This document shows positions 1-64,000 of a stretch of 64,000 bases of DNA, piece after piece; positions within the stretch are counted from its first letter, which is position 1, and each line of letters starts with the position of its first letter. Where the stretch lies: contig CP066690.1 in the NCBI GenBank assembly GCA_016432465.1, forward strand, positions 462,823 through 526,822. Reading direction: 5' to 3'. The position numbers and the translations under genes were made by a program. The DNA is from Candidatus Sungiibacteriota bacterium. Lineage in GTDB: Bacteria; Patescibacteriota; Minisyncoccia; Sungbacterales; HO2-52-23. Below the pieces are notes generated by a model. That model saw only the letters and a list, made by a program, of their open reading frames with translations, did not search any database and had not been told where the DNA came from.

Positions 1-132
1 GATAAATCTCTCCTTAAAAGACGTGCCCGGACGCTACAGCGAAGAAGAAATTGAACGGGGACGGCGCGAGCGTCTGGACTTTCCCGAGACCCCGCGCGGA
101 GGACGACGACCGGGCCGCCATAGAAGATAAAG

Positions 133-996
133 ATGGTGGAAAACAATCAGTCAAATCAAAATCAGCCGGAAAAAATCAAACCAGCCATCCGGACCATGAG
201 GTCCGATGTGCAGGAATTGCTCAAAACAACCAAATCTTCGCTCATACAAATAGTGGGGCAGGAAACAGTTTCTGCGCCGGCCGCGCCGCAAGGGGGGTTA
301 AGGTTTAAAAAATATGTTCCTCTGGTGCTTACTGCCCTTGGGGCGGCGGCTGTAATTTTAACTGCGGCCCTGTTTATTTTTCCTAAAAAAGACGGGGCTC
401 CAGCAACAAAATTAGTTCCTCCGGCGCCATTTTTCGCAGTGGAGGCCTCAAGAACGATCACCATTAAACCGCAGGATCGCAGCCAGATGTTGCGAATGCT
501 GGGGGATTCGGCTCAAGAAAAAGAGCGGGAAGGAATAGTAAAACGGGTTCTAATAAAAGTGCTGGATGGTCCTACGGAGCGTTTTATTCTGCCGCAGGAT
601 TTTTTTGAGATTTTACGCGTCAACCCGCCAGCCGGGTTTCTTGCCAGCACCCAGCCACCTCTTATGACCTTTTTTTACTACTCCGGCGGAGGGCCGCGTT
701 TTGGAATGGCGCTCCGGTCTTCGGACCCGGATCGGTTAATGGCCCAGCTCCTGACTTGGGAATCGTCCTTTCTTTCCGACTTTCTGCCCTTATTTTTTGG
801 CGAGAAGCCAGAGGTTATAATATCTCCGTTTGAAGACAGGACATACCGCAACGTAGACTGGAGATTTATAAAACTTTCCCAAGAAAAGGACTTGGGCCTT
901 GGGTACACTATTTTCCCTGCTGGCAACATATTAGTCATAACCACTGGCAAAGAAGCCATGGAAGTCGTGGTCAGTCGCTTATTTGACGCAAGATAG
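133..996 (+). CDS. hypothetical membrane-anchored protein (N-terminal TM helix, no recognisable domain)
   Basis: 287-aa ORF with a hydrophobic segment VPLVLTALGAAAVILTAALFIF after a polar N-terminus; no recognisable motif. Confidence 0.45.
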   Translation: MVENNQSNQNQPEKIKPAIRTMRSDVQELLKTTKSSLIQIVGQETVSAPAAPQGGLRFKKYVPLVLTALGAAAVILTAALFIFPKKDGAPATKLVPPAPFFAVEASRTITIKPQDRSQMLRMLGDSAQEKEREGIVKRVLIKVLDGPTERFILPQDFFEILRVNPPAGFLASTQPPLMTFFYYSGGGPRFGMALRSSDPDRLMAQLLTWESSFLSDFLPLFFGEKPEVIISPFEDRTYRNVDWRFIKLSQEKDLGLGYTIFPAGNILVITTGKEAMEVVVSRLFDAR

Positions 997-1018
997 CAAG
1001 CTAATATAGGTTTAGCTA

Positions 1019-1408
1019 ATGGACAAGGACTTAACACAAGAATTTGAGACAGCCCTAAAGCAGGAACATGACAAACTGATAGGGGAGCTAAAGTCAATTG
1101 CTCGTCCTGACCCGACGCTAAAAGGCGATTGGGACGCCGAAATGCCTCAATTTGAAACCGGAGAATACGGAGGCCACGCGTCTCTGGAAGAAGAAGCGGA
1201 CGAAGTGGAAGAATACGAGACACGTCTGGGCGCAGAACACAGTTTGGAGTCAAGATTGCTTGAGGTTACCAAGGCTCTGGAAAGAATTCAAAAGGGCACT
1301 TACGGTATTTGCATAAAGTGCGGCAAGGAAATACCCGTAGAACGCCTGCGGGCCAACCCAGCCGCCGAGGCCGATCTTGAACACAACTCACAGGAGGGGG
1401 GATTTTAA
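1019..1408 (+). CDS. DksA/TraR-family C4-type zinc-finger protein
   Basis: 129-aa acidic coiled-coil N-terminus followed by CIKCGKEIPVERLRANPAAE, the typical DksA/TraR zinc-finger C-terminus. Confidence 0.6.
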   Translation: MDKDLTQEFETALKQEHDKLIGELKSIARPDPTLKGDWDAEMPQFETGEYGGHASLEEEADEVEEYETRLGAEHSLESRLLEVTKALERIQKGTYGICIKCGKEIPVERLRANPAAEADLEHNSQEGGF

Positions 1409-1411
1409 AAC

Positions 1412-2935
1412 ATGTCAGTTGCAATTTATTCCGCCCAAGTGGTGGGACTTGACGCACAGCCAATTTCCGTTGAGGTAGACATAGCCCCCGGACTTCACAT
1501 CTTTTCTATTGTGGGTCTTGCTGATAAAGAGGTGCAGGAATCGCGTGAAAGAATCTCCGCGGCTATCAAAAACCTCGGAGCGCTTGCGCCCCACAAAAAA
1601 AGCCAACGCGTAATTGTAAACCTTGCCCCAGCCGACATTAAAAAAGAGGGGCCGGCTTTTGATTTACCCATTGCCCTTGGGTATCTCCTGGCCTCGGGGC
1701 AGATCGCTTTTAATCCCAAGGGTAAGCTGTTTCTGGGAGAACTGGGGCTGGACGGAACACTACGTAAGGTATCGGGCGTGCTTCCTATAGCCATGGCCGC
1801 CAGATTTTCAGGGTTTTCCCAGCTGATTTTACCCAAGGGTAATGGAAAAGAGGCGTCTGTGCTTGACGGTCTTGAGATTTTAGAGACCGAGAGTCTGTCC
1901 GAGGTAGTAGAATATCTTGCTGGCAGGAAAGAGCTGGCGCCACTCGGAAAAACAGGCACCGAATCCGTTGCCATAAGTCAGGGTATGGATTTGGGTGATA
2001 TCCGGGGACAGCTTAAGGCTAAAATGGCATTAGAGATTGCAGCTGCCGGTAACCATAATGTTTTATTCCACGGCCCGCCCGGAGCGGGAAAAACACTTTT
2101 GGCTCAAGCCCTTCCCTCCATTCTTCCTCCTCTTTCTTTTGAAGAGTCGCTGGAGGTGACCAAAATTTACAGCATTGCTGGGATGCTCAACGACAAACAA
2201 CCATTTATTTCCGTTCGTCCCTTTCGCAATCCGCATCACACCTCGTCTCACGCCGCTGTCATAGGAGGAGGAACGCACCCAAGACCCGGGGAGGCAACCC
2301 TGGCTCATCGTGGTGTTTTGTTTTTGGACGAGCTTCCCGAGTTTGACCGCAGAGTCATTGAGTCGTTAAGACAACCCCTAGAAGAACACACTATTACCGT
2401 AGCCCGCAGTCAGGGCACTCAAACTTTTCCGGCCCAGTTCATGTTGGTCGCTGCCATGAACCCGTGCCCTTGCGGTAACTATGACAACCCCACCAAAGAT
2501 TGCAGTTGCGCTCCGGGAGCAATCACTAAATACAGGAAAAAGGTGTCCGGACCAATTTTGGACCGTATTGATCTCCATGCGGAAACGCCCTCGGTTGAGT
2601 ACGAAAAGTTGGAGGGCGAGAGTAGAGAAGAGCCGTCTGCAAAAGTGCGCCAAAGGGTGGAACAAGCAAGAAAAATACAAAAGCAGCGCTTCCGCGGTCT
2701 GCCCATACAGACCAACGCCGAGATGGGACTGCGGGAAATAAAACAATTTATCAAGATAAAAGATTCGCTGCGTCCTATACTGAAAATGGCGCATGAGCGA
2801 TATCAATTATCGGCTAGAGCGTATCATCGCGTTTTGAAACTCTCCCGCACTATTGCGGACCTTGAGGGTTCAGAAGATCTGCAGGAAAATAATATTCTGG
2901 CGGCCCTACAGTTCCGGCCCAAGGTTGAAATATAA
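1412..2935 (+). CDS. comM: YifB/ComM Mg-chelatase-like AAA+ ATPase
   Basis: 507 aa; Lon-like N-terminal domain; Walker A GPPGAGKT; Walker B LFLDELPEF; C-terminal Mg-chelatase-like region with the Cys cluster CPCGNYDNPTKDCSC. Confidence 0.85.
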   Translation: MSVAIYSAQVVGLDAQPISVEVDIAPGLHIFSIVGLADKEVQESRERISAAIKNLGALAPHKKSQRVIVNLAPADIKKEGPAFDLPIALGYLLASGQIAFNPKGKLFLGELGLDGTLRKVSGVLPIAMAARFSGFSQLILPKGNGKEASVLDGLEILETESLSEVVEYLAGRKELAPLGKTGTESVAISQGMDLGDIRGQLKAKMALEIAAAGNHNVLFHGPPGAGKTLLAQALPSILPPLSFEESLEVTKIYSIAGMLNDKQPFISVRPFRNPHHTSSHAAVIGGGTHPRPGEATLAHRGVLFLDELPEFDRRVIESLRQPLEEHTITVARSQGTQTFPAQFMLVAAMNPCPCGNYDNPTKDCSCAPGAITKYRKKVSGPILDRIDLHAETPSVEYEKLEGESREEPSAKVRQRVEQARKIQKQRFRGLPIQTNAEMGLREIKQFIKIKDSLRPILKMAHERYQLSARAYHRVLKLSRTIADLEGSEDLQENNILAALQFRPKVEI

Positions 2936-2963
2936 TATGTAAGGACGAAAAGATAAATATCAG

Positions 2964-4064
2964 TTACTCTCTTGTTTCAAAATGCACATGGCAACCGGTG
3001 GAATTGCCCGTGGACCCCATGGTTGCTACCTGACTGCCCTGAGCCACCTCCTGCCCGACAAAGGCCAGAATAGAACCAAGATGAGCAAGGAGAACGGTCC
3101 CTCTTTGGTGAGAAATAGCCATGTACCATCCATAACCGCCGTTCCATCCAGAAGAGCGGGCGATGATAACCTTGCCCGCGACCGGGGCAAGAACAGGCGC
3201 CCCGCAGTAACTTGCCAAATCAATTCCACTCTTTTTGTATCCGTGCGGCCCTTGGGTTTGTCTCCCACCAAAAATAGGCCTCATATAGTATCCCATGGGG
3301 GCGGTCGAAAGGGCCGTTGTTTTTGACGGTTGACTGAGGGGTGGCGCAGGGGGCGTCGCCATCTCCCCGTCGGGAATGATCAACGTCATGCCTGGTTTAA
3401 TTAGCTCATCTATGCTCAAGCCGTTGAAAATTCTGATTTCGTTTTCATCACCCTTGAATTTTCTGGCGATGGAGGAAATCGTATCGCCTTTTTTTACTTC
3501 AACTTGAATGCCGGGCACCGGTAGTATAAGAACGTCATCCCCGACCTTTATCAGATTTGGGTTGCGAATGTTATTTGCCCAAAGAAGGGTATTTAGAGAA
3601 ACACCAAAATTGTCTGCAATGGCCCCGGGTGTGTCTCCCGGCTGTACGGTGTAGACCAATATTCTGCCGGGGTTATTATTTGGTAGGGTGCCGCTGGGGT
3701 TTCGGTTGGCAACCAAAGCGCTGTCTTGGGTCGCAGAAAGAGGCGGCATATCGTCGTCAACAGAACCACCAATGGCAGGAGACGCATTGGCGCTCTGGCT
3801 ACCAAGAAGAGGTATAGATATGGAGAATAAAGATGATTCCTGGCTACTATTTTCTCCTCCGCTAACAAAAAACTTAACTATGGCGGAAAAAAGACCGGCA
3901 TGCGCGGGTTGGGGCGCAGTCGCTAAAACAATCAGCAACATAGCTCCAAAAACAAATAGCCCTTTTCTGAAAAGGGGCCTATATATGCTAAATTTTTGGA
4001 GTTCACCCAAGGGCGATTTGTTTCGCAAAAGAATAACCTTTAGAGCACTGTCCCAAGTGGCCAA
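2964..4064 (-). CDS. secreted LysM-domain peptidase M23 (peptidoglycan endopeptidase)
   Basis: Two LysM-like repeats (YTVQPGDTPGAIADNFGV and VEVKKGDTISSIARKF) and a C-terminal M23 signature GSTGNSTGCHVHFE. The true start is probably the internal Met near 3941, which gives a signal peptide MLLIVLATAPQPAHA. Confidence 0.75.
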   Translation of the reverse strand: MATWDSALKVILLRNKSPLGELQKFSIYRPLFRKGLFVFGAMLLIVLATAPQPAHAGLFSAIVKFFVSGGENSSQESSLFSISIPLLGSQSANASPAIGGSVDDDMPPLSATQDSALVANRNPSGTLPNNNPGRILVYTVQPGDTPGAIADNFGVSLNTLLWANNIRNPNLIKVGDDVLILPVPGIQVEVKKGDTISSIARKFKGDENEIRIFNGLSIDELIKPGMTLIIPDGEMATPPAPPLSQPSKTTALSTAPMGYYMRPIFGGRQTQGPHGYKKSGIDLASYCGAPVLAPVAGKVIIARSSGWNGGYGWYMAISHQRGTVLLAHLGSILAFVGQEVAQGSQVATMGSTGNSTGCHVHFETRE

Positions 4065-4299
4065 AAATGCTCTTACTTATGCCACCAAGCGGCAACTTTC
4101 TCTATATTTAAGCGACTTTTTCTTTGCTTTAAATAAAAACAGCGTTTATCGCTCCGCCTTCATCCTAGTCCTCCGGTGGAGACGGGTCAAATGCGCTATC
4201 CACACCCCGCCAGAAAGCTTTTTTGTTTTAAGGGCCTGTGGCTTCTACCTACAATGAATAAATTTAAATTTCTAAACGTAACCAGCAAAAAAACAACCA

Positions 4300-6222
4300 A
4301 TGAAAGAATTGCTTAACGATCTGAACCCCCAACAGCAAGAGGCGGTCCTAACCACCGAAGGACCTGTTTTGATTCTGGCGGGACCCGGTTCCGGAAAAAC
4401 AAAAACGCTTACTCAACGCATTGCCCACCTTTTACAAATAGGGGTGCCTGCCGAAGAAATTCTGGCCGTAACATTTACCAACAAAGCAGCCGGGGAGATG
4501 CGTTCGCGCATACGTGCGCTGGTGGGAGAAAAAGCACTCAATGCCAACAGCGAGACAATGTTTGTCGGCACCTTTCATAGCTTGGCCGTAAAAATATTGA
4601 GAGTCCATGCTTCGCGGCTCGGTTTTTTGCCAAACTTTACTATTTTTGACGATGACGACTCTCTGGCGTTGATCAAAGAAACCATGAAAGAACTGGCCAT
4701 AAACCCCAAACAGTTTCCGGCGGGGATGATTTCTGGTGTTATATCCGGACTTAAAAACGAGCTGGTAACCCCGGGGGAGTACGAGGCGCGAGAGGGACTT
4801 TCGGATTTATTCCCCAAAACCGTACATAAAATTTATGCTTTTTATCAGAAAAGCCTGCATGATGCCAACGCCATGGACTTTGACGACCTTATTATGAATG
4901 TTTGCCTTCTTTTTGATAAAAACCCAGTTATTCTTGAAAGCTATCAAAATCGTTTTCGCTATATAAACGTGGACGAGTATCAGGACGTAAATCAGGCCCA
5001 GTACCGCCTGGTAACACAACTTGCCCTAAAGAAACGCAATATTGCAGTTGTTGGGGACGACGCGCAGGCAATTTACGCTTTCCGGGGCGCGGATTATCGC
5101 AACATTCTCAATTTTGAGAATGACTGGCCTGATGCCAAAGTGGTGGTACTTGATCAAAATTACCGCTCCACCCAAATAATTCTGGAGGCGGCAAGCGAAC
5201 TAATCGCCAAGAACAAACTTCAGAAGAAAAAGCAGCTCTGGACAACGGGGGCCGAGGGAGAACCCATTACAGTGGTTGCTGCTGAAAACGAACGTCAAGA
5301 AGCGGAGTTTATACTCTCTCTTATGAAAGACTTAGTCGGGCGCGGCTGCCCGCTAAAAGACATGGTGGTTTTGTATCGGACAAATGCGCAATCAAGAAAC
5401 TTGGAGGAGGTTTTTCTGGAACACAATTTCCCGTACAAAATTGTGGGCGGAATAAAATTCTACCACAGGAAAGAAGTAAAAGACGTTATTTCTTACTTAA
5501 GATTCCTGTTTAACTCCAAAGACCTGGTGAGTTTAAAACGCATAATAAATGTGCCGGCACGCGGTATAGGTAAAAGCACGATACTGGCCTATCTTGCCGA
5601 AAACAAACGCGTCTTAAGGCCGGCGGAAAAAGAAAAAATAGAACGCTTTCATGCTCTTAAGACCGAGTTGCGCGAAGGTATAAACAGTCTGACTGCGGCC
5701 GCCTTTCTTAAACACCTCCTCAAAACCATCAAATACCGAGAGTACCTTGACGACAGTTCTGCCAACTCCGAGGAGCGGTGGGAAAACGTACAGGAGTTAG
5801 TTAGTCTGGCCAAAAAATATGATGCCCTGGAATCTCCAAAAGGATTAGAGAAACTTCTGGAGGACGTTGCGCTTATGTCAGACAGCGACCAGATAGAAAC
5901 CGGCCAGAGTGTTGTTAACCTTATGACCCTGCATTCGGCTAAGGGGCTTGAATTTCCGGTTGTGTTCGTGGTGGGCATGGAGGAGGGAATTTTCCCGCAC
6001 TCCCGTTCCCTTTTTAATCCGGCTGACTTGGAAGAAGAACGCAGACTCTGCTATGTGGGTCTAACCCGGGCCAAAAAGCGGGTTTTTCTCTCTTTTGCAC
6101 TTCAAAGGACTCGCTTTGGAGCAACAGAGGTAAATCCGCCATCCCGCTTTCTTTCCGAAATACCCGAACACCTGCTTGAGGTTAACGAACTCATCCCTAC
6201 TATAGAGGCTAAGCCTCTATAG
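4300..6222 (+). CDS. uvrD: UvrD/PcrA/Rep-family ATP-dependent DNA helicase
   Basis: 640 aa; motif I AGPGSGKTKTLTQRIAHLL; motif II VDEYQDVNQAQY; conserved LHSAKGLEFPVVFVVG and YVGLTRAKKRVFLS motifs. Confidence 0.85.
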   Translation: MKELLNDLNPQQQEAVLTTEGPVLILAGPGSGKTKTLTQRIAHLLQIGVPAEEILAVTFTNKAAGEMRSRIRALVGEKALNANSETMFVGTFHSLAVKILRVHASRLGFLPNFTIFDDDDSLALIKETMKELAINPKQFPAGMISGVISGLKNELVTPGEYEAREGLSDLFPKTVHKIYAFYQKSLHDANAMDFDDLIMNVCLLFDKNPVILESYQNRFRYINVDEYQDVNQAQYRLVTQLALKKRNIAVVGDDAQAIYAFRGADYRNILNFENDWPDAKVVVLDQNYRSTQIILEAASELIAKNKLQKKKQLWTTGAEGEPITVVAAENERQEAEFILSLMKDLVGRGCPLKDMVVLYRTNAQSRNLEEVFLEHNFPYKIVGGIKFYHRKEVKDVISYLRFLFNSKDLVSLKRIINVPARGIGKSTILAYLAENKRVLRPAEKEKIERFHALKTELREGINSLTAAAFLKHLLKTIKYREYLDDSSANSEERWENVQELVSLAKKYDALESPKGLEKLLEDVALMSDSDQIETGQSVVNLMTLHSAKGLEFPVVFVVGMEEGIFPHSRSLFNPADLEEERRLCYVGLTRAKKRVFLSFALQRTRFGATEVNPPSRFLSEIPEHLLEVNELIPTIEAKPL

Positions 6223-6235
6223 TAAATAGGGCTAT

Positions 6236-6988
6236 ATGTACGCGAAAAAATCACTAGGACAACATTTTTTGCGCTGTCGGTGGGTGATTTCTACACTCGT
6301 CCACGCGGCGGAGCTCAAATCAACTGATACGGTACTGGAAATCGGACCCGGAACCGGAATTTTGACGCGAGCGCTTGCGCGGCGTGCCAAAAAAGTCATT
6401 GCCGTAGAAAAAGACGAAAAACTTGCGGAGGAACTAAGAATCAGGCTGGCGGACGGCAACATCAAAAACGTAACTATAATATCCGGGGACATACTCAAAG
6501 TACTGCCCAGGGCCAAACTTGGCACAGGATATAAGGTGGCAGCAAATATACCGTACTATCTCACCTCCAGACTCCTTCGGGTACTTTTGGAACAAAAACA
6601 GCAACCATCCCTCATGGTACTTACCGTCCAAAAAGAGGTGGCCCAACGTATTACTGCCAAACCACCGCACATGAATCTTCTAGCGCTTTCTGTTCAGGCC
6701 TACGGAAAACCAGAAATTATAAAAACCGTTCCGGCAAGCTGTTTTTGGCCCAAACCAAGAGTAGATTCAGCTGTGATAAAAATAAGGCTCAAAACTAAAG
6801 TGGCTGGCAATGATACTAAGCTAAGGGGTCTTTTTACTCTTGCCAGAAGTGCCTTTGGCCAAAAGAGAAAAACGCTGCGTAGATCCTTAGGAATAAAAGA
6901 CCCAGACATTAGACTAAAACGTCCCCAAGAGCTAAAACTTGAGGATTGGTTTACTCTCCTGGTTTCCGTACAAAAAGAGCACGCCTAG
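6236..6988 (+). CDS. rsmA: 16S rRNA (adenine1518/1519-N6)-dimethyltransferase RsmA/KsgA
   Basis: 250 aa; begins KSLGQHFL; SAM-binding motif LEIGPGTGILT; NIPYYLTS motif. Confidence 0.85.
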   Translation: MYAKKSLGQHFLRCRWVISTLVHAAELKSTDTVLEIGPGTGILTRALARRAKKVIAVEKDEKLAEELRIRLADGNIKNVTIISGDILKVLPRAKLGTGYKVAANIPYYLTSRLLRVLLEQKQQPSLMVLTVQKEVAQRITAKPPHMNLLALSVQAYGKPEIIKTVPASCFWPKPRVDSAVIKIRLKTKVAGNDTKLRGLFTLARSAFGQKRKTLRRSLGIKDPDIRLKRPQELKLEDWFTLLVSVQKEHA

Positions 6989-7002
6989 GCGCGCTCTTTT
7001 TC
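6973..7002 (+). terminator. rho-independent terminator overlapping the rsmA stop (hairpin AGAGCACGCCTAGGCGCGCTCT followed by a T-run)
   Basis: Palindrome containing CCTAGG followed by TTTTT, seen directly in the sequence. Confidence 0.55.
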
Positions 7003-7356
7003 CTAAGGACTAGTGCCTATAATGGCTGCTGGAAATCCGGCTCCGGCAGGAAGCGGTCCGACAAAGCAAACTGTCGGCGATGGGGCGTGCGTACCCAAAG
7101 CCCAGGCCCCCGGATGAAAGGCGCCAAATAAAAAAATAAGCGTTCCTGGGGTCATTACAACGACCGACCGCGGCCCGGAAATACCAACTACGGTTATCAA
7201 AAAACCCGGTGGTGTTGTGCAGGGACTGACAAACGTGATCCTGCCACCAAAGGGCAAAAATGCAGCTCCAGCCTGCGCTCGACCATAAAGAGCGCCTGTA
7301 AAGAATAGGGCGCCAACAACAATGACAAGCAAAAACAAAAGCCTAGTTTTTATCAC
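7003..7356 (-). CDS. small hypothetical secreted or membrane protein
   Basis: 117-aa ORF with an N-terminal signal-anchor LLFLLVIVVGALFFTGALYG; Gly/Pro-rich with no recognisable motif; may be spurious. Confidence 0.3.
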   Translation of the reverse strand: MIKTRLLFLLVIVVGALFFTGALYGRAQAGAAFLPFGGRITFVSPCTTPPGFLITVVGISGPRSVVVMTPGTLIFLFGAFHPGAWALGTHAPSPTVCFVGPLPAGAGFPAAIIGTSP

Positions 7357-7437
7357 ACCTTCATTCTACTCTAGCCGCAGAAAGTTATCCACAATCCCCA
7401 CAAAGATAACCTCTCTATTTAGAGGTATAATAAAAGT

Positions 7438-8388
7438 GTGAAAACTTGGTTTGGCATTATCCTGCCAACTTTAAAAAAAGCGGGGTTAATTCTTGCTGTT
7501 TTGGTGTTTCTTGCACTTATAGCAGGGACGTTTTTCCGCCAAAATAAAAAAGATGCTTCGGTGGAGGGGGGCGCTACAGCCGCCCCAAAAAAACAGCAAA
7601 TTCAACTTACCCAAGATAGCGACAGCGACGGCCTTAAAGATTGGGAAGAAGCGATATACCGAACCGATCCTCATAACGCCGATACTGACGGGGACGGCGC
7701 CAAAGACGGCGAAGAAATAGCGCAGAACCGCAACCCCCTACAAGCCGGCCCCGGAGATTTTTTGGCCGCATCCGCCCCAACTGCTGGAAAAGGCGGGGTT
7801 GAACCCGCAAAAAATATTACGGACCGCCTTATCCAGCTTTTTGGCGCAAAATATTTTGCTCAAAGGATTAACGATCCCGACCAGCCCCTAGACGTACAGG
7901 AAATCGCCAACGATATAGCCCAAAATATACCCAGCTACCAGTCCTCAATCAAACCGTTTCTGTTAAAAGACCTGACGATTTTGAAAAACAGCACCCCCGA
8001 AAACATAAAGAACTGGGCTAAAAGTTTTGACGCCATCAACGAAGAGGCGTTTGCGGGCATAAACGAGGCCGAAATTTCTATTCTCATAAAGGCGCTTAGC
8101 ACCGAAGATTACTCTCTTCTGGCGGAGTTGGATAAACACATTACTGCATATAACACAACCCTGGAACGGATGAGGAAACTCGTTGTCCCATCCGAGTTTG
8201 CTTCTTTCCAGTTGCGCTTTATGAATATAGCGCTGGAGTTGCGGGAGCTCGCGCAAAATTTTAAGAAGGCGGACAAAGATGTGCTGGCTGCGTCCAGCGG
8301 GGTACAGTCCTACCTTAAACTTGCCAGCGAAATTCAAACCATCAGCCAAAACGTAAAGCAGGAACTAAGACGTAGAAATCTTTTGTGA
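7438..8388 (+). CDS. hypothetical membrane-anchored protein with Asp-rich calcium-binding-like repeats
   Basis: 316 aa; N-terminal TM helix; DSDSDGLKDWEE and DTDGDGAKDGEE repeats resembling thrombospondin type 3 or dockerin calcium loops. It is the first gene of the T4SS-like cluster. Confidence 0.5.
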   Translation: MKTWFGIILPTLKKAGLILAVLVFLALIAGTFFRQNKKDASVEGGATAAPKKQQIQLTQDSDSDGLKDWEEAIYRTDPHNADTDGDGAKDGEEIAQNRNPLQAGPGDFLAASAPTAGKGGVEPAKNITDRLIQLFGAKYFAQRINDPDQPLDVQEIANDIAQNIPSYQSSIKPFLLKDLTILKNSTPENIKNWAKSFDAINEEAFAGINEAEISILIKALSTEDYSLLAELDKHITAYNTTLERMRKLVVPSEFASFQLRFMNIALELRELAQNFKKADKDVLAASSGVQSYLKLASEIQTISQNVKQELRRRNLL

Positions 8389-8389
8389 T

Positions 8390-10198
8390 ATGAACAGTCC
8401 CGGCTTTATAAAAAAAATCCTGTCTCCAGTACTCATTGCCGTGGTTATTTCCCTGCAGGTGCTAGGACCGCTTGCTATTCCGTTTACTGTTCAGGCGCAA
8501 ACTCCCGGACCCTTGGGCGGGACCCCGATTGATGCTTCGCAGTTTACCAACTTCGGGGCTGCTTCCGCTGCTGGCGTTTTGCTAACTGTTCCCACAAGGT
8601 CAAACCCAATATTCAGCGGCCCCTCTTTCCTTGATTGGGGAAATCTCAAAGAATACATTCTTGACCAGATTGCCACCATCATAACCACAACCGTTATTCG
8701 CTCCCTTACCCGTCAGGTTCTGGCTTGGATTCAGGGGGGCAATGTGGGATTTGTATCCATACTGGAGCAAGAATTCCAGCATGCGGCTGACATAGCGGGG
8801 GGTGACTTTTTGCAGAAAATCTCACCCATTGATCTTTGCGGCAATATAAGCGCTTATCTAAGGATTACCCTCCGCGTTCCGGGTTTACGCCAGCGTTTAT
8901 TCTGTACAGTCACTGATATTGCCAAAAACTTAAATAACTTCTATCGGGACTTTAAACAGGGGGGCTGGAAATCTTTTATTCAAGTCGTGGTTGAGCCGCA
9001 AAACAACCCCTATGGCGCGTTTCTCATTGCGCTGGACGCCAAGATAGGGGCAGAAAGAAACGCCCGCGAAACTCTGCTAGCTAAGTACATAGCGGGTCGC
9101 GGCTTTACGGGTGTGCAAAAAACAGTCAAATACGGCTGCGAGGTAACCGGAGTGAAAGAAGGACGACGCACGGCAAGCGAAGTTACCTGCGGAAACGCGC
9201 AGAAAATCACCCTGCCCGGCGATCAGGTTGCCCAACAACTCGGATTTGTTCTTACCAACGACTACCGCAAGGCGCTGCTGGCCGACGAAATAAACGAAGC
9301 TATTGTGACCATTACCAACGCCCTTATTACTAAAGTGATTTCTGCCGCCTTCTCCATAGAAAGCGGGGGCACAACAGTGGGCGGGGACGGATTGGAAAGC
9401 CCGGAGCTTAGCAGGACTCCGCCCACTGAAAGTTTTTCATCGGGAGAAATTCCTTTAAGGGTTAATGAGGCCCTGTTTACGTCGGAAAGTTATCTTGCTG
9501 CGCTTGACCGGGATAGCGCCTCGGCACGCAACCAGCTTTTTTCTCTGCGCCAACGGATAGAACAAATTGTTCTTGACCCGGCCGCGAACCAAAACGAAGC
9601 AGATGAATTACGCGTACAAGCCAAAACCCAAGAAGATGTTATGACCCGACTAAGCGAACAAAAGCAAGCGGTGCTGGTCAGCCAACGCGAACTTCTGGCT
9701 CTTAAACTTAGCTTATTAACCACCGGTGACCTTTCCTCCTTAGTCAACGACTTTACGCGGGCCGTTACCCGACTGGTAGTCGCGGGCAACAGCGTTGCCA
9801 ACGCTCCAATTCCTGCTACGTCTTCCGGCAACGAAGGAACTGATATTCGGTTGTTGATGAGTGCCGGTATGGGTGATCTGCAAGGAGCTGCATCCCAAAT
9901 TCAGACAACCCTAAGTGAGATAGACCGCTTGGCAAAAAGCAGTCTTATAAGTACGGCCCAGAAACAGGACTTAATTTCTGCGCGCGCCGCACTGGTGAAA
10001 GAGCAGGCACAAATCCAGAATGCCTTAACAGAGGTGGCCCGACTGGGAAACAAATTGTTAACAGAAGAGGGCGAGAAACTTAAAGACACCCAAATAAACT
10101 CACTAAGACTGCTCGTCGTAAACAGCGTCGCCCTTTCGTCTTTGCTGACCGTATTGTCCACAGCCGATAAGTCGCTCAAGCTTACCCCCGCACAATGA
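8390..10198 (+). CDS. large secreted hypothetical protein (T4SS-like cluster)
   Basis: 602 aa; N-terminal signal or TM segment; C-terminal heptad-rich coiled coil; translationally coupled to its neighbours, with the 8390 start 2 nt after the previous stop. Confidence 0.5.
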   Translation: MNSPGFIKKILSPVLIAVVISLQVLGPLAIPFTVQAQTPGPLGGTPIDASQFTNFGAASAAGVLLTVPTRSNPIFSGPSFLDWGNLKEYILDQIATIITTTVIRSLTRQVLAWIQGGNVGFVSILEQEFQHAADIAGGDFLQKISPIDLCGNISAYLRITLRVPGLRQRLFCTVTDIAKNLNNFYRDFKQGGWKSFIQVVVEPQNNPYGAFLIALDAKIGAERNARETLLAKYIAGRGFTGVQKTVKYGCEVTGVKEGRRTASEVTCGNAQKITLPGDQVAQQLGFVLTNDYRKALLADEINEAIVTITNALITKVISAAFSIESGGTTVGGDGLESPELSRTPPTESFSSGEIPLRVNEALFTSESYLAALDRDSASARNQLFSLRQRIEQIVLDPAANQNEADELRVQAKTQEDVMTRLSEQKQAVLVSQRELLALKLSLLTTGDLSSLVNDFTRAVTRLVVAGNSVANAPIPATSSGNEGTDIRLLMSAGMGDLQGAASQIQTTLSEIDRLAKSSLISTAQKQDLISARAALVKEQAQIQNALTEVARLGNKLLTEEGEKLKDTQINSLRLLVVNSVALSSLLTVLSTADKSLKLTPAQ

Positions 10199-12693
10199 TT
10201 TATAGCCGCAAAAAAACGTTAATAATAGTTCTCGGGGCCGCAGTGCTTATGCTTGGTTGGGTTTTGGTTTCAACCCACATTGCCGCTGCCGGTCCAACGC
10301 CAACAGGCCCGGTTGCTGTTTCTCCTCTTCAAAACGCCCTTGTCGGAACTTTGGGAAATCTCGGAAACGCTGCTTCCGCGGCCATTGCCATACTTGTGGG
10401 ACTGGCGCTTTTACAGTCGTTTTTGGCGGTTATCCTTGGTTATGTTGGCGTCCTTCTTAATAATCTTTTTTACTACAATACCATCCTGAACCCCTCCAAC
10501 ATTACAGTGGTTCAGGAGGGCTGGGCTATTGCCCGCGATGTGGCTAATGGCCTGTTTATCCTGATTTTGCTTTGGATTGCCTTTACCATTATTTTCAACG
10601 TTGAAAATCTTGGGGGTAAAAAACTAATAGTCCGGGTAATTTTAATTGCGCTTCTTATAAATTTTAGTCTGGCTATGGTATCGGCGGTTTTTGCTTTTTC
10701 CAACGTTCTGGCGCGCCCATTTCAAAACATCATCAAGGACCACGATGTGGCCGGCCTTATTATCGCACGCTCCAAACTCCACACCATTGTATCGCAGGTA
10801 AGAGACGAGGGTGTTATTCATGATTTTGAAAAAGAGGCGCTGAAGCGCGACCTTGAGGAACAAGCTAAAAGGTCCCAAGAATCCGGGGCCGGAGAACTGG
10901 GCGGAGAAATAAGCCGGAGGGCGGGTCAAAATTCGCTTCTGGCGTATCTCGGAGCGCCCAAAACCGCAGAAGCAGCTATAGACTTGAGAATGCTGGCGAT
11001 CTGCGGCCTAGGCGCCTTATCCGGCGTAGGAACGCCGGGCGGAGTGGTTTGTCTTGGTGCCACTATTGCCGGCGCCTTACTGGCTTCGCTGGGAGGCTGG
11101 TTCGTGGCCGGCTCCCTGATCCAAACCGGCTGGAACGCTGTTTTAAATCTTGCGGTCTCAAATATTTTCCTTATTTTAGCCACCTTTGCGATGGCAACAG
11201 CCGCTATTGTGCTTTTGGCTCGTATTATTGCCATGGTGTTTCTGGCCACACTTGCGCCCATTGCCCTGATGCTGCATATGATTCCCGGGGGTTTTGCCCA
11301 AAAACTCTGGAATGACTGGCTAAGCAGTGTTATAAAGTGGGCTTTTTATGCGCCGGCGTTTTACTTTCTTTTTTTCATGTCTTTGCGGGTGTTGGGGGAG
11401 CTGTCTAAAGGAACGCAATTTTTCGACGAGCCGGTCCCATTCCAAGGAAACGTATTTGCGGTCATGGCCCTGCTTGTCTTTCTTGGTTTTCTCTATGCAT
11501 CCATAATTGTGGCGCGCAAAATGGGTATAACGGTGGCCGACAGCTTTATTGGCTGGGGTAAAAAAATGGGGGCAGGCGCGCTTGGTTTGGCCGGCGGGGT
11601 TGTGGGCGGAGCAATCAGCCGCACGGGTTCTGCCCTGTTTAGAACCGTTGCTCCTGCCGGAGGAAGAATACAGCAGACGCTGCAGAAATCTGCCGGCGTA
11701 CCGTGGCTGCGGACGCTGGGCGGAGTTGCCGCCGGCGCTTATCTGGGGAGGATGACCGCGGAGAAAAAGGGCGTTGAGGACGCCTCCTCAAAATTGGCCT
11801 CGTACAGCAAAGAGGAGAAAGTCGCGGCCCTGCGCCGCGCCGTTACCGCCAAAGATACCGTGGCTGCGGCCCGGGCTCTTGGAAAAGATATCAACGACCC
11901 AACTATTTCTGAAGATCAAAAAAACCGCGCTCTGCGTCTGGCAACTCAATATGGAATGCAGATGGACCTTTTGAAGTTTATGCCGGAGAAAGCCACAAAG
12001 GACCTTGTCCCCGGGGCCAGTAGCGAGACGGACGCAATTGATAAGGTTGTATCCCGTATAAAACCAGATGAGTTGCCTAACATTTCTGAAAAATCACTGG
12101 AGAAAGAACCCGTCCAAATAGCTCTTCGCAAATATCTTACGCCAGAACACCTAAAACAGGTTGCCCGCAGTCCGCGCCCGGAACTGCTGACAAACATAAT
12201 TAGTGCCCTCAACGGCACAGGTTTAAGAAGAGAAACTTACAATTTCCTTGAAAGCGGTGGCGGCCGGGCAATCGGACTATACCTTCCCCCCAAGGCGCGC
12301 ATGGCCGCAGCCGGTGAAGAAGAAGAAAGAATAACAAAAGCCGGAGAAATTCTGGAACGCACCAAAAAGGGTCTTCAACAGACAAGGCGGGAAAAGCTAG
12401 GGATGGAGGGAAACATAGAGGCTCTGGAAAACACCGTAAGCGCGCTGCTTTCCGGGCTTGCGGCGTTACCCGAAGAAGAAAGGGGGGATGTGAAAAAAGA
12501 AATAGGACGTCTTAGGAATATTGAAATCGTTAAACTTAGAAATCATCTTGATGTTTTGAACAAGCGCATCAGGGCGCTGGAAACAGAACATAAAGAGGCG
12601 GAGGATGTGTTGGGCGGACCCAGGACAAGACCGACGGACGCTGCTGTTCCGCCGCCCGTCGGGATGCCGGAAGAAGAGGAAGAAGAAAGATAA
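10195..12693 (+). CDS. polytopic membrane protein, VirB6/TrbL-like candidate with a long cytoplasmic coiled-coil C-terminal extension
   Basis: 832 aa; at least six long hydrophobic helices in the N-terminal 450 aa; Gly-rich loops; charged coiled-coil tail ending EEEEEER; lies next to a VirB4-type ATPase. Confidence 0.5.
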   Translation: MIYSRKKTLIIVLGAAVLMLGWVLVSTHIAAAGPTPTGPVAVSPLQNALVGTLGNLGNAASAAIAILVGLALLQSFLAVILGYVGVLLNNLFYYNTILNPSNITVVQEGWAIARDVANGLFILILLWIAFTIIFNVENLGGKKLIVRVILIALLINFSLAMVSAVFAFSNVLARPFQNIIKDHDVAGLIIARSKLHTIVSQVRDEGVIHDFEKEALKRDLEEQAKRSQESGAGELGGEISRRAGQNSLLAYLGAPKTAEAAIDLRMLAICGLGALSGVGTPGGVVCLGATIAGALLASLGGWFVAGSLIQTGWNAVLNLAVSNIFLILATFAMATAAIVLLARIIAMVFLATLAPIALMLHMIPGGFAQKLWNDWLSSVIKWAFYAPAFYFLFFMSLRVLGELSKGTQFFDEPVPFQGNVFAVMALLVFLGFLYASIIVARKMGITVADSFIGWGKKMGAGALGLAGGVVGGAISRTGSALFRTVAPAGGRIQQTLQKSAGVPWLRTLGGVAAGAYLGRMTAEKKGVEDASSKLASYSKEEKVAALRRAVTAKDTVAAARALGKDINDPTISEDQKNRALRLATQYGMQMDLLKFMPEKATKDLVPGASSETDAIDKVVSRIKPDELPNISEKSLEKEPVQIALRKYLTPEHLKQVARSPRPELLTNIISALNGTGLRRETYNFLESGGGRAIGLYLPPKARMAAAGEEEERITKAGEILERTKKGLQQTRREKLGMEGNIEALENTVSALLSGLAALPEEERGDVKKEIGRLRNIEIVKLRNHLDVLNKRIRALETEHKEAEDVLGGPRTRPTDAAVPPPVGMPEEEEEER

Positions 12694-12697
12694 AACC

Positions 12698-13399
12698 ATG
12701 CCTGCTTATACCCAAAAAGAACTAATAGAGCGTTTCCAAAAACTTCCGGCTATTCTGCAGGATGCGCTATTTAGCGGCGATCTTACCGGCAAGATTTTTG
12801 AGACTGGGAAAAAATTTGGTTTAACCATTGAAAAAATAGGATTTTTGGCAGAAGAGGTTGGTTACGTGATACTGGGTCTTACCCGACCAGGCGAATTTGC
12901 AGCCAAACTGGCTGACCGCCTTGGGGTTGATCTGAACTCTGCCAAAACTATTGCCCTTGATATAAATCACAAAGTTTTTTCCCAGCTGCGTGAAGCGCTA
13001 AAGTCGGCACACGAAACAGAAATCACCGCGGAAGAAATACAAAGGGCAGAACCGCTGGTGCGGGTTGCCCCAACCGCGCCTCCTCCGGCTCCAGCCGCGC
13101 CGACCTCAATTCCATCAGCCGCTCCGCGGCCAGCAACCCCAAAAGAAGTAGTTCCTCCCCAGCCGCAACCAAAACCCCAGCCGCTGCAGCCAGCCGCAAA
13201 AGAAGAGCCTGTTCGGATCCCGCAAACACCACAACCTCCACAATCCAAAATTCCGCCCATTGACCTCCGGCGGGAACAAAGACCAGCGATGCAACCGCCA
13301 ACAGCAACCCCCCAACCAGAGTCAAAACCGCCAGCTCCCGTTCCGGAAAAGAAAACACCACATTCGGGTTTTGACCCGTACAGAGAACCCATAGAATAA
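12698..13399 (+). CDS. hypothetical protein with a Pro-rich low-complexity C-terminal half
   Basis: The ATG at 12698 gives MPAYTQKELIERFQKLPAIL. The second half is a PAPAAPTSIPSAAPRPATP...PQPQPKPQPLQP linker. The 12605 start in the ORF track overlaps the upstream gene. Confidence 0.5.
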   Translation: MPAYTQKELIERFQKLPAILQDALFSGDLTGKIFETGKKFGLTIEKIGFLAEEVGYVILGLTRPGEFAAKLADRLGVDLNSAKTIALDINHKVFSQLREALKSAHETEITAEEIQRAEPLVRVAPTAPPPAPAAPTSIPSAAPRPATPKEVVPPQPQPKPQPLQPAAKEEPVRIPQTPQPPQSKIPPIDLRREQRPAMQPPTATPQPESKPPAPVPEKKTPHSGFDPYREPIE

Positions 13400-13428
13400 C
13401 CATGATTTTTTAAAGACTTGGTACCATT

Positions 13429-13854
13429 ATGCGCCAATTTCAGGTTCCACAATTTATTACTGTAGAGGATCGCGTTATCGGTCCCCTAACAATTAGACAG
13501 GCCCTTTACGTAGGCGCCGGGGTTCTTCTGGTTTTAGGCGCGCGCACCCTGCTTGAACCCTTTCTTTTTGTGCCCACGGCCATACTTATCGGGGTTCTGA
13601 CCGCTTCTCTTGCTTTTCTTAAAATAGGCGAGAGGCCGTTTCCGCTGATTTTGAAAAACGCGGTTTTTTACCTGCTCCGTCCCAGATTGTACATCTGGAA
13701 AAAGAGCGTGGTCGAGAAAAAACCAGCAGGGGTCGCAGCCCCCAAGTCGGAAGTTCTGGTAAAAAGCATCCCCAAGCTTTCCCAGTCCAAACTTTCTGAC
13801 CTTGCCTGGAGCTTAGACATTAAAGAAAAAGCCAACCCACCACCTTCGTCGTAG
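13429..13854 (+). CDS. small two-TM membrane protein, PrgI/VirB3-like candidate
   Basis: 141 aa with two adjacent hydrophobic helices (LYVGAGVLLVLGA and VPTAILIGVLTASLAFL) upstream of the VirB4-type ATPase, the usual position of VirB3/PrgI. Confidence 0.45.
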   Translation: MRQFQVPQFITVEDRVIGPLTIRQALYVGAGVLLVLGARTLLEPFLFVPTAILIGVLTASLAFLKIGERPFPLILKNAVFYLLRPRLYIWKKSVVEKKPAGVAAPKSEVLVKSIPKLSQSKLSDLAWSLDIKEKANPPPSS

Positions 13855-13910
13855 GACTTCCTGCGTGGCGGCGGGGCATAATTTAGTAATAAAAGTGGTA
13901 AAATAACAAG

Positions 13911-14552
13911 ATGCCAACAGCAACTTCGGCTCAAGAATTTTTAGCCATTGATACTGTACGGGAGGATGCCGTTGTCTTAAAGGACGGGGGACTGCGCGTT
14001 GTTTTGATGTGCTCTTCCTTAAATTTCGCTTTAAAATCTTCCGAGGAACAGGATGCGGTCATCTTTCAGTACCAAAACTTTTTAAATTCGCTTGATTTTT
14101 CGCTGCAATTTGTAATTCACTCCCGTAAGTTAAACATAGAGCCGTATCTGGAGTCGCTAAAAGAGCGCCAAAAAGAAGAAGACAGCGACCTGCTAAAAAT
14201 TCAAATATACGAATACCAGGAGTTTATAAAAACCTTTGTTTCCATGACCAACATTATGTCAAAAACTTTTTACGTGGTTGTTCCCTTCACGCCGAGCGCT
14301 CTTGAAAGGGGGGGGTTTTGGAGAGACTGGCTGGAAACGCTGGGCCTTTCCCCACAAAAAAAACAAAACTCCACCGGTCTTTTTGAGGAACATAAAAATC
14401 AGCTTTGGCAGAGAGTGGACACAGCCGTTTCCGGCTTACACAGCTTTGGAATCAGGGCAGTGCCCCTCAACACCGAGGAGTTAATAGAGCTTTTCTACGG
14501 ACTTTATAACCCCACGGAGTTTGAAAAAACCATTGCCCCCGGCGAGGGTTAA
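13911..14552 (+). CDS. hypothetical protein of the T4SS-like cluster
   Basis: 213-aa soluble ORF immediately upstream of the VirB4-like gene, 20 nt away; no recognisable motif. Confidence 0.5.
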   Translation: MPTATSAQEFLAIDTVREDAVVLKDGGLRVVLMCSSLNFALKSSEEQDAVIFQYQNFLNSLDFSLQFVIHSRKLNIEPYLESLKERQKEEDSDLLKIQIYEYQEFIKTFVSMTNIMSKTFYVVVPFTPSALERGGFWRDWLETLGLSPQKKQNSTGLFEEHKNQLWQRVDTAVSGLHSFGIRAVPLNTEELIELFYGLYNPTEFEKTIAPGEG

Positions 14553-14572
14553 ATTCTGTGGGATAAAAAACT

Positions 14573-16381
14573 ATGGCCTTGTTTGGAAAAAAAGAAAAAA
14601 AACCAGAAGAAGAAATCTTTGCGGTATTCCCGGAAGAAATATATCGGGCTGGGGAGCTGGCGTTAAAAGACGTCCTTGCGCCCTCGGCTCTGGAGGTAAA
14701 ACCAACCTACGTCAGGCTGGGCGCTAAACTTGCGCACATGGTTTTTGTCTTCTCTTATCCGCGCTATCTCCACACCAACTGGTTTAGTCCCATAATCAAC
14801 CTGGATAAACTCTTTGATATATCCATGTACGTGCACCCGGTTGATACCGCCTCCATACTAAAAACGCTGCGCAGAAAAGTAGCTCAGGTGCAGTCGCAAA
14901 TTTCCATGCGTGAAGAAAAAGGACTGGTGCGCGATCCCATACTGGACACGGCCTACAGAGACCTGGAAGAGCTGCGTGACAAACTGCAACAGGCAACTGA
15001 AAAATTGTTCAATTTCGGTCTATACCTCACGATCTACGGCTTTTCGGAAGACGAAATAAATAAAACCGAGAGCGAAATAAAGTCGGTATTGGAAGCGCGC
15101 TTGGTCTACACCAAACCGGCCCTCTTCCAACAAAAAGAGGCGTTTCAGTCGGTTCTGCCGCTAAATACCGATAAACTAAACATTAACACCTACCTTAACT
15201 CCTCGCCTGTGTCCTCAACTTTTCCGTTTGTTTCCTTTGACCTTACCTCCAACAGAGGAATTCTCTACGGCATAAATCGCCACAACAACAGCTTGGTTCT
15301 TTTTGACCGCTTCTCCCTGCCCAACTACAACTCTGTTATCTTTGGGACGGCCGGTGGGGGGAAAAGCTACCTTTCCAAGCTTGAGATTCTGCGCTCGCTC
15401 ATGTGGGGAGTGGACGTAATTGTCATAGACCCGGAGCGGGAGTACGAATACTTATCGCAAGCCGTAGGCGGATCTTACGTAAACATTTCGTTGACTTCCA
15501 AAAACCACATAAACCCCTTTGACCTGCCTATTCCGCGCGAGGACGAATCTCCGGCCGACGTTCTTCGCTCCAACACCGTAAACCTGATCGGTCTTTTCCG
15601 CCTGATGTTGGGGGGACTGACGCCGGAAGAAGACGCTATTTTGGATCAGGCCATTACCGAAACCTATGCCTCGCGCGACATAACTCCAGAATCGGATTTC
15701 TCCAAGATTACCGCGCCTACGCTATCGGACTTGGAACTTGTATTGGCTTCAACCGCCGGCGGGGAGTCACTGGCCATGCGCCTCAAAAAATATACCTCCG
15801 GCACTTGGGCCGGCTTCGTTAACCAGCCAACCAATATTGAGATGAAAAACCGCCTGGTTGTTTTTTCGGTGCGCGACATGGAGGACGAACTGCGACCGGT
15901 AGGTATCTTTCTCATCCTCCGTTATATCTGGAACGTTGTTCGCACTACCCTTAAAAAAAGGCTCCTTGTGGTGGACGAGGCGTGGTGGCTTATGAAAAAC
16001 GAGGACGGCGCGTCGTTTCTTTTTGGAATTGCCAAGCGCTCCCGGAAATATTTTCTGGGCCTTTCCACCATTACGCAGGACGTGGGTGATTTTTTAAACT
16101 CCCCTTACGGAAAACCAATAATAACCAATTCCTCCCTACAAACATTGCTAAAACAATCTCCGGCCACAATTGATCTTGTGGTTAGCACCTTTAACCTAAC
16201 GGAGGAAGAAAAATTTCTGCTGTTGGAGTCGGAGCGGGGCGAGGGTATTTTCTTCGCAGGACTAAAACATATCGCCATAAAAGTCATTGCCTCCTACACC
16301 GAAGACCAAATCATAACCTCTGATCCGGCTCAGCTTCTTTTGATTAAAAAGGCTAAGGCCGAATACGCCGGGGGAGAATAG
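14573..16381 (+). CDS. VirB4/TraE/PrgJ-type conjugation or T4SS ATPase (Gram-positive type)
   Basis: 602 aa; N-terminal LAPSALEVKPTYVRLGAKLAHMVFVFSYPRY block typical of TraE/PrgJ; Walker A GTAGGGKSYLSK; Walker B LLVVDEAWWLM; conserved LSTITQD motif. Confidence 0.8.
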   Translation: MALFGKKEKKPEEEIFAVFPEEIYRAGELALKDVLAPSALEVKPTYVRLGAKLAHMVFVFSYPRYLHTNWFSPIINLDKLFDISMYVHPVDTASILKTLRRKVAQVQSQISMREEKGLVRDPILDTAYRDLEELRDKLQQATEKLFNFGLYLTIYGFSEDEINKTESEIKSVLEARLVYTKPALFQQKEAFQSVLPLNTDKLNINTYLNSSPVSSTFPFVSFDLTSNRGILYGINRHNNSLVLFDRFSLPNYNSVIFGTAGGGKSYLSKLEILRSLMWGVDVIVIDPEREYEYLSQAVGGSYVNISLTSKNHINPFDLPIPREDESPADVLRSNTVNLIGLFRLMLGGLTPEEDAILDQAITETYASRDITPESDFSKITAPTLSDLELVLASTAGGESLAMRLKKYTSGTWAGFVNQPTNIEMKNRLVVFSVRDMEDELRPVGIFLILRYIWNVVRTTLKKRLLVVDEAWWLMKNEDGASFLFGIAKRSRKYFLGLSTITQDVGDFLNSPYGKPIITNSSLQTLLKQSPATIDLVVSTFNLTEEEKFLLLESERGEGIFFAGLKHIAIKVIASYTEDQIITSDPAQLLLIKKAKAEYAGGE

Positions 16382-16414
16382 GAATAATTCCTGGTAAAAA
16401 GTTATAATTAATTT

Positions 16415-17404
16415 ATGACGCGTTTAACCCTACCAGTCGTGGCCCTGATTATTTGGGGCGTCTCTGCCTCGCTGTTTTCCTATGCACAGGTGTCAAATCT
16501 TTTCTCGGTTTCGTTGGTTACCAACCCGTCTTCACCGTCGCCCGGGGATACGATTAAGATTTTTGCGGCCACGCCAACACTGGATAAAAATTCAGCGGTA
16601 TTTTCTTGGTATATAGACGGCAGTCCCAAGCCCGACCTTTCCGGGCCCGGAAAAGATTCCATAAATATCACCGCCGGAAACGCTGGTTCGGCTATACGCA
16701 TACGGGTAGTTGTTGACAGCGCTGCGGACGGAAGCGCCGAGGTTTCCATGACCATACGTGTTTCGGATCTCGCCTTAACTTGGTTTGCGCAAACCCGTAT
16801 TCCGGCATGGTACAGAGGCAAAGCGCTTCCCGTCCCCGGATCCATTGTTAATATCGTGGCCATTCCGCAGATTACTACGCGTCTTGGTCCCATACGCCCC
16901 GAGGACCTAATTTATACTTGGGGTTTAAATGACGACATAAAAGTTCTTTCTGGGGTTGGGGAACAGGTGTTTCGTATTAAAACTTCTGACCTTCCCAACA
17001 CTTCGCACCACATAAAACTTGTGGTTGAAGATATTAATAAAGAGGTGCATAGAGAGGGAGAACTTTTTATAGTCCCCACCAACCCGCGGGTTGTTATTTA
17101 TAAAACCTCGCCCTTGGGCGGCGTGGAGACGCGTTCTGCCTCGACTTTTTTGGAAGCCCCCCAACAGGGCCTGATTGATTTCCAAGCAGAACCATTTTTC
17201 TTTCCGGTAACATCGCGGGGAAGCCTTAAATACCGCTGGGAAGTCGCCGGAACAGAGGTAGCGGGCGATCCGGGAAATCCTTTTATTCTGACCCTTGATA
17301 CCGCCCAACAACTGCTTAAGCAACTCGCCATATCGGTTTGGGTGGATGACGACGATGCCCTTCTACCTTCTGCCTCGGGGTCTGTAACCCTAAACTTTCC
17401 ATGA
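16415..17404 (+). CDS. secreted hypothetical protein (signal peptide, beta-rich)
   Basis: 329 aa; signal peptide LTLPVVALIIWGVSASLFSYAQV; Ig-like beta-strand-rich composition. Confidence 0.5.
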   Translation: MTRLTLPVVALIIWGVSASLFSYAQVSNLFSVSLVTNPSSPSPGDTIKIFAATPTLDKNSAVFSWYIDGSPKPDLSGPGKDSINITAGNAGSAIRIRVVVDSAADGSAEVSMTIRVSDLALTWFAQTRIPAWYRGKALPVPGSIVNIVAIPQITTRLGPIRPEDLIYTWGLNDDIKVLSGVGEQVFRIKTSDLPNTSHHIKLVVEDINKEVHREGELFIVPTNPRVVIYKTSPLGGVETRSASTFLEAPQQGLIDFQAEPFFFPVTSRGSLKYRWEVAGTEVAGDPGNPFILTLDTAQQLLKQLAISVWVDDDDALLPSASGSVTLNFP

Positions 17405-18144
17405 AGACACTTTTTTACCTAGGCCTAACGCTTCTTGTTTTGAGCCAATTCATTTATGGGGGGTTTGTGTATGCCCAAAACGGCTGCCGTAGCGAACTTA
17501 ACGGACACTGCGTTGAGGCTGCTGCGGTGGTTCAGGCCCAAATACGCGGCCTTGAGTTTTTAGATATTCCTCAAGACGCAGATATCGGAAACGTACTTTC
17601 CCGAATATATGTTTTTGGGCTGGGGCTGGTGGGCTTGGCCGCTCTTATTATGTTTATTTTAGGGGGGGTGTTGTATCTTACGGCTGGGGACTCGCAAAGT
17701 CAGGTGGGAAAAGCAAAAAGTTATATGGGCAATGCCGTTTGGGGACTGGTTTTAGCTCTGCTTTCCTGGCTTATACTTTTTACTATTAATCCTAACTTGG
17801 TAAAAAAGATTAATCTTAAGTTAAGGCCCATTAGTCTTACGGACGAGGAATTGCGCAATATACCCAAACCCGCAAACTTTATCGGCTCGGATAAGGACTG
17901 GGATTTTATAAAGGGTGGTGGGGTCAACGCCGCAACGGGCGTTAAGTGCGCAGATGGAAGGTCGGCCGTTGGCGGCGCTGTGGCCCGCAAAAAACTTAAC
18001 TGCGAATATGTCAGAATAAAAATACGGGGCGACCCGTCCCTGAAGTCTAGGGGCATAGGCATTGGGGATAACGCCGCGCCTGTTCCCTACGAAACGTGGA
18101 AGGAACAGTGCAACCGTGATGTTTGCATGGATATTGATAAATAA
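17401..18144 (+). CDS. membrane protein with a VirB2/TrbC-pilin-like hydrophobic helix pair and a Cys-rich C-terminal domain
   Basis: 247 aa; signal peptide, then two long hydrophobic helices (IYVFGLGLVGLAALIMFILGGVLYL and AVWGLVLALLSWLILFTI) as in T4SS pilins, plus a roughly 110-aa tail with about six Cys residues. Confidence 0.4.
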   Translation: MKTLFYLGLTLLVLSQFIYGGFVYAQNGCRSELNGHCVEAAAVVQAQIRGLEFLDIPQDADIGNVLSRIYVFGLGLVGLAALIMFILGGVLYLTAGDSQSQVGKAKSYMGNAVWGLVLALLSWLILFTINPNLVKKINLKLRPISLTDEELRNIPKPANFIGSDKDWDFIKGGGVNAATGVKCADGRSAVGGAVARKKLNCEYVRIKIRGDPSLKSRGIGIGDNAAPVPYETWKEQCNRDVCMDIDK

Positions 18145-18147
18145 AAC

Positions 18148-19332
18148 ATGGAGGACGATATCAAAGCTAAAAAAAGGAAAATTTATATAGTAATCGGGGC
18201 GGCCGCTGCTGCAGTCTTGGGTGTTTTTATTTACCGGGCGCTTGCTCCCGGTCAAATAACTGTTCCCCGGCCGCCGGTTCGCGTAACTGGCCGCGCGTCC
18301 GGATTCCCGGCAAAAACTCTGGAAGAAATAAGTACACTGAAAGAACTAAAACCCGGCGAAGAGCTGTCTGTGGGACCGGAGCAAAAACTTATAAAACTCA
18401 CCGACTTTTCGGTCATATCCACCGCGCTTAACAAAGAAGAAAATAAAATTCTCTTTTACAAGAAAGACGGCGGGGATCTTTTTGCCTCGGATTTTACCGG
18501 CAGAAGCTTAGAAAAAATTTCTAATATTACGGTGGTGGGTATGGTTGGGGCCGTTTGGTCTCCGTCCAAAGACCGGGCAGCCGTAATTTATCTGGACGGA
18601 GAAACCCTGCGCGGCTTTCTGCATATAGGGACCTCGTCTGTTGCGGTGCTTCCCCAAAACATTCAGGGTTTTAGCTGGTCACCGGACGGAAAGGCTATTG
18701 CCTATATTCTGCCGCTGGATGGAAAACTTTCTCTGACTTTGGCGGACGCTTCCGGAAAAAAACAAAAAGTCATTGCCGGTCTTCCGCCGCTTGATGCCTC
18801 TATCCGTTGGGTTGCAAAAGACACGATTGCCCTTGAAACCGCTGCTTCTGGTCTGGCTGAAGGCTATCTTCTTTCTTTTACTCCCTCATCGGGGCTGTTC
18901 AAAAAGATATTGGGGCCCAATTTTGGTCTTACCACCAGTTGGTCTTCGGACGGATCCCGCCTGCTTGCGTCTTACCTTGATTCTGCTGGAGGAATAGTAG
19001 GTGTTGGGGTGTACGCTCCTTCCGGAGAACTCATTGCCTCAACAGGCCTGATTACCCTGCCAGAAAAATGTTTCCTGGTGCCGTCCAATGAACTTTTCTG
19101 TGCCGTGCCCAGAGACATCCCATCCAATAGTGTTTGGCCGGACGAATACCTGAGGGGCGAACTCAACACAGCGGATCGGATCTTATCTTTTGACCTCAAA
19201 ACCGGGGCAACGCGCGAAATATTTGACAGTATAAGTTTTGACGTGTCAGAACTTTTAGTGACTAAAAACAAGGAGGCTTTGTTTTTTATAAACAGGCTGG
19301 ATGGAACACTCTGGGCACTGAAACTAAGGTAA
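18148..19332 (+). CDS. membrane-anchored beta-propeller protein (TolB-like repeats)
   Basis: 394 aa; N-terminal TM helix; repeated WSPSKDRAAVIY, WSPDGKAIAY and WSSDGSRLLAS blades. Confidence 0.55.
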   Translation: MEDDIKAKKRKIYIVIGAAAAAVLGVFIYRALAPGQITVPRPPVRVTGRASGFPAKTLEEISTLKELKPGEELSVGPEQKLIKLTDFSVISTALNKEENKILFYKKDGGDLFASDFTGRSLEKISNITVVGMVGAVWSPSKDRAAVIYLDGETLRGFLHIGTSSVAVLPQNIQGFSWSPDGKAIAYILPLDGKLSLTLADASGKKQKVIAGLPPLDASIRWVAKDTIALETAASGLAEGYLLSFTPSSGLFKKILGPNFGLTTSWSSDGSRLLASYLDSAGGIVGVGVYAPSGELIASTGLITLPEKCFLVPSNELFCAVPRDIPSNSVWPDEYLRGELNTADRILSFDLKTGATREIFDSISFDVSELLVTKNKEALFFINRLDGTLWALKLR

Positions 19333-19376
19333 CGACCGGAGTGGGGTTTACGGTTGACTTAGACTCATTAATATCA

Positions 19377-19407
19377 ACCAAAATCCGCCCTAGGGCGGAT
19401 TTTGGTT
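19377..19407. terminator. bidirectional terminator hairpin AACCAAAATCCGCCC-TAG-GGCGGATTTTGGTT between convergent genes
   Basis: Perfect 14-bp stem seen between the end of the T4SS-like cluster (plus strand) and jag (minus strand). Confidence 0.6.
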
Positions 19408-19444
19408 GGTGTTGTGGCTCGCTATTTTTGTCTGCTATATCCCC

Positions 19445-19900
19445 TTACGGGTAGGGTTTTATAATAACCCTTCTTGCTGGTTCCTGTCCTATGGACTCTG
19501 TTGTTATGTCCGGGTACTCGGCGAGGAGCAGGTGAACAATACGGCGCTCAAAAGACGACATGGGGTGAAGCGGCACTTCCCGATGATATAAACGCACCTC
19601 TCGGGCCGCATTTTTTACATCCTGTTTCAGGTCTTCTAGTTTTTTAATGCGATAATCGTTGATGTCTAGGGTAAATTTTTGTTCCTCGCCGTATTTTTTT
19701 CTTATGATTTTCTTCAGCAGATGGTCAATGGCCACCAAGTTCACGCCGCGCTCTCCAATCAGCATGCTGGAATCCTGCCGTACCCTGATGCTAAAACGGC
19801 TCGTCGTTCCCTGATGAGCCTCAATATCTTCTATGTCTTCCTCAAATCCCATATGAGTAAACATGCTTCTTATCTCTTCTTTTATACGTTCTTGTTCCAT
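19445..19900 (-). CDS. jag: Jag/KhpB-like RNA-binding protein (KH plus R3H domains)
   Basis: R3H motif in the C-terminus (SSFERRIVHLLLAEYPDITTESIGQEPARRVIIKP), followed by the minus-strand yidC-yidD-rnpA-rpmH genes. The start was placed at the internal Met (MEQERIKEE) to avoid the overlap with yidC. Confidence 0.7.
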   Translation of the reverse strand: MEQERIKEEIRSMFTHMGFEEDIEDIEAHQGTTSRFSIRVRQDSSMLIGERGVNLVAIDHLLKKIIRKKYGEEQKFTLDINDYRIKKLEDLKQDVKNAAREVRLYHREVPLHPMSSFERRIVHLLLAEYPDITTESIGQEPARRVIIKPYP

Positions 19901-20601
19901 ACTCTGCGCATTATGGTTTCCTGGATAATACCAAAAGTGTTTAAAACCGTCCAGTACAGGGCCAGCGCAGAGGGAAGGCTTGAGGACCAAATAATTATAA
20001 GTGCCGGAAAAAGATAAAGCGTTTGCCACCTAAGAATTTTGGCAAAGTCTCCTTGCGCGGGCGGTTGGGGCGCGGCTTGGGCCGTTGACAGCTTGGTCTG
20101 CAAAAACTGACTTAGGGCGGCTATGACCCCAAAAAACAAATTTCCCTTGGACAAATCCACCAGACCAAAACTAACCGGGTTGAGTGCGCCCGGATTTTTT
20201 ACAAAAGAATAAAGATAAGAAAGCTGTGCCGGGTCAAAACCCTTTTGAAACACCTGAAATAACGCTATAAGAAGGGGCAGCTGAATCAAAATAATAAGAC
20301 AGCCGCCGAACGGGTTTACTTTTTTCTCGGCATAAAGTTCCATGAGGGCCTTTCCCTGCGCTCCTTTGTTGTTTTTATGCTGGTTTTGGACCTTCTCAAT
20401 CTCCGGCTGCAGCACAGCAAGATCACGCTGGGACTTCTGCATTTTTAGAAATAGCGGTGACAGTATCAAACGAATCACAAGGGTTAAAACGATAATAGCC
20501 AGCCCAAGATCCTGCCAGGGGAGGGTGGTGTAAAACCAAACAAGGCCGTTGAAAAGCGGCCTCCAGAGAACCTCGGTATAAAGATAGGTGATGGAGTTCA
20601 T
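19882..20601 (-). CDS. yidC: membrane protein insertase YidC/Oxa1 (short form)
   Basis: 239 aa; TM helices and the conserved LPLLIALFQVF and KVNPFGGCLIILIQ regions; conserved position next to yidD and rnpA. Confidence 0.8.
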   Translation of the reverse strand: MNSITYLYTEVLWRPLFNGLVWFYTTLPWQDLGLAIIVLTLVIRLILSPLFLKMQKSQRDLAVLQPEIEKVQNQHKNNKGAQGKALMELYAEKKVNPFGGCLIILIQLPLLIALFQVFQKGFDPAQLSYLYSFVKNPGALNPVSFGLVDLSKGNLFFGVIAALSQFLQTKLSTAQAAPQPPAQGDFAKILRWQTLYLFPALIIIWSSSLPSALALYWTVLNTFGIIQETIMRRVWNKNV

Positions 20602-20696
20602 CCCGTTAGAGATTTAAATCATGATAATACTACATTATAGAGTTGCAAAGATGTTACAAAAACCATAAGTTACTGCTGCCCTAAATCTCTAACGGG
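20602..20696. mobile_element. 95-bp MITE-like element with CCCGTTAGAGA / TCTCTAACGGG terminal inverted repeats (copy 1)
   Basis: Perfect 11-bp TIRs; a second copy lies at 40268-40365 with the same TIRs and a shared AACCATAAGT sub-terminal box. The left end abuts the yidC start codon; the right end encodes the last 8 codons of yidD. Confidence 0.5.
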
Positions 20697-20972
20697 ATCG
20701 TATCCGCCCGCGTTCCCGGGATGACACCTCAAAATCCTTCTGACGGACACCACAACCCCCTTTATTAGTCCATATTGACGGATTGCTTGCCGCGCGTAGT
20801 CTGAGCAGGAGGGATAAAAACGACAACGCGCGCTGGGTGGCAAAATCCTGACCGCGCCATGGTCCGGAGAAATTGTCTTCTGATAAAAAGTGATTACTGT
20901 TAGAACAAATCTAGCGAGCGGCTCGTTCCAGTGTTTTTTTGAAATCTTCATAAAAGTTGGTGCGCGAAGCAC
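20670..20972 (-). CDS. yidD: membrane protein insertion efficiency factor YidD
   Basis: CRFYPSCSDYARQA...HPGNAGGYDPV signature. The start is probably the internal Met (MKISKKH). The last codons are supplied by the repeat element. Confidence 0.7.
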   Translation of the reverse strand: MLRAPTFMKISKKHWNEPLARFVLTVITFYQKTISPDHGAVRILPPSARCRFYPSCSDYARQAIRQYGLIKGVVVSVRRILRCHPGNAGGYDPVRDLGQQ

Positions 20973-21252
20973 CCGCTGCCTCTTTTTTAATAAAAATTAA
21001 AAAGTCGCTGGGGTGGATAAAAACATTCGGATTTCTACGAACCCATTCGCGCAGGCGTCTTCTTAGAACATTTCTTTTGGTTGATCGCCTGTCAACAGAC
21101 TTGGGTGCAACAAAGACAAAACGGCTGTTAGAAAGACTGGTGCGGTTCACAACGACGCGAAAAAAGGGGGACTCCGTCTTCTGCCCACGACGCAGTAGAG
21201 CATGAAAATCCTTTGGGTTTTTAACGGTAAGCAGTTTTTTTGTCCCACTCAT
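20911..21252 (-). CDS. rnpA: ribonuclease P protein component RnpA
   Basis: 113-aa basic protein; FGLxVSKK-like region ([25 protein letters not shown]); located between rpmH and yidD. Confidence 0.8.
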
Positions 21253-21383
21253 ACTGTAAGCCGTTTTCTTCCCTTGGCCCGTCTGCGCGCCAAAATCCCT
21301 CTTCCGCGCGAGGACTGCATTCTTTTTAAGAAACCATGCGTTCGTTTCCTTTTTCTTTTTGCTGGTTGATAAGTAATTGACAT
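21249..21383 (-). CDS. rpmH: 50S ribosomal protein L34
   Basis: Hand-translated 44-aa [47 protein letters not shown]. It is absent from the ORF track because it is below the 60-aa cutoff. Its stop overlaps the rnpA start as ATGA. Confidence 0.8.
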
Positions 21384-21487
21384 TTTGAGTGTTAGAATTT
21401 TTATAAACAAGCTATGCACACCATTTACACATTTCTAGTATTTGCCCTTGTTGTATAATGGGTGGTGTTATCTTAATTATATAATTT

Positions 21488-22867
21488 ATGGAAAGGCAGG
21501 AACTTTGGCAGGCCACGCTTGCTAAAATAGAACTAACTCTCTCCCGACCCAGCTTCCTTACGTGGTTTCAGGGTACTGGGATTGCAAGCATCGAAAACGG
21601 TGTGGCCACCGTAGCTGTCCCAAACGGATTTGCCAAAGAGTGGCTGCGGAATAAATACCATAAACCCATTCTCCATGCGTTGCGCGAAATTTCATCTGAC
21701 ATAAAAGATGTTTCTTATATTATTGGCAGGGTTAACGGGGCGGAGGAATCCTCCGGTAAAAGAGACACGCCCAAGCGCCGTCATTCTGTTTCTATTGTAC
21801 CAATGGGGGACGAATCTTATATCCGGGAACTAACCATTGATCCGGAGACCTGCCTCAACCCACGCTATACTTTTGACTCCTTTGTGGTCGGGTCGTTCAA
21901 CGAACTTGCACATGCCGCCGCCCAGTCGGTTCTTAAAAGCCCGGGCACAAGTTACAATCCGCTGTTTATTTACGGTGGGGTTGGCTTGGGCAAGACCCAC
22001 CTGATACAGGCGGTGGGCAATGCCGCTCTCAAACAAAATCCGAATTGCAAAGTGCGTTATATTCCGTCAGAAAAATTCATGATAGAGATAGTGGAGGCTC
22101 TCAAAAATCAAGAAATAAATAAGCTAAAGGATAAGTATCGCGCGATTGACATGTTAATTATGGATGACATCCAGTTTATGGCCAGAACGGAAAAAATGCA
22201 AGAAGAATTTTTTCACACCTTTAACGCCCTTTACGAAAAAAACAAACAGATTATACTCTCTTCTGATCGCCCGCCCCAAGCCATTGCTACGCTGGAAGAG
22301 CGGCTACGTTCCCGTTTTGAGGGCGGCATGATCGCGGATATCGGCGTGCCGGATTTTGAAACCCGTCTTACTATTCTAAAAACCAAGGCCGAATCAAAAT
22401 CCACAACGATAACGGAAGAGGTTCTTAGATACCTTGCAGAAACTATTAAAAACAACATCCGGGAGCTGGAGGGGTCTTTGAACCGGGTTGCGATGGCCTC
22501 CCGCATTTCCCGTTCCCCGATTTCTCTGGAGGAGGTTAAAAAAATCGTGTCCCAGCATATCAACGCACCTAAAAGGTTCCTTTCCCCAAAAAAAATATTG
22601 AAGGCCGTGGCCGAATTTTATGACATAGAAGAAAGGGATCTTATTCAGCGTTCCCGCAAAAAGGATTACGTGAGGCCGCGTCAAATAGCCATGTACTTGA
22701 TGCGCGAAGAACTAAAGATATCTTATCCTTCTATTGGGGATCGTTTCGGTGGCAGGGACCATACCACCGCCATTCACTCCTGTGAAAAAGTTGGGGGGGA
22801 ACTGAAGACAAACCCTGAATTAGAAGAGGAAATACGAGCTGTTAAAGACAGGATGTTACTCGGATAA
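21488..22867 (+). CDS. dnaA: chromosomal replication initiator DnaA
   Basis: 459 aa; Walker A GGVGLGKTHL; box VII/sensor motifs; C-terminal DNA-binding helix-turn-helix (IAMYLMREELKISYPSIGDRFGGRDHTTAIHSCEKV). Confidence 0.9.
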   Translation: MERQELWQATLAKIELTLSRPSFLTWFQGTGIASIENGVATVAVPNGFAKEWLRNKYHKPILHALREISSDIKDVSYIIGRVNGAEESSGKRDTPKRRHSVSIVPMGDESYIRELTIDPETCLNPRYTFDSFVVGSFNELAHAAAQSVLKSPGTSYNPLFIYGGVGLGKTHLIQAVGNAALKQNPNCKVRYIPSEKFMIEIVEALKNQEINKLKDKYRAIDMLIMDDIQFMARTEKMQEEFFHTFNALYEKNKQIILSSDRPPQAIATLEERLRSRFEGGMIADIGVPDFETRLTILKTKAESKSTTITEEVLRYLAETIKNNIRELEGSLNRVAMASRISRSPISLEEVKKIVSQHINAPKRFLSPKKILKAVAEFYDIEERDLIQRSRKKDYVRPRQIAMYLMREELKISYPSIGDRFGGRDHTTAIHSCEKVGGELKTNPELEEEIRAVKDRMLLG

Positions 22868-22972
22868 GATACTTTTAATTTTCATTCTTAAAGAAATCAA
22901 CAAATAATCACCACCTTGTTTACATCCGTTGGATCTTAGTGGGTGACTATCTGTTGGTATAAAAATACATTT

Positions 22973-22981
22973 TTATCCACA
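22973..22981 (+). promoter_or_regulatory. perfect DnaA box TTATCCACA in the AT-rich dnaA-dnaN spacer (candidate oriC / DNA-unwinding region)
   Basis: Exact consensus 9-mer followed by the AT-rich TTCTTTATTAATAATAATAAGTTATTTTCTATTAACTAACA. Confidence 0.5.
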
Positions 22982-23027
22982 GCATATTCTTTATTAATAA
23001 TAATAAGTTATTTTCTATTAACTAACA

Positions 23028-24128
23028 ATGCGTTTCTCGTGCACCAAAGAAAATCTATTATATGCGGTATCAACAGCAGAACGTTTTGCGGGGAAAAACG
23101 TATCTTTACCAATTTTAAGCAATATATTACTGGAAACAGATGATAATGTTTTATTTGCAACAGCCACTAATCTTGAATATGCTGTTAAAATAAAAATTCC
23201 GGGCAAAGCGGAAAAGAAAGGCAAAATAAGTGTTCCGGCAAAAGTTATAAGTTCTCTCATCCAGTCCATAAAAGACGACAGAGTAAATTTAGAAGAAAAG
23301 CAAAGCAGCTTACTAATAAAAACCGATACCAAGGACACAAAAATAAACGGGGTGGGCACAGAAGACTTTCCTATACTCCCCAAAATTAAAAAAGCAGTTA
23401 CCTTATCTGTTTTAACCGCCGATTTTAAAAGAGGATTAGACGTCGTATTGCCATCGGTCTCTCAATCAGAATTTAAACCAGAACTTACTGGCGTGCTTTT
23501 TAGGATCTCGGGAAACACATTGAAGTTGGCGGCCACGGACACCTTTAGGCTGGCCGAAAAAACACTCGCTCTGCAGGAGCGTTATTCTGGTGACGCCTGC
23601 TCCTTTATTGTCCCTTACCGGGTTGCCCAAGAGTTGGTAAGACTCGGAGAGGAGGATGACGAGGAGGCAGAAATAGCATTCGGAGACAACCAGTTGGTAT
23701 ACAGCACAGGACACACCACCGTGATTTCGCGAACCATAGAGGGATCTTTCCCGGAGTACGGAAGCATCGTCCCTAAAAGTTTTGAAACAGAGTGTTATAT
23801 ACCAAGGGAAGAATTTATTGACGCTGTTAAGGCAGGGAGTATCTTTTCTTCAAGGCTGCAGGATATAACCATTGCTTTTTCTCCGAAAGAGGCGGAAATT
23901 ACATCCGCCAACCAAGAGGTGGGTGAGTATAAAACAAAAATCCCGGTGTCAGGGAGGGGTAGACAGGTTAAGGCAAGTTTTAATTACCGATTTCTATTAG
24001 ATGGTCTTTCTGCCCTTGAGGATGATGAGATATTTTTCGGCTGTAACACCGAGCAGGGTCCGTCTCTGCTGCAAAATAAATCAGGCGGCTCTTTCTTTTA
24101 CGTTTTAATGCCCATAAGAACGAGCTAA
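23028..24128 (+). CDS. dnaN: DNA polymerase III beta sliding clamp
   Basis: 366 aa; begins MRFSCTKENLLYAVSTAERFAGKNVSLPILSNILLE; three-domain length; conserved position after dnaA. Confidence 0.85.
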   Translation: MRFSCTKENLLYAVSTAERFAGKNVSLPILSNILLETDDNVLFATATNLEYAVKIKIPGKAEKKGKISVPAKVISSLIQSIKDDRVNLEEKQSSLLIKTDTKDTKINGVGTEDFPILPKIKKAVTLSVLTADFKRGLDVVLPSVSQSEFKPELTGVLFRISGNTLKLAATDTFRLAEKTLALQERYSGDACSFIVPYRVAQELVRLGEEDDEEAEIAFGDNQLVYSTGHTTVISRTIEGSFPEYGSIVPKSFETECYIPREEFIDAVKAGSIFSSRLQDITIAFSPKEAEITSANQEVGEYKTKIPVSGRGRQVKASFNYRFLLDGLSALEDDEIFFGCNTEQGPSLLQNKSGGSFFYVLMPIRTS

Positions 24129-24156
24129 GAAGGAGACCGATTCCCAATTAAGGGGT

Positions 24157-26769
24157 TTACCAAACGGTCAACTCCTCCTCATGCGACTCACTGTTTCCAA
24201 CCGCATCGTAGGCGGTTATTTTTATTCTATAACTTCCGGCTCCAAGCGGGGACGGCAGATAGAAATTGATTGTTTCAGAAACGATAGGGGTTGTTTTAGA
24301 GGACATAAGCCCCTCGTTGATAAATAAGGACACCTCTTGAAGAGGAAACACCGCCCGGATCTTTACCAAAAAGGAAGTAATGGGCCCCTTTACAGGAACA
24401 CCAGCCCTCCATCCCAAAAAGTTTATCTGTGGCTTTTTGTCGGGGTCGTGCAGGTTTTCGGGCTCTTTGGGTATAGAGGGTTCAGCAATTTTATTGGCCG
24501 AAAGCCAGTGCTTGATGGCCTCTTCCCAGTTTTTAAACTGCGGATCGTTCGGGGGTTCGGATGGCGGGTCGCCGGTGGGGTCTTCACGCCTAATAAAAGA
24601 AAGGATGGATTTTATTTCCCCGGTACTTATTTCTTCCACCAGCCCCGCAGGAGTAAAGACCGTAGCAAGCTTTCGCGAAATCTTATCAATTTTTATAAAA
24701 GACCCGGAGCGGTAGTGACCTCTTAATACTGCCTTGGTGGAGTTTGTTTTTTCCGGCGGAGTAAATTCCTCCGGCGGTTTTTGAGCCAAGAAAAATTCAA
24801 AGAGGCGGTGCCAAAGAGGGCCGGCCACCATGATAGAAAGTCCGCCTTTCTGCATGGACGCGTTGTCGTTATTACCGGCCCAGACACCCACAACAAGGGA
24901 TGGCGTGTATCCTATAACCCAAGCGTCACGAAATTCTTGGGTGGTTCCTGTTTTGGCCGCAACCTGCCGACCAGGAAAGTAAAGCGAACTGCGCGGATTA
25001 AAAGTCGGGACGCGCGCCTCGTTGTCGGAAAGAACGTCATTTATCGTCCGCGCAACCTCGGTATCCAGCACCGCCAGCGAGGACTCTTTTTTTTCTTCCA
25101 GCACCGCGCCGCGAGAGTCCTCAATTTTTAAAATTGCGTTTTTGGGGTGTAGAATCCCGTCCTGCGAGAAAACACCAAAAGCCGAGGTCATCTCAAGAAG
25201 CGTGACCTCCGCACCGCCCAGAACCAGCGAAAGACCGTAGCGGTTGGGATCTTTTAAGGTGGTGATACCCAGCGTTTCGGCGGTCTTTATGGAGTCCTCC
25301 ACGCCCGCAAGGTAAAGAAGCTTAACCGAGGGAACGTTAAGCGACTGGGCAAGCGCCTGCCTTAGCGATACCGGACCACGAAAGGTTTCGTCATAGTTTT
25401 GAGGATGATAACACTCTTTTTCTTCTTTAATCGTTGGGCCCGGTACCCCGTCGTAGCCGCATAAAGGATTAAATTCCGTGGGGACGTCCATTAACACGGT
25501 TTCTGTGGTGTAGCCCTTTTTAAAGGCGGTGGCATAAACAAAGGGTTTAAATGCCGAACCGGGTTGTCTCGGACGAATAACCACATTAACGTGGGGGTCA
25601 AAGCGGCAGTTAAGGCCCGGAGTGCAGCCGTCGGGATAGGGTTTACCCAAAAAATCTTTTGACCCCACCAACGCAAGAACGTCACCCGATTTAGGGTCCA
25701 AGGCCACCAAGGCCGCGTTAGCTGCTTTGACCAGGTTTTCATTTTTTTCTGCCTCCTCCTTTACTATCTTTTCCGCCTCCTCCTGCAGTTTCCAGTCAAG
25801 CGAGGTTATTACTTTTAATCCGCCCCTTTCCACAAAGTCCTCACCATATTTTTCGTTGAGATGTTCACGAACGTACATTACAAAATGGGGTGCACGGATG
25901 GACTGGTGCGGCGGCGCAAAAGTAAGATGTTCTTTTTTGGCACGAGCCGCCTCTTCTTGGGAGACGAACCCCGCCTCCCGCATGCGCTCAATATTTTTGT
26001 CCTTGCGCGCCATCAGTTCTTCTTTGTGGGAGCCGTAGGGCGAATAATAAGTTGGTGCCTTGGGCAGCGCAGCCAGAAGTGCTGACTCCGCCAGACTAAG
26101 CCCCTCCGGTTTTTTTGAAAAAAAGGTCTGGGCAGCCGCGGCAATGCCGTAAGCATTAGATCCGTAAGGAATTTGATTTAGGTAAAGCTCAAAAATTTCA
26201 TCTTTTGAATATTTGGTCTCCAGCGCCACGGCCAGAATAGCCTCTTTAAACTTGCGGGCTAGGGTCCTCTCGCCGGTTAAAATGGAGTTTTTAACTAATT
26301 GCTGGGTAATGGTTGATCCTCCCTGTGTGACGTCTCCCCGCACAATATTTTTAATTAAAGCACGCCCAATACCCCGAAAGTCTATGCCCCCATGCCGATA
26401 AAAATTTATATCCTCGGCTACCAAAGTGGCCCACTTGATATTTGGGGAAATCTCTGAAAACCGGATCGTAGTTCGTCTTTCCTCGCCGTGAATTTCGTAG
26501 AGAAGCACCAGACCCGTCCGATCATAAATTTTGGTGGACTCAATTACGGAGCGTTCGGTAATACGGCTGGGGCCCGGAAGTTCGCGCAGTGCCGAATAAC
26601 TCCACCAGCCCCCCAAGAAAAGCAAAACAAGCGCTGGTATAAAAAAGCGCCGGATTCGTCTCTTTTTGACGCGCGGCGAAAAAACCACCGTCATGAAAAA
26701 TATTGTACCGCATAACTTCTTGATTTTCCAGCCCCAACCCTTTTTGTGTTTGTTTTGCGCCGCCGCCAA
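24157..26769 (-). CDS. bifunctional class A penicillin-binding protein (GT51 glycosyltransferase plus transpeptidase) with a C-terminal extension
   Basis: 870 aa; N-terminal TM helix; GT51 motifs (EDINFYRHGGIDFRGIGRA, GGSTITQQLVKN); transpeptidase motifs SAFKPFVYATA and KTGTT. Confidence 0.8.
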   Translation of the reverse strand: MAAAQNKHKKGWGWKIKKLCGTIFFMTVVFSPRVKKRRIRRFFIPALVLLFLGGWWSYSALRELPGPSRITERSVIESTKIYDRTGLVLLYEIHGEERRTTIRFSEISPNIKWATLVAEDINFYRHGGIDFRGIGRALIKNIVRGDVTQGGSTITQQLVKNSILTGERTLARKFKEAILAVALETKYSKDEIFELYLNQIPYGSNAYGIAAAAQTFFSKKPEGLSLAESALLAALPKAPTYYSPYGSHKEELMARKDKNIERMREAGFVSQEEAARAKKEHLTFAPPHQSIRAPHFVMYVREHLNEKYGEDFVERGGLKVITSLDWKLQEEAEKIVKEEAEKNENLVKAANAALVALDPKSGDVLALVGSKDFLGKPYPDGCTPGLNCRFDPHVNVVIRPRQPGSAFKPFVYATAFKKGYTTETVLMDVPTEFNPLCGYDGVPGPTIKEEKECYHPQNYDETFRGPVSLRQALAQSLNVPSVKLLYLAGVEDSIKTAETLGITTLKDPNRYGLSLVLGGAEVTLLEMTSAFGVFSQDGILHPKNAILKIEDSRGAVLEEKKESSLAVLDTEVARTINDVLSDNEARVPTFNPRSSLYFPGRQVAAKTGTTQEFRDAWVIGYTPSLVVGVWAGNNDNASMQKGGLSIMVAGPLWHRLFEFFLAQKPPEEFTPPEKTNSTKAVLRGHYRSGSFIKIDKISRKLATVFTPAGLVEEISTGEIKSILSFIRREDPTGDPPSEPPNDPQFKNWEEAIKHWLSANKIAEPSIPKEPENLHDPDKKPQINFLGWRAGVPVKGPITSFLVKIRAVFPLQEVSLFINEGLMSSKTTPIVSETINFYLPSPLGAGSYRIKITAYDAVGNSESHEEELTVW

Positions 26770-27063
26770 TTTACCCGCCGTCGCAGAAAGCCACGGCTGG
26801 CCTACTCCGCCGAAGTAGCTTCGGCTACGAAGGCTGGATAAGGCCGTGGATGTCCCTAGGCCTTTCAGGCCGGGATCTCCCTAGGCATTAGCCGGGATGG
26901 CGGCTCGAAGAGCCTAGCCACCGGCGGCAAAGCCGTCTAGGGAAATGCGAGGGCGGAGGTCATCCGTAACTCGAAGAGCGAAGGAGGATGCTTTGGCGGA
27001 TTTCGCTGCATCTCGCTTAGTTTTCGCTGATGCGAAAAAGCGAGATGCCACGGGCGTAAGCCC
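26770..27063. repeat. GC-rich hairpin-dense intergenic repeat of the CCTAGG palindromic family (copy A)
   Basis: About 62% GC in a roughly 47% GC genome. The core at 26841-26965 aligns closely with 54494-54620 (GTCCCTAGGCCTTTCAGGCCGGGATCTCCCTAGGCATT versus GTGCCTAGGCCCTTCGGGCCGGCATCTCCCTAGGCATT). Confidence 0.6.
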
Positions 27064-27105
27064 GTGGAGCTTCACTTTAAAAACCCATCATGCTATCATG
27101 TTTTC

Positions 27106-28296
27106 ATGAAAAAGCTTTCGCTTGACTCTGAAGTCTTTACAAGGGCCGTTGAGGATATAGTAACGCGCGGGGAGTTAAAAAAACTGCTTAGTCGCAATCG
27201 GGTACTTAGAATAAAACACGGGATTGATGCTTCGGGCCCGGAACTTCATATCGGGCATGCGGTCAGTCTTTGGAAACTGCGCGCATTGCAGGAGGCAGGA
27301 CACAAAGCCGTAATTCTCTTGGGAGACGTGACCACCCAAATAGGAGACCCCACCGGCAAACTAAAGACGCGGCCGATGCTGCCCAAGATAACTATTAAAA
27401 AAAACATAGCCGCCGTTAAAAACCAACTTGAAAAAATACTGCATACAAACCCCCGTGTCTATGAACTTCACTACAGTTCCGAATGGTATAACAAGATGCG
27501 TGCGCCGGAGTTTTTGAAACTTCTTTCTCATATCACCCACGCGCGCCTTATTGAGCGGGACATGTTTCAGGGGCGGCTTAGAAAAAAGACAGAAATTTAT
27601 ATGAGTGAGCTTATTTACCCCGTGCTTCAGGGTTATGACTCGGTTATCCTGCGCTCCGACCTTACAATCGTTGGGTCAGACCAGCTGTTTAACGAACATT
27701 TGGGCAGGATGTTTCAGGAGAAATTCGGACAGCCCCCGCAGGTAATTGTAGCTCTCAAGATTCTGCCGGGGGTGGGGGGCGGCGAGAAAATGTCCAAATC
27801 TTTAGGAAACTATATAGGTCTTTCGGACAGCCCCCAGGATAAATTCGGAAAAGCCATGCGGTTGCTTGACTCTTTAATTGTTCCGTACCTTGAGGTTTAT
27901 ACCGACGTGCCCCCAAATAAGATTCGTGGGATTGAACACGCGCTTAGGGGTGGACAGAATCCCATGGCGGCAAAGTTGTTTTTTGCCGAAGCCCTAGTCC
28001 GTAGATATCACGGAAACAAAGTTGCCCAGAAAGAGCGGGACAGGTTTTTAAAAATATTTTCCAAAAAAGAATTTCAAAAAGCGGCCCCGCTGGTTACAAT
28101 CAAAATCGGCAGGTGGGAGTTAACAGAGCTTCTCCTTAGGCTTGGTTTTGCCGCATCAAAATCTGATGCCCGGCGCCTGATAGCGCAGGGGGCGGTAGAG
28201 ATTGACGGAAAGAGGATTACGGTTCCCTCGGAAATAAACATAAAACACGGCTCCACCATACGTGCGGGCAAGAGACGATTAGCTAGAGTGGAATAA
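27106..28296 (+). CDS. tyrS: tyrosyl-tRNA synthetase with a C-terminal S4 domain
   Basis: HIGH motif (ELHIGHAV), KMSKS motif (KMSKSLGN) and an S4-like C-terminus (RRLIAQGAVEIDGKRI). The ORF track starts at GTG 27064; the ATG at 27106 is preferred. Confidence 0.8.
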   Translation: MKKLSLDSEVFTRAVEDIVTRGELKKLLSRNRVLRIKHGIDASGPELHIGHAVSLWKLRALQEAGHKAVILLGDVTTQIGDPTGKLKTRPMLPKITIKKNIAAVKNQLEKILHTNPRVYELHYSSEWYNKMRAPEFLKLLSHITHARLIERDMFQGRLRKKTEIYMSELIYPVLQGYDSVILRSDLTIVGSDQLFNEHLGRMFQEKFGQPPQVIVALKILPGVGGGEKMSKSLGNYIGLSDSPQDKFGKAMRLLDSLIVPYLEVYTDVPPNKIRGIEHALRGGQNPMAAKLFFAEALVRRYHGNKVAQKERDRFLKIFSKKEFQKAAPLVTIKIGRWELTELLLRLGFAASKSDARRLIAQGAVEIDGKRITVPSEINIKHGSTIRAGKRRLARVE

Positions 28297-28320
28297 GAGG
28301 CACCCGGACAAGGTTAAAAT

Positions 28321-28353
28321 AAAAACCGTCCCGCTGTTAGCGGGACGGTTTTT
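28321..28353. terminator. bidirectional rho-independent terminator AAAAACCGTCCCGCTGTTAGCGGGACGGTTTTT
   Basis: Perfect 11-bp stem flanked by an A-run and a T-run, between convergent tyrS and the small acidic ORF. Confidence 0.7.
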
Positions 28354-28355
28354 AG

Positions 28356-28508
28356 TTACTCGTATGCGTCTTCTTCTTTCTCTTCCCCCGGCTCGCCTGC
28401 GTCCCCAAGGTCTTCGTAGTCGGGAGGAACTAACGGCTCTCCATCGCCGTCTTCTTCCGGGTCATCGTCCTGATTTAGTGCAAATTCGTCATAGCCTCGG
28501 TAAGGCAT
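28356..28508 (-). CDS. small highly acidic protein (about 50 aa)
   Basis: MPYRGYDEFALNQDDDPEEDGDGEPLVPPDYEDLGDAGEPGEEKEEDAYE; downstream of ruvC in the same orientation and followed by the terminator. Confidence 0.35.
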   Translation of the reverse strand: MPYRGYDEFALNQDDDPEEDGDGEPLVPPDYEDLGDAGEPGEEKEEDAYE

Positions 28509-28561
28509 AGTTATGATCAAAGAAAAATTTGTTGATTGATCGACCTTTTGTTTTATATGGA

Positions 28562-29053
28562 CTAAAGACCCCCTTTTACGCGGCCCCACTTGGAAACAAA
28601 AAGGTGGGTCAACGCTATGGCCGCCGCGTCAAAAACGTCATCAGCCGCCCCCGGGTCATCAATCCCACCCAAGGTAAGCCCCAACATTTTTTTTACCTGC
28701 AGCTTATCGGCTCTGCCGTCTCCGGTTACGCTCTTTTTAACCTCAAGCGGAGTATATTCATAGACCCTAAGTCCCGCAAGGGCGGTTGTCAACAGGATGG
28801 CGCCTCGGGACTCGGAGACTGTTAGGGCCGTTTTTTGATTTTTAGCAAAAAAAACCCGCTCCATGGCCGCTACGTCCGGCCCCCACGTCCTTATTAGTGT
28901 ATTAATTTCCCGGTGGAGTTCTAAAAGTCTTCCCTGCATTTCTCCGGGCCGCGTTTTTATAAGACCAGCAGAACAAAGTTTTATTTTTTTGTCGCACCCG
29001 AGCAGGGCGTAACCAACAGAAGCAATTCCGGGATCAATACCAAGTATGATCAT
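28562..29053 (-). CDS. ruvC: crossover junction endodeoxyribonuclease RuvC
   Basis: MIILGIDPGIASVGYALL catalytic-Asp start. The track ORF extends upstream to 29179, but the internal Met is preferred. Confidence 0.8.
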   Translation of the reverse strand: MIILGIDPGIASVGYALLGCDKKIKLCSAGLIKTRPGEMQGRLLELHREINTLIRTWGPDVAAMERVFFAKNQKTALTVSESRGAILLTTALAGLRVYEYTPLEVKKSVTGDGRADKLQVKKMLGLTLGGIDDPGAADDVFDAAAIALTHLFVSKWGRVKGGL

Positions 29054-29111
29054 GGCCGATATGATAGCGGGAGCAGAACGGTTCCTAATAATTCGGCGCT
29101 GGTATGGGCAA

Positions 29112-29849
29112 TTAGGGGCGTGTTCCCTCAAGGTTTGTGTGGATTTCCTGTATGTCCTCGTTATGCACCAGTGCCTCAAGGAGCGCCTCGCCCGACTCTT
29201 TTAAATTTTCCGGAAGCCGAATTGGAGAACGCGGTCTCCACCCGCCATAAGTATTTTTTATAATAATCTTTTTGTCTTCCAACGACCTTGTTACCTTTTC
29301 AAGATCAGCAGGATTGGTTTCTACAATCCAAGAGTTGTTGAGTTTTTTAAAATCGCGGGCGCCGGAATCTGCTATGGCAAGTTCTACTTCCTCCGGCAAC
29401 AGAGACTGGTGGTCGGGTCCGGCCGCCTCAATAGTTCCCACCCTTTCAAAACCCCAGCTTATACTGCCCGGTTCAGCCAGTTTGGCGCCGTGTTCTTCCA
29501 AAATATTTTTAATCTCCGCCAGCGATCTATTTTTATTATCGGTCGTGCCCTCAATGAGTATGTTCAAACCGCCCGGGGCAGCAGCCTCGTACAAAAATTC
29601 CTGAAGTTCTGCCCCACCCCCGCCGCCAGACGCGCGAGCGAGGGCGCGGGCAATGTTATCTTTAGGCAGACCGGCAGAGCGCGCATGTTCCAAAGCCGCG
29701 CGCAGTCGCGGATTTGATTCTGACGACGCGCCCCCGCCTTTTGCAGCCACGGTTATTTCCCGGATAAGCCGCGAGAATAATTGTCCTTTTTTAGCGTCGG
29801 TGGCCGCCTTTTTATGTTTTATTTGCGCCCACTTGGAATGACCAGCCAT
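29112..29849 (-). CDS. yebC: YebC/PmpR-family transcriptional regulator
   Basis: Begins MAGHSKWAQIKHKKAATDAKKGQLFSRLIREITVAAKGGG, the hallmark YebC N-terminus. Confidence 0.85.
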   Translation of the reverse strand: MAGHSKWAQIKHKKAATDAKKGQLFSRLIREITVAAKGGGASSESNPRLRAALEHARSAGLPKDNIARALARASGGGGGAELQEFLYEAAAPGGLNILIEGTTDNKNRSLAEIKNILEEHGAKLAEPGSISWGFERVGTIEAAGPDHQSLLPEEVELAIADSGARDFKKLNNSWIVETNPADLEKVTRSLEDKKIIIKNTYGGWRPRSPIRLPENLKESGEALLEALVHNEDIQEIHTNLEGTRP

Positions 29850-29851
29850 TT

Positions 29852-30373
29852 TTAAATTTGGGACCCTTGTTCTTGGCGGCGGCCGCGGGCATATTTTAAA
29901 ATAATGTCTTTGGCTTCGTAAAGAGCGGGTGCGTCCTTTATAGTAAATTCTCTCTCGCCGGCGGTCTGTATACGCAGTTTCCCAAATTTAAGAAAGGTTT
30001 CTATTAGGCCGCGTATCTCTATGGTGATGTCCTGCACGCTTGATAGGGGAATTTCTGAAATCTCACGGCTGAATAAGCCTCGCTGCTCTACGTCCACAAT
30101 ACGCTCCGTAGTTATAATCCACATGTCCAGATAGTGGTCCATCCAGAGAAGAAAAAGTAACAGCAATAACACCATGACGTAAATGGAAAGAAAGAAATTA
30201 GTGGAGGTTTCCACCAGTGTTGGGTCAAGACCGCCCGTGATCAGGGGGAGAAAAGTAAGGGCAACGGGCGCCAGCATAATAAGAATAATTATAACCAAAA
30301 CCTGCCTTGCTATTATAAACCAGTGTTTGTGTATTACCAGCACCACCTTTTCGTCCTCGTTGAGACGCAGCAT
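29852..30373 (-). CDS. membrane protein with a bacterial PH-like (YdbS/DUF304-like) domain
   Basis: 173 aa; N-terminal beta region then two TM helices. Confidence 0.4.
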   Translation of the reverse strand: MLRLNEDEKVVLVIHKHWFIIARQVLVIIILIMLAPVALTFLPLITGGLDPTLVETSTNFFLSIYVMVLLLLLFLLWMDHYLDMWIITTERIVDVEQRGLFSREISEIPLSSVQDITIEIRGLIETFLKFGKLRIQTAGEREFTIKDAPALYEAKDIILKYARGRRQEQGSQI

Positions 30374-30376
30374 AAG

Positions 30377-30571
30377 TTATCGCATTTTTATTAAAAAATA
30401 AAGCGCAAAGAGCCAAAAAAGGAGGGAGAGAGAAACAAAAACAGTACTTACGATTTTAGGATACGGGCGGCCCGGCAAGGTGTATTGTTTTAGGTGGTAA
30501 ATAATCGCGCTAGAAAAAAGACCGTACAGAAGAGAGAAGATAGTAAATAAAACCGCAGCCGCTACAAACAT
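30377..30571 (-). CDS. small two-TM membrane protein
   Basis: 64-aa hydrophobic ORF. Confidence 0.3.
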   Translation of the reverse strand: MFVAAAVLFTIFSLLYGLFSSAIIYHLKQYTLPGRPYPKIVSTVFVSLSLLFWLFALYFLIKMR

Positions 30572-30579
30572 AATATTGC

Positions 30580-31599
30580 CTAACTAATTAGTGGTTTTTG
30601 TCTATTGACCTTGAATCCCAGGTGTTGGTAGGCGCGTTCTGTGGCAAGCCGTCCCCTGGGGGTGCGCTCAAGAAAACCAAGCTGCATAAGATACGGTTCG
30701 TAGACCTCCTCCAGTGTGTCTTCCTCTTCCGAAGAAGCGGCGGCTATGGCCTGCAGACCCACCGGCCCCCCGCCGAACTTGGATATTACCACCTCAAGAA
30801 TTTTGCGATCCATGGGCTCAAGGCCCAGTTCGTCCACCTGCAAAAGTTCCATGGTTTTGCTGGCGGCGCCTTGACTAACAACGCCAGATCCGTGTACTTC
30901 GGCATAGTCGCGTACTCTTTTGAGTAAACGGTTGGCAACACGGGGAGTAAAACGGGAGGAACGCGCAATTATTTTTACCGCAGCAGGTTCCGTGGCTATT
31001 CCGAGGATCCGCGCCGAGCGTTCTATAATTTTTTCTATATCTTCGTTAGTATAAAAGTCAAGACGAAACGAACTCCCAAAACGAGAACGAAGCGGCGAGG
31101 AGAGAAGACCTATGCGGGTGGTGGCGGCAATCATTGTAAAGGGCGGAAGTTCTATTTGAATAATTCTCGCCGAAGGCCCCTTGCCTATTATGATATCAAG
31201 ATTGCGTGTTTCCATGGCCGGATACAGTACTTCCTCAACCAGTTTATTTAGGCGGTGTACCTCGTCAATAAACAAAACGTCACCCGGCGTAAGGTTGGTC
31301 AAGATAGAAGCGAGGTCGCCCACCCGCTCAACGGCAGGACCCGAAGTTACGCGGATATTGGTGTTCATTTCCCGCGCAATAAGATGGGCCAGACTTGTTT
31401 TTCCGAGGCCGGCCGGGCCGGATAGCAGCACGTGTTCTATTGGTTCCCCCCGCCTTTGGGCCGCATCAATGAGGATGCGCAGGTTTCTCTTGGTGTGTTC
31501 CTGCCCAATGTAATCGTTCCAGCGCTGCGGACGTAGGGCAAGGTCAAGCGAAACGTCCTCTTTTTCTTTGTGGGGGGCAGTGATGGGGCTGGTTGACAT
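30580..31599 (-). CDS. ruvB: Holliday junction branch-migration helicase RuvB
   Basis: Walker [19 protein letters not shown]; Walker [10 protein letters not shown]; sensor motifs. The track ORF is extended to 31713 across the promoter region; the internal Met (MSTSPITAP) is preferred. Confidence 0.85.
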
Positions 31600-31701
31600 G
31601 ATGATTAATACTGGTATAATTATTAATGACGATTGACAAAAAAGTAAACTGTTTTTATAGTGCGACTGGGGGGGCGTGGCCCCTTTTTGGTTGTTATTTT
31701 T

Positions 31702-31831
31702 GGCCGTGGGCAATTAAGGTTTACATCCTTAAATGGGGATTTTTACACCAGGGCCAGCCGGTGTTAGCTCGCTGGTGCCTGGGAGAAATCCTAGCCTCCG
31801 TGTTCCCAAACCGGAGTAATTGCCCACGGCC
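31702..31831. repeat. 130-nt element bounded by perfect 15-bp inverted repeats (GGCCGTGGGCAATTA ... TAATTGCCCACGGCC); candidate structured small RNA or miniature repeat
   Basis: Terminal inverted repeat seen directly; an internal hairpin CCAGGGCCAGC...GCTGGTGCCTGG. Sits between the pilB stop and the ruvB promoter. Confidence 0.35.
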
Positions 31832-31850
31832 GAATATAGCAACCCCCAAT

Positions 31851-33515
31851 CTAGTCCGTTCCCACAACCCGTTCCAGCTCCTCAAAATCCGTGATCCCAG
31901 CCAGTACCTTCAGGAGGCCGTCTTGGCGCATGGTTATTTGATCTTGGCGCTCGGCCTCTTTTTTTATTTCAAATTCTGAAGGCTCTCTTAAAATAAGTCT
32001 TTCCACAACATCATTAATTAAAATAATTTCAAAAACCCCAATCCGGCCTTTATAACCGATGCCGCTGCAGTCGTCGCATCCTTTGGGGGTGACCTTGAAG
32101 ATTTTCCAATCCTTGGGCAGAGGAGCTTTTTTGGGGTAACGGCCGAGCTCCGCTTCTATTTTCTTTTTTTCCGCAACCCCCACGCTTACGGGAGTGCGGC
32201 AGCGGACACAAAGTTTTCTTAAAAGTCTCTGGGCCATGGTTATGTTTATGGCCGGCGCGATGATGGCAGGTTTTACTCCGAGATCAAGCAGTCTTGGAAT
32301 TGTGCCGGCGGCCGAGTTGGTGTGCAGCGTGGAAAAAACCAGATGTCCGGTCAGGGCCGCATGCATGGCCGTCTCCGCCGTTTCAAAATCTCTAATCTCA
32401 CCCACCAGTATCACGTCCGGGTCCTGTCTTACTATAGCCCTGAGGCCGTTAGCAAAATCGTAGCCATTCTCGGGGCTCACCTGTGTTTGTTCTACACCAA
32501 CGAGGTGGTACTCTATGGGGTCTTCTATGGTAATAATTTTCACACTCGGCGAATGGATTTTTTTTAAAAAAGCGTAAAGAGTTGTTGTTTTTCCAGAACC
32601 AGTGGGACCTGTGGTTAGAATCATGCCGTTTGGTTTTTTAAGCTCATCCGCCACAATCTCAATAATCCAGGATTGCATACCAAGCTCTTCAAATGGTACC
32701 TGTAGTGCTTTGGGGTTTAGAATCCGAAGGACGGTGTTTTCTCCGTGGGGTCCGGGAAGAACAGAGGTTCTAATTTCAATATCCGTAGAGTTGGTTTTAA
32801 CCGTAAAACGGCCGTCTTGTGCCCTATCGTGCACGTTCAGCTTTAGTTCGGAAATAAGCTTGATTCTGGAAAGGAGCAGATTGTAAACTTTGGGCGGCAG
32901 ACTGGCTACGTCGTGGAGCAGGCCGTCCAGACGGAAACGAAGACGCACCTTTTCTTTTTGCGGCTCTACATGTACGTCCGAGGCCTCCAGTCCCAGCGCC
33001 CCGGCAAGAATTATTTCCAGTACCTCGGTGGTGCGCCCGGCAAGCCCTTTTTCAATACGCAGTCCAACCCCCCCCAGAGTAGTAAGTTCTTTTTGAAGCT
33101 CAATTATTTTTTGGGGTGCTAACTGAACCGTGCCGGATGCCGCTTCGTACTCCACGGGTACTTTTTTATAAATCTCCCAGGCGCGGAGCAGACTTGATTT
33201 TGAGGCCAGATAAAGATTAAAGGTAAAATGATCTTCTTCCAGGCGCCGTAGGGCGGCCCTTGTCTCTTCTTTCTCCGGATTACGTACGGCAACATCAAGC
33301 CGTTTACCTGCTACCTGAAAAACCACAAGTTCGGCTCTGCGCGCCGTTTCCTCCGGAACTATTTTGATGGCGTCGGTCTCCACAGGAAAAGTGCCGAGAT
33401 CAACATAGGGTATTTTGTACTTTTGCGATAAAATTTTAACACTACTCTCTTCTTCTTTGCGTCGAAGGAGCTCAAGTTTTCTTTTCGGTTTTTCTTCCTC
33501 AAAGCGGGCTGTCAT
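31851..33515 (-). CDS. pilB: type IV pilus assembly / type II secretion ATPase PilB/GspE
   Basis: 554 aa; Walker A LTTGPTGSGKTTTLYAFL; Asp box; His box; C-terminal tetracysteine CVRC...CDDC. Confidence 0.85.
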   Translation of the reverse strand: MTARFEEEKPKRKLELLRRKEEESSVKILSQKYKIPYVDLGTFPVETDAIKIVPEETARRAELVVFQVAGKRLDVAVRNPEKEETRAALRRLEEDHFTFNLYLASKSSLLRAWEIYKKVPVEYEAASGTVQLAPQKIIELQKELTTLGGVGLRIEKGLAGRTTEVLEIILAGALGLEASDVHVEPQKEKVRLRFRLDGLLHDVASLPPKVYNLLLSRIKLISELKLNVHDRAQDGRFTVKTNSTDIEIRTSVLPGPHGENTVLRILNPKALQVPFEELGMQSWIIEIVADELKKPNGMILTTGPTGSGKTTTLYAFLKKIHSPSVKIITIEDPIEYHLVGVEQTQVSPENGYDFANGLRAIVRQDPDVILVGEIRDFETAETAMHAALTGHLVFSTLHTNSAAGTIPRLLDLGVKPAIIAPAINITMAQRLLRKLCVRCRTPVSVGVAEKKKIEAELGRYPKKAPLPKDWKIFKVTPKGCDDCSGIGYKGRIGVFEIILINDVVERLILREPSEFEIKKEAERQDQITMRQDGLLKVLAGITDFEELERVVGTD

Positions 33516-33533
33516 CTGTAATTTAATTGTAGG

Positions 33534-34679
33534 TTAGAGAATTTCTTTCAGCAACGAAGTGATATGCACCTCGGCTTCACGAAAGGAGGGGAAGACGCCA
33601 AAGATTTTTAGATACGGGCTTTGAAATTCGCCGCCTTCACGCGACCGTATTGCTTCCAGTACTCTCTGTTCACCGGCCACGGTTGCCTGAACCAGCCCGT
33701 CTTCCGGATTTTGCGAGAGCAATACGGTTGCGCTTTTTTGGGGAAAAGTTTTTTCTAGGTGTGCCAGCACCGAAGAAGTATCAGCCGGCGTGCGCCCGGT
33801 TTTTTCAAAATCCTCTTTTGTCACAAATGACCAGAGCACGTTTTCTTTCTCGCCGGTTTTGGTACGAACCGAAGCGCGGCCAAAAAGTTGAAGGAGACCC
33901 AGCGGTAGGTACGAGTTTACAAGCCCATATGCGGTTTGGTTTTCTCCACCCAGCCGCATAAGCTCCGATGCGGCGAGAAATGTATCGGCATTGGTTTGGG
34001 GCGAGGAAAAGCCGCCGCTTGCCGAAACAATACCAGCCAGAAGCAGGGTGGCGTGTTCTTTTTCCAACGCCGCTCCGGTCAGCAGAGACACCAACTCGTA
34101 GACAATCTCTGACAGCGAAGAGCGCTTGGCGTCAACCAAATTGATTTCACCAAAGTATTTATTATCGTCCGCGTTATCAATATTAATTATGGGGTGTTCG
34201 GTAAAAAATTCTGGAGGAAGTTCGGGTCGATCCCCCTCTACGTCCTTAAGTCCGAGGGTCAGGACCGAATCACAGAGAATATTTCCCGCGCGAAACGATA
34301 TCTGGTTTTTTTCTATAGGAAGGGAATTTGGAGAGAGTATGATTTCCACCCGATTATCGTGTTTTTCGTAGCGTAACTCCCCAAGAGAGATCTGGCTGGT
34401 ATCTAAAGAGACCACGAATTCCCTTAAGGGTTGGGGCGGAGTGCGGAGATACGGGAAAAGGTCGGCGTTGGGTATGGTCTCTGGTGTTAAACTTCCTGCA
34501 AAGCCTACTTTTTTATTGCGCTTGGCCAAAATAGAGGCCAGCACCTCGCTGGCAGCCAAACAGTCTAGGGTGGGGGATTCGGGCACAAGGAAAACTAAGT
34601 GCCCGCTTTTTTCTATTTGTTCAGTTGCTTTTTGTATGTCCATGACCCTATTCGTAGCTCCGTACGAGAATAACGTCAA
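33534..34679 (-). CDS. DHH/DHHA1-like phosphoesterase homologue (NrnA-like) with degenerate catalytic motifs
   Basis: 381 aa; N-terminus resembles NrnA (HLVFLVPESPTLDCLAASEVLASIL), but the DHH motif reads NIDNADDN and the GGGH motif reads GGFS. Confidence 0.4.
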   Translation of the reverse strand: MTLFSYGATNRVMDIQKATEQIEKSGHLVFLVPESPTLDCLAASEVLASILAKRNKKVGFAGSLTPETIPNADLFPYLRTPPQPLREFVVSLDTSQISLGELRYEKHDNRVEIILSPNSLPIEKNQISFRAGNILCDSVLTLGLKDVEGDRPELPPEFFTEHPIINIDNADDNKYFGEINLVDAKRSSLSEIVYELVSLLTGAALEKEHATLLLAGIVSASGGFSSPQTNADTFLAASELMRLGGENQTAYGLVNSYLPLGLLQLFGRASVRTKTGEKENVLWSFVTKEDFEKTGRTPADTSSVLAHLEKTFPQKSATVLLSQNPEDGLVQATVAGEQRVLEAIRSREGGEFQSPYLKIFGVFPSFREAEVHITSLLKEIL

Positions 34680-34705
34680 ACACCAACTTGTGGAAAACTA
34701 AACGC

Positions 34706-34734
34706 TTGACTTTTTATTCTTTTTGGTGTATTAT
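34706..34734 (+). promoter_or_regulatory. sigma70-like promoter (TTGACT-17-TATTAT) upstream of the lipoprotein gene
   Basis: -35 and -10 hexamers with a 17-nt spacer, and a strong SD AAAAGGAGGG before the ATG at 34770. Confidence 0.5.
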
Positions 34735-34769
34735 TATAGTATAAACTAGAACCTAAAAAGGAGGGTGAG

Positions 34770-35012
34770 ATGAAGCGAATCCGAACCCTGATCCTGCTTT
34801 TTGTGTTCGTCCTGCCGCTTCTGGCGGCATGTGCGACTTTCAGGGTGGTGTCGGAATCGGAAACCCCGCATCCCAGAGCGATTGCGGAGTGGTCGGTTCC
34901 CGGCGCCGCACTTTCGGTGGGTAGGGGCTTTGCCTCAACCCCCGGGGTGAGGGGCACCACCCAGGGGTTTGAGTTCAGCGGCGGGAAAGTCAGAGACGTT
35001 TACCGCCGCTAA
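34770..35012 (+). CDS. small lipoprotein
   Basis: 80 aa; signal peptide with lipobox LLAAC; strong SD. Confidence 0.55.
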   Translation: MKRIRTLILLFVFVLPLLAACATFRVVSESETPHPRAIAEWSVPGAALSVGRGFASTPGVRGTTQGFEFSGGKVRDVYRR

Positions 35013-35023
35013 AGGACGTCGTG

Positions 35024-35062
35024 GCCCGGAGCGCAATGCGCGCTTCCGGGCCGCTTTTTTAT
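35024..35062 (+). terminator. rho-independent terminator (GGCCCGGAGCGCAATGCGCGCTTCCGGGCC followed by TTTTTTATTT)
   Basis: Nested GC hairpin plus a T-run immediately after the lipoprotein stop. Confidence 0.6.
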
Positions 35063-35089
35063 TTGTTCAATATTAGTTACGCTGTAGAC

Positions 35090-35533
35090 ATGATTAGGGT
35101 GTCAAAAAGCCCTGCCCAAACTAAGAAAATTGCCCGTTTTGTTTTAGACAGAGTTAAAAAACAAGACATAGCAGGCCCAAGAGTTATGGCGCTTGAGGGC
35201 AATTTGGGCTCCGGAAAAACCACTTTTGTGCAGGGCCTGTCCTCCACGCTGGGCATAAAGGAGCGTATCTTAAGTCCCACTTTTGTTTTGATAAAAATTT
35301 ATCAGACCGCACACCGACGATTTAAACATTTAATCCATATTGACTGCTATCGTCTCCGCTCATCAAAAGATTTACTGCATCTTGGTTTTAAAGATTTACT
35401 TTGCGATCAGGACGCGATCATTGTTATTGAGTGGGCCGATAGAATTAAAAAATTAATTCCGCACGGCGCACTATGGATAAAATTTAAGCACGGGAAAAAT
35501 CCCGCGGAGAGGATTATTAAAATTAAAAAATGA
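35090..35533 (+). CDS. tsaE: tRNA threonylcarbamoyladenosine biosynthesis ATPase TsaE
   Basis: Walker A LEGNLGSGKTTFVQGL; about 150 aa. The track ORF start at 35021 overlaps the terminator; the Met at 35090 (MIRVSK) is preferred. Confidence 0.75.
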   Translation: MIRVSKSPAQTKKIARFVLDRVKKQDIAGPRVMALEGNLGSGKTTFVQGLSSTLGIKERILSPTFVLIKIYQTAHRRFKHLIHIDCYRLRSSKDLLHLGFKDLLCDQDAIIVIEWADRIKKLIPHGALWIKFKHGKNPAERIIKIKK

Positions 35534-38199
35534 AAAAATTAGTTTTAGTTGATGCCCACGCCGTGATCCATCGCGCCTATCACGCTCTGCCCCCGCTTAC
35601 CACGTCAAGCGGCGAGCCAACCAACGCCGTTTACGGATTTACCACTATTTTTTTGCGGATTTTGCGCGAACTAAAACCCGATTATATCGCGGCTGCTTTT
35701 GATTTGCCGGGACCCACCTTCCGGCACATTGCTTACGAGCGCTATAAGGCCCAGCGGCCGGAGACACCCGCGGAGCTTTCAAGTCAATTTGCAAAAGTAA
35801 GAGAGGTGCTGGAGGCCTTTGGCGTTCCCGTTTTTGAAAAAGAAGGATACGAGGCCGACGACGTTATAGGAACCATTGCCCGAAAATTTGAGAAAGACAG
35901 AAAAGTGGAAATTATTATAGTGACGGGCGATATGGACACCCTGCAGCTTGTTCGTACGCGAGTTAGGGTCTATGCGATGAAAAAAGGAATAACAGAGACC
36001 GTAACCTATGATGAAAAAGCAGTTGAGGAGCGCTATGGATTTAAACCCGAACAAGTAGTTGATTTTAAAGGCCTTAAGGGCGACCCCTCGGATAATATCC
36101 CCGGAGTAAAAGGAATCGGCGAGAAAACCGCCACCGAACTTATTAAAGAGTTCGGCTCCATAGACGGGGTTTATAAGGCGCTGAAGAAAGGAACAAAAAA
36201 AATTTCGCCAGCCATCGCAGAAAAACTGCGTCAAGGCAAGGAGGACGCCAGATTTTCGCTGGATCTCGCGACAATCAACACTAAAGTTCCCGTTAAATTC
36301 GGCTTGGAGGCAATGAAGTATCGTGAAAAAAAAGACGGAAAGGTTAGCGCCGTTTTCCAAAAATTGGGATTTTATAGTCTTCTCAAGCGCCTTAATGTTG
36401 AGGGCGCGCCAAAATCGGAGCAAGCCGCACTGCTTGTTGTTCCCGCCAGAACCCGCGCCATTGAGGAGTTGACGGGCGTAGCAGAGCTTGAACAAGTTTT
36501 TAAAAATGCGCCAAGAACCGGCTTGGTCCTTGAGAAGGAAGATCTTTTTCTAATCCCTGAAAAAGGAGGCAGGGTTTATAAGTTAGACCCGAAACTTTTA
36601 AAAGAAGACAAGGTTAAAAGATTTTTTGAGACGCAGCGCTTCTTTGTTCACAACGGCAAAGCGCTTATTCATTTTCTGCATAGATTCAACATAGAACCCG
36701 GTCCGGTTGAGTTTGATATAATGCTTGCCGCCTATTTAACGAGCCAATTTACGCGCGACTTCTCTTTTCTGGCCGTTGCCAGCCGCGAGCTGGGGCGGCT
36801 TGTTTCGCAAAATCCGCGGGACGAAATTTCTCACTTTTTTGAGATTGTTGAGTCGCTCAAATCAAAACTAAGCGAGGGAAAAATCAAAAAAGTTTTTGAG
36901 GAGATTGAGCTTCCGGCAGTGAGAGTTTTGGCGGATATGGAGGAGCGGGGGATACTTATTGATGCCGCTTTTTTAAAAAGGCTTGCCCAAGAAGTTGATA
37001 AAAAACTTGAGGACCTCACCGCGCTAATCTATAAACTTGCCGGTGGAAATTTTAATATAAATTCCTCCCAGCAGCTCTCCCGTATTCTTTTTGAAAAATT
37101 AAACATTAAAACCCACGGACTACGCAAAACCGAGAAAGGCGGAGTGATTTCCACCGGCGCCTCGGAGCTTGAAAAACTAAAAGGCGAACACCCGATTATT
37201 GTAAAAATTCTTGGCTATAGGGAGCTTATAAAACTGAAAACTACATATATAGATACACTGCCGCGGCTTGTAAACCCCAAAACCGGACGATTGCACACAA
37301 CCTATAATCAAACAGGAACTGCCACTGGACGTCTTTCTTCCTCCGACCCCAATCTCCAAAATATTCCTATTATGACAGAGCTGGGACGCGAAATTAGAAA
37401 AGCATTTGTTGCTCAAGACGAGTACGAGCTAGTCTCTTTTGACTACTCCCAAATTGAGCTTCGCGTGGCCGCGCATATTGCCAACGATAAAAAAATGATT
37501 GAGGCTTTTAAAAAAGGCATGGACATACATAAACTTACCGCCTCCGAGATTTATAATATTCCTTTGGAAAAAGTAACGCCGGATTTACGGCGCGCAGCCA
37601 AAACTCTTAATTTCGGGGTTCTTTATGGCATGGGGTCTCAAGCTTTTGCCGAGTCAATGGCTAGGTCCCCCGAAGGGGGCCGCCACCCCGGCCCAGCGGG
37701 CCTAGGGGCGGGGATGTCGCGCGAAGATGCCAAAAAATTTATTGATGAATATTTTCACGATTTTTCAGGGGTCAAAAAATATATTGAAGACACAAAAAGA
37801 TTTGTTGAAGAAAATGGATATGTGGAAACTATCTTTGGCCGCCGCCGCTATATTCCCGAGATTCACTCGCCCAACTGGCAATTGAGGCGCGAAGCGGAAC
37901 GCATGGCCATCAACATGCCCATACAGGGGTCCAGCACCGGCGATATTATCAAACTCGCGATGATTAAGGTTGATGAGTGGATTCGGAAAGCCGCCCCAGA
38001 GGGGCGGGAAAAACTAGAAAATGGTGTCCGTATGCTTTTGCAGGTTCATGACGAGCTTTTATTTGAAATCAAAAAAAGGCTTGTTCAAAAGGTCACGCCC
38101 CAAATAAGAAAAATTATGGAGGGTGCCGTTGAGTTAAAGGTGCCGCTCGTGGTGGATGCAAAAACGGGCAGGAATTGGGGCGAGCAGAAGAGTCTGTAA
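35530..38199 (+). CDS. polA: DNA polymerase I
   Basis: 889 aa; N-terminal 5-prime nuclease (YGFTTIFLRIL, GDPSDNIPGVKGIGEKTA); C-terminal polymerase motifs A (LVSFDYSQIELRVAAHIA), B (RRAAKTLNFGVLYGM) and C (LLQVHDELLFE). Confidence 0.9.
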   Translation: MKKLVLVDAHAVIHRAYHALPPLTTSSGEPTNAVYGFTTIFLRILRELKPDYIAAAFDLPGPTFRHIAYERYKAQRPETPAELSSQFAKVREVLEAFGVPVFEKEGYEADDVIGTIARKFEKDRKVEIIIVTGDMDTLQLVRTRVRVYAMKKGITETVTYDEKAVEERYGFKPEQVVDFKGLKGDPSDNIPGVKGIGEKTATELIKEFGSIDGVYKALKKGTKKISPAIAEKLRQGKEDARFSLDLATINTKVPVKFGLEAMKYREKKDGKVSAVFQKLGFYSLLKRLNVEGAPKSEQAALLVVPARTRAIEELTGVAELEQVFKNAPRTGLVLEKEDLFLIPEKGGRVYKLDPKLLKEDKVKRFFETQRFFVHNGKALIHFLHRFNIEPGPVEFDIMLAAYLTSQFTRDFSFLAVASRELGRLVSQNPRDEISHFFEIVESLKSKLSEGKIKKVFEEIELPAVRVLADMEERGILIDAAFLKRLAQEVDKKLEDLTALIYKLAGGNFNINSSQQLSRILFEKLNIKTHGLRKTEKGGVISTGASELEKLKGEHPIIVKILGYRELIKLKTTYIDTLPRLVNPKTGRLHTTYNQTGTATGRLSSSDPNLQNIPIMTELGREIRKAFVAQDEYELVSFDYSQIELRVAAHIANDKKMIEAFKKGMDIHKLTASEIYNIPLEKVTPDLRRAAKTLNFGVLYGMGSQAFAESMARSPEGGRHPGPAGLGAGMSREDAKKFIDEYFHDFSGVKKYIEDTKRFVEENGYVETIFGRRRYIPEIHSPNWQLRREAERMAINMPIQGSSTGDIIKLAMIKVDEWIRKAAPEGREKLENGVRMLLQVHDELLFEIKKRLVQKVTPQIRKIMEGAVELKVPLVVDAKTGRNWGEQKSL
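37660..37706 (+). repeat. roughly 48-bp GC-rich CCTAGG-bounded palindromic element apparently inserted in frame inside polA
   Basis: GCTAGGTCCCCCGAAGGGGGCCGCCACCCCGGCCCAGCGGGCCTAGG encodes RSPEGGRHPGPAGLG between polymerase motif B and the following helix, where canonical Pol I has no such insert; GC of about 78%. Confidence 0.45.
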
Positions 38200-38583
38200 C
38201 ACGTCCGCGCGGCAAGTTAAGTAGCGGATGAAATATAAAAAATGCCATGGAAAATAAGAAGGCCCGCTTCAGGCTAGAAACCTTGGCGGGCACGAAGAAC
38301 AGAACGAATGATTGCGGTTTCTGTAGCGATCCGCAGATCGAATCGCTACAGGAGGGGTTGCCCCTCGAAAGAACAGTCACCTCTCGCTCGGTGGCCACAA
38401 TCCTACGGATTTAGGCCACGAGGTCATTGAGATGGGTGGCGCACCACCATCGTAATTACAGTATAGCATATCTACAGAATCTGTCAAGCCCCTGCGGTTC
38501 GGGGAAGAAATACAAAAGATGTCATGGGTCATGGGGCGTAGGGATAAAAAAAGAGCCGTATAAACGGCTTAAGATGGGGAAGG

Positions 38584-38778
38584 TTACTTCCAGTACCACC
38601 AGAGACGAAACCCAGCGTTGAGACCAATCAACATGAAAATGTTGTAAATAAGCGGTTGTACGCCCAAGCTATTAAGCATTTTCGATTGCGGTAACGATCC
38701 AGAGCCAAGATCAACCAGAACGCTTAGCAAGATGAAGAGACAGGATAGAAAGACAACCCAAGCTGAGAATTTCTTCAT
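38584..38778 (-). CDS. small hydrophobic two-TM peptide (64 aa)
   Basis: MKKFSAWVVFLSCLFILLSVLV...; SD GGGGGT 6 nt before the ATG; an upstream TTGACA promoter on the minus strand; a downstream hairpin AAGCCGTTTATACGGCTC followed by TTTTTTT on the minus strand. Confidence 0.45.
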   Translation of the reverse strand: MKKFSAWVVFLSCLFILLSVLVDLGSGSLPQSKMLNSLGVQPLIYNIFMLIGLNAGFRLWWYWK

Positions 38779-38995
38779 TGGCTTACCCCCAGGTTAAGGG
38801 ACTAGAACTATGAGTATGATATAATAAGGAACGGGTTTCTGTCAACTCTGTATCAAGAAAAATCCGCATGACATTTTCTGTTGTGGGATGAGTAACAGGG
38901 GTGTCATGGGATGCAGAGGACGAATTTTGGCAAAGAAAAAAAGCGGTTTAGAGTGACGCTCAGCACCTTGATTCAGCGACGCCTTCTGGTTGTGG

Positions 38996-39115
38996 ATTAC
39001 AGAACGATGAACATCATTCCTACCGCCACATTCATCATTCCGATAGGAGTGTTTCCCGCCAGCACCCAGATAAGGCCACTGACGCAGAAGAATAGCCCTG
39101 CAATCGCGGAACCCA
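38996..39115 (-). CDS. 39-aa hydrophobic single-TM peptide (hand-annotated; below the ORF-track cutoff)
   Basis: MGSAIAGLFFCVSGLIWVLAGNTPIGMMNVAVGMMFIVL; perfect SD AAAGGAGG 7 nt before the ATG; a TTGACA-18-TATAAT promoter on the minus strand at about 39150-39185. Confidence 0.45.
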
Positions 39116-39466
39116 TCACAGCACCTCCTTTGATTGGAATACGGATCTAGTTGCATTATAGCATTAAACTGAACACTTTGTCAATGGAAAAAAAGCCGCA
39201 TGACATTTTCTATAATTCGGCAGTATCACAGCTGGGAAAACGGCTTATCCGCCGGAGGCGGACCCGCCTCTGGCGGGAAATAAAGCCTCCTTCGCATCCT
39301 CCTTCGTCATAGACTTCGGATGGACGTAGTAAAGCTACAGAGGGCCGAGGGAAAATCCCCGCCTACGCCAAGGCTTCGGCGGGCAGACCTGCGATTGGTT
39401 ATTGAAAAAGCAAAAGTGTCATGGGTATAGGGGATAAACACCAAAAATGTTTTATGAGGACAAATT

Positions 39467-40261
39467 ATGCCCGAACTTCCTGAAGTAGAAACAATTGTGA
39501 GATTTTTGAGACCCAAAATCCGCGGAAAGCGGATTTTGAGTATGGAAATAAGGGGTAGGCGGGTGGCGCGCGGGCACAAGAACCCGCAGGAACTAAATAG
39601 GGCCGTTGCCGGCAGGAAGATAAGTGAAGTTAACCGGACTGGGAAAAATATAATTCTTGAGTTGTCGGGAGGCGCACGACTTGCGATTCACTTGATGATG
39701 ACCGGCCGGCTTTTTTGGAATCCGAAAGAAAAACAAATACATGACCGCTTGGTGCTAAAGTTGTCCGGAGGAAATGACCTTGTTTTTAACGACATACGTC
39801 AATTTGGGTGGTGCAGGGTTCTTAAACCGAGTGGGAAACTAGCCGGACCCGATGTGTTAAGTCTGGGGTTTAATGAGTTTAAAAGTTTAGTGAGTCCACG
39901 CCCAGCGCTGATTAAAAACCTTCTTCTCAATCAGAAAGTTATTTCCGGAATTGGCAATATCTACTCTGATGAAATTTTGTGGTACGCTTGTCTAAGGCCA
40001 ACGCGAAGGGCAAATACTTTCTCTGGACGCGAACTTAAAAAATTTTATCAAGCAATGCGCCATGTTCTTTTGCTGGCCATCAAAAAAGAAGGCACCAGCA
40101 GTCGGGACTATCGGAAACCGGACGGAACAGAAGGGGGATACTATAAAATAAGGAAAGCGTATCAGCGGGCAGGGAAGCAATGTTTGCGTGACGGCGCAAC
40201 TATCAAGCGCATTAAAATAGGAAGCCGCTCGGCGCATTTTTGCCCCAAACACCAGAAATAA
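39467..40261 (+). CDS. fpg: formamidopyrimidine-DNA glycosylase (Fpg/MutM/Nei family)
   Basis: N-terminal MPELPEVE catalytic Pro-Glu; H2TH region; C-terminal zinc finger C..C...C. Confidence 0.8.
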   Translation: MPELPEVETIVRFLRPKIRGKRILSMEIRGRRVARGHKNPQELNRAVAGRKISEVNRTGKNIILELSGGARLAIHLMMTGRLFWNPKEKQIHDRLVLKLSGGNDLVFNDIRQFGWCRVLKPSGKLAGPDVLSLGFNEFKSLVSPRPALIKNLLLNQKVISGIGNIYSDEILWYACLRPTRRANTFSGRELKKFYQAMRHVLLLAIKKEGTSSRDYRKPDGTEGGYYKIRKAYQRAGKQCLRDGATIKRIKIGSRSAHFCPKHQK

Positions 40262-40267
40262 TGTAAT

Positions 40268-40365
40268 CCCGTTAGAGACGCAGCCTTGTTCTTGGCAAGA
40301 ATTAAGTATGGGCTACCAACACAAAACTTATTAATTATTAAGATTAACCATAAGTCTCTAACGGG
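40268..40365. mobile_element. 98-bp MITE-like element with CCCGTTAGAGA / TCTCTAACGGG terminal inverted repeats (copy 2)
   Basis: Same 11-bp TIRs and AACCATAAGT sub-terminal box as the copy at 20602-20696. The right TIR ends exactly at the holA ATG. Confidence 0.5.
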
Positions 40366-41277
40366 ATGAATTATCTTCTTTACGGCGAAGATACTTATCG
40401 GAGCCGGAAAAAACTACGCGAAATAATTGAAGAATACCGCGCTAAAACCGGCTCGTCGTTAAGTTTCTACCGTCTTGATGCTGAAGAAGACGATATGTCA
40501 CGGCTAAAGGTTTTTACCCAAACGTCTTCTCTCTTCAGTCCCAAAAAGCTGATTGTGATTGAGGGCGCTCTGTCCGGGAGTGAGCAATTTGGCCACGTGC
40601 TGTCTGCGGCCAAAGAAATAAAAGAGTCTCGGGACACCGTGCTTCTTTTGTGGGAACGCGAACTGGATGATACCACACGAAAACGGCTCAAAGAAATAGA
40701 ACCGTATCTAAGCAAAACCCAGGAGTTTAAACCATTGTCGCGTGAGGCGGTAAGCCGCTGGATACAGGAGGAGGCCAAAAAGCTGGGGGTACGTCTTTTT
40801 CCTGTGCATCTTGCCAAACTATCAATATTGGGCAGTGATCTTTGGGCAATATCCAGCGAGTTGGATAAAATCGCTGTTGCTAACCCGCAATCCGCGACCA
40901 CTAACCCGCAAACTATTGACGAGCGCAGCATTTTCCAGCTCGGCGACACCTTTTTCGTATCGCGCCGCGAGGCCCTGTTTAACCTTTTGGGGCTTCTGGC
41001 GCAAGGGGAGAATGAGCTTGGAATTTTTTCATACCTTGTTAATCACGCGCGAACCCTCCTTACCGTAAAAACCTATACATCCGAGAATAGGGTTGTCCCT
41101 GCATCGTTGGGTATTCATCCTTTTGTAGTAAAAAAAGCGGCGGCCGTCAGCCGTGGTCTGCCGGTAGAACATCTTCGTTCAACCATGGGTCGTTTTCTTG
41201 AGGAGGATTTTAAAATTAAAACGGGCCTTACCAAGCCCGCCGAGTCCCTCTTCCGACTCTTGACCCAAAGGTCTTAA
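40366..41277 (+). CDS. holA: DNA polymerase III delta subunit HolA
   Basis: 303 aa; N-terminus MNYLLYGEDTYRSRKKL typical of HolA. Confidence 0.7.
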   Translation: MNYLLYGEDTYRSRKKLREIIEEYRAKTGSSLSFYRLDAEEDDMSRLKVFTQTSSLFSPKKLIVIEGALSGSEQFGHVLSAAKEIKESRDTVLLLWERELDDTTRKRLKEIEPYLSKTQEFKPLSREAVSRWIQEEAKKLGVRLFPVHLAKLSILGSDLWAISSELDKIAVANPQSATTNPQTIDERSIFQLGDTFFVSRREALFNLLGLLAQGENELGIFSYLVNHARTLLTVKTYTSENRVVPASLGIHPFVVKKAAAVSRGLPVEHLRSTMGRFLEEDFKIKTGLTKPAESLFRLLTQRS

Positions 41278-41537
41278 ATTTTTTTGGAAACGAGTTTTGT
41301 CAGCCGCGACTTTAGGCGGCTGGCTTTGTTTTTGTGTATAGCGTGAGTTTTGGCGGCTTTGTCCAGCGCTTTGTAAAGTTGGGGAAGAAGTTTTTCTGCC
41401 TCTTTTTGTTTTCCCGCAGCGGCCAGCTTCTTAATATTTTTGACCACGGTTTTATACGCCTCTTTCCTTTTGAGGTTTTGGACGCGCCTTCGCATGGACT
41501 GACGCAGCGCTTTTTTCGCGGATTGAGTAATGGGCAT
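41274..41537 (-). CDS. rpsT: 30S ribosomal protein S20
   Basis: 87-aa basic protein MPITQSAKKALRQSMRRRVQNLKRK. Confidence 0.85.
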   Translation of the reverse strand: MPITQSAKKALRQSMRRRVQNLKRKEAYKTVVKNIKKLAAAGKQKEAEKLLPQLYKALDKAAKTHAIHKNKASRLKSRLTKLVSKKI

Positions 41538-41558
41538 AAGTATTATAGTAAGTGCGAT

Positions 41559-43592
41559 TTACTCTGCTGTCAATTGTTTAATCCGGTCGCGTATTCGCGC
41601 CGCCAGCTCAAAATCCATCTCTCCTGCGGCGCGTTTCATCTCGCGCTCCAGAGATTTTACGATTTCTCTGGTTGGGCCCTTGGGAAGAGGAATCTCTTCT
41701 TCCTTTTTAAGTTCCGCCAAAATTGATTTTCTAATTTCTTTTTTGATTTGTTGAGGGGTAATGCCGTGTTTACGGTTATACTCTTTCTGGGTTTCCCTGC
41801 GGCGGTTGGTTTCGTTTACCGCCGCCTTCATTGAGCCGGTCAAGGTATCCGCATAGAGTATTACTTTCCCGTCAATGTGGCGCGCAGCGCGGCCAATAAT
41901 TTGCAGAAGGGTGGTTTCATTTCGCAGAAATCCTTCTTTGTCAGCATCCAGAATTGCAATAAATGAAACCTCGGGAAGATCAAGTCCCTCCCGTAAAAGA
42001 TTAATTCCCACCAAGACATCGTGTTCTCCTTCACGAAGTTTTTTCAGAATCTCCGGCCGTTCCAGCGTTTTTATTTCCGAATGCAGGTACTCGGCCTTAA
42101 TTCCCGCCTCGGTTAAATATTCGGCAATATCCTCGGCGAGCCTTTTGGTAAGCGCCATAACAAGCGAGCGCTCTTTTTTAGTCACGCGCTTTTTTATTTC
42201 AGCAATTACGTCTTTAATTTGGTGTTTGGTGGGACGAACCTCAATCTGCGGGTCAAGAATTCCGGTCGGCCTTATTAGTTGTTCAACAATGTGCGGACGA
42301 GATTTTTCTATTTCGTACAGAGCCGGAGTTGCCGATACATAGATTAGCTGGCCAACGTTTTTATTAAATTCTTCAAACTTTAGCGGCCGGTTATCCAAAG
42401 CAGAGGGCAGACGAAATCCGTATTTAATGAGCACCTCTTTTCGCGCCCGATCGCCATTATACATTCCGCGGACTTGGGGTACGGTAGCATGCGACTCGTC
42501 AATAAAAGTTAGAAAATCGCTGCCGTGGGCGTAGCGAAAATAGTCAATAAGCGTGTGGGGCGGAGTTCCCGGCTTGCGAAAATCAAGTTGGCGCGAATAG
42601 TTCTCAATTCCGTTTACATAGCCGGTTGAACGGAGCATCTCCATATCAAATTCCGTGCGTTGTTTAAGGCGGGCCGCTTCTCCCGACGCTTCGTTTATAT
42701 CTTTAGATAAGGAAGTCGGGACCCCGACATCGTAAAGCGATCGTCGGGATAAAATTTTTCCTTGCTTTTTTAACTCTGCAAGCCGCCCCTTAAGTTCTCT
42801 TTGGATATTTACAATAGCAAGTTCCAGTTTTTCCTGCGGGGTGACAAAGTGTTTGGCGGGGAAAATCTTGAAAGCTTGTAGTCCGATTGAGCGCCGTTTG
42901 ACGCCAATGATTTTATTTTTTTCTCCGCCCGAGGCGGATCCGCCTTTGGCGGAAAACTCTACGGCAACAATGTCTTCTCCGGAGGGAAGATAAATCTCAA
43001 CCACATTTTCTCTAACGCGAAAGTGGCCCTGGCGGGGGTTAATGGGGTTACGCGCGTACTGAAGCAGTATCAGGTGTTTAATAAGTTCTTTTTGGGAAAG
43101 TTTTTCGCCAACCCTTAATTCCACTGAAATTTTCTGATACTCTTCCGGGTCGCCAATGCCGTAGATGCAGGAAACAGAGGCAACGATGATTACGTCGTTT
43201 CGCGTCAGTAAAGAAGCGGTAGAGGCATGGCGCAGGGCATCTATCATCTCATTGATTTTGGCGTCTTTTTCAATGTAGGTGTCGGTCTGCGGAATATAGG
43301 CCTCGGGCTGGTAGTAGTCATAGTAGGAAACAAAATAATGCACGGCATTTTCCGGAAAAAATTCTTTAAATTCCTGATAAAGTTGGGCGGCAAGGGTTTT
43401 ATTGTGCGATATAACCAGCGTTGGTTTTTGAACTCGCTCAACTACGTTTGCCATCGTGAAGGTTTTTCCGCTGCCCGTGACCCCAAGAAGCGTTTGGTGT
43501 CGCGCGCCCGCACGCAAATTCGCCACCAGTTGATCGGTGGCTTGGGGTTGGTCGCCTGTCGGCCTGAAACTTGACACAAGTCTAAACTTCAT
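41559..43592 (-). CDS. uvrB: excinuclease ABC subunit B
   Basis: 677 aa; Walker A GVTGSGKTFTMANVVE; helicase motifs; C-terminal UVR domain. Confidence 0.9.
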   Translation of the reverse strand: MKFRLVSSFRPTGDQPQATDQLVANLRAGARHQTLLGVTGSGKTFTMANVVERVQKPTLVISHNKTLAAQLYQEFKEFFPENAVHYFVSYYDYYQPEAYIPQTDTYIEKDAKINEMIDALRHASTASLLTRNDVIIVASVSCIYGIGDPEEYQKISVELRVGEKLSQKELIKHLILLQYARNPINPRQGHFRVRENVVEIYLPSGEDIVAVEFSAKGGSASGGEKNKIIGVKRRSIGLQAFKIFPAKHFVTPQEKLELAIVNIQRELKGRLAELKKQGKILSRRSLYDVGVPTSLSKDINEASGEAARLKQRTEFDMEMLRSTGYVNGIENYSRQLDFRKPGTPPHTLIDYFRYAHGSDFLTFIDESHATVPQVRGMYNGDRARKEVLIKYGFRLPSALDNRPLKFEEFNKNVGQLIYVSATPALYEIEKSRPHIVEQLIRPTGILDPQIEVRPTKHQIKDVIAEIKKRVTKKERSLVMALTKRLAEDIAEYLTEAGIKAEYLHSEIKTLERPEILKKLREGEHDVLVGINLLREGLDLPEVSFIAILDADKEGFLRNETTLLQIIGRAARHIDGKVILYADTLTGSMKAAVNETNRRRETQKEYNRKHGITPQQIKKEIRKSILAELKKEEEIPLPKGPTREIVKSLEREMKRAAGEMDFELAARIRDRIKQLTAE

Positions 43593-43629
43593 AATATACT
43601 CACCCTAGTTATTTTATGAGGAGTCAGGG

Positions 43630-43908
43630 GTGCCTAAACCCTTAATGTGGTTTCAATGCATAATTTGTGATGAGGTTTATAAAACAGAAGAAGAAGCGGC
43701 ACATTGCGAGAAACAGGGTCTGTCACCGATAAGATATCCAGTTAACACCGCAGTATTGCTGGTTCATCCCGTCACTCACATTCTGGTGGATGCCCGCGTC
43801 GAACATATTAAAGTCCAACCCCGGTCGCACAAACTCTTTTTTGAACTGGTTGGTGTCCGTGGGTTTAAATTTATAGTAGAGGAACACCTACTTCGTCCTA
43901 AGAACTAG
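43630..43908 (+). CDS. small hypothetical protein with a CxxC...HC putative zinc-binding motif (cassette ORF 1)
   Basis: 92 aa; CIICDEVYKTEEEAAHCEKQG; SD GAGGAG upstream; followed by a terminator hairpin. Confidence 0.45.
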   Translation: MPKPLMWFQCIICDEVYKTEEEAAHCEKQGLSPIRYPVNTAVLLVHPVTHILVDARVEHIKVQPRSHKLFFELVGVRGFKFIVEEHLLRPKN

Positions 43909-43916
43909 TAATATTT

Positions 43917-43988
43917 AGCCGGCACGATACCGGCTTCTTCTTTTTTCAAAAACGAAAACTTGACACTGGTAAAGTTGTTTGATACTCT
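43917..43988 (+). promoter_or_regulatory. terminator-promoter module 1: hairpin AGCCGGCACGATACCGGCT, TTCTTCTTTTTTCAAAAAC, then a TTGACA -35 and a weak -10
   Basis: Compound element seen directly; reiterated at 44255, 44751 and 45215. Confidence 0.45.
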
Positions 43989-44024
43989 TTGATTAGATCA
44001 CGGGTACTAAAAAGGGGTCACTAA

Positions 44025-44213
44025 ATGGAATTTCTGGCGGGCGTCACTAAGGGTGTTTGTCCATATTGCCGCGACAGGCATCCAGTTAGAAGGGCCCAGG
44101 TTATGGGTGGTCATATAGCAGTTATGGATAGTCATAGAGTATCCGATTCTGGCGGTTGGTGCCGCGGTGAAGGGCTTGCGCCGGAATTTCTCTACGGGTT
44201 GCGCTCAGACTGA
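44025..44213 (+). CDS. small hypothetical protein (cassette ORF 2, 62 aa; Cys/His-containing)
   Basis: ATG preceded by AAGGGG; lies between module 1 and module 2. Confidence 0.35.
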   Translation: MEFLAGVTKGVCPYCRDRHPVRRAQVMGGHIAVMDSHRVSDSGGWCRGEGLAPEFLYGLRSD

Positions 44214-44254
44214 CCCAATCTTTTTTATCAATCTCATGCTGGTTGAGCTTGGCT

Positions 44255-44311
44255 CTGCCGGCTTTTTTCTTTTTTCAAAAACTTGACATAGATTCCTTGT
44301 TTGCATAAGAT
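44255..44311 (+). promoter_or_regulatory. terminator-promoter module 2: GCCGGC, TTTTTTCTTTTTTCAAAAAC, then TTGACA-17-TAAGAT
   Basis: Near-identical copy of the module core CTTTTTTCAAAAACTTGACA. Confidence 0.5.
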
Positions 44312-44340
44312 ACGAACGGTAGCCCTGAGGGGGGTATGCT

Positions 44341-44745
44341 ATGACAACAGCACGGCAGATGCGGGAAGTTTCCGATAGGGTGTTGGAGCGGCGTGTCGAG
44401 GAAGATAAACGTGAGGAAAAGAAACGTAGGGAAGAAAAGGATCGCAAAAATGCTGAGTTGAGAAAACTACTAGAACCCGAAGTAGAAAGCTCTTATCGGG
44501 GGGCCCTTGCTAAGATACGGGAGGCCGCCAATAGGGGTGAGCGGTCTTGCGAGCTTAGATGGAGTTGCGGTTTGTATGCTGGAACCCCTGAAGTGAATGC
44601 GGTTTGTGCAGTGATGGTTGCTGAGCGTTTACGGAAAGACGGTTTTGTTGCCACTGTGAAGCAACAGTGTGGAAGCGACGAAGGTGGTGTAGAGATTGTT
44701 CAAAATGCGTCAGATTGCGAGATCGTTCTCTCCATAACGTTCTAA
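44341..44745 (+). CDS. hypothetical protein with a highly charged Arg/Glu/Lys coiled-coil N-terminus (cassette ORF 3)
   Basis: 134 aa; strong SD GAGGGGGG before the ATG; N-terminus EDKREEKKRREEKDRKNAELRKLLE. Confidence 0.45.
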   Translation: MTTARQMREVSDRVLERRVEEDKREEKKRREEKDRKNAELRKLLEPEVESSYRGALAKIREAANRGERSCELRWSCGLYAGTPEVNAVCAVMVAERLRKDGFVATVKQQCGSDEGGVEIVQNASDCEIVLSITF

Positions 44746-44750
44746 TAATG

Positions 44751-44823
44751 GTTGCCGGCCCACGCGCTGGCTTTTTCTTTACCCCAAAAGCTTGACTTTT
44801 TAGTTTGAACTTCATACCATAAT
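44751..44823 (+). promoter_or_regulatory. terminator-promoter module 3: GCCGGCCCACGCGCTGGC hairpin, TTTTTCTTT, then TTGACT -35 and a TACCAT or CATAAT -10
   Basis: Third, more diverged copy of the module. Confidence 0.4.
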
Positions 44824-44848
44824 GAAAGCACCTTTTGGGGGTAAAACC

Positions 44849-45223
44849 GTGAAGAAAACAACGAGGGTCGGCCTTAGTCTCGCGATTGGTTTTTTGCTGG
44901 CAGTACTGGTTGACGTTTTTGTTGGTCCGGCACATCTTTTGTCGTCCATCCCACACGCTAGGTGGTTGGTGTTAGCCCTTTGGTTTCTTTACTCGGTTGC
45001 CCTATGGCTTCTGTTTTTTACAGCAACACCTCCGCGGCCATTCCTACGCGCTTTGAAAAGCCTAGGAGTGGGCGGTTTAGTAATAGGACTTGCGGTTTTA
45101 GCCCTTGTTTTAGGGGGTTATTCAATCAACATTGCTGGCGCAGTTTTTGTTTGGCTTCTTGCTTCTGGCGTTGCTCTGGGCACCCCCATTGTTGATTCTA
45201 ATAATAGGCCATCTGCCGGTTAA
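44849..45223 (+). CDS. four-TM small membrane protein (cassette ORF 4)
   Basis: The GTG at 44849 is preceded by GGGGGT; the ATG at 44822 in the ORF track overlaps the promoter -10, so the GTG is preferred. Hydrophobic helices throughout. Confidence 0.4.
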   Translation: MKKTTRVGLSLAIGFLLAVLVDVFVGPAHLLSSIPHARWLVLALWFLYSVALWLLFFTATPPRPFLRALKSLGVGGLVIGLAVLALVLGGYSINIAGAVFVWLLASGVALGTPIVDSNNRPSAG

Positions 45224-45262
45224 TACCGGCTTTTTCTTTTTGTTGAATAAAGTTACTATAAA
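45215..45262 (+). promoter_or_regulatory. terminator-promoter module 4 (degenerate): GCCGGTTAATACCGGC hairpin, TTTTTCTTTTTG, then TTGAAT...TATAAA, upstream of ruvA
   Basis: The hairpin overlaps the stop of cassette ORF 4. Confidence 0.4.
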
Positions 45263-45268
45263 AGTGCA

Positions 45269-45850
45269 ATGATTTCATTTCTTTCCGGCCAAGTTGAACT
45301 AAAAGGAGAGCGCCTCGTTATAATAAACGTTGGCAATGTTGGTTATCGCGTATTTGCTTCAACAGAAACTCTCAAAAAAATACCAGAAAAAGGAGGGAAT
45401 GTCAAAGTCTGGACGCATCAATACGTGCGGGAAGACGCGCTGGAACTCTATGGTTTTTTACACCTTGCCGAACTTGAACTTTTTGAAATTTTAATTAAAG
45501 TCCCGGGCATTGGACCCAAAACTGCTTTGGGTGTAATGAGTGTTGCGCCGATTGATACGCTGCGAAAAGCAATTGCCTCCGGCGATACGTCGTATCTGAC
45601 TAAAGTTTCCGGCATTGGCCGCAAAACCGCGGAGAAAATTATAATTGAACTTAGGGAAAAAATGGCTGGCCGCGGAGTTTTGGTTGAAGCGCCGGAATTA
45701 AAAGAAGAAGCTGACGCGCTGGAGGCATTGGTGTCTCTGGGATATTCGCAGCGGGAAGCGCGAGAAGCACTGCAGCAGATTCCGCAAGAAGTTTCCAGTG
45801 TTGAAAAACGCGTAAAAGAGGCGCTAAAGAAACTTAGCCGAGCCCAATGA
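45269..45850 (+). CDS. ruvA: Holliday junction DNA helicase subunit RuvA
   Basis: Begins MISFLSGQVELKGERLVIINVGNVGYRVF; HhH motifs (GIGPKTA, GIGRKTAEKI); about 190 aa. Confidence 0.85.
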   Translation: MISFLSGQVELKGERLVIINVGNVGYRVFASTETLKKIPEKGGNVKVWTHQYVREDALELYGFLHLAELELFEILIKVPGIGPKTALGVMSVAPIDTLRKAIASGDTSYLTKVSGIGRKTAEKIIIELREKMAGRGVLVEAPELKEEADALEALVSLGYSQREAREALQQIPQEVSSVEKRVKEALKKLSRAQ

Positions 45851-46782
45851 TATCGTTCTTACAGTCTAAAGAATGGGAAGAATTCCAAAAATCAGTGGGA
45901 AGAAAAACATGGCGTCTTGGTGGGGCGCTTGTTATTCAGCACACACTGCCGCTCGGCTTCAACTATTTATACTGTCCGCGCCCCTCGGCCCCGACGGAAC
46001 AGTTTTTTAGAGAGACGGCAAAAATCGCCGCACGCGAGAAAAGTATTTTTCTAAAAATTGACCCAACCGAACAACCCCAAATTATCCCTAGGCCGCCTTG
46101 GGCGGCCGGGATCCCGGCCAAGAAAGGCCTAGGTACAAATTCCCCGCCTCTGCCAAGGCTACGGCTGGCAAGCAAATTTCAAACAAGTGCAGCGCTTCAG
46201 CCGCAAAAAAGCTTGGTTATTAACCTACAAAAATCCGAAGAAGACTTATTGGGCGCAATGTATGAGAAGACGCGTTATAATATACGACTTGCAGAACGCC
46301 ACGGGGTAGGGGTAAATCAGGCGGGTGCGCTGGAAGAGTTTTGGAAGTTGTTGGTGGAGACTGCGCGTCGGGACAAGTTTTATACTCACGAGCAAAATTA
46401 CTACGAAAAACTTCTTATGGCTTGTTCCGATAATTTTTCCAACGAACTCTTTTTTGCAAGACAAGGGAGGACACTAATCGCAGCCGCCCTGATAAACTTC
46501 TTTAAGCCCTCACAAACAGTAACTTATCTTCACGGTGCCTCTCTGCGTGAACACAAAGAGGTGATGGCGCCCCATCTTCTTCACTGGCGCATCATGCAGG
46601 ATGCCAAACGCCGCGGGTTTTCGTTCTACGATATGTGGGGGATTGATGAAAAAAAGTGGCCGGGGATTACAAGATTTAAACTTGGGTTTGGTGGAGAAGT
46701 AGTGGAATATCCGGATTCTATTGATATAATTTATGGGCAGTTTTGGTATGGTATTTATAAAATTTCAAAGGCCGTTTTATGA
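45847..46782 (+). CDS. FemAB-family peptidoglycan interpeptide-bridge aminoacyltransferase
   Basis: 311 aa; N-terminal FLQSKEWEEFQ signature and GNAT-like halves; carries an internal GC-rich insert. Confidence 0.65.
   Translation: MISFLQSKEWEEFQKSVGRKTWRLGGALVIQHTLPLGFNYLYCPRPSAPTEQFFRETAKIAAREKSIFLKIDPTEQPQIIPRPPWAAGIPAKKGLGTNSPPLPRLRLASKFQTSAALQPQKSLVINLQKSEEDLLGAMYEKTRYNIRLAERHGVGVNQAGALEEFWKLLVETARRDKFYTHEQNYYEKLLMACSDNFSNELFFARQGRTLIAAALINFFKPSQTVTYLHGASLREHKEVMAPHLLHWRIMQDAKRRGFSFYDMWGIDEKKWPGITRFKLGFGGEVVEYPDSIDIIYGQFWYGIYKISKAVL
46086..46135 (+). repeat. roughly 48-bp CCTAGG-bounded GC-rich palindromic element apparently inserted in frame in the femAB-like gene
   Basis: CCTAGGCCGCCTTGGGCGGCCGGGATCCCGGCCAAGAAAGGCCTAGG; 8-bp TIR CCTAGGCC/GGCCTAGG; shares GGCCGGGATCCCGG with the intergenic copy at 54494-54620. 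Confidence 0.45.
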
Positions 46783-47264
46783 AGCTGAATAAAAAAATAA
46801 AGAGAGCGTTTTGCCGCGGAATACTGGAGAAAACCAACGACCCGGCAATATTTAATGACGAGGAGTGCGAGGCGCTTCTCAGACGGGAAGTGGTGGATTG
46901 GATTTTTGTTTTCTTGGGCGCGTTTACTTATATGTACCTTGCGCTTCTTGCGGTTGTTTTTTTTGGTAAGTTGACTGACGATCTGCCGCAACTGCGAAGT
47001 CTGCTGGATTCTTTACAGAATCCATATTTTGGCGCCTTGGCCGTCTATGTAATTCTTAAAGAAATCCGCAAACGCAAGAGATCTTACCCCTCGCGATATT
47101 TAGGTGAGCTTTTTGTGGTTTTATGGACCATTTTCGGGGCAGCAGCAACACTTTTAGCTTTTGTTTCTCCGAGATATGACTTTGACTCTTTTCTATTGAC
47201 TATTTTGTCCAATACTCTGGTCGTCATACTCATTTACATAGGCGGTGTATTAAATAGACCGTGA
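46779..47264 (+). CDS. hypothetical four-TM membrane protein
   Basis: 161 aa with several hydrophobic helices. Confidence 0.4.
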   Translation: MKLNKKIKRAFCRGILEKTNDPAIFNDEECEALLRREVVDWIFVFLGAFTYMYLALLAVVFFGKLTDDLPQLRSLLDSLQNPYFGALAVYVILKEIRKRKRSYPSRYLGELFVVLWTIFGAAATLLAFVSPRYDFDSFLLTILSNTLVVILIYIGGVLNRP

Positions 47265-48535
47265 TTGACTCCATCGCAGGAACAGTTAAAAAAATTATAC
47301 CAAGGGGTGTTTTTTTATTTCTGCAGCCCTTGTATCATTTTTTCCTGGCATGGTTTGCGGCTCTTTTTTACGGCTTCCCCTCGCGGAATCTTACCGTGAT
47401 AGGGGTGACCGGCACCAAAGGAAAAACCACAGTAGTTGAGCTGGTTCGCGAGATACTAAAAAGGGGCGGGTATAAGGTTGCCTCTATTTCCTCGCTTAGT
47501 TTTGTAATCGGAGACCGCGAAGAACAAAATTTTTATAAAATGACTTTGCCGGGAAGATTTTTTGTGCAGCATTTTTTGCACCGCGCCCGCCGCAGTGGGT
47601 GCAAGTATGCGGTATTGGAAGTTACTTCCGAGGGCATAAAGCAATTTCGGCATCGTTTTATAAAATTTGACGTTGCGATTCTAACCAATGTCGCGTCGGA
47701 ACACATTGAGGCGCATGGAAGTTTTGAGAAGTACCTTCGCGCCAAGCTTGATCTTTTCTGGCGTCTTCCTAAAGAGGGTTTGGCGATTATTAACCAAGAT
47801 GATCCGCGGGCCGCTCGTTTTTCTGCCGCTACCGCAGCGCACAAAATGTATTATGGTAAAGATGCGGTAAATTCTCTTATTGTCAAACATTCAATGTTTG
47901 ACAACGGTGTGGAGTTTGAAGTTAACGGCGCGACCATACGTTCTCCGCTCATGGGCGAGTTTAATTTTTATAATATTTTGGCCGCAGCGGCAGTGGGATT
48001 AAGCCAGCAGATTTCACTTGAGAAAATTGCATCGGCCTTTTCTGGGGTTGATAATATTTCCGGCCGCATGGAGTTTATACAGCGTGAGCCATTTGCGGTG
48101 ATGGTGGACTATGCTCATACGCCGGATTCGTTGCGGCAGGTGTACAAGTTTTTGAGGCCCAAGAGCCAAAGATTGATATGTGTTTTGGGAGCGGCTGGCG
48201 GGGGGCGCGATAAGTGGAAGAGGCCAGAGTTCGGGAAAATTGCTTCTGAATTTTGCGACGAAATTATTTTAACCAACGAAGATCCATATGACGAGAATCC
48301 AGCGGCTATTATAGAGGACATAGAACGCGGCATCCCTACAAGCTACAAGCTAAAAGCTAAAAGCTTTCTTGATAGGCGCGAGGCTATTTATAATGCATTA
48401 AAATCAGCCCAAGCGGGAGACACGGTAGTTATTACCGGCAAGGGGGCCGAGCCGTGGATTATGGGACCGAATAATACGAAAATTCCGTGGGACGATCGTA
48501 GGGTTGTAAGAGAAGAGCTGCAAAAGCTTGATTAA
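47261..48535 (+). CDS. Mur ligase family protein (MurE/MurT-like) with an N-terminal TM segment
   Basis: P-loop IGVTGTKGKTTVVELV; Mur ligase middle domain motifs (DYAHTPDS; the conserved Lys region); next to femAB. Confidence 0.65.
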   Translation: MIDSIAGTVKKIIPRGVFLFLQPLYHFFLAWFAALFYGFPSRNLTVIGVTGTKGKTTVVELVREILKRGGYKVASISSLSFVIGDREEQNFYKMTLPGRFFVQHFLHRARRSGCKYAVLEVTSEGIKQFRHRFIKFDVAILTNVASEHIEAHGSFEKYLRAKLDLFWRLPKEGLAIINQDDPRAARFSAATAAHKMYYGKDAVNSLIVKHSMFDNGVEFEVNGATIRSPLMGEFNFYNILAAAAVGLSQQISLEKIASAFSGVDNISGRMEFIQREPFAVMVDYAHTPDSLRQVYKFLRPKSQRLICVLGAAGGGRDKWKRPEFGKIASEFCDEIILTNEDPYDENPAAIIEDIERGIPTSYKLKAKSFLDRREAIYNALKSAQAGDTVVITGKGAEPWIMGPNNTKIPWDDRRVVREELQKLD

Positions 48536-48559
48536 CAAAACGCCCCGTTAAAGGGCGTA

Positions 48560-50791
48560 CTAGAACAAGTTTCGACTACCGGCTGTGGGTGTCAGCCAAG
48601 GAGTATTTACTGATTTTCTAATTGCAGTGATTATTGCGTCTTTTTGTGGTGTATAATATTTCCAGAATGCCCCGGGCGGATGCGGACCGAAAGGTGCGGC
48701 TACTCTAGTTGGTTGGGATTTTGGCCGATATGTATATTCTGATTCCGATACGGCCGCAACTATTTCTGCGCCAATGCCGCCCTGACGCGGACATTCCTCC
48801 GCAGTAATTAGCCGCCCGGTTTTATTTACCGACTCTATGAGCATATCGGGATTGAACGGCGAGAGTACCCGTAGGTCAATAACCTCAACCGAAATACCGT
48901 CTGCCTTAACAGCTTCTGCGGCCTCAATCGCGGTATGCACCATTGCTCCGAAAGTTGCGATAGTTACGTTTTTACCTTTATGTGCAATGCGGTGTCCGAA
49001 TTCCTTTACTGATTTTTCCGGCGGCCTACGGACGAGTCTTCCCCTGATATTGTTGTACAGCTCTTTATGTTCAAAGAAAAGCACCGGCTCTCCCGTTGTT
49101 AAAACTGCGGCAGAAAGCATGTCGTACAAATCCTGAACCGTAGAGGGATATACCATATTAAGTCCCGGAGTATTTAGAAAGTGCGGTACAAGGCATTCGC
49201 GGTGTTTGGCCATATAATTTCCCCCTCCGTCGGGGAGACGAACAACTAAATGTAATTCTTCTCCATGCAGCAGGTAAATGTCTGCCGCCTCAATAATTTT
49301 CTCGCAGGCAATAGTTGCAAAACCAGAAAACTGAATTTCTATCACTGGCTTGAGACCGTACATAGCAGCGCCGGTGGCTACGGCCACAATACCGCGTTCA
49401 TCAAGCGGGGCGTCAATGCAGCGTTTGTCTCCGGCAATTTTCTGAAGAGGAAAAAATTTGTGTCCGGCCATTGAGGCATAATCAGGAAGGTGTTTTTTGA
49501 TATAGTCAGTGGGCAGAGCAGTAATCAGGTGCACGCCCCCAAGTGCTCCACCATCTTGTGCCAGCATGAAGACGCGTCTATCCCGCATCGTAGAATCATA
49601 GAGCGCAAAACGTAGGGCGTCGCCGCCAGTGGCGTTTTCAATGACTTCTGGCTCAACGCGCATCTTGGAAATAGCGTCAGCATCGCTCACTTTTCTGGCA
49701 GAACGGACCAACGAAGCGCCTCTATCAACGATTGCCTTACCTTTTCCATTTTTCAGCGCCTCTGCGAGTCTCTTATAAGAGTTCTCTGCTTCTTCTCTGA
49801 CGTAGGCAGTTGTCATACGACGCAGCTCTACATCTTCGGATTCTGTCCAATGAATTCCTAGAAGTTCTTCTGCTGATGGCGAGAGCAAAAAAGTAGAAGT
49901 CCTTCTAATGGCGTCGCGTTCGTCAAGTTGTTTCTTGAGCGCCGCCTCCTCTTCCTTGGTCAGTTGTAGGCCCGGGGCTCTATTGGTATGTTTTGCGCGC
50001 CTGTCCACCATAAGTTCAATCAGGGCCGGCCTTTTATTTTCTTCAATCCAAGCACGCATTTTTTTAGTGATGGCATACACTGCTATGGGGTCTCTTCCGT
50101 CAACGCGTATTGCGTTAAGGCCGAAGCCTCGGGCTTTTTGCAGGATAGGAACCGCGCCCTGCAGTTCAGTTGGAGTGGCGATGGCAATGCCGTTATTCAG
50201 GCATAAGAACAAAACCTGCGTCCTAAACCTTGCGGCCCAATTAAGGGCGGTTGCAAAATCAGCAGTTGCGGTTGCGCCGTCGCCAAAGTAAGTAGCGACT
50301 ACCGGTTCTTTTTCTCCAATAATCTTTGGTGCCAAAGCAATTCCCACCGCCAGCGGCATATTTGTACCCACAACCCCATAGGGCGGGTCAACTTTCTTTT
50401 CAAGCGATATTTTTATAATTTCTGGATTCGGAACGCCGAAAAATAGATCAAAAATAATCGGGATACTGATTCGCCGGGCGTAAGCAACTTCGTGAGAGCG
50501 CGCATAGTAGAGAATTCTGTCACCTCTTTTTAACGCATATACGCTGGCCAGGGCCGCTTCTTCTCCTTCCGGAGAAATGTAAATAGTCATCAGTGGTTCC
50601 CGGTCGTTGGGTGGTCGCGTTCCTTCCTCCATTCCGCATATCCCGAGTTGGCGCATATTCAGCATATCTCTGTAGATTTTGTGCAGCGTCTCCCCATCCG
50701 GCCAAAACTTTCGTAAAAGGTCGCGATCAGTCACGGAGCCATCAGGTGCGAGAATCTGCACCATCGGTAGCTCTTCGTGCGGGTTTCCCAT
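48560..50791 (-). CDS. TPP-dependent 2-oxoacid dehydrogenase E1 component, fused alpha plus beta
   Basis: 743 aa; N-terminal E1-alpha TPP-binding region (GDGATATADF); C-terminal transketolase-like pyrimidine-binding and C-terminal domains. Confidence 0.65.
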   Translation of the reverse strand: MGNPHEELPMVQILAPDGSVTDRDLLRKFWPDGETLHKIYRDMLNMRQLGICGMEEGTRPPNDREPLMTIYISPEGEEAALASVYALKRGDRILYYARSHEVAYARRISIPIIFDLFFGVPNPEIIKISLEKKVDPPYGVVGTNMPLAVGIALAPKIIGEKEPVVATYFGDGATATADFATALNWAARFRTQVLFLCLNNGIAIATPTELQGAVPILQKARGFGLNAIRVDGRDPIAVYAITKKMRAWIEENKRPALIELMVDRRAKHTNRAPGLQLTKEEEAALKKQLDERDAIRRTSTFLLSPSAEELLGIHWTESEDVELRRMTTAYVREEAENSYKRLAEALKNGKGKAIVDRGASLVRSARKVSDADAISKMRVEPEVIENATGGDALRFALYDSTMRDRRVFMLAQDGGALGGVHLITALPTDYIKKHLPDYASMAGHKFFPLQKIAGDKRCIDAPLDERGIVAVATGAAMYGLKPVIEIQFSGFATIACEKIIEAADIYLLHGEELHLVVRLPDGGGNYMAKHRECLVPHFLNTPGLNMVYPSTVQDLYDMLSAAVLTTGEPVLFFEHKELYNNIRGRLVRRPPEKSVKEFGHRIAHKGKNVTIATFGAMVHTAIEAAEAVKADGISVEVIDLRVLSPFNPDMLIESVNKTGRLITAEECPRQGGIGAEIVAAVSESEYTYRPKSQPTRVAAPFGPHPPGAFWKYYTPQKDAIITAIRKSVNTPWLTPTAGSRNLF

Positions 50792-50903
50792 TTTTCACCT
50801 TGTCAGAGAGCGAATTTCGTGGTAATCGTATCACGATTAGACCCTGCGGTCAAGGAAATACCCGCAAGTTGCAACGTTGTGTTTATTCGTTATACTAAAA
50901 CTC

Positions 50904-51077
50904 ATGTCCAGAACGGAACTGCCGAATTCAATTCGCAAATTTTTGCGCCGCGAAAAAGCCCGGATACGCCGGGGGGTTTTTGATTCCGAAGAAGCAGAGA
51001 AGAGAATAAGTGAACTTGTCGCTAAAACCTTTATGGTGTACTCTAAAAAAAGATTAAAGAATAAACCATCAAAATGA
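50904..51077 (+). CDS. small basic hypothetical protein (57 aa)
   Basis: MSRTELPNSIRKFLRREKARIRRGVFDSEEAEKRISELVAKTF...; preceded by TTGCAA-16-TATACT. The 50877 start in the track would lie inside the promoter. Confidence 0.35.
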   Translation: MSRTELPNSIRKFLRREKARIRRGVFDSEEAEKRISELVAKTFMVYSKKRLKNKPSK

Positions 51078-51277
51078 AAAATCACAACCACGATCTTATT
51101 CACCAGCTCTCTGAAGACCTTGATTCGCTCTGGAGGTATAAAGAATATATAAAAAATGCCAAGGGCTGTAGGCACTGCATCTCTATGTGGCGGCGGCTGG
51201 AAGAGCTGGATCAGACCAAAGTAACGCTTCTGCGTGAGGAGATTGAACGGCACATCAAAGAAAAGAGGTTTGATTAG
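51074..51277 (+). CDS. small hypothetical protein (67 aa); its start overlaps the previous stop as ATGA
   Basis: Charged helical composition and translational coupling. Confidence 0.35.
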   Translation: MKNHNHDLIHQLSEDLDSLWRYKEYIKNAKGCRHCISMWRRLEELDQTKVTLLREEIERHIKEKRFD

Positions 51278-51340
51278 TTGTTTTGATTTTTTCACCAAAC
51301 AGCGTAACATAATAGATAGATCCAATAGCATTGGGTTGGC

Positions 51341-51820
51341 GTGGAACACGAGGCGGCAGATCCCACAACAATTGTTGTTTATTACGACTGTTGCGTCCCA
51401 TGGAATGCGGTTACCAATCTTCTTGAGCCGGCCCTTGGTTTTGCACACCACCTTTCCTGCCGTAAACTTTTCCCCGAACAGATTTACCGAAACGACCCGC
51501 TGCTTTTTGGCGCCGTTGACGAATATCATAAAATAAATTTTCCTCGGCAGCTTTGTGTCTTTGTTACTACCGACGAAGGTTTTAAAACGCAAGTAGTACG
51601 GCATCCGGCTTTCGGAAGTTCTGTTATTTTTATCTATTGGGAGGCCGTGGGCACTTCGTACGAAACCAATTGGTTGTGGGCCAAAGATGTGGCGCGAAGA
51701 CTGCTGGAGGCTTTTATGGAGATGCGCTATATAAAATCTCGACGTCTTGTTTCCCGGGAGGACTTTTGCAGAGAAGCAGGATTAGTTTTGAAGAAAAGTT
51801 TTCTTCTCCCCGCCGCTTAA
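51341..51820 (+). CDS. hypothetical protein (GTG start)
   Basis: 159 aa; immediately followed by a terminator hairpin, which supports plus-strand expression. Confidence 0.35.
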   Translation: MEHEAADPTTIVVYYDCCVPWNAVTNLLEPALGFAHHLSCRKLFPEQIYRNDPLLFGAVDEYHKINFPRQLCVFVTTDEGFKTQVVRHPAFGSSVIFIYWEAVGTSYETNWLWAKDVARRLLEAFMEMRYIKSRRLVSREDFCREAGLVLKKSFLLPAA

Positions 51821-51834
51821 GGCGGCCTTTTTTA
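51811..51834 (+). terminator. rho-independent terminator GCCGCTTAAGGCGGC followed by CTTTTTT
   Basis: Hairpin overlapping the stop of the 51341-51820 ORF. Confidence 0.45.
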
Positions 51835-51863
51835 ACTAAGGATATTGTAGTACTATACTTCAT

Positions 51864-52616
51864 ATGCGGCCGCTCTGGGTTATTTTACTTTTGGTATTCT
51901 TGGGTGGGGCGGGTTATCTTGCCTTTTTCCGAGAAACAGTGCAGCGGGGCGCGATAAAAGGCGCAACGTTTATGAGCGAACCCATAGTCGTAAAAACAAG
52001 GGATGGGGTCACAATTGCTGGGGATTTTTACTCCGGTGGAAGCAGAGGCGTTTTATTCCTTCATATGATGCCTGCGAATAGAAAAAGTTGGACTGCTTTT
52101 GCGGAAAAATTGCAAAGCGCCGGATTTTCGGCGCTTGCCATTGATCTTCGTGGGCACGGCGAATCGCAAGGAGGACCGGAGGGGTATAAAAAATTTTCCG
52201 ACGAGGAACACCAAGCGTCACGTTTGGACGTTGAGGCGGCCGCCGAGTTTTTGAAAGAAAAAGGGGTCGTCGAACTTTCTCTTGCCGGCGCGTCCATTGG
52301 AGCAAATCTCGCGCTGCAGTATCTTGTGGATAAGGCGGAGGCGCATTCTGCGATTTTACTTTCCCCGGGGCTTGATTATCGCGGAGTCAAAATAGACTCC
52401 GCCCTGCAGCGGTTGCAGACAAATCAGGGAGTATACTTAGTTGCGAGCGAAGAAGATTCTTATTCGTTTGAGTCCGTGCAGATGCTTGCCACCCAGACCC
52501 CTCTTAGCGATAAGCGTGTATTGAAAATTTTCCAGAACTCGGGACACGGCACCGTCATGCTTGAGCAAAACGCGGAGTTTATGGATGAGCTGATAGGCTG
52601 GCTTAAAAAATTTTAA
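51864..52616 (+). CDS. membrane-anchored alpha/beta-fold hydrolase
   Basis: HGxxxxxGG-type AIDLRGHGESQG; nucleophile elbow GASIGANLA; catalytic His near the C-terminus. Confidence 0.65.
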   Translation: MRPLWVILLLVFLGGAGYLAFFRETVQRGAIKGATFMSEPIVVKTRDGVTIAGDFYSGGSRGVLFLHMMPANRKSWTAFAEKLQSAGFSALAIDLRGHGESQGGPEGYKKFSDEEHQASRLDVEAAAEFLKEKGVVELSLAGASIGANLALQYLVDKAEAHSAILLSPGLDYRGVKIDSALQRLQTNQGVYLVASEEDSYSFESVQMLATQTPLSDKRVLKIFQNSGHGTVMLEQNAEFMDELIGWLKKF

Positions 52617-52654
52617 AGGTCGCGTTTCGTTTATTAGTTTTAGTTCAAATTTTT

Positions 52655-53044
52655 ATGATTGAATCACTGCTAAATCCTCCCTTGGCGCATTTCATTCTCC
52701 GTGTTGTCTTGGGGGTTTTAATAGTAGCTCACGGCTACCCTAAATTATTTAAAGGTTTTTCTGGATTTGCCGGCTGGCTTGACTCTATTGGGCTAAGGCC
52801 CGGCAAATTCTGGGCACTGGTTGCGGGGGCGGTAGAGTTTCTTGGAGGCATATTTTTGATTCTTGGTTTGTGGGTGCAGGTTGTGGCCATACTTTTTGCC
52901 ATCCAGATGCTGGTGGCTATGTGGAAAGTAAAATGGGGCAAGGTTGGCCTTACGGCACAGGGCGGCTGGGAACTTGACTTGATTTACCTTGCGGTAGCGA
53001 TCGCGCTGGCCCTCATGGGCCCGGGTTATTACGTAATTTTTTAA
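52655..53044 (+). CDS. DoxX-family membrane protein
   Basis: 129 aa; four TM helices; typical DoxX start LRVVLGVLIVAHGYPKL. Confidence 0.7.
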   Translation: MIESLLNPPLAHFILRVVLGVLIVAHGYPKLFKGFSGFAGWLDSIGLRPGKFWALVAGAVEFLGGIFLILGLWVQVVAILFAIQMLVAMWKVKWGKVGLTAQGGWELDLIYLAVAIALALMGPGYYVIF

Positions 53045-54462
53045 TGTCTTTTCGGGCTACGTTGGTTATTGTTGTCTCGGTTTTCGCGCTTTTACTTGGC
53101 GCGCTTTTTGCCCTGCCCGTTTATAAAAAAGAATACGCCAAAGTTGAAATTAAGGGCGTTTCTCTTTTGGTTGAGGTGGCGCGCGATTCTCAATCGCGCG
53201 CCCGAGGCCTTGCCGGCCGCGATAAGATTCCGGCGCAGGGCGGTATGCTTTTTGTTTTTGATCAACCAGCCGCCTACGGCATCTGGATGAAAGATATGAA
53301 AATTCCCATTGATATTTTCTGGATTAAAAACGGGGTAGTGGTTGATTTGGAGGAAAACGTGATCCCGTTCAAGAGCGGCTTGAGAGATACCTCCCCGCCG
53401 ATTTTTAGGCCAGACGTTACGGCGCTTTACGTTTTGGAAACTTCCGCCGGACTGGCCCAAAAACACGGTATAAAAATAGGAGATGAGATAAAAACATTTT
53501 TCAGAAACGAATTTGCCCAAATTGCTTCTCCGACCGCAGTCGCCGTGGAGGAGCCTCCGCCGGTTGGCGGCGAATATTTTATTGAGACCCTGCGTCTTGC
53601 TCCTGCCGAGGGAGGAGAGTTTAAAATAAAAAAACTTCTCACCAAAAATAAGTTCTACCGCAAATTTGCGATTAGCTACAAATCCGGCAAATTCGCCGTA
53701 AGCGGGGTTATGAACGTTCCTATGGGCGCTATACCACGGGGCGGATTCCCGGTGCTTATCTTAAACCACGGTCTGATCTCTCCCGAGATTTATTATACCG
53801 GCCGCGGTTCTCGTCGGGAGCAGGATTTTTTTGCGCGCCAGGGTTATATAACTATCCATCCCGATTATCGGGGCTTGGGCGAAACTGACCCTAAATTAGT
53901 TTGTCCCTCTACCCTAAGTTACACCAAGGACGGCTGCCACCATGATTTTTATGTTGGCTATACGGATGACCTCGTAAATCTGGTTGATGCCTTAAAAAAA
54001 TTAAATTCAAAATTAATTGATGTAAAACGTATGGGCATGTGGGGACATTCTATGGGCGGAGGTATGGCGGCGCGAGTTATGGTTTTGAATCCTGACATAC
54101 GAGCCTATGTTTTATTTGCTCCCATTAGCGCGGACGTGGAGGATAATTTTTATGAATTGAAATCAAAAGAAATAACGTGGCTGCGGGAGACTTACGGAAT
54201 GGGAAGCGAGGTTTATAAAAAAATGTCGCCGCTGACTTATTTTGCGGAAGTCCAAGCGCCGGTGCAGCTGCATCACGCGTCAACTGATAAAGACGTTCCG
54301 GTTGAATTTTCAGAGAAAATGTACGAGGCGCTAAAAAACTCCGGCAAAAAAGTGGAGTTTTATAAATATCCGGGCGAAGGACACGAATTTGGAGATGCCT
54401 GGTCTTTAGCCGCAGAGCGCGCCCTGCAGTTTTTTGATAAGTATGTGAAGGGGGCTCGGTGA
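53044..54462 (+). CDS. fusion of a DUF192 (COG1430) domain with an alpha/beta-hydrolase (S9/dienelactone-hydrolase-like) domain
   Basis: The N-terminal ARGLAGRDKIPAQGGMLFVFDQPAAYGIWMKDMKIPIDIFWI matches DUF192; the C-terminus has GMWGHSMGGGMAA (GxSxG) and a catalytic His. Confidence 0.6.
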   Translation: MSFRATLVIVVSVFALLLGALFALPVYKKEYAKVEIKGVSLLVEVARDSQSRARGLAGRDKIPAQGGMLFVFDQPAAYGIWMKDMKIPIDIFWIKNGVVVDLEENVIPFKSGLRDTSPPIFRPDVTALYVLETSAGLAQKHGIKIGDEIKTFFRNEFAQIASPTAVAVEEPPPVGGEYFIETLRLAPAEGGEFKIKKLLTKNKFYRKFAISYKSGKFAVSGVMNVPMGAIPRGGFPVLILNHGLISPEIYYTGRGSRREQDFFARQGYITIHPDYRGLGETDPKLVCPSTLSYTKDGCHHDFYVGYTDDLVNLVDALKKLNSKLIDVKRMGMWGHSMGGGMAARVMVLNPDIRAYVLFAPISADVEDNFYELKSKEITWLRETYGMGSEVYKKMSPLTYFAEVQAPVQLHHASTDKDVPVEFSEKMYEALKNSGKKVEFYKYPGEGHEFGDAWSLAAERALQFFDKYVKGAR

Positions 54463-54767
54463 TCACGCGGTTCCCTCGGTATTTTGTTTTCGCGACACGA
54501 CTCGGCCGCTCCAGTGCCTAGGCCCTTCGGGCCGGCATCTCCCTAGGCATTTCAGGCCGGGATCCCGGTCCGCAGACCTAGGGACCGGCGGCTTCGCCGC
54601 CTAGGGACGGCGGCCTCGCTAAGAGTCGGCGTAGCTTTCCTCGCAACGCTCGGAACCAAGCAAGCCACGCCTCCTATTGTCGCGAGAAACAAAATACCTC
54701 GACCGCGCGATTACGCTCGCTATAACGTATACTCCCCCCGAAAACATATCGACTCGACCGTTTTAAT
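54463..54767. repeat. GC-rich hairpin-dense intergenic repeat of the CCTAGG palindromic family (copy B)
   Basis: The core at 54494-54620 is homologous to 26841-26965 and has four CCTAGG sites. Confidence 0.55.
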
Positions 54768-54803
54768 TTGATTTTTAAACGCGGTTCTGTTATACTTTTT
54801 CTC

Positions 54804-55625
54804 ATGCGTGATACTCTGGTCATAGATATTGAAACCAAAAAATCTTTTGCCGAGGTTGGCGGAGAAAAAAACATACGCGAACTTGGTATTTCGGTTGCGG
54901 GCGTCTATTCATATGCAAAGGACGCCTTTTTTGCGTTTGAGGAACAGGAACTGCCCAAGCTTGAAGACCTGCTTAGTGATACCGGCCACATCATTGGGTT
55001 TAATATAAACCATTTTGATATTCCGGTAATGGAGCCGTATTTGGACGGTGTTTCTTTTGCAAAGTTTGCCGTAACCGATATGTTTGAAGACGCGGTCAAT
55101 TTTTTGGGACACCGCGTGGGGTTGGACGGATTGGCCAAGGCAACGCTGGGTAGCGGAAAAACAGGCCACGGTCTTGAGGCCTTGGAGTGGTTTAAGCAGG
55201 GAAGAATTGAGGAGGTAAAAAAGTACTGTTTAGACGATGTTCGCCTGACACGCGATCTTTATGAATACGGCAAAAAGCACGACCACCTGCTTTTTGAGTC
55301 CTTTATAGACGGGAAAATTCACTCTATTCCAGTTTCTTGGGGCAAAGAAATAAAAAAGCCAATTTTGCAAATTCTGGAGGAGGCATTTGATAGTCGCCAA
55401 CGACTCTCCATAGAGTATGTTTCTTCCGAAGATAGCGACGGCCTCGGGTTTAAAAAAGCGCGGCTGATTGATGTTTATAAAATAAAACCCAACGGGGAGA
55501 TTGAAGCGTATTGCCACCTGCGTCAGGGATTGAGAAATTTTAGAATAAATCGTATATTGAAGGCAGAGCCAACGAGTGATTCTTACTCGGTTCCTCAAGA
55601 TTTTCAACACACACTTTTTACTTAA
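54804..55625 (+). CDS. DEDD-type 3-prime to 5-prime exonuclease fused to a C-terminal WYL-like domain
   Basis: Exo I motif LVIDIET; Exo II motif GFNINHFDIPV; Exo III motif YCLDDVRLTRDLY; C-terminal YCHLRQGLRNFRINRI resembles the WYL FR..RI signature. Confidence 0.55.
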   Translation: MRDTLVIDIETKKSFAEVGGEKNIRELGISVAGVYSYAKDAFFAFEEQELPKLEDLLSDTGHIIGFNINHFDIPVMEPYLDGVSFAKFAVTDMFEDAVNFLGHRVGLDGLAKATLGSGKTGHGLEALEWFKQGRIEEVKKYCLDDVRLTRDLYEYGKKHDHLLFESFIDGKIHSIPVSWGKEIKKPILQILEEAFDSRQRLSIEYVSSEDSDGLGFKKARLIDVYKIKPNGEIEAYCHLRQGLRNFRINRILKAEPTSDSYSVPQDFQHTLFT

Positions 55626-55627
55626 CA

Positions 55628-56119
55628 ATGTTCAATCAGGAGATAACATTTTATAGCCAAACTCTGGGGAGGTTAAACTTTGAGGACATGATCCGCGAGG
55701 TCGTTAAATTTGTAAAAAGCCAGCCGCAGAGATTTTATAAAATCATTATCGGTACTGACTCCGAAGCGTCCAGTCCGGTTTCTCTGGTAACCGCAGTAAC
55801 TATCTGGAGGGTGGGCAACGGCGCCATACATTTTTGGACAAAATCGGAGGAAAGGAAATTCGTCACCCTGCGCGATCGCATCTGGCAGGAAGCCATAAGT
55901 TCCATTACTATGGCGCAGGAAGTACGCGGACGCCTCAAAGAAGTTTTGGGGGATGAATTTTTCTGGGACGGCAACGAAGTTCACGTTGACATCGGCGAGA
56001 ACGGGCCGACCAAGGAACTTATTGATTCTGTGGTGGGGATGATAAAAGGATATAATTTTGAACCGGTCATAAAACCGTACGCCTTTGGCGCATCTACCGT
56101 CGCCGACAAGCACACCTAG
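55628..56119 (+). CDS. YkuK/DUF458-family RNase H-like protein
   Basis: 163 aa; IIGTDSE...VTAVTIWRVGNGA...VHVDIGENGPTKELIDSVVGMIKGYNFEPVIKPYAFGASTVADKHT matches the YkuK pattern. Confidence 0.6.
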   Translation: MFNQEITFYSQTLGRLNFEDMIREVVKFVKSQPQRFYKIIIGTDSEASSPVSLVTAVTIWRVGNGAIHFWTKSEERKFVTLRDRIWQEAISSITMAQEVRGRLKEVLGDEFFWDGNEVHVDIGENGPTKELIDSVVGMIKGYNFEPVIKPYAFGASTVADKHT

Positions 56120-56177
56120 CTTCCGAGGAAGTTAAATTAATAATACGACAGCATAACAATAGCCCCTTTTGGGGCTA

Positions 56178-56206
56178 TTGACTTTTAAGTATTTTTGAAG
56201 TATAAT
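56178..56206 (+). promoter_or_regulatory. strong sigma70-like promoter TTGACT-17-TATAAT driving the tRNA-cluster transcript
   Basis: Consensus -10 and 5/6 -35 hexamers with a 17-nt spacer, immediately after the YkuK terminator hairpin ATAGCCCCTTTTTGGGGCTAT. Confidence 0.5.
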
Positions 56207-56249
56207 TAAAGTATACAGATACTGTGGGGAGGGGTCTAGGGGAATACGT

Positions 56250-56330
56250 GTAATTTAATTCGGGGCTCTCCGCTCCCGTCCCTCCTCGGCGAGCTCGCCC
56301 TTCGGGCGAAGGGGCCCCGAATTAAATTAC
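56250..56330 (+). repeat. 81-nt hairpin with perfect 17-bp arms (GTAATTTAATTCGGGGC ... GCCCCGAATTAAATTAC) enclosing a GC-rich core, in the tRNA leader
   Basis: Perfect inverted repeat seen directly; the core carries further GC hairpins (GCCCTTCGGGC). Confidence 0.5.
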
Positions 56331-56468
56331 AGGGATCTTTGAATTTAAGAGGGGACTATTGTGACCGTCCAAACAGGGGGGCAAGTGGGACACTCACTAA
56401 ATCACAAATTGGGGTGTTTTCTCACCGTGTCCTCCGATTTGGGCGGTCAAAAGGCCGCAGAAACGGTT

Positions 56469-56544
56469 GGGCCCGTAGCTCAACTGGCAGAGCCTCCGGC
56501 TCATAACCGGCAGGTTCCTGGTTCGAGTCCAGGCGGGCCCACCA
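56469..56544 (+). tRNA. tRNA-Met (anticodon CAT; elongator-type G1-C72; could alternatively be tRNA-Ile2), CCA encoded
   Basis: Hand-folded cloverleaf: acceptor GGGCCCG/CGGGCCC, D arm GCTC..GAGC, anticodon loop CTCATAA, T arm CCTGG-TTCGAGT-CCAGG. Confidence 0.85.
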
Positions 56545-56580
56545 AATAGTTTCTAAACAGGACAGAAAGGAGGATGTCAC

Positions 56581-56976
56581 ATGTGGGTTGATGGTAACGG
56601 CAGGCGGCGTTCCGCCTGCAAAAAGACAGTTCGTGGGGCGGCCCTTTTCTCGCACGCGGCGAGACGGGACCGAAACCTTCACGGTCTTGAGGTTCCCGAA
56701 CCGCTACAGCGGTTTGGTGAGCGGACGAGCGAGGAGCCTCGGCGTGAGCCTCGGCAGCGCAGTGGACCGACGACCCGTGCCGAACAGCACGTGGAACAGT
56801 GCGAGCGGGTCGAGGTGATTCCCGCAATGCCATCACATAAGGATCTCGGGATGATGGGAGCTTTGGCGAGCCTTATGGCCCTAGGCGAATCGCACACGTC
56901 CAGTCTTGCCCGGACATGGCGCTCCCTCAAGGAGGTCCCCCGCCGGATTTTCCCGCGCAGGAGGGGCGACAGGTAA
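56581..56976 (+). CDS. possible Arg-rich small protein (131 aa) with a strong SD, inside a GC-rich island; could instead be non-coding structured RNA
   Basis: AAAGGAGG 7 nt before the ATG; about 62% GC; Arg-rich translation of low confidence. Confidence 0.2.
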   Translation: MWVDGNGRRRSACKKTVRGAALFSHAARRDRNLHGLEVPEPLQRFGERTSEEPRREPRQRSGPTTRAEQHVEQCERVEVIPAMPSHKDLGMMGALASLMALGESHTSSLARTWRSLKEVPRRIFPRRRGDR

Positions 56977-56987
56977 CAGGGTTCAGT

Positions 56988-57062
56988 GACGCCGTCGTCT
57001 AGTGGTCAAGATCTGGGCCCTTCAAGCCCGGGACAAGGGTTCAAATCCCTTCGGCGTCACCA
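56988..57062 (+). tRNA. tRNA-Glu (anticodon TTC), CCA encoded
   Basis: Hand-folded: acceptor GACGCCG/CGGCGTC, anticodon loop CCTTCAA, T arm AAGGG-TTCAAAT-CCCTT. Confidence 0.85.
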
Positions 57063-57088
57063 TCCCATACGGTTTTTACGTAGTCGGT

Positions 57089-57165
57089 GGGCTCGTAGCT
57101 CAACTTGGTAGAGCAGCGGGCTTTTAACCCGAGGGTTGCAGGTTCAACTCCTGCCGGGCCCACCA
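57089..57165 (+). tRNA. tRNA-Lys (anticodon TTT), CCA encoded
   Basis: Hand-folded: acceptor GGGCTCG/CGGGCCC, anticodon loop CTTTTAA, T arm GCAGG-TTCAACT-CCTGC. Confidence 0.85.
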
Positions 57166-57207
57166 AATTAAGTCTGGCCATCAGCACATAAAGGAGGTGA
57201 GGCTTAG

Positions 57208-57300
57208 GTGTATCGTTTCCAGATCACAGGCGGCGGCATCATCATCGTGGGCAATGAGGTCCGCGATTGGGTGAGCCGTAGCTGGTCCGAGGTGAAGTGA
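57208..57300 (+). CDS. possible 30-aa peptide (GTG start) with a perfect SD immediately after tRNA-Lys
   Basis: AAAGGAGGTG then GTG; translation VYRFQITGGGIIIVGNEVRDWVSRSWSEVK; speculative. Confidence 0.2.
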   Translation: MYRFQITGGGIIIVGNEVRDWVSRSWSEVK

Positions 57301-57513
57301 CCCGCCTCTTATAACGGGGAACACCAAAATACCGGTGTTCCCCCTCGAGCCGGTCCCATAAGGTTTCGACGAATAGGTTTCTCCCCAAAGTAATTTTGTA
57401 CCTTTTACAATTAACTTAGGAGGAACCTACGATCTTTATGGGATCAGCTCGGGTATTTATTATTACAGCTCTTAAAGAGACCACGTAAGAGATATTTTTC
57501 ATCTTCGCAAAAA

Positions 57514-57547
57514 CCGTCCCTCTGTCAGTGACAGAGGGGCGGTTTTT
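57514..57547 (+). terminator. rho-independent terminator CCGTCCCTCTGTCAGTGACAGAGGGGCGG followed by TTTTT
   Basis: 12-bp stem plus a T-run upstream of tRNA-Arg. Confidence 0.6.
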
Positions 57548-57587
57548 GCTTGAAAGAGTTACGCGGCAAAGATATTATTGAATTGCT

Positions 57588-57660
57588 GTCCCTGTAGTTT
57601 AGCGGATAGAACACTGGCCTCCGAAGCCAGAGATCGGGGGTTCGAATCCTCCCAGGGACG
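57588..57660 (+). tRNA. tRNA-Arg (anticodon CCG), CCA not encoded
   Basis: Hand-folded: acceptor GTCCCTG/CAGGGAC, anticodon loop CTCCGAA, T arm GGGGG-TTCGAAT-CCTCC. Confidence 0.8.
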
Positions 57661-57681
57661 TTCAAGGTTAGTAAAACCCGC

Positions 57682-58113
57682 ATGAAAGTCCGTATCCGAA
57701 GAATAGATAAATCTCTTCCTTTGCCGGGGTATAAAACCCAAGGCGCAGTTGCTTTTGATCTGGCGGCGCGTCTTTCCATGACCATTACCCCGCGGTCAGT
57801 TGCTTATATTCCCCTTAATGTGGCGTTGGAACCGCCGGAGGGCTATATGCTGCTCCTGGCAGCGCGCTCTTCTCTTCATAAAAAGGGTTTGATGCTGGCC
57901 AACGGCGTAGGAATCGGTGACCGTGATTTTTCCGGAAACGAGGACGAGTATCACGCCGCGCTTTATAATTTCACCGACGGCGAAGTTACTGTTGAGCGTG
58001 GAGAGAGGGTGGTGCAGGGGATGCTTAAACCCTACGAGAAAGCAGAATGGCACGAGGTGGAGGATTTAGAAAATATCTCCCGTGGAGGTTTTGGCACGAC
58101 TGGCCCATTTTAA
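57682..58113 (+). CDS. dut: dUTP diphosphatase (dUTPase/dCTP deaminase superfamily)
   Basis: 143 aa; conserved dUTPase motifs, including GVGIGDRDFSGNEDEYHAALYNF. Confidence 0.7.
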   Translation: MKVRIRRIDKSLPLPGYKTQGAVAFDLAARLSMTITPRSVAYIPLNVALEPPEGYMLLLAARSSLHKKGLMLANGVGIGDRDFSGNEDEYHAALYNFTDGEVTVERGERVVQGMLKPYEKAEWHEVEDLENISRGGFGTTGPF

Positions 58114-58134
58114 CATCCTTCGGTATTATAGACG

Positions 58135-59346
58135 GTGATGGGGGTTTCTATTCTTATTATCTCTGGCAGAAAACCACGCCGCTCTGCGGTCCAGACGCGA
58201 GAGCTTCCCGCGAAGCGGGAGCTCCCGTCTCCGGGGATGAATGCCAGCCCGGAGTTACGGTCCGACAAGGGTCGGACCGAAGCGGAGGAGATAACCCCGC
58301 TTGAAGCCCGATCGCCAGGGCGATTTTCTGAAGACGAGCGAGGCTTGTCTGAAGAAAACCACGCCCCTCAGGGCGTGGCAGCGGTTATTTTTCTAGCGAT
58401 ATTTCTACTACCGCTTTTCACCAACGCGCAGGGGTTTAACAAAAACCTCTATTTTGGCATGAGAAACAACTCGGAGGTGGTAAGACTTCAGGAGTTCCTG
58501 CGCGATCTTGGCTATTTTACCTATCCCACATCAACCGGAAATTATTTTACAGCCACACTGAACGCCGTTAAGAAGTTCCAAAAAGATAATGGCATTCCGG
58601 CCATTGGCGGTTATTTTGGTCCGCAGTCGCGTACGATTGCCAACCGCCTTCTTTCTCCGGTAGAGGAGGCGACCTCGAGCGCCACAAAGACCGTCAAGAC
58701 AAAAACCTCCCCCTATAAAGGTAAAATTGTTATTAGTTTTGTTTCCGGCAAGAGCGAAGATCCAAAAGCAGAGTATTTGATTCTGGCAAATAAAACCGAA
58801 AAGGAAAAAGTTATTATATCCGATTGGTTTATAGAAATTTCGTCCGGAGCAAGATTTACAATACCCAAGGGATATGAGCTTCCCGGATTTTCGACTCTTC
58901 CCTCCGACCCCATCGCTCTTAGGCCTGGAGACCGTGCTACTATTACTGTTGGCCGACAGGAGAAAAACGCAGACTTCAGGCAAAATGTATGTACTGGTTA
59001 TTTTGACGAGGAGACTGTTTATAGTCCAACCCTTTCCCATCAGTGTCCGAGACCCGACACCGGCCGCCTTATCAGCCTCTCCGATCAGTGTCTTAGAATA
59101 ATTGATGCAACACCAACGTGTCGTCTATCCAGGCCCGGCCCCTACATTGATTCCGACTGCTCGCAATATCTGAACAGAAGCCTAAACTACACAGGCTGCG
59201 TTGCTGACTATCGTAATAGAAAAGATTTTTATTCTCAGGAGTGGCTGATCTGGATGCAGAAGAATCAGGAGTTTTTCCGCAATGTCCGCGAGCATATTAT
59301 TTTGCGCGACCCCCAAGGGCGGGTAGTGGACGAATATAGTTACTAA
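58135..59346 (+). CDS. secreted protein with a peptidoglycan-binding (PG_binding_1-like) domain and a Cys-rich C-terminal domain
   Basis: RLQEFLRDLGYFTYPTSTGNYFTATLNAVKKFQKDNGIPAIGGYFGPQSRTIANRLL is a PG-binding repeat. The likely true start is the GTG near 58375, giving signal peptide VAAVIFLAIFLLPLFTNA. The first 240 nt of the track ORF are a GC-rich hairpin element. Confidence 0.55.
   Translation: MMGVSILIISGRKPRRSAVQTRELPAKRELPSPGMNASPELRSDKGRTEAEEITPLEARSPGRFSEDERGLSEENHAPQGVAAVIFLAIFLLPLFTNAQGFNKNLYFGMRNNSEVVRLQEFLRDLGYFTYPTSTGNYFTATLNAVKKFQKDNGIPAIGGYFGPQSRTIANRLLSPVEEATSSATKTVKTKTSPYKGKIVISFVSGKSEDPKAEYLILANKTEKEKVIISDWFIEISSGARFTIPKGYELPGFSTLPSDPIALRPGDRATITVGRQEKNADFRQNVCTGYFDEETVYSPTLSHQCPRPDTGRLISLSDQCLRIIDATPTCRLSRPGPYIDSDCSQYLNRSLNYTGCVADYRNRKDFYSQEWLIWMQKNQEFFRNVREHIILRDPQGRVVDEYSY
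58150..58375. repeat. GC-rich hairpin-dense element between dut and the PG-binding protein gene (same compositional family as the CCTAGG repeats)
   Basis: Serial GC hairpins (CTTCCCGCGAAGCGGGAG, CGGTCCGACAAGGGTCGGACCG, CACGCCCCTCAGGGCGTGG); shares GAGCTCCCGTC-like strings with the 56262 hairpin core. Confidence 0.35.
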
Positions 59347-59368
59347 GGAGTCCCCGCTTATTAATATT

Positions 59369-60700
59369 ATGAAATTATCATTCCACGGCGGTGCCCGGGA
59401 GGTGACAGGAGCGTGTTATCTTTTAGAGACCGCCCAAACAAAAATTCTTATTGATTGCGGACTTTTTCAGGGGTGCGACGAGTGCGCGGATTTAAATTTT
59501 GAGAAATTTAAGTTTGAGCCGCGAAAAATTGACCTGCTGGTTGTAACGCATGCCCACCTTGATCACGTGGGCCGGATCCCCAAACTTGTCCAAGAGGGAT
59601 TCTCCGGAAAAATTTATTCCACCGCTCCGACACAAGAATTGGCTCGTTTAATTTTGGAGGATGCGTTTCATCTGATGCGGCGCGACAGTAAAAAGATGTA
59701 TGACGAAGAGGATTTGGAAAAAACTTTCCGGCTTTGGGAGGACGTTCCTTATCACAAAATTCTTGAAACAGGGGATATAAAATTTCGTCTTAATAATGCC
59801 GGCCACATATTGGGCTCAAGCCTTGTTGAACTTTGGGCAGAGAATAAACATTGGCTTTTTAGCGGGGATCTTGGCAACTTGCCCTCTGCCCTTCTGCCCC
59901 CGCCGGAAACCTTCAAAAATATTGAATATTTGGTTTTGGAGTCAACTTATGGAAATCGCACTCACGAGGATCCGGGGGAAAGAGTACTGATGCTGGAGCG
60001 GGCGGTGGAGGACGTGACTGCGCGTCATGGGATGTTGATGATACCGGCTTTTGCTACAGAACGAACCCAAGACATCCTGTTTTTGTTGAACGAGATGCTG
60101 CTTTTCAAGCGTATTCCGGAGATTCCGGTTTTTGTGGATGCGCCGCTGGCGATTCGCGTGACATCAGTTTTTGAAAAATATACGGACCACTATAAGGAAG
60201 AAATCCGCGAGCTTTTCCGTCAACACCCCAATCTTTTTAAATTTAAAAAGTTGAAGTTTACCGAATCCGTTGAGGAGTCAAAGAAAATAAACGATGTTCC
60301 TCCGCCCAAAGTAGTAATCGCGGGTTCCGGTATGATGAATGGCGGAAGAATTTTACATCATGCGCGTCGTTATCTCCCCGACCCCAAAAGTATTTTATTG
60401 ATTATTGGGTACCAAGCGGCAGGTTCTTTGGGCCGGCGGCTTATTGACGGCGAAAAAACGGTAAAACTTTTTGGAGAAGAGATTTCGGTGGCAGCCGAGA
60501 TTAGAAAAATAAATGGTTTCTCGGCCCACGCTGATAATCCGCAGCTGTTTGACTTTGTTGACAGAAACCGCGATGCCCTGAAGCGCGTTTTTGTGGTTCA
60601 GGGCGAGGAGCCGCAGGCGCTTCATTTTATGCAGGAAATTAAAGATCGGCTTGGAGTTCAAGCCGACGCCCCTACGCTTTATCAAGAGTTTGAGATTTGA
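59369..60700 (+). CDS. metallo-beta-lactamase / beta-CASP family ribonuclease (RNase J/CPSF-like)
   Basis: HxHxDH motif VTHAHLDHVGRIP; beta-CASP region; C-terminal His motif. Confidence 0.7.
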   Translation: MKLSFHGGAREVTGACYLLETAQTKILIDCGLFQGCDECADLNFEKFKFEPRKIDLLVVTHAHLDHVGRIPKLVQEGFSGKIYSTAPTQELARLILEDAFHLMRRDSKKMYDEEDLEKTFRLWEDVPYHKILETGDIKFRLNNAGHILGSSLVELWAENKHWLFSGDLGNLPSALLPPPETFKNIEYLVLESTYGNRTHEDPGERVLMLERAVEDVTARHGMLMIPAFATERTQDILFLLNEMLLFKRIPEIPVFVDAPLAIRVTSVFEKYTDHYKEEIRELFRQHPNLFKFKKLKFTESVEESKKINDVPPPKVVIAGSGMMNGGRILHHARRYLPDPKSILLIIGYQAAGSLGRRLIDGEKTVKLFGEEISVAAEIRKINGFSAHADNPQLFDFVDRNRDALKRVFVVQGEEPQALHFMQEIKDRLGVQADAPTLYQEFEI

Positions 60701-60741
60701 CCGAGGGTGTGAAGAAGACGAGATACATAGGTCAGTAATAA

Positions 60742-60791
60742 CTTTTACGTAATCACCCCCTCACGATCGTGAGGGGGTGATTACGTAAAAG
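60742..60791. terminator. 50-nt perfect palindrome CTTTTACGTAATCACCCCCTCACGA|TCGTGAGGGGGTGATTACGTAAAAG; bidirectional terminator
   Basis: Perfect 25-bp arms, seen directly between convergent genes. Confidence 0.6.
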
Positions 60792-60866
60792 CTGATTTTA
60801 TGAACGACTGCGCAGGCGGTTGGAAAAATAAATAGCCGGTCGGGTCTTGCCCGAGCCGGCGAGTAT

Positions 60867-61217
60867 CTATGCAAGCCTTTCCACGTGGCCGACAAAGTAT
60901 CCCTGGCTTCCGTAGATCTTATACCAGCCTGATTCCGTAATCCTGAAGAGATGCCGCTCGAGACTTGCTGTAAGCGCTTTTATCTCATCCTCGGTTAGCT
61001 CATCACGCTTCAATCGTTCTACTGCGGCATCCAACATATTGATGTGTATAATCTGTGTTGTGCGGGGGTTGCACACCTTGTCATCGCCGTAACCCTTATC
61101 GGGGACGAAGAACAGAAGGTCATTTGTCGCATGTTTTCCAAGCGCAGTCAATAGACCATTTTGGTGGTTGTCTTTGATCAACGTGACCACGAAGTGGGCC
61201 ATCAGGTCCCTCCGCAT
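60867..61217 (-). CDS. hypothetical protein
   Basis: 116-aa ORF followed on the minus strand by the hairpin GCCGGCTCGGGCAAGACCCGACCGGC and a T-run. Confidence 0.4.
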   Translation of the reverse strand: MRRDLMAHFVVTLIKDNHQNGLLTALGKHATNDLLFFVPDKGYGDDKVCNPRTTQIIHINMLDAAVERLKRDELTEDEIKALTASLERHLFRITESGWYKIYGSQGYFVGHVERLA

Positions 61218-61279
61218 TTCGGGCCGATGTTATTGTACCAAACTGTTCATAAAAAGTCAAGTGTGGAAAAACTAGATTG

Positions 61280-61288
61280 TGGTATAAT
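61280..61288 (+). promoter_or_regulatory. extended -10 promoter element TGGTATAAT
   Basis: TGnTATAAT match about 320 nt upstream of the 61608 ORF. Confidence 0.4.
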
Positions 61289-61607
61289 AGAGATAGTTTT
61301 AACTTTGAAGTTTTTGAGCATGACCCCGCACTTATTTTGCGAGTTAGCCCATGGCGGCACGCTTCGCACGCAGAGGGGTTGGCTATTCGCCACCGCGTGC
61401 CGCACAAATTCTCGTCTTTCAGCATTGTTTGGGAGCCCTGCCAGTATCTTGGCAAAATAAGTGCGGGGTTAAGTTTTTGTAGCGAAATTTATTTCGCTAC
61501 TGCTCATAAATTTCGACAAAAACATAAAACCCACACCCCACACCCATTTAAAATATAAAATCTGCGTCTCGGGAGCCGCAGAAACCAATTTTTGTTCCAA
61601 AGACACG

Positions 61608-62099
61608 TTGGAGAAAACCAAGGAGCTGGGAAGACAGGTGATTTGGCATAATTCCGTATTGGTAACTGGCGCAACAACTGGCGCGCCGCTTTGGGCCGCG
61701 ATTGGAGCCAAAGAGGCTGGGGGCTTTGTTATAGGTGTTTCGCCCGCATCCTCCGAGATTGAGCACGTAAAAAAATATAAACTACCCATAGATTACCACG
61801 ACATTATAGTTTATACTGGATTCGGGTATTCGGGGAGAAACCTGCTGCTTACGCGCGCTTCCGATGCCGTACTTTTTACTTGCGGAAGAATGGGGACCCT
61901 GAATGAGTTTACTATTGCTTTTGAGGACCAAAAGCCCATGGGTGTTTTGGTCGGCACCGGTGGCATGGCTGATGAAATGAAAGAGATTTTGGAGAAGGCG
62001 CACCGCGGCATGGGGAAAGTTATTTTTGACCCCGACCCTAAAAATTTGGTCGAAAAAGTATTAAAGTTGGTTAAAAAAGAAAAGGTCGTAGAGATTTAG
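61608..62099 (+). CDS. LOG/TIGR00725-family Rossmann-fold protein
   Basis: VLVTGATTGAPLWAAIGAKEAGGFVIGVSP...GGMADEM pattern typical of the LOG/Smf-like TIGR00725 family. Confidence 0.5.
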   Translation: MEKTKELGRQVIWHNSVLVTGATTGAPLWAAIGAKEAGGFVIGVSPASSEIEHVKKYKLPIDYHDIIVYTGFGYSGRNLLLTRASDAVLFTCGRMGTLNEFTIAFEDQKPMGVLVGTGGMADEMKEILEKAHRGMGKVIFDPDPKNLVEKVLKLVKKEKVVEI

Positions 62100-62194
62100 A
62101 AGCAAAATTAGACGCCATAATAACGCAAAATTATACGCAAGTTTTGCGTTTATGGTTGCGTAATTGGTTGCGTTTATTATTGCTTCTACGAAAC

Positions 62195-62440
62195 ATGGAA
62201 GAACAAGTGGGCAAAATTATTCATTACTACGATAAGATCGGCGTAGGCGTGGTGCGGCTTGAGGGAGAACTCGGCGCGGGAGACACGGTTCACGTAAAAG
62301 GCAAGACGAGCGACTTTGAACAAACAGTGGAGTCCATGCAGGTTGACAGGAAAAATGTGGACTCCGGTAAAAAGGGAGAAGAGGTGGCGGTCAAGTTCAA
62401 CGAAAAAGCGCACGAAGGAGACATTGTATATAAAAAGTAG
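62195..62440 (+). CDS. small beta-barrel hypothetical protein (81 aa)
   Basis: Internal Met MEEQVGKIIHYYDKIGVGVVRLEGELGAGDTVHVKG. The 62144 start in the track begins in a repetitive spacer. Confidence 0.4.
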   Translation: MEEQVGKIIHYYDKIGVGVVRLEGELGAGDTVHVKGKTSDFEQTVESMQVDRKNVDSGKKGEEVAVKFNEKAHEGDIVYKK

Positions 62441-62451
62441 GATTTTAAATA

Positions 62452-63578
62452 TGGCGAAATTTTTGGAGGCCGTTTTGATATTGTCCGGCATGATTATCGG
62501 AGTGGGGATGTTTGGCATCCCTTTTTCGTTTGCCAGAGCCGGTTTTTGGTTGGGAGTGGTTGAACTTGCGATTCTTGCCGGAGTCATAACGCTTTTCCAC
62601 CTGCTTTACGGCAAGATTGTTCTTGCCACTCAAGGGGCGCATCGCCTGCCGGGTTATGTACGGTTTTACTTGGGAAGTAGGGCTGGAATAATTTCTTGGG
62701 CCTCGGCTCTTTTTGGTATTTCGCTTACCCTGCTTGCTTACGTCTTGGTCGGTTCATTTTTTTTGGATAATATTTTTAAAGTTTTCTGGAGCGGGTCAAA
62801 TCAGATTTTCTGGATGGGGGCCGTGGTTATGGTCGGCGCTGCCATTAACCTGTTCTCTTTAAAAAAAGAAGCATTAGTTAACGGGATTCTTACCGGAGTT
62901 CTTATTTTTTTTATTTTGGGGCTCATTTTTTTTCTTTTACCCCAAACAGCAACCCCCAACTTCACGGGATTTAACCCCGCAAATCTTTTTATACCTTATG
63001 GCGTGCTTCTTTTTGCGCTTTCGGGCGGCGTAGTTATTCCCGAGGTCATTGAAGTTTTGGGCAGAAACGTAAAAAAGGCCCAGAGCGCCATAATTATAGG
63101 GACACTGCTTCCGGCGCTGCTTTATTTATTTTTTGCGCTGGCTGTGGTTGGGGTTTCGGGGGCCGAAACCAGCGAAGATGCCATATCCGGTTTGCTGGCT
63201 GCAGGCAAAAATCTTATTTTTTGGGGAAGCGCGATTGGCTTTCTTGCGGTTTTCACGTCTTTTGTTGTACTCAATTCCAATTTTCAGTCGCTTCTTACGC
63301 TGGACCTCAAAATTTCTTCAAAAGTTTCGTGGTTTATTGTTTCTTTGCTGCCGGTTGCCCTTTATTTTGCCGGTTTTAAAAGTTTTGTGGCGGTTATTGC
63401 GGCCGTGGGGGCGCTCGCGGTAGGTATTGATTCGGCGCTGATCGTTGCTGCTCACTTTGTTTTGCGCCGTCGGGAAGGTTGGTTGCCTCGCCCGGCTTCT
63501 TATCTTTGGAGGTTTCTTTTGTATGGTATGATTGCAGCTGGCGTAGTTTATGAGCTTTTTAATATTTTATGGCTTTAA
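62452..63578 (+). CDS. amino acid permease-family transporter (about 11 TM helices)
   Basis: Begins MAKFLEAVLILSGMIIGVGMFGIPFSFARAGF, a typical amino-acid transporter N-terminus. The track ORF at 62316 is extended across the upstream gene. Confidence 0.65.
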
Positions 63579-63610
63579 CGCGCGAGTCAACACAGCAGCC
63601 CTTTTGGGCA

Positions 63611-64000
63611 ATGAGTATTGAAGAGGTTTTGCGGGGACTTGAGAGTTCGGGTGAGGGTTTAAAGGAGGAGGAGGCAAGGAGGCGCCAAAAAATTTTTGGA
63701 CCCAACGAAATTGAAGAGCGGCCGCACCTCGTTAAACTCAAAATTGTTTTAAACCAATTAAAAAGCCCCCTGATTCTGATTTTAATTTTTGCCGGGGTTC
63801 TTACTTTAGTACTTAGGGAATGGGTAGAGGCGGGGGTGGTTTTTGCTGCGGTATTGGTTAATACCGCCCTTGGTTTTTATCAGGAAAACAAAGCCGAGGA
63901 GGCCATAGCTTTTCTTAAAACCTATATTAGAGTACGCGCTCGTGTCAGAAGAAGCGGAGGGGAGCGGGAGATTGATGCCGCGGAGCTTGTTCCTGGAGAT
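63611..64000 (+). CDS. P-type cation-transporting ATPase (N-terminal fragment; runs off the window)
   Basis: Cation_ATPase_N-like start LESSGEGLKEEEARRRQKIFGPNEIEE followed by TM1/TM2. Confidence 0.65.
   Translation, partial: MSIEEVLRGLESSGEGLKEEEARRRQKIFGPNEIEERPHLVKLKIVLNQLKSPLILILIFAGVLTLVLREWVEAGVVFAAVLVNTALGFYQENKAEEAIAFLKTYIRVRARVRRSGGEREIDAAELVPGD

Follow-up and report, generated by a model that had tools for sequence, protein, structure and literature searches.

We identified a cluster of ten genes that very probably encodes the non-conjugative chromosomal type IV secretion system (T4SS) published for the ultra-small CPR/Patescibacteria, a vertically inherited system derived from the MPF_FATA class. 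The new detail here is a conserved, predicted DnaA-binding site in the promoter of this otherwise known system.

Results

A ten-gene cluster on one strand

The window, a 64-kb stretch of DNA, comes from a Candidatus Sungiibacteriota MAG (Paceibacteria, CPR), in keeping with an earlier sequence-only reading that had judged the genome CPR-like. The cluster occupies positions 7438-19332; all genes lie on the + strand, with intergenic gaps of -4 to 56 nt and 4-nt ATGA overlaps at two junctions (10195-10198 and 17401-17404). The co-directional, tightly packed and partly coupled arrangement that the sequence-only reading described is therefore borne out by the ORF coordinates, but a recount of the ORFs gives ten genes rather than nine. 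The T4SS core that they encode is of Gram-positive type. We set the start of the fourth gene at ATG 12698, although the listed ORF begins at 12605, because this ATG lies beyond the stop codon of the gene before it. We propose that the ten genes form one operon with a shared promoter:

7385..7393, +, perfect DnaA box TTATCCACA in the operon promoter region
7426..7431, +, -10-like hexamer TATAAT, 6 nt 5' of the GTG start
7438..8388, +, g1, TM anchor with TSP3 repeats (PF18884)
8390..10198, +, g2, secreted or anchored surface protein (no Pfam/NCBIfam match)
10195..12693, +, g3, putative extended VirB6-like polytopic membrane protein (TM segments, TrbL-positive homolog)
12698..13399, +, g4, Pro-rich protein, predicted cytoplasmic (no TM segment, ortholog conservation)
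13429..13854, +, g5, PrgI/VirB3-like two-helix membrane protein (PF12666)
13911..14552, +, g6, predicted TrsD-like protein (NF045975, NF041427, NF045971, PF26593)
14573..16381, +, g7, VirB4 ATPase of MPF_FATA type, middle and C-terminal parts (NF045971, 4ag5)
16415..17404, +, g8, secreted protein with Ig-like domains (profile against PDB)
17401..18144, +, g9, VirB2-like T4SS pilin (PF18895)
18148..19332, +, g10, membrane-anchored TolB-type beta-propeller (PD40, TolB profile match)

A VirB4 ATPase, probably encoded in two pieces

The identification of g7 as a VirB4 ATPase, already made in the sequence-only reading, is supported by a score of 352.8 bits to NF045971 (curated NCBIfam cut-off 325; model positions 178-732 of 752), by its Walker A (GTAGGGKS) and Walker B (VVDEAW) motifs, and by its closest solved structure, the Gram-positive VirB4 4ag5 (E 2.8e-44; TrwK matches at E 7e-4). 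That reading had named a better match to FtsK/HerA as the check on its claim; profile searches favour VirB4 families (E 3.9e-105), with DUF87/HerA matching only at E 5.5e-7 over 64 residues around the P-loop, and we rejected an FtsK/HerA assignment. The top NCBIfam model is that of the CD1110 family, and the best-matched families are those of conjugative elements (CD1110/CTn2, mycoplasma ICE and TraC). Since g7 shares 66-88% identity with the VirB4 proteins of 80 Paceibacteria species, sequence similarity implies that it belongs to the monophyletic Patescibacteria VirB4 clade. A published survey places this clade within MPF_FATA, with TrsD, PrgI, VirB6 and PF18895 pilins and no relaxase (PMC12102498; Quinonero-Coronel 2025).

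The 213-aa product of g6, initially thought to have no family, has NCBIfam matches at E 1.7e-10 (NF045975), 1.2e-6 (NF041427 TrsD) and 1e-4, and aligns to positions 5-119 of NF045971 and to PF26593 (TraC-like). These matches point to a TrsD-like protein that corresponds to the VirB4 N-terminal part, and in all 77 related loci compared it is encoded apart from virB4 but adjacent to it, in varying reading frames. The Trs systems of pGO1 and pSK41, a subclass of MPF_FATA, share the order of VirB3-like, TrsD-like and VirB4 genes (TrsC-TrsD-TrsE) and likewise encode the N-terminal region of VirB4 as a separate gene; unlike the cluster described here, pGO1 is a conjugative plasmid that has a relaxase, a T4CP and the TrsG hydrolase and lacks a pilin. 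The survey found no recognisable VirB6 in pGO1 (PMC12102498).

Proposed membrane platform and pilin

Two small membrane proteins recognised in the sequence-only reading are assigned by Pfam above the gathering threshold (GA). The PrgI/VirB3-like protein g5 scores 29.9 bits to PF12666 (GA 27), has a TM hairpin at residues 30-64, and is found in 74 loci with a median identity of 42%. The pilin-like g9 scores 35.8 bits to PF18895 (T4SS_pilin; GA 26.6) and combines a signal peptide, a hydrophobic hairpin (TM-like segments 69-87 and 111-129) and a Cys-containing C-terminal extension, with six Cys residues.

The assignment of the 832-aa g3 as VirB6/TrbL-like has indirect support from sequence. The protein has about eight TM-like segments and a large C-terminal helical/coiled-coil domain. 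Its homolog P0056 matches PF04610 (TrbL) with 30.4 bits (GA 25.9) over residues 324-424, a region that falls inside the stretch of P0056 aligned to g3 residues 316-483 (E 6e-11). The more direct searches had mixed outcomes: Pfam scans of g3 itself gave no match, one profile searched against PDB found TrwI/VirB6 at E 0.02 but a deeper profile did not, and Foldseek of the AF2 model (pLDDT 79) against PDB gave nothing significant, with TrwI at rank 50 (E 4.7).

Five accessory proteins

The five other genes are a conserved, lineage-specific accessory set, with no counterparts among known T4SS components; g1, g2, g8 and g10 are predicted envelope proteins. In g1, a TM helix (residues 15-33) precedes TSP3 calcium-binding Asp repeats (PF18884, E 1.9e-10) and a C-terminal helical domain of about 200 aa that has no family; a profile search against PDB matches the repeat region of Bap (E 7.9e-7), and orthologs of 300-360 aa are present in 43 loci. 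The 602-aa g2 has a conserved N-terminal domain of about 280 aa and a variable C-terminus, which is a coiled coil here and carries CARDB, PKD or Ig domains in some orthologs. Scans of g2 against Pfam and NCBIfam gave no match, and scans of 26 orthologs found only the C-terminal adhesin-type domains; the AF2 model is unusable (pLDDT 40). A profile of the N-terminal domain recovers 5289 representative clusters at E<=1e-3. In g4, a Pro-rich linker, which varies in length, separates a conserved N-terminal domain of about 100 aa from a C-terminal DPYREP motif that is also conserved (29 orthologs); no TM segment is predicted, and Pfam and PDB searches gave no match. The 329-aa g8 has a signal-like N-terminus and matches the Ig-like domain of Hoc (E 2.9e-5, profile against PDB); its 72 orthologs are mostly about 300-356 aa long. 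Finally, g10 has a TM helix at residues 14-32 and matches PD40 (E 1.7e-4) and TolB (E 8.6e-7, profile against PDB), with 60 orthologs of 378-462 aa. Thus, the earlier descriptions of g1 as an Asp-repeat, calcium-binding-like membrane protein, of g2 as lacking a recognisable family, and of g10 as a membrane-anchored beta-propeller all hold, whereas g8, which had been listed as family-less, has Ig-like domains.

Conserved position beside dnaA and absence of mobility genes

Of 80 related species, 79 have a collinear UvrD-KsgA-[cluster]-Jag-YidC-DnaA block, with the cluster placed between ksgA and jag-yidC-rnpA-dnaA. Median identity is 70% for VirB4 and 50% for DnaA, and VirB4 is the more conserved of the two in all 46 loci compared; the cluster is under strong purifying selection. 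A scan of about 50 ORFs of the window found no relaxase and no VirD4/TcpA coupling protein, as the sequence-only reading had stated, and no integrase, replication gene or att-like boundary was found in the 64 kb. The GC content of the cluster matches that of its surroundings, with no composition anomaly in the window, and the remaining scanned ORFs with a Pfam match are all housekeeping or general metabolism genes, none of them related to mobility. Genes for DNA repair and recombination are numerous in the window, which also encodes a PilB-type ATPase (31851-33515).

From the collinearity, the conservation of VirB4, and the lack of mobility genes or anomalous composition, we conclude that the cluster is a vertically inherited chromosomal machine rather than a mobile element. 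A conjugative Gram-positive-type element, such as an ICE or integrated plasmid that transfers DNA to other cells, would account for the similarity of VirB4 to conjugative-element families and for the presence of TrsD and PrgI, which are known from conjugative plasmids. Nonetheless, the fixed chromosomal site has already largely refuted this explanation, and the conservation of VirB4 beyond that of DnaA, the unremarkable GC content, the missing transfer and integration genes, and the occurrence of relaxases in just 103 of 3035 surveyed genomes (PMC12102498) make it very improbable. A gene for a T4CP may lie in another part of the 923-kb contig, and distant VirD4 homologs occur in most genomes of the survey (PMC12102498).

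No SLT, CHAP or NTF2-like sequence match was found in the cluster, and no VirB1- or VirB8-like part was recognised in the operon. The earlier statement that the window lacks a VirB1 stands with respect to SLT and CHAP domains, but has to be qualified by a LysM and M23 peptidase at 2964-4064 (-), 3.4 kb upstream of the cluster.

A DnaA box in the promoter region

The -10-like hexamer lies so close to the first gene that the operon may have a short 5' UTR or be leaderless, and TATAAT may overlap an AGAGG Shine-Dalgarno-like motif. Such a hexamer is present in 42 of 43 loci, often as an extended TGnTATAAT, and its median distance to the start codon is 10.5 nt. DnaA boxes with at most one mismatch occur within 150 nt 5' of the first gene in 67% of related loci (28 of 42), 14 of them perfect; a recognisable box is absent from the other third. 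The box is as common at the T4SS operon as beside dnaA, where the rate is 57-74%, as compared to 0-8% at the other cluster genes and ksgA. The 1.33 Mb of loci contain 39 perfect boxes, 14 of which lie at the start of the T4SS operon. The box lies upstream of the -10 hexamer, at distances that range from 21 to 42 nt and cluster at 21-23, 29-33 and 38-42 nt.

Discussion

A single DnaA box is weak evidence for regulation. Nonetheless, its presence in the promoter suggests that T4SS expression is probably linked to the state of the replication initiator, with DnaA as the putative regulator. A bolder, tentative proposal, to which we give somewhat less than even weight as a whole, is that DnaA directly controls transcription of the T4SS operon in Paceibacteria, from a consensus box kept on one helix face at about -38, -48 or -58 from the likely transcription start, and that the five accessory proteins genuinely belong to the structure of a pilus-bearing, monoderm T4SS. 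If so, an obligate epibiont would couple assembly of its host-interaction machine to its replication or cell-cycle state, beyond the effect of gene dosage near oriC, and a surface-domain family of more than 5000 sequence clusters with no Pfam/NCBIfam match, that of g2, would count among structural T4SS parts. The box also offers a concrete handle on the regulation of host-dependent growth.

We propose that the VirB4 ATPase is made as two pieces, g6 and g7, which would dock on a platform of g5 and g3 and power the assembly of the g9 pilin into a pilus or conduit across the monoderm envelope; g1, g2, g8 and g10 may supply wall-spanning or adhesive parts. As the locus has neither a relaxase nor a coupling protein, the machine would serve interaction with a host cell, by protein export or import of host material, rather than conjugation. 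The order of assembly, pilus formation, the substrate and the accessory roles are our inferences. The sequence-only reading had likewise preferred a secretion or surface-appendage role over plasmid transfer, which fits the collinear, vertically inherited block near dnaA and the published view (PMC12102498, PMC10633639). For epibiotic growth, Southlakia epibionticum requires a homologous T4SS (PMC10633639; Wang 2023), with essentiality shown only in Saccharimonadia.

An alternative possibility is that the machine imports DNA or nucleotides, like ComB of H. pylori or the archaeal Ced system, supplying host nucleic acid to a cell deficient in nucleotide synthesis, an idea raised previously (PMC11665869). 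A T4SS core that has a pilin but no VirD4 resembles ComB, g7 weakly matches CedB (E 1.7e-11), DNA repair and recombination genes are abundant in the window, and a DnaA box would tie expression to replication demand. However, the CedB match reaches 43.5 bits where the cut-off is 700, and neither CedA nor any ComB-specific part was detected; we consider such a role unlikely. Southlakia needs its T4SS but can dispense with ComEC competence, which is compatible with import without proving it.

The structure could instead be chiefly an attachment organelle that holds the epibiont on its host without translocation. The number of surface-type proteins (with TSP3, Ig-like and propeller domains, and with CARDB/PKD tails in g2 orthologs) and the absence of a coupling protein are consistent with this, as are the conserved pilin and the finding that T4SS pilins are among the highest-expressed genes of unknown function in cultured, host-attached Paceibacterales (PMC10936435). 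Nonetheless, we give adhesion alone a low probability: the ATPase and the VirB3/VirB6-like platform are extremely conserved, which suggests that they work as an active motor or channel, and type IV pili, represented here by the PilB-type ATPase, already provide Patescibacteria with adhesion.

The Patescibacteria T4SS, being essential, relaxase-less and pilus-bearing, already counts among the most intriguing problems of CPR biology, and our locus is one more instance. It shares with the surveyed Paceibacteria systems its VirB4 ancestry, adjacent TrsD homolog, PrgI/VirB3, candidate VirB6-like protein, PF18895 pilin, lack of a nearby relaxase or T4CP, and location, with no essential difference; the surveyed Paceibacteria T4SS genes sit near dnaA/ksgA/rnpA on the chromosome (PMC12102498). 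The comparative detail added here is the fixed ten-gene set, conservation above that of DnaA across Paceibacteria, and the helically phased DnaA box. The survey leaves family-less neighbouring genes unannotated, does not mention the TSP3, propeller and Ig-like partners, promoters or DnaA boxes, and ascribes the proximity to the origin to gene dosage only (PMC12102498).

More distant systems share parts of this organisation. The pCF10 Prg/Pcf system and CTn2 (CD1110) have the same PrgH(VirB6)-PrgI(VirB3)-PrgJ(VirB4) order; they lack a VirB2 pilin and have PrgK (VirB1), PrgL (VirB8-like), the PcfC T4CP, the PcfG relaxase and the PrgB adhesin. R388 Trw and Agrobacterium VirB (Gram-negative MPF_T) have the functional core of VirB2, VirB3, VirB4 and, by the weak profile match of g3 to TrwI, putatively VirB6 in common with the cluster, which differs from them in lacking the VirB7/9/10 outer-membrane core, VirB5, a recognisable VirB8, VirB11 and VirD4. 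The Southlakia T4SS (SEML1_0006-0019) likewise combines Gram-positive-like subunits with pilins, and neither a relaxase nor a coupling protein is recognisable in its cluster; it has six divergent pilins, and peptidase and lysozyme genes 3' of virB4, as compared to one pilin and no in-operon hydrolase here. Its low locus-tag numbers suggest that it, too, lies near the start of the chromosome.

The type IV secretion system operon

The region at 7438-19332 holds ten plus-strand open reading frames, g1 to g10 in gene order; the sequence-only reading had counted nine genes, although its own text listed ten products.

7438-8388, +, g1, 316 aa, TSP3-repeat membrane protein
8390-10198, +, g2, 602 aa, secreted protein
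10195-12693, +, g3, 832 aa, VirB6 candidate
12698-13399, +, g4, 233 aa, proline-rich protein
13429-13854, +, g5, 141 aa, PrgI/VirB3
13911-14552, +, g6, 213 aa, TrsD-like protein
14573-16381, +, g7, 602 aa, VirB4 (NF045971)
16415-17404, +, g8, 329 aa, secreted protein with Ig-like domains
17401-18144, +, g9, 247 aa, VirB2-like pilin
18148-19332, +, g10, 394 aa, membrane-anchored propeller

Intergenic gaps within the cluster are -4 to 56 nt, with 4-nt ATGA overlaps at two junctions (10195-10198 and 17401-17404). The first gene is preceded by a 449-nt spacer, and the last is convergent with jag. Scans for promoter and terminator consensus sequences were uninformative.

The VirB4 assignment proposed for the 602-aa ATPase, g7, holds: the NCBIfam model NF045971 (VirB4-like conjugal transfer ATPase, CD1110 family), whose curated cut-off is 325 bits, gives it a score of 352.8 bits (E 3.9e-105) over model positions 178-732 of 752, and further matches are to the mycoplasma-ICE VirB4, TraC and VirB4_CagE models. 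Among solved structures, 4ag5, the C-terminal domain of a Gram-positive VirB4, is nearest (E 2.8e-44), with R388 TrwK matching much more weakly (E 7e-4). A HerA/DUF87 match is confined to the P-loop neighbourhood, and therefore FtsK/HerA is not a better description of this protein than VirB4. The 213-aa product of g6, earlier thought to lack a recognisable family, matches the N-terminal part of VirB4 (NF045975 positions 113-233, E 1.7e-10; NF045971 positions 5-119) and the TrsD/TraD family (E 1.2e-6), and its precomputed annotation is PF26593, TraC-like; a profile search of g6 against the PDB gave no match. Together, g6 and g7 span nearly the entire VirB4 model. A frameshifted VirB4 pseudogene or a sequencing frameshift is ruled out because g6 and g7 are distinct open reading frames in all 77 related loci compared, with all three relative frames represented.

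Two smaller components identified from sequence features alone are supported by family scores above the Pfam gathering thresholds: PrgI/VirB3 (g5; PF12666, 29.9 bits against 27) and the VirB2-like pilin (g9; PF18895, 35.8 bits against 26.6). The evidence that g3 is VirB6/TrbL-like is indirect. Direct family scans of g3 found no match, and a profile of 31 orthologues matched R388 TrwI/VirB6 at E 0.02, a match that was absent with a deeper profile. One of 56 database homologues of g3, P0056, carries PF04610 (TrbL/VirB6) at residues 324-424 (30.4 bits, threshold 25.9), and this stretch falls inside its alignment to g3 residues 316-483 (E 6e-11); a second P0056 block aligns to g3 residues 105-172 with 46% identity. 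The AF2 model of g3 (pLDDT 79) is a helical membrane bundle with a very confident C-terminal helical domain; a Foldseek search of the PDB with the g3 model returned nothing significant. On this indirect evidence we call g3 an extended VirB6-like protein.

Genomic context and conservation

The rest of the window encodes housekeeping and general metabolism functions, including a DksA-like zinc-finger protein, a Mg-chelatase/ComM-type ATPase, a LysM-M23 peptidase, UvrD, KsgA, YidD, RnpA, DnaA, DnaN, PBP1, TyrRS, RuvABC, PolA, a PilB-type ATPase, UvrB, a Mur ligase and four tRNAs. As the sequence-only reading had stated for relaxase and VirD4, no relaxase, coupling protein or integrase was found in the 64-kb window, and the GC content of the cluster is unremarkable. 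A scan of GTDB species genomes recovered 80 related loci (from Sungbacteria, Giovannonibacteria, Niyogibacteria, Tagabacteria, Terrybacteria, Vogelbacteria, Campbellbacteria and other Paceibacteria) whose VirB4 is 66-88% identical to that of the window. In 79 of the 80, all detectable genes follow the window order over the block that begins with UvrD, includes the ten cluster genes and ends with Jag, YidC and DnaA. Median identity across loci is 70% for VirB4, 53% for the TrsD-like protein, 50% for DnaA and 42% for PrgI, and in each of the 46 loci with both proteins complete VirB4 (14573-16381) is better conserved than DnaA. The cluster is a vertically inherited, strongly constrained chromosomal operon and not a mobile element. 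Such constraint on VirB4 is unusually strong for a secretion ATPase.

VirB4 is present in 2417 of 3035 Patescibacteria genomes, as a clade nested in MPF_FATA, with TrsD, PrgI/VirB3, VirB6 and PF18895 pilins as partners; relaxases are almost absent, T4CPs are rarely adjacent, and in Paceibacteria the system lies near dnaA, dnaN, ksgA, rnpA and rpmH (Quinonero-Coronel et al., 2025, PMC12102498). The window cluster shares VirB4, TrsD, PrgI/VirB3, the PF18895 pilin and the dnaA-proximal site with this system, and is a genuine instance of it. In Southlakia epibionticum, epibiotic growth requires the homologous cluster (Wang et al., 2023, PMC10633639), and in Paceibacterales parasitising methanogens T4SS pilins rank among the unknown genes with the highest expression (PMC10936435); reviews describe the role of the T4SS as completely unknown, with effector export and nucleic-acid import as candidates. 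The proposal of a secretion or appendage role, rather than plasmid transfer, agrees with both the survey and the Southlakia study, and the system is of an already known kind. In all likelihood the cluster encodes an envelope machine with a pilus that serves host interaction and not conjugation. As first described, the T4SS is nothing unusual beside the 2023-2025 literature; modest new leads are the conserved accessory set and a promoter with a DnaA box, and the survey (PMC12102498) makes no mention of TSP3, propeller or Ig-like partners, nor of promoters.

Three further open reading frames in the window were noted. A LysM and Peptidase_M23 protein is encoded 3.4 kb upstream of the cluster (2964-4064, -). 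VirB1-type hits in Paceibacteria often have LysM/Peptidase_M23 domains and lie near virB4 (PMC12102498), and therefore this protein may be the wall hydrolase of the T4SS. The PilB-type T2SSE/MshEN ATPase (31851-33515, -; E 9.8e-113) shows that the genes of a type IV pilus system exist apart from those of the T4SS. Lastly, the spacer between ksgA and g1 contains a 117-aa open reading frame (7003-7356, -), divergent from the operon, with a signal peptide and two cysteines; it matches no Pfam family and has no gene call in the Logan record, and homologues (33-42% identity) lie between ksgA and g1 in seven other loci, on either strand.

Accessory proteins

The product of g1 combines a transmembrane anchor, TSP3 calcium-binding repeats and a helical domain without a family. 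Two proteins described as lacking a recognisable family can be placed: the secreted g8 product has Ig-like domains, and the membrane-anchored beta-propeller of g10, correctly recognised as such, is of TolB type. For the 602-aa secreted protein, g2, the same description is borne out. Its conserved N-terminal domain of ~280 aa (window 8567-9424, residues 60-345) carries invariant Cys as well as GGW and PQNNPYGA motifs, and no Pfam or NCBIfam model matches it in the window protein or 26 orthologues; a profile search against the PDB gave no match, and the structure model was unusable (pLDDT 40, from an alignment of only 8 sequences). The domain profile nonetheless finds at least 5289 representative clusters (50% identity) in a library of 1.84 billion proteins, and the C-termini of some orthologues carry CARDB, PKD or Ig modules. 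The cytoplasmic g4 protein (12698-13399) consists of a conserved N-terminal domain and a conserved C-terminal DPYREP motif, which could be a docking peptide, joined by a proline-rich linker whose length varies widely; the protein has no family, and a profile search against the PDB was empty. The apparent g4-PrgI fusion in one related locus, L040, is artefactual, produced by a run of masked N.

A DnaA box at the operon promoter

Two elements lie upstream of the first gene:

7385-7393, +, perfect DnaA box TTATCCACA, 45 nt before the first start codon and 32 nt before TATAAT
7426-7431, +, -10-like hexamer TATAAT

Of 42 related loci, 28 have a DnaA box with at most one mismatch in the 150 nt before the first gene, and in 14 of these the box is perfect. 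The corresponding figures are 0-8% for ksgA and the other nine genes of the cluster and, for dnaA, 57% on the upstream and 74% on the downstream side; the operon-promoter box is as frequent as that beside dnaA. The 1.33 Mb of loci contain 39 perfect boxes versus ~10 expected by chance, with 14 at the operon promoter and 8 beside dnaA. The window-wide count is not above chance (16 observed versus 11.2 expected; 8 of 100 shuffles reach 16). The signal is positional, not global. A -10-like hexamer, often extended (TGnTATAAT), precedes the start codon by a median of 10.5 nt in 42 of 43 loci, and its distance from the box is 21-23, 29-33 or 38-42 nt, three groups spaced by approximately the helical period (Rayleigh p ~1e-4 to 2e-3, a statistic that ignores shared ancestry). 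The conserved box is suggestive of DnaA acting at the T4SS operon promoter; in the literature searched, no paper connects DnaA boxes with Patescibacteria T4SSs.

A DnaA box between ksgA and g1 could instead mark oriC, but this region is 50% AT and has a single strong box, and therefore is not the origin. The likely oriC is the dnaA-dnaN spacer (22868-23027), which is 74% AT and contains a perfect DnaA box at 22973. If so, transcription of the plus-strand T4SS operon, which lies left of this spacer, would run head-on into the replication fork. To the left of dnaA the GC skew is nearly flat.

Follow-up and report, generated by a model that had tools for sequence, protein, structure and literature searches.

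Rickettsia palindromic elements (RPEs) are palindromic repeats of about 100–150 bp without a transposase of their own, which are frequently inserted in frame into unrelated housekeeping genes, where they encode a conserved peptide, and also into RNA genes and intergenic regions (PMC10969869). Correia/NEMIS, ERIC, RUP and BOX are short inverted-repeat elements located by or in genes; they are co-transcribed, form hairpins in the mRNA and in some cases carry promoters (PMC10969869). In the IS200/IS605 family, which has non-autonomous, palindrome-associated derivatives, the orientation of insertion is fixed, and IS608 and ISDra2 enter directly 3' of TTAC and TTGAT, respectively (PMC5027513, PMC5934647, PMC8612924). 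The target tetranucleotide of IS608 flanks the left end of the element, a circular single-strand junction is formed, and the element can be retargeted through its guide (PMC5027513, PMC5934647).

Here, a stretch of 64,000 nucleotides from Candidatus Sungiibacteriota bacterium (contig CP066690.1 of assembly GCA_016432465.1, positions 462,823 to 526,822, forward strand; hereafter the window) was analyzed computationally. A first-pass annotation of this DNA had noticed two MITE-like elements, one directly upstream of yidC and the other directly upstream of holA. According to the present analysis, both features are probably old, fixed copies of a very widespread, non-autonomous mobile hairpin element.

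Two Elements Flush With the Start Codons of yidC and holA

Two stretches of the window, 20602–20696 (copy 1, 95 bp) and 40268–40365 (copy 2, 98 bp), have the form CCCGTTAGAGA...TCTCTAACGGG, with the 11-mer CCCGTTAGAGA exact on the plus strand at one end and its exact complement at the other (Table 1). The chance expectation for exact 11-mers is about 0.03 per 128 kb. When up to one mismatch to the terminus was allowed, five sites were found in the window, against 0.98 ± 0.92 in shuffled sequences, and none of 100 shuffles reached five. A third copy was searched for in the 64-kb window and was not found. The inverted repeat common to both copies is 13 bp long (ATCCCGTTAGAGA / TCTCTAACGGGAT), and both contain the box AACCATAAGT, beyond which their interiors are only weakly similar. 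The original description of two elements with terminal inverted repeats, each ending at a start codon and sharing a sub-terminal box around divergent interiors, was therefore borne out: the four 11-mers are exact, and the start codons of yidC (20601–20599, minus strand) and holA (40366–40368) both open as ATGAA, flush with a terminus.

Folding of the two copies as RNA predicted a long-range stem in each, with dG values of −38.0 and −35.6 kcal/mol, and the z-scores of the two regions against shuffled sequences were −5.1 and −5.35. In ten independent assemblies of the same species both copies were unchanged and in the same orientation at the consensus level, and no polymorphism of either copy was detected across them. 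The polarity of the window copies was assigned solely through the abutting ATGAA; read in this way, the shared AACCATAAGT box would place the two interiors oppositely relative to the genes, contrary to the rule observed within interior clusters of the family (see below).

Table 1. Positions of the two elements, their parts and the adjoining genes in the window.
Feature	Position	Strand	Remarks
Copy 1 with closing A-T/T-A pair	20600..20698	.	AT-rich interior; repeat I12, fold
Copy 1 arms, 17 bp	20600-20616 / 20682-20698		100% complementary, 65 nt apart
Copy 1 terminal repeat CCCGTTAGAGA	20602..20612	+	Adjoins start codon of yidC (plus-strand CAT, 20599-20601)
Copy 1, other terminal repeat (TCTCTAACGGG on plus)	20686..20696	-	Read by yidD as (D)PVRD on the minus strand
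Copy 1 box AACCATAAGT	20663-20672		
Sigma-70-like match TTGCAA-16 nt-TATCAT in copy 1, towards yidC	20621..20648	-	9/12; weak candidate promoter
yidC, 239 aa, PF02096	19882..20601	-	ATG flush with copy 1 terminus
yidD ORF	20670-20972	-	Enters copy 1 by 27 nt; ends ...GGYDPVRDLGQQ*
Last nine yidD codons, DPVRDLGQQ, within copy 1	20670..20696	-	Stop at 20670-20672
Copy 2 with closing pair	40266..40367	.	14-bp arms 40266-40279 / 40354-40367
Copy 2 terminal repeat CCCGTTAGAGA	40268..40278	+	
Copy 2, other terminal repeat (TCTCTAACGGG on plus)	40355..40365	-	holA ATG directly after
Copy 2 box AACCATAAGT	40345-40354		
fpg stop TAA (40259-40261), overlapping relic ATG (40261-40263), then TAA	40259..40267	+	Direct sequence reading
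holA, 303 aa, DNA polymerase III delta	40366..41277	+	Begins with ATGAAT, the flanking repeat on the downstream side

The yidD–yidC and fpg–holA Junctions

At the yidD–yidC junction the element is present in one relative (L256) and absent in three others (L255, L257, and L259), and the empty sites upstream of yidC that the first-pass annotation had suggested looking for do exist. In relatives, YidD ends in GGYDPVK*, GGYDPVT... or GGYDPVP..., and in the element-free L257 the codons for DPV (GAT CCC GTT) are native. Of the YidD C-terminus formerly attributed as a whole to the element, only the six codons RDLGQQ* are therefore its contribution. Since the DPV codons are native in L257, the tail is best explained as a putative later microhomology deletion. 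The upstream flank of copy 1 would have been lost between the native GAT CCC GTT of yidD and the matching letters with which the terminal repeat begins, and the deletion would have left a six-residue foreign tail on YidD.

Outward-facing promoters had also been proposed for the interiors. Sigma-70-like matches in the copy 1 region numbered three, against 0.8 ± 1.1 in shuffled sequences, and the one directed towards yidC is a candidate of that kind (Table 1); the same scan detected no match in copy 2. A possible donation of promoters by the element is thus weakly supported.

In front of copy 2, the sequence ATG(T)AAT at the end of fpg corresponds to the upstream flanking repeat ATGAAT broken by one inserted T, and it appears to mark the place where fpg and holA once overlapped at TAATG. 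The insertion of copy 2 would have split this overlapping junction, for which the predicted empty site is ...TAATGAATTATC.... Shine-Dalgarno sites are barely used, an SD-like motif being found in only 8/54 ORFs. The predicted long-range stem would bury the start codons of yidC and holA, and ribosomes would melt it on finishing yidD, whose stop is in the left arm, or fpg, whose stop precedes the arm by 4 nt. In this way translational coupling would be preserved, which may explain why both insertions are tolerated before essential genes.

The Family Extends Across Many Uncultivated Phyla

Scans of genome and metagenome collections each yielded at least 120 contigs with the same termini 60–90 nt apart. 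Since exact termini and a 60–90-nt gap were required in these scans, the figures given for the family hold for this subset. According to the record titles, the hosts belong to Patescibacteria, Omnitrophota, Nitrospirota, Planctomycetota, Elusimicrobia and others, and some of the element-bearing contigs reach 1.7 Mb. About 300 copies of 29–300 bp were collected in 240 loci (about 1.6 Mb). The family is therefore cross-phylum, with ends of 11–12 bases unchanged across many uncultivated bacterial phyla. This distribution does away with the idea of a MITE private to one genome and, together with the absence of the element at yidD–yidC in relatives, excludes the scenario of two copies only that are a conserved leader in relatives.

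The termini had no match in viral contigs or in plasmid and phage collections. No match of the element was obtained in Rfam 15 (tRNAs only at the gathering threshold, and sub-threshold hairpin noise at an E-value of 10), and the peptides encoded by the elements matched no Pfam family. Full-text literature queries about this 11-mer, and about MITEs or palindromic elements in these phyla, likewise gave nothing relevant. This family of mobile DNA hairpins has apparently not been described previously.

A Polar Element With Its Own Target Pentanucleotide

The canonical form of the element is polar: 5'-[TTNAY]-CCCGTTAGAGA-(variable interior, usually 60–90 nt)-TCTCTAACGGG-R-[TTNAY]-3'. The extra base R is present on one side only and pairs with the last base, Y, of the TTNAY repeat, so that the termini make a stem of at least 12 bp. 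The terminal repeat consists of 11 invariant nucleotides and this closing pair, and the positions further inside covary. Positions −1 and +1 were complementary in 230/249 elements. The 4-nt core of the flanking repeat was perfect in 156/249, and the target-site duplication whose presence the first-pass annotation had wished to see checked is thus found in the family, although it is intact in neither window copy. A perfect 5-nt repeat was lacking in 96/209 elements.

The flanks of the two largest interior clusters were compared after normalizing the orientation. In the largest one, the left base −1 equals the right base +6 in 42/46 elements, against 17/46 for left −6 and right +1; the corresponding values in the second cluster were 17/18 and 5/18. 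The flank in these clusters was always TTTAC and never its complement. When the scorable repeats of all elements were considered, TTNAY was found in the canonical orientation in 61/75, and the start codon was faced by the terminus without the extra base in 19/21 cases. These results show that the pentanucleotide is specific to each interior subfamily and that the orientation of insertion is fixed, and they also show that insertion duplicates or regenerates the pentanucleotide.

The interiors form hairpins that covary: both sides had changed in 63 cells, compared with 22.5 ± 4.4 after shuffling (the observed value was reached in none of 500 shuffles). They contain many G-U pairs that are valid on one strand only. 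In cluster 0 such hairpins are located near both ends; they are absent from the window copies. An IS608-like guide was sought 5' of the first interior hairpin, where the automated calls of the hairpin foot were ambiguous and no covariation between guide and pentanucleotide was demonstrated. In column 20 of alignment A3 a G/A change tracks the C/T of the repeat in one lineage, and this column may equally be the closing pair of hairpin H1.

Mobility and the Search for a Partner Enzyme

The mobility of the element was shown by a nested insertion, in which a 29-nt mini-hairpin with a 5-nt loop and a CTCG(T) repeat lies within an element that is uninterrupted in relatives (GCTCGTAT), and by empty sites, by head-to-tail tandems with one common repeat (L022, L028, and L160) and by the presence/absence at the yidD–yidC junction. 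Adjacent termini at least 400 bp apart were sought in the 240 loci (about 1.6 Mb), a search limited to this sample rather than genome-wide, and none were found. Among the approximately 300 copies there was no long one with room for a transposase, and the apparent long elements with matching termini and repeats turned out to be pairs of separate small copies. The IS1380-family transposase beside the mini-hairpin of L085 was considered as a candidate partner; it belongs to a multi-copy IS with its own ends, CCTTGTAGTTGCATAAA, and is therefore not the partner. The initial reading of the features as MITEs stands as far as short, non-coding, multi-copy sequences with terminal inverted repeats, flanking direct repeats and empty sites are concerned, but not in the symmetric, DDE-type architecture or the autonomous parent that it implies.

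The best-supported mechanism is a strand-specific, homology-guided mobilization in trans like that of IS200/IS605, to which we would give somewhat less than an even chance. The element would move by a route resembling 'peel and paste'. In the excised strand or circle, the abutted ends would pair as a 12-bp stem closed by a TTNA loop, and integration would take place directly 3' of a target pentanucleotide that is the same as the one carried by the element at its own 3' end.

It is unlikely that the element is a classical MITE, that is, an internally deleted derivative of a DDE-transposase IS, mobilized in trans via its terminal inverted repeats and generating a staggered-cut duplication of 4 or 5 bp. 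The terminal inverted repeats with flanking direct repeats, the empty site holding a single repeat copy and the palindromic-looking target consensus R-T-N-N-A-Y given by pooled orientations are all in agreement with such an origin. IS1380/piggyBac-type elements have ends starting with CC and duplications of 4–5 bp, and the present ends and duplication size resemble theirs. By contrast, the fixed orientation to an asymmetric TTNAY, a repeat that is subfamily-specific despite identical termini and an extra base that changes together with the repeat's last base all argue against this origin. The transposition of a 29-nt hairpin with a 5-nt loop is hard to square with a double-strand, two-end synapsis. 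Moreover, no autonomous copy was found in the 1.6 Mb around the approximately 300 copies, and the sole DDE IS nearby, that of the IS1380 family (L085/L241), has unrelated ends.

Movement by a tyrosine or serine recombinase, in which the joined ends of a small circle would constitute an 11-6-11 core (TCTCTAACGGG-RTTNAY-CCCGTTAGAGA) and integrate at a matching crossover of 5–6 bp, appears quite improbable. The arm-spacer-arm geometry is like that of dif/lox-type sites, and a self-carried crossover would explain both the subfamily- and orientation-specific repeats and the imperfect repeats seen in about 40% of the elements. However, the flanks beyond the 6-mer have the background composition, so that the target side lacks arms to which a recombinase could bind. 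A Xer-like gene was present in only 2/240 loci, with no enrichment near elements, and the termini are, to our knowledge, without similarity to known dif arms.

The mobilization of a REP/REPIN system by a domesticated RAYT (Y1) transposase would accommodate a REPIN-sized hairpin, the existence of mini-hairpins and the lack of an autonomous copy. Y1 genes (PF01797) occur in 7/240 loci; three of them lie at most 450 bp from an element, and that of L212 has copies on both sides. Nevertheless, each Y1 gene examined (L212, L260–L263) is bracketed by its own perfect palindrome of 40–48 nt, unrelated to the element, the sequence CCCGTTAGAG was found near none of the four Y1 homologues fetched, and in L085 the element disrupts a Y1 gene. 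REPs are, in addition, lineage-specific and extragenic, whereas the element is cross-phylum and often intragenic. This reading is very improbable in general and, for the Y1 clade tested, largely refuted. No TnpA with the ends of the element was found among the Y1/IS200-like genes of these loci and the four homologues. Against the preferred mechanism, strand-specific mobilization in trans, count this lack of a linked enzyme, the want of a demonstrated guide, the elements lacking a perfect 5-nt repeat and the different ends of canonical IS200/IS605 elements.

Position of the Elements Relative to Genes

Start codons were abutted by 60/265 elements, and an ORF of at least 60 aa was opened at 41/53 of the ATG-abutting ends. 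The stops of host ORFs pile up at positions −5, −4, and +5 (48/176). TTCAT is the antisense of ATGAA, and therefore insertions at this pentanucleotide land flush with start codons, ATGAA being regarded as the most frequent beginning of a gene in AT-rich genomes such as these. The association with start codons that the first-pass annotation had ascribed to targeting or selection is real; it follows from the TTCAT target, and many more copies are located at TTTAC, at stops or in frame inside ORFs. It was also considered that most TTTAC sites might be pilin genes; only about 9/81 are.

In-frame read-through was observed in 23/238 elements. A UvrD-like helicase carries a 39-aa insert between the positions of residues 248 and 250 of solved UvrD, and the element is also read through in frame in pilin signal peptides. 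Cluster 0 encodes the conserved peptide FTPLEKA...SSLTGFT, and a tRNA is enclosed by one of the copies. Of the three frames that pass through the termini, two are open. Lengths divisible by 3 and open frames are over-represented among intragenic copies, both in cluster 0 (30/39) and overall (88/105 vs. 48/142). Intragenic insertions elsewhere would be purged by purifying selection unless the element is in frame. The in-silico deletion of elements restored 30 ORFs, against 15–19 in frame-shifted controls, a comparison that is noisy because the elements sit at gene borders.

Intragenic insertions would also be harmless if the element were removed post-transcriptionally, by intron-like excision or by ribosomal bypass between the repeat copies. 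In known bypass elements the take-off and landing sites are direct repeats flanking a stable hairpin, an arrangement also found here. Some copies break ORFs that otherwise look intact, such as the Y1 gene of L085, and the structure of the interior is confined to one strand, which in host ORFs is the sense strand. The enrichment of intragenic copies for multiple-of-3 lengths and open frames is, however, a signature of translation and not of removal, and no ribozyme or intron family was matched, which makes this explanation extremely improbable.

Scarcely credible, finally, is a conserved cis-regulatory leader, riboregulator or invertible promoter inherited vertically upstream of yidC and holA, for which the strong long-range stem ending at the start codon, the promoter-like match in copy 1 and the invariance of both copies in ten assemblies of the species could be invoked, but against which stand the same junction without the element in three relatives, interiors not conserved between the copies, the lack of an Rfam match even at an E-value of 10, identical termini in hundreds of unrelated contexts, also inside ORFs, an inverted form in none of the ten assemblies and a copy 2 without a promoter match.

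Significance

In the window, these results account for the hairpin of about 100 nt before the essential genes yidC and holA and for the odd C-terminus of YidD. If the family is as described here, it is among the most widely distributed small mobile elements of bacteria and has been missed by automated annotation. The elements lengthen or truncate proteins and split genes and tRNAs in metagenome-assembled genomes. Being flush with start and stop codons, and lengthening or splitting genes, they would introduce systematic errors into the gene calls of groups such as Patescibacteria and Omnitrophota.

Polar, self-specified targeting of a pentanucleotide without a linked transposase points to an as yet uncharacterized mode of mobilization, and the invariant termini of 11–12 nt are a simple handle for searching for the enzyme by phylogenetic profiling. 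As a more speculative possibility, the family may represent a new class of trans-mobilized DNA hairpin, carrying its own (programmable) target pentanucleotide and moved as a folded single strand or mini-circle by a putative, possibly housekeeping, enzyme. Such a class would have spread horizontally through many uncultivated phyla, with insertions that regenerate start and stop codons and the Gly-Phe-Thr prepilin cleavage motif, and with cargo such as a tRNA gene.

Comparison With Known Systems

Integron attC sites (RYYYAAC...GTTRRRY, in cassette arrays by intI) were considered and rejected, since the order of the motifs is reversed in the element (GTTAGAG...CTCTAAC) and its copies are dispersed at housekeeping genes. 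A DDE-type MITE, in which the orientation would be independent of an asymmetric target and the repeat not tied to the lineage of the element, was disfavored on the basis of the flank asymmetry (42/46 vs. 17/46), the TTTAC clusters, the 61/75 TTNAY repeats and the 19/21 gene-side termini.

Like Correia/NEMIS of Neisseria and other bacterial MITEs, the present elements are short inverted-repeat sequences beside or inside genes. Correia/NEMIS elements, however, duplicate TA, have repeats of 26 bp and belong to one genus, whereas here the repeat is TTNAY, the termini measure 11–12 nt, the family is polar and cross-phylum, and the evidence for promoters in the window copies is weak. With REP/REPIN sequences the family shares hairpin formation, the non-autonomous condition, the lack of an internal gene and a size similar to that of REPINs. 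It differs in that REPs bracket their cognate RAYT gene, while the Y1 genes found here carry different palindromes and the element is often genic.

The resemblance to RPEs lies, at the family level, in the in-frame insertion of a conserved peptide into unrelated protein genes; the window copies are intergenic except for nine yidD codons. By their description, RPEs do not extend beyond Rickettsia and its close relatives, while the present family occurs in many phyla with identical termini. The polar TTNAY repeat, the precise abutment to start and stop codons and the mini-hairpin forms also set it apart from RPEs.

In comparison with the IS200/IS605 family, the differences concern the ends. Those elements have no flanking repeat at the right end, where the cleavage motif differs from the target, while here the pentanucleotide is found at both ends; and they have subterminal hairpins without terminal inverted repeats, while here the termini are complementary to each other. 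As in IS200/IS605, insertion is strand-specific and occurs 3' of a T-rich tetra- or pentanucleotide, in this case TTNAY, the choice of target is encoded in the element, and the hairpins are strand-specific, features that are consistent with a circular junction intermediate.

Two Short Inverted-Repeat Elements Flush With yidC and holA

The two elements of the first-pass annotation were recovered, each opening with CCCGTTAGAGA and closing with its reverse complement (see table), and in both of them a terminus was flush with the ATGAA of the downstream gene. The inverted repeat common to copy 1 (before yidC) and copy 2 (before holA) measured 13 bp (ATCCCGTTAGAGA) and was extended to 17 bp in the former and to 14 bp in the latter. 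Around 0.03 exact 11-mers were expected by chance, and five sites with at most one mismatch to the terminal 11-mer were counted against 0.98 ± 0.92 in shuffled sequences. The genome is a Candidatus Sungiibacteriota MAG, and copy 1 lies in its rpmH-rnpA-yidD-yidC-jag cluster beside dnaA. The divergent rpmH/dnaA intergenic region puts the probable replication origin within the window, and the two copies are on opposite replichores, each co-oriented with its gene. Both were unchanged across ten independent assemblies and are fixed within the window species. Other MITE-like pairs in the window belong to different families.

Coordinates of the elements, neighboring genes and other features
Feature	Contig or locus	Position	Strand	Remark
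Copy 1	window	20602-20696		CCCGTTAGAGA at 20602
Copy 2	window	40268-40365		CCCGTTAGAGA at 40268
yidD	window	20670-20972	minus	upstream neighbor of copy 1
yidC	window	19882-20601	minus	downstream neighbor of copy 1
fpg	window	39467-40261		upstream neighbor of copy 2
holA	window	40366-41277		downstream neighbor of copy 2
rpmH/dnaA region	window	21420-21487		divergent intergenic region
MITE-like pair	window	31689-31716 / 31817-31844		28-nt arms, 100 nt apart, at gene border
MITE-like pair	window	61323-61340 / 61452-61469		18-nt perfect arms, 111 nt apart
MITE-like pair	window	56244-56266 / 56314-56336		23-nt arms, 47 nt apart
Palindrome	window	60742-60791		50 nt, perfect
Hairpin repeats	L255	~1095-1195		yidD-yidC junction
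Hairpin repeats	L257	~1075-1125		yidD-yidC junction
Pilin-like gene run	L145	2865-6470		
tRNA-carrying unit	L101	5896-5999		cf. L215 240-313
tRNA-Ala(CGC)	L101	5909-5982	minus	ARAGORN
Cluster 0 example	L173	2825-2935		
IS1380-family IS	L085	6522-8000		
IS1380-family IS	L241	2465-3943		
Y1-bracketing palindrome	L260	1445-1492		
Y1-bracketing palindromes	L261	745-788, 1489-1528		
Y1-bracketing palindromes	L262	1392-1435, 2187-2231		
Y1-bracketing palindromes	L263	1424-1473, 2173-2222		
Y1-bracketing palindrome	L212	~12075-12125		

A Widespread Family of Hairpin Elements

Sequence collections were scanned for CCCGTTAGAGA-N60-90-TCTCTAACGGG, with exact termini and a gap of 60–90 nt. What had been reported as two elements proved to be much wider, the same termini being present in at least 120 contigs of the genome collection and at least 120 of the metagenome collection, with about two matches expected by chance in the genome collection. 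Among the matches listed, the hosts, as labeled by the depositors, were many Patescibacteria lineages including Saccharibacteria, together with Omnitrophota, Nitrospirota, Thermodesulfovibrionia, Planctomycetota, Elusimicrobia, WOR-3, Ratteibacteria, delta- and gammaproteobacterial MAGs and one Actinomycetota MAG; some of these contigs span 0.3–1.7 Mb, several MAGs were the source of many loci, and up to five copies occurred per locus. The pattern was not found in 2.9 million viral contigs, representative elements had no match in plasmid and phage collections, and Rfam gave none at the gathering score or at an E-value of 10. In the searchable literature the 11-mer appeared in no relevant paper, and no description of such elements in these phyla or of the family itself was found.

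A Polar Target Repeat

A target-site repeat was confirmed at the family level. With the orientations pooled, the outward flank read R-T-N-N-A-Y and then returned to background composition; in 156 of 249 elements its central four bases were directly repeated without a mismatch, and the bases touching the termini were complementary in 230 of 249. The polarity was analyzed by clustering the interiors and normalizing their orientation. The largest cluster comprised 46 elements, all with TTTAC as the left flank and G followed by TTTAC as the right one; left position -1 equaled right +6 in 42 of them and left -6 equaled right +1 in just 17; the same registers gave 17/18 versus 5/18 in the second cluster. 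Therefore, the unit is 5'-[TTNAY]-CCCGTTAGAGA...TCTCTAACGGG-R-[TTNAY]-3', where a single additional base, R, occurs at just one end and is complementary to the final base of the repeat.

Perfect 5-nt repeats were canonical on one strand in 36 cases and on the other in 39, and 38 more fitted both registers. In canonical orientation, TTNAY accounted for 61 of 75 repeats (TTTAC 32, TTCAT 16, TTGAC 6, plus others). Only CCCGTTAGA was strictly required, and the stem positions beyond it varied with compensation (e.g., AGAAA/TTTCT, AGAAG/CTTCT). Insertion with a flanking pentanucleotide repeat, in an orientation fixed relative to that repeat, was established; the repeat is subfamily-specific despite identical termini, and the extra base covaries with it.

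Filled and Empty Sites

In the loci L182 and L075, a 29-nt mini-hairpin, T-CCCGTTAGAGA-CTGTG-TCTCTAACGGG-A, was nested in a larger element with CTCG(T) duplicated, and nine elements related to this host element carried GCTCGTAT uninterrupted. This hairpin has transposed, and the comparison is a textbook one of filled versus empty sites. In head-to-tail tandems (L022, L028, L160) the neighboring copies share a single repeat, which would follow from each insertion re-creating the target at its own 3' end. Among adjacent termini in the 240 loci analyzed, no pair was separated by 400 bp or more, and no parent element capable of autonomous movement came to light. On a 1.7-Mb Nitrospirota contig, one copy of a multi-copy insertion sequence of the IS1380 family lies within about 250 bp of one of the family's mini-hairpins; the ends of this insertion sequence differ (CCTTGTAGTTGCATAAA / TTTATGCAACGTTAAGG) and the proximity appears coincidental.

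The empty sites sought upstream of yidC were also found. In relatives with 60–67% YidC identity, the yidD-yidC junction lacked the element in L255, L257, and L259, and carried it in L256, flush with the yidC ATGAAT and beginning 13 nt past an intact yidD stop; the L256 interior is closer to copy 2 than to copy 1. Unrelated hairpin repeats (ACGAATAAACGAATCGCGAATTCG..., GGAAGTAGGAAGTATGA.../TCATGATTCCTACTTCC) occupy this junction in L255 and L257, and it appears to be a hot spot for palindromic insertions.

Upstream of copy 2, the stop codon of fpg shares bases with an ATG (TAATG), directly followed by TAA and then T. The resulting ATG(T)AAT is the upstream copy of ATGAAT with one extra inserted T, which implies that fpg and holA overlapped in the ancestral state. 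No matching repeat was found on the yidD side of copy 1, where the element had been proposed to donate the YidD C-terminus. This held in part: the final RDLGQQ* is foreign, but DPV is native. YidD ends in GGYDPV(K/T/P) in the relatives, and the element-free L257 encodes DPV as GAT CCC GTT; therefore, the first 7–8 nt of the terminal repeat coincide exactly with native yidD codons. In the simplest history, an insertion before the yidC ATGAA, as in L256, would have been followed by a deletion between two TCCCGTT stretches that took the tail of yidD together with the upstream repeat and left YidD with its foreign end. A YidD-motif ORF of 100 aa is present in the window and in L245–L252, L256, and L259, and was uncalled by gene predictions on most of these contigs, likely an annotation gap due to a start codon other than ATG (in the window, GTG) and to the altered 3' end in the window species.

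Position Relative to Genes

The abutment on start codons recurs throughout the family, with 60 of 265 elements touching the first codon of an ORF of 60 aa or more (ATG at 41 of 53 ends, GTG at 19 of 49). The targeting of start codons proposed earlier follows, however, from the target itself: the gene-facing terminus is the one without the extra base in 19 of 21 scorable cases, because TTCAT is the antisense of ATGAA. Stops of ORFs approaching an element favored the repeat (-5, -4) or a TAG inside the terminal repeat (+5), in 48 of 176 cases.

Additionally, 23 of 238 elements were read through in frame within long ORFs, the termini being translated as TPLE...SLTG or PVR(E/D)...FSNG, with a stop in the third frame. 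In L074 the product is a UvrD-like helicase with 39 additional residues, placed precisely between positions 248 and 250 of the D. radiodurans enzyme of known structure, and another copy lies within a DinG-like helicase (L172). In several type IV pilin-like genes the copy is at the Gly-Phe-Thr cleavage motif, regenerated as ...SLTG|FT by terminus plus repeat. A run of pilin-like genes in L145 (GFTLIEL/GFTLFEL N-termini) contains four or five copies in 4 kb, each at Gly-Phe-Thr codons, and insertion seems to favor clusters of pilin genes. Of 247 elements, 105 had a length divisible by three (in cluster 0, the largest interior subfamily, 30 of 39), and open frames were kept by 88 of these 105 versus 48 of the other 142, a pattern indicating that intragenic copies are probably translated rather than removed. 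Gene-breaking copies exist, e.g., in an IS200-like transposase (Y1) gene of L085. In L101, a complete tRNA-Ala(CGC) lies exactly between the terminal repeats. This unit interrupts another tRNA-Ala-like gene in the region of its anticodon loop and looks like an element with a replacement tRNA as cargo.

Folding and Expression

The cluster 0 interior forms two hairpins with abundant compensatory change: both sides changed in 63 cells versus 22.5 ± 4.4 in shuffles (0/500 as high), and in just 9–44 when the partners were slid by 1 to 3 columns. In a third hairpin the right terminus pairs with an internal repeat copy, competing with the long-range stem. The TTTAC strand is the only one on which many of the G-U pairs are valid, which together with the covariation means that selection acts on one folded strand, DNA or RNA. 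In alignment A3 of this subfamily, the right terminal repeat has two mutually exclusive partners (columns 96-122 vs 7-17/113-123), the left terminus at long range or the internal copy 3 nt away, so the element could be a conformational switch.

Copies 1 and 2 belong to other subfamilies, with AT-rich, poorly structured interiors. Their polarity is read only from the abutting ATGAA. Both contain a AACCATAAGT box that would orient the two interiors oppositely relative to their own genes. Folded as RNA, their long-range stem was predicted at -38.0 kcal/mol (z = -5.1) in copy 1 and -35.6 kcal/mol (z = -5.35) in copy 2, and would bury the yidC and holA start codons. Because translation of yidD stops within the left arm and that of fpg 4 nt ahead of it, a ribosome that terminates there would melt the stem and expose the AUG of the next gene. 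An SD-like motif was present in just 8 of the 54 long ORFs of the window, and many have a TATAAT-like (-10-like) box 5–8 nt before the start codon (e.g., starts 16415, 21488, 7438, 58135, and 39156). As judged from these motifs, leaderless or SD-independent initiation may be widespread in this Sungiibacteriota genome, and starts probably rely on coupling or on a start region free of structure. As for the outward promoters proposed earlier, copy 1 contains a promoter-like sequence (9/12) directed toward yidC and copy 2 contains none.

Mechanism and Comparison With Known Systems

A single-strand, homology-guided route is tentatively preferred. The insertion features fit an element that carries one pentanucleotide copy and integrates where the target matches it, and its abutted ends would form a 12-bp stem with a TTNA tetraloop. 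The first-pass reading as a MITE, moved by a symmetric DDE transposase, agrees with a short mobile inverted-repeat element; it seems unlikely, since the fixed orientation, the polar subfamily-specific repeat, the covarying extra base, the transposed 29-nt hairpin and the lack of an autonomous copy in the 240 loci fit it poorly. A recombinase acting on the 11-6-11 junction is highly doubtful, as the target flanks lack binding arms and Xer-like genes are not enriched near the elements. The remaining probability goes to a mechanism outside these three routes.

In the patescibacterial loci L260–L263 and L212, every Y1/IS200-like (PF01797) gene has perfect palindromes of its own, 40–48 nt long, on its upstream and downstream sides. 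CPR bacteria thus contain an organization like that of REP/RAYT systems, and it is not related to the CCCGTTAGAGA element.

In function, the family is similar to Rickettsia palindromic elements as in-frame selfish DNA and to Correia-type MITEs as hairpins in mRNAs, and it fails defining features of each of these and of IS200/IS605. No cognate Y1 gene was found for it, and guide-target covariation of the IS200/IS605 type was looked for and not demonstrated. The single-strand route preferred here has its closest known targeting logic in the "peel and paste" IS200/IS605 elements, which form a circular single-strand junction, insert 3' of TTAC or TTGAT and encode a reprogrammable target choice (PMC5027513, PMC5934647, PMC8612924); these lack terminal inverted repeats and a right-end repeat, whereas the present family has both.

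Follow-up and report, generated by a model that had tools for sequence, protein, structure and literature searches.

Predicted small membrane-peptide genes and a candidate structured RNA in the polA–fpg spacer of a CPR genome

In this work we analysed the spacer between the DNA-repair genes polA and fpg in a 64-kb stretch (the window) of the genome of an uncultured Sungiibacteriota bacterium, a member of the CPR, and we suggest, with a probability of about one half, that it holds three minus-strand units, two for mini membrane peptides and one for a small RNA (sRNA), in a lineage-specific accessory insert. According to this proposal the units would be monocistronic, arranged back to back and opposite in direction to polA and fpg. 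The first would run from promoter P1 through a 39-aa charge-free membrane peptide (p39) to a terminator made of a hairpin and U5, the second from P2 through a 64-aa peptide with two transmembrane (TM) segments (p64) to a terminator made of a hairpin and U7, and the third from P3 through a multi-hairpin sRNA of about 200 nt to a terminator. The sequence signals, folds, repeat relationships, synteny and lack of homologues on which the proposal is built were observed directly, and the most likely function is that of small accessory membrane proteins together with an orphan sRNA, not that of a demonstrated toxin system. If expressed, the units would mean that a CPR genome encodes an orphan sRNA and two small membrane proteins that annotation has missed; to our knowledge, the small genes and regulatory RNAs of this group have hardly been charted.

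The spacer extends from 38200 to 39466 (1267 nt), between the polA stop at 38199 and the fpg ATG at 39467. On a crude gene map of the window it ranks second among the gene-free gaps, which have a median of 38 nt and exceed 1 kb in only two cases, and it contains no convincing large ORF, the longest (104, 94 and 90 aa) all having null-like codon scores. This bears out the first-pass annotation, which had called the spacer unusually long and devoid of a large ORF. Near-consensus sigma-70 promoters, defined as sites with at most one mismatch to TTGACA-N16-18-TATAAT, occur seven times in the 64 kb as against about 0.85 times in shuffles, and three of the seven lie in this 1.27-kb spacer, all on the minus strand. 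These predicted promoters P1, P2 and P3 match the sigma-70 consensus at 12/12, 11/12 and 11/12 positions; the first two had been recognized before, whereas the third had been overlooked. Downstream of P1 and P2, a leader of about 31–32 nt, a Shine–Dalgarno (SD) sequence, an ATG and an ORF follow in register; downstream of P3 there is a highly stable fold and no ORF with an SD. Aligning the three units revealed no shared architecture beyond a recurring motif that is discussed below. The remaining strong promoters of the window also precede small monocistronic units or structured non-coding stretches, which suggests that such an architecture is normal for this genome.

The p39 unit begins with P1 (39184→39155), which has the sequence TTGACA-18-TATAAT with a TG extension. 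The 39-aa ORF (MGSAIAGLFFCVSGLIWVLAGNTPIGMMNVAVGMMFIVL) occupies 38997–39116 of the minus strand including the stop codon, and its SD, AAAGGAGGTG, lies at 39131→39122 with the GGAGG core (39128→39124) 7 nt before the ATG. The SD and promoter thus agree with what had been described for this gene, but the coordinates first given for it (38996–39115) were off by one. The peptide is hydrophobic (GRAVY 1.73) with no charged residue, and small-xxx-small motifs can be seen on inspection of its sequence. A gene was called at this position on an independent Logan contig; the codon score is borderline, being reached by 5–8 % of the null. The unit ends in a predicted intrinsic terminator (38858–38912, minus strand), in which CCCAUGACA (plus-strand TGTCATGGG, 38902–38910) pairs with UGUCAUGCGG (plus-strand CCGCATGACA, 38864–38873) and is followed by U5 at 38862→38858; the hairpin has a dG of −16.0 and a z-score of −4.24, and none of 200 shuffles was equally stable.

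The −35 hexamer of P2 (TTGACA-18-TATCAT, 38845→38816) begins 12 nt past the U-run of this terminator. For the 64-aa ORF (38584–38778, minus strand), which has two hydrophobic segments and is predicted to span the membrane twice, the coordinates, the SD GGGGGT (38790→38785), the TTGACA promoter and the hairpin with its T7 run could all be confirmed as first annotated. The terminator (AGCCGU-UUAU-ACGGCU followed by U7; 38546–38569 with the stem at 38554–38569) starts 15 nt past the stop codon and has a dG of −10.5 and a z-score of −4.3. The codon statistics of p64 are null-like and resemble those of non-coding frames, in a test that for both peptides is biased against hydrophobic proteins, and no gene was called here on the Logan contigs. 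Read from these signals, both units would be transcribed, both peptides translated and inserted into the membrane, and any function of theirs would be equally putative; translation seems more likely for p39 than for p64.

P3 (TTGACA-16-TATACT with a TG extension, 38487→38460) points into a segment that had already been described as rich in hairpins at 38270–38400, and this description holds: the fold of 38245–38460 lies far beyond that of shuffles on both strands (z −6.3 on the minus and −4.1 on the plus strand). The candidate sRNA (38249–38453, minus strand) would form five hairpins, among them CTGTAGCGATCCG/CGAATCGCTACAG at 38321–38351, and would end in a terminator-like site made of a hairpin at 38262–38291 and CUUCUUAUUUU. 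It contains no SD-led ORF and has a minimum free energy (MFE) of −85.8 kcal/mol (z −6.3). Because both strands fold about equally well, we assign the strand of this RNA solely from its promoter and U-tract. The possibility, raised in the first-pass annotation, that a known structured RNA accounts for the region found no support in Rfam, where neither the spacer nor the whole window, including 38249–38453 and 39189–39425, gave a match at the gathering score and a permissive cut-off of E≤10 returned only three matches at chance level (11–22 bits vs gathering scores of 49–125). Identities as SRP RNA, RNase P RNA, tmRNA or 6S RNA were rejected on the lack of a covariance-model match and a fold that is not 6S-like, and the hairpin array was rejected as a terminator of polA, since no hairpin has a U-run after it on the plus strand.

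The recurring motif had been noted as TGTCATGGG together with a partner, CCGCATGACATTTTCT, and both were read as possible hairpins or operator sites. Two of the positions first listed (38864 and 39417) are right, but those given as 38519, 38896 and 39197 are in fact 38520, 38902 and 39196. The three copies of TGTCATGGG, at 38520, 38902 and 39417, are the only ones in the 64 kb, where 0.37 would be expected and one in 100 shuffles had three; CCGCATGACATTTTCT at 38864 and 39196 lies within a 22-nt repeat that is 95 % identical, and within the window the motif is restricted to the spacer. The arms do form hairpins, as had been supposed, but the operator reading has given way to a different one: on the minus strand the stem is the same for both arm pairs and has a U-run behind it, so that the TGTCATGGG/CATGACA motif has the stable hairpin and U-tract on the transcribed strand that mark an intrinsic terminator. 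Terminator arms account for the motif better than operators do. We propose a locally duplicated Rho-independent terminator, read on the minus strand, whose hairpin has TGTCATGGG as its 5′ arm and CCGCATGACATTTTCT as its 3′ arm. Copy 1 would be intact and end the p39 unit. Copy 2 (39189–39425, minus strand), upstream of P1, pairs CCCAUGACA at 39425→39417 with UGUCAUGCGG at 39205→39196 and is followed by U7 at 39195→39189, and its loop appears to have been filled with GC-rich hairpin modules nested over about 190 nt, two of them palindromic modules that are missing in a co-occurring strain. The long-range closing stem of this copy is used in the MFE structure of 39183–39436 on the minus strand and also in the plus-strand fold. 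No promoter of at least 9/12 was found upstream of it on the minus strand, and because an upstream promoter is not identifiable, this copy may be a relic or an insulator.

The third copy of TGTCATGGG would be a solo arm (38520–38528) within a direct repeat of about 55 nt, which points to local duplication or recombination. This repeat, R1 (38491–38548), carries the lone arm with a 7-nt GTCATGG duplication and resembles R2 (39390–39440, plus strand), which lies upstream of fpg and carries TGTCATGGG at 39417–39425; the local alignment score of the two is 31, as compared with a shuffle mean of 14.1 (sd 2.0), and was reached by none of 300 shuffles. The only plausible promoter for fpg, a weak TTGAAA-18-TATAGG site below the scan threshold, lies within R2, and judged from its sequence it may serve as such. 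Since three strong promoters would be directed against polA, expression of fpg is probably not coupled to that of polA and would depend on this weak promoter of its own.

The same arrangement of repeats could be taken as the trace of a mobile cassette or MITE-like element, in which the inverted CCGCATGACATTTT and AAAGTGTCATGGG would be terminal inverted repeats and R1 and R2 the duplicated target or attachment sequence bounding an inserted R1–R2 block of about 900 bp. The inverted arms do bracket segments of 47 and 230 nt, direct repeats of about 55 nt flank the p64–p39 block, and the site is variable among relatives. Such an origin is nevertheless highly improbable: a MITE combines terminal inverted repeats with dispersed copies, and here the arms are present but no copies of them occur elsewhere in the 64-kb window; no transposase or integrase lies nearby; the 13 matches of the 16-mer in a viral contig collection were judged to be about chance level; and the U-run that follows each arm pair on the same strand is explained directly by terminator function.

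The GC-rich hairpins at 39249–39388 had not been recognized as repeat modules in the first-pass annotation. The first is a GGCGG double palindrome (CCGCCGGAGGCGGACCCGCCTCTGGCGG, 39249–39276), a multi-copy module with a second copy inside uvrB (42925–42952) and with copies that are 86–89 % identical in other CPR genomes; Logan contigs stop within it, at 39266, and assemblies end at the repeat modules. It is followed by hairpin module X (66 nt, 39286–39351) and hairpin module Y (30 nt, 39359–39388; related copy at 46137–46170), and both are absent from the strain variant L062, the 5′ end of which equals the window sequence minus module X and minus module Y. Being short, palindromic, present in several copies and polymorphic for insertion or deletion, the modules at 39249–39388 have the properties of REP/RPE-like repeats. 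A full-text literature search found no published account of in-frame palindromic repeats in the CPR. The P3 RNA shows no significant similarity to these GC-rich modules, and copies of the 38250–38450 hairpins were not found in the other loci that were compared.

The site itself is variable. We found polA followed by fpg in 68 loci of CPR relatives, with gaps of −2 to 4705 nt and unrelated contents, and the gaps of the closest relatives measure −2, 7, 12, 357, 449, 592 and about 3000 nt; even the closest genomes in the collections have at best 70 % identity in Fpg and 75 % in PolA. Because gaps and contents vary in this way, the spacer is, as far as sequence comparison tells, a lineage-specific fill of a variable site between the two genes. 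When the spacer and peptides were compared with 147 loci by blastn and tblastn, only the short GC-rich repeat modules matched, and the conservation of the peptides for which the first-pass annotation had allowed was not found in any of these loci. Every ORF of the relatives' polA–fpg spacers was in turn compared with the spacer by tblastn, and no gene remnants were detected. The peptides have no significant match in Pfam, NCBIfam, PHROGs or PDB, and the spacer has none in a phage collection; in a plasmid collection there was one marginal 40-nt match (E 8e-3), to the same sequence in two Agrobacterium plasmids. No homologue of p39 was found using a 40-aa GTG-start version as the query, and none of p64 in a word-index search of 5.8 billion clusters, while an exhaustive HMMER search with p64 of 1.84 billion representatives gave a single match, an artefact due to an Ig-repeat protein. 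Exact-protein look-ups returned only identical Logan contigs, and since all copies are identical across the ORFs there is no polymorphism and no dN/dS signal.

The absence of homologues for everything in the spacer is also what would be expected if the region were non-functional debris, generated by local duplication or recombination and by palindromic mini-elements, with both ORFs being chance hydrophobic frames. The promoters may then fire on units that are non-coding or spurious, and 38250–38450 would be a stack of palindromic elements and not a dedicated sRNA. The R1/R2 repeats, the duplicated terminator, the polymorphic, multi-copy GC-rich modules and several further chance ORFs of 50–100 aa in the spacer are in line with this view. 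The spacer, like the flanking coding strands, is rich in A on its plus strand, and by the codon table this skew would tend to yield T-rich, hence hydrophobic, ORFs on the reverse strand; this composition, the null-like codons of p64, the borderline score of p39 and the strand symmetry of the P3 hairpins all count against our proposal, and the first, second and last of these favour debris. On the other side, chance would hardly bring together the signals seen at p39 (promoter matching at 12/12, perfect SD at 7 nt, ATG and terminator) or those at p64 (promoter matching at 11/12, SD, and canonical terminator 15 nt past the stop), and the hairpins of 38250–38450 neither resemble the repeat modules significantly nor recur in other loci. 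We therefore regard debris as a tentative and rather unlikely explanation.

The first-pass annotation had seen in the spacer a type I toxin–antitoxin or membrane-toxin locus with antisense RNA regulators. In such a system p39, p64 or both would be membrane-damaging toxins, and sRNAs from the spacer, antisense or acting in trans, would repress their mRNAs; examples would be the P3 RNA and a transcript of the plus strand that converges on the 3′ ends of the ORFs. The small hydrophobic ORFs (39 and 64 aa), each behind a promoter of its own within an intergenic island, and the adjoining sRNA candidate would suit this idea, as would a weak promoter-like site on the plus strand (38927–38954, 9/12), the transcript of which would be antisense to the 3′ end of p39. 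The orphan status of the peptides fits as well, since type I toxins typically show poor conservation and look like orphans. However, no plus-strand promoter candidate of the spacer surpasses that 9/12 site, and the energies of sRNA–mRNA duplexes and the longest complementary runs are no better than in shuffles, with the nominal exception of an 11-nt run in the repeat-module region (1/100 shuffles, uncorrected for eight tests). The leaders of about 31–32 nt have fold z-scores of +0.5 and +1.3 with the SD locally largely unpaired, and only mild long-range pairing (z −1.8) is seen in the full p39 mRNA; an exposed, near-perfect SD behind a perfect P1 runs counter to the tight translational repression that is typical of type I toxins. 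Neither Pfam nor NCBIfam links the peptides to Hok, Ldr, Fst, TxpA, Ibs or another family, p39 is devoid of charged residues, and p64 exceeds most type I toxins in length. Thus the small hydrophobic TM peptide (below about 60 aa) of a type I locus is present, p64 being slightly above the usual size, but an overlapping or complementary antitoxin sRNA, a sequestered SD or structured leader and homology to a toxin family were not found. We consider the toxin reading, which gained no positive support from these tests, quite improbable, and the toxin–antitoxin idea as unproven rather than refuted.

A joint possibility is that the locus is a CPR-specific module of membrane peptides and sRNA, a new type I-like arrangement, or that the P3 transcript represents a new class of structured sRNA, which could target the peptide genes or transcripts that read through from polA. 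We hold this to be improbable too; if true, either would rank with the earliest examples reported from Patescibacteria, and a full-text literature search found nothing on type I toxin–antitoxin systems or small RNAs in the CPR.

Returning to three minus-strand units in an accessory insert, their functional significance would probably be limited to one lineage. The locus indicates how mini-genes of opposite orientation can separate polA from fpg, a conserved pair. It further teaches that a conspicuous repeated motif is here explained by duplicated terminators, and that mobile or unstable palindromic modules, which are also found inside coding genes of this genome, account for much of the wealth of hairpins.

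The spacer can be compared with several known systems. With hok/sok, ldr/rdl, ibs/sib, tisB/istR, txpA/ratA and fst it shares short hydrophobic intergenic ORFs with their own promoter and terminator and an adjacent sRNA candidate; it differs from them in having no good antisense promoter, complementarity, repressive leader or homology. The GC-rich modules resemble Rickettsia palindromic and REP-like elements in being short, palindromic, multi-copy and indel-variable between strains, and in lying both between genes and in frame inside them (here uvrB, polA and the ORF at 45847–46782), although they are unrelated to those elements in sequence, reside in a CPR bacterium and, at 28–66 nt, are far shorter. 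The terminator arms differ from those of ordinary intrinsic terminators in their unusually large loops, of which one measures 28 nt and the other holds about 190 nt of nested repeat hairpins, and in that the second copy has no identifiable upstream promoter; their stems of 9–11 bp are directly followed by U5–U7 on the transcribed strand and, as in intrinsic terminators, the hairpins are found at the 3′ end of a short unit, just upstream of the next promoter. Lastly, proteins of the KdpF, CydX, AcrZ and MgtS type are known from examples that sit in or beside the operon of the complex that they modulate, whereas p39 and p64 stand alone, opposite to their neighbours and without a homologue. What the two predicted peptides have in common with these proteins is a length of 30–65 aa, one or two TM segments, a tendency to be missed by annotation and, in the case of p39, the small-xxx-small motifs.

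The polA stop codon at 38199 and the fpg start codon at 39467 are separated by 1267 nt, a spacer that ranks second in length among the gaps of the window, behind a tRNA cluster region, on a crude gene map of codon-scored ORFs in which the median intergenic gap is 38 nt. All elements listed for this spacer in a first-pass annotation were found in the sequence, some at slightly shifted coordinates. The feature is genuine and has clear limits. Most likely it is an island specific to this lineage, in which three mini-units read from the reverse strand lie beside palindromic repeat modules. Two of the units would encode small membrane peptides and the third an orphan structured sRNA, with duplicated intrinsic terminators dividing them; we infer this mechanism solely from sequence signals. 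All elements of the three units lie on the minus strand. In the first, a perfect TTGACA-18-TATAAT promoter (P1, 39184 to 39155) is followed by a leader of about 32 nt, the SD sequence GGAGG 7 nt ahead of the ATG, the 39-aa ORF p39 (corrected to 38997-39116), an 85-nt 3' region, and a hairpin (38863-38912) with U5. The second promoter (P2, TTGACA-18-TATCAT, 38845 to 38816) begins 12 nt past this U-run and is followed by a leader of about 31 nt, the SD sequence GGGGGT, the 64-aa ORF p64 (38584-38778) and, 15 nt past the stop codon, a clean terminator (38546-38569) consisting of a 6-bp GC-rich hairpin and U7, as had been annotated. The third unit lies past a repeat of about 55 nt (R1) and has a strong promoter missing from the first-pass annotation (P3, TTGACA-16-TATACT with TG extension, 38487 to 38460), which is directed into a hairpin-rich segment of about 200 nt that holds no SD-led ORF. 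The segment is predicted to form five hairpins (-85.8 kcal/mol, z -6.3 against shuffles) and ends in a hairpin (38262-38291) plus CUUCUUAUUUU, with the convergent polA stop codon about 50 nt further. The plus strand folds into these hairpins just as well (z -4.1), which leaves the promoter and the U-tract to define the strand of the putative RNA. On the plus strand none of these hairpins is followed by a U-run, which rules them out as a classical polA terminator.

Near-consensus promoters (TTGACA-N16-18-TATAAT with at most one mismatch) occur at seven sites in the whole window versus about 0.85 in shuffles, and the spacer, 2% of that length, holds three of the seven, each on the minus strand. 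What follows the other four is either non-coding but structured DNA or a small monocistronic gene: 31668-31850 (fold z -7.5) behind the promoters at 31593 and 31633, 56213-56468 (z -5.6), upstream of a tRNA, behind the one at 56178, and a 92-aa ORF behind the one at 43571. In this genome, then, a strong consensus promoter marks a short autonomous unit, a habit that the spacer shares.

These other regions have features of their own. The tandem promoters at 31593-31620 (12/12) and 31633-31661 (11/12) and the 183-nt non-coding stretch after them (31593-31850, plus strand) have a ruvB-like gene on one side and a gene for a type II/IV secretion ATPase on the other; the stretch has no Rfam match and, with its predicted long closed stem and three-way junction (-97.8 kcal/mol), makes a strong candidate structured RNA that has gone unannotated. 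On the same strand, the promoter at 56178-56206 (11/12) and the highly structured stretch of about 250 nt behind it lead into a four-tRNA cluster, with short ORFs preceded by AAAGGAGG between the tRNAs; in 56178-57700 Rfam matched the tRNAs alone. Downstream of the divergent uvrB start, 43571-44340 (plus strand) holds a run of small genes (92, 62 and 134 aa, several of them rich in Cys), all monocistronic and each equipped with a TTGACA-type promoter and a hairpin/T-run terminator of its own, in the insulated mini-unit style of the polA-fpg spacer.

A recurring motif in the spacer had been proposed to form hairpins or operator sites. Its two forms are present in the number annotated, some at corrected positions: TGTCATGGG at 38520, 38902 and 39417, with no other copy in the 64 kb, and CCGCATGACATTTTCT at 38864 and 39196. 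On the minus strand, CCCAUGACA (the complement of TGTCATGGG) pairs with UGUCAUGCGG (the complement of CCGCATGACA) and a U-run comes directly after. The best reading of the motif is accordingly an intrinsic terminator that was duplicated locally, of which the two sequences are the arms, rather than an operator. The middle pair forms a predicted hairpin (dG -16 kcal/mol, z -4.2) whose stability was equalled by 0 of 200 shuffles, exactly at the expected end of the p39 unit. For the upstream pair (39425 to 39417 with 39205 to 39196, then U7) the same stem is predicted, with GC-rich hairpins nested inside it over about 190 nt, and the third TGTCATGGG copy is a solo arm inside R1. The 3' arm lies 5 nt from the -35 hexamer of P1 and 12 nt from that of P2, and this unequal spacing argues against a positioned activator site.

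It had further been suggested that the spacer is a type I toxin-antitoxin or small membrane-toxin locus with antisense RNA regulators. The ORFs in it do have the size and hydrophobicity of type I toxins, but for this unlikely reading we found no positive support beyond that: the best plus-strand promoter scores 9/12 and complementarity stays at shuffle level, neither ORF has a repressive leader, Pfam, NCBIfam, PHROGs and PDB yielded no family homology for either peptide, and p39 contains no charged residue. In view of codon scores, gene calls and strand composition, we rate translation as probable for p39 and as no better than about even for p64. On contigs of the Logan collection p39 was called as a gene and p64 was not; in a codon-score test that is biased against hydrophobic proteins, p39 is borderline (matched by 5-8% of out-of-frame ORFs) and p64 cannot be told apart from the null. 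Like the adjoining coding strands, the spacer's plus strand is rich in A, which alone would tend to yield T-rich, hydrophobic reverse-strand frames. The case for both peptides is built mainly on the precise promoter-SD-ATG-terminator geometry.

For the source organism, a Candidatus Sungiibacteriota MAG, the closest Fpg among 5.8 billion clusters shares 70% identity, and the closest PolA C-terminal segment (399 aa) shares about 75%. Same-strand polA-fpg order is kept in 68 fetched CPR loci, with gaps from -2 to 4705 nt; in closer relatives they measure -2, 7, 12, 357, 449, 592 and about 3000 nt and are filled with unrelated genes. Such gaps indicate that the interval is a variable site, and its content here is unique to this lineage; the pair is contiguous in some of the closest relatives and split here by the island. 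Protein cluster collections and the relatives' loci gave no homologue of p39 or p64. The spacer DNA had none in the fetched CPR loci and the phage and plasmid collections beyond short repeat modules and a marginal 40-nt plasmid match, and it holds no remnants of genes from the relatives' polA-fpg spacers. In several relatives polA is directly followed, on the plus strand, by the gene of a small two-TM protein (loci L068, 1527-1724; L145, 6253-6462; L075, 6168-6449; L076, 1476-1757) with the common motif D-x-H-x-Y-x2-(G/R)-RWPG-x-TLL; it is missing from the window and unrelated to p64. The interest of the island is modest, since conservation ends at one genome and no mechanism, whether known or new, is demonstrable from sequence.

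R1 (38491-38548) and a second direct repeat just upstream of fpg (R2, 39390-39440) are significantly alike (local alignment score 31; shuffles 14.1 +/- 2.0) and flank the p64-p39 block, an arrangement suggestive of duplication or recombination. Inside the loop of the upstream terminator hairpin lie three repeat modules, namely a GGCGG double palindrome (39249-39276; second copy at 42925-42952 inside uvrB), the 66-nt module X (about 39286-39351) and the 30-nt module Y (about 39359-39388; related copy within an ORF, at 46137-46170). Logan assemblies obtained independently for this organism match the window at 100% identity and end at these modules, at 39266 and 39397. Without X and Y, the window sequence is exactly that of the 5' end of a contig of a co-occurring strain from another sample (L062, SRR12113428), whose positions 1-23 differ from 39278-39400 by the missing 66-nt and 30-nt modules and one SNP; X and Y are accordingly insertion/deletion polymorphic in the population. 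GC-rich palindromic modules also lie in frame within uvrB (42921-42956), where the insertion adds ...AKGGSASGGEK..., within polA (37660-37712), whose product gains about ARSPEGGRHPGPAGLG, a segment not present in PolA of two comparison loci (L001, L002), and within ORF 45847-46782 (at 46090-46170). Copies of the GGCGG double palindrome, as a 36-nt element, occur at 86-89% identity in other CPR genomes, among them one inside fpg of another comparison locus (L008, 4596-4633). In being short, GC-rich, palindromic and in frame within genes, these modules resemble the Rickettsia palindromic elements.
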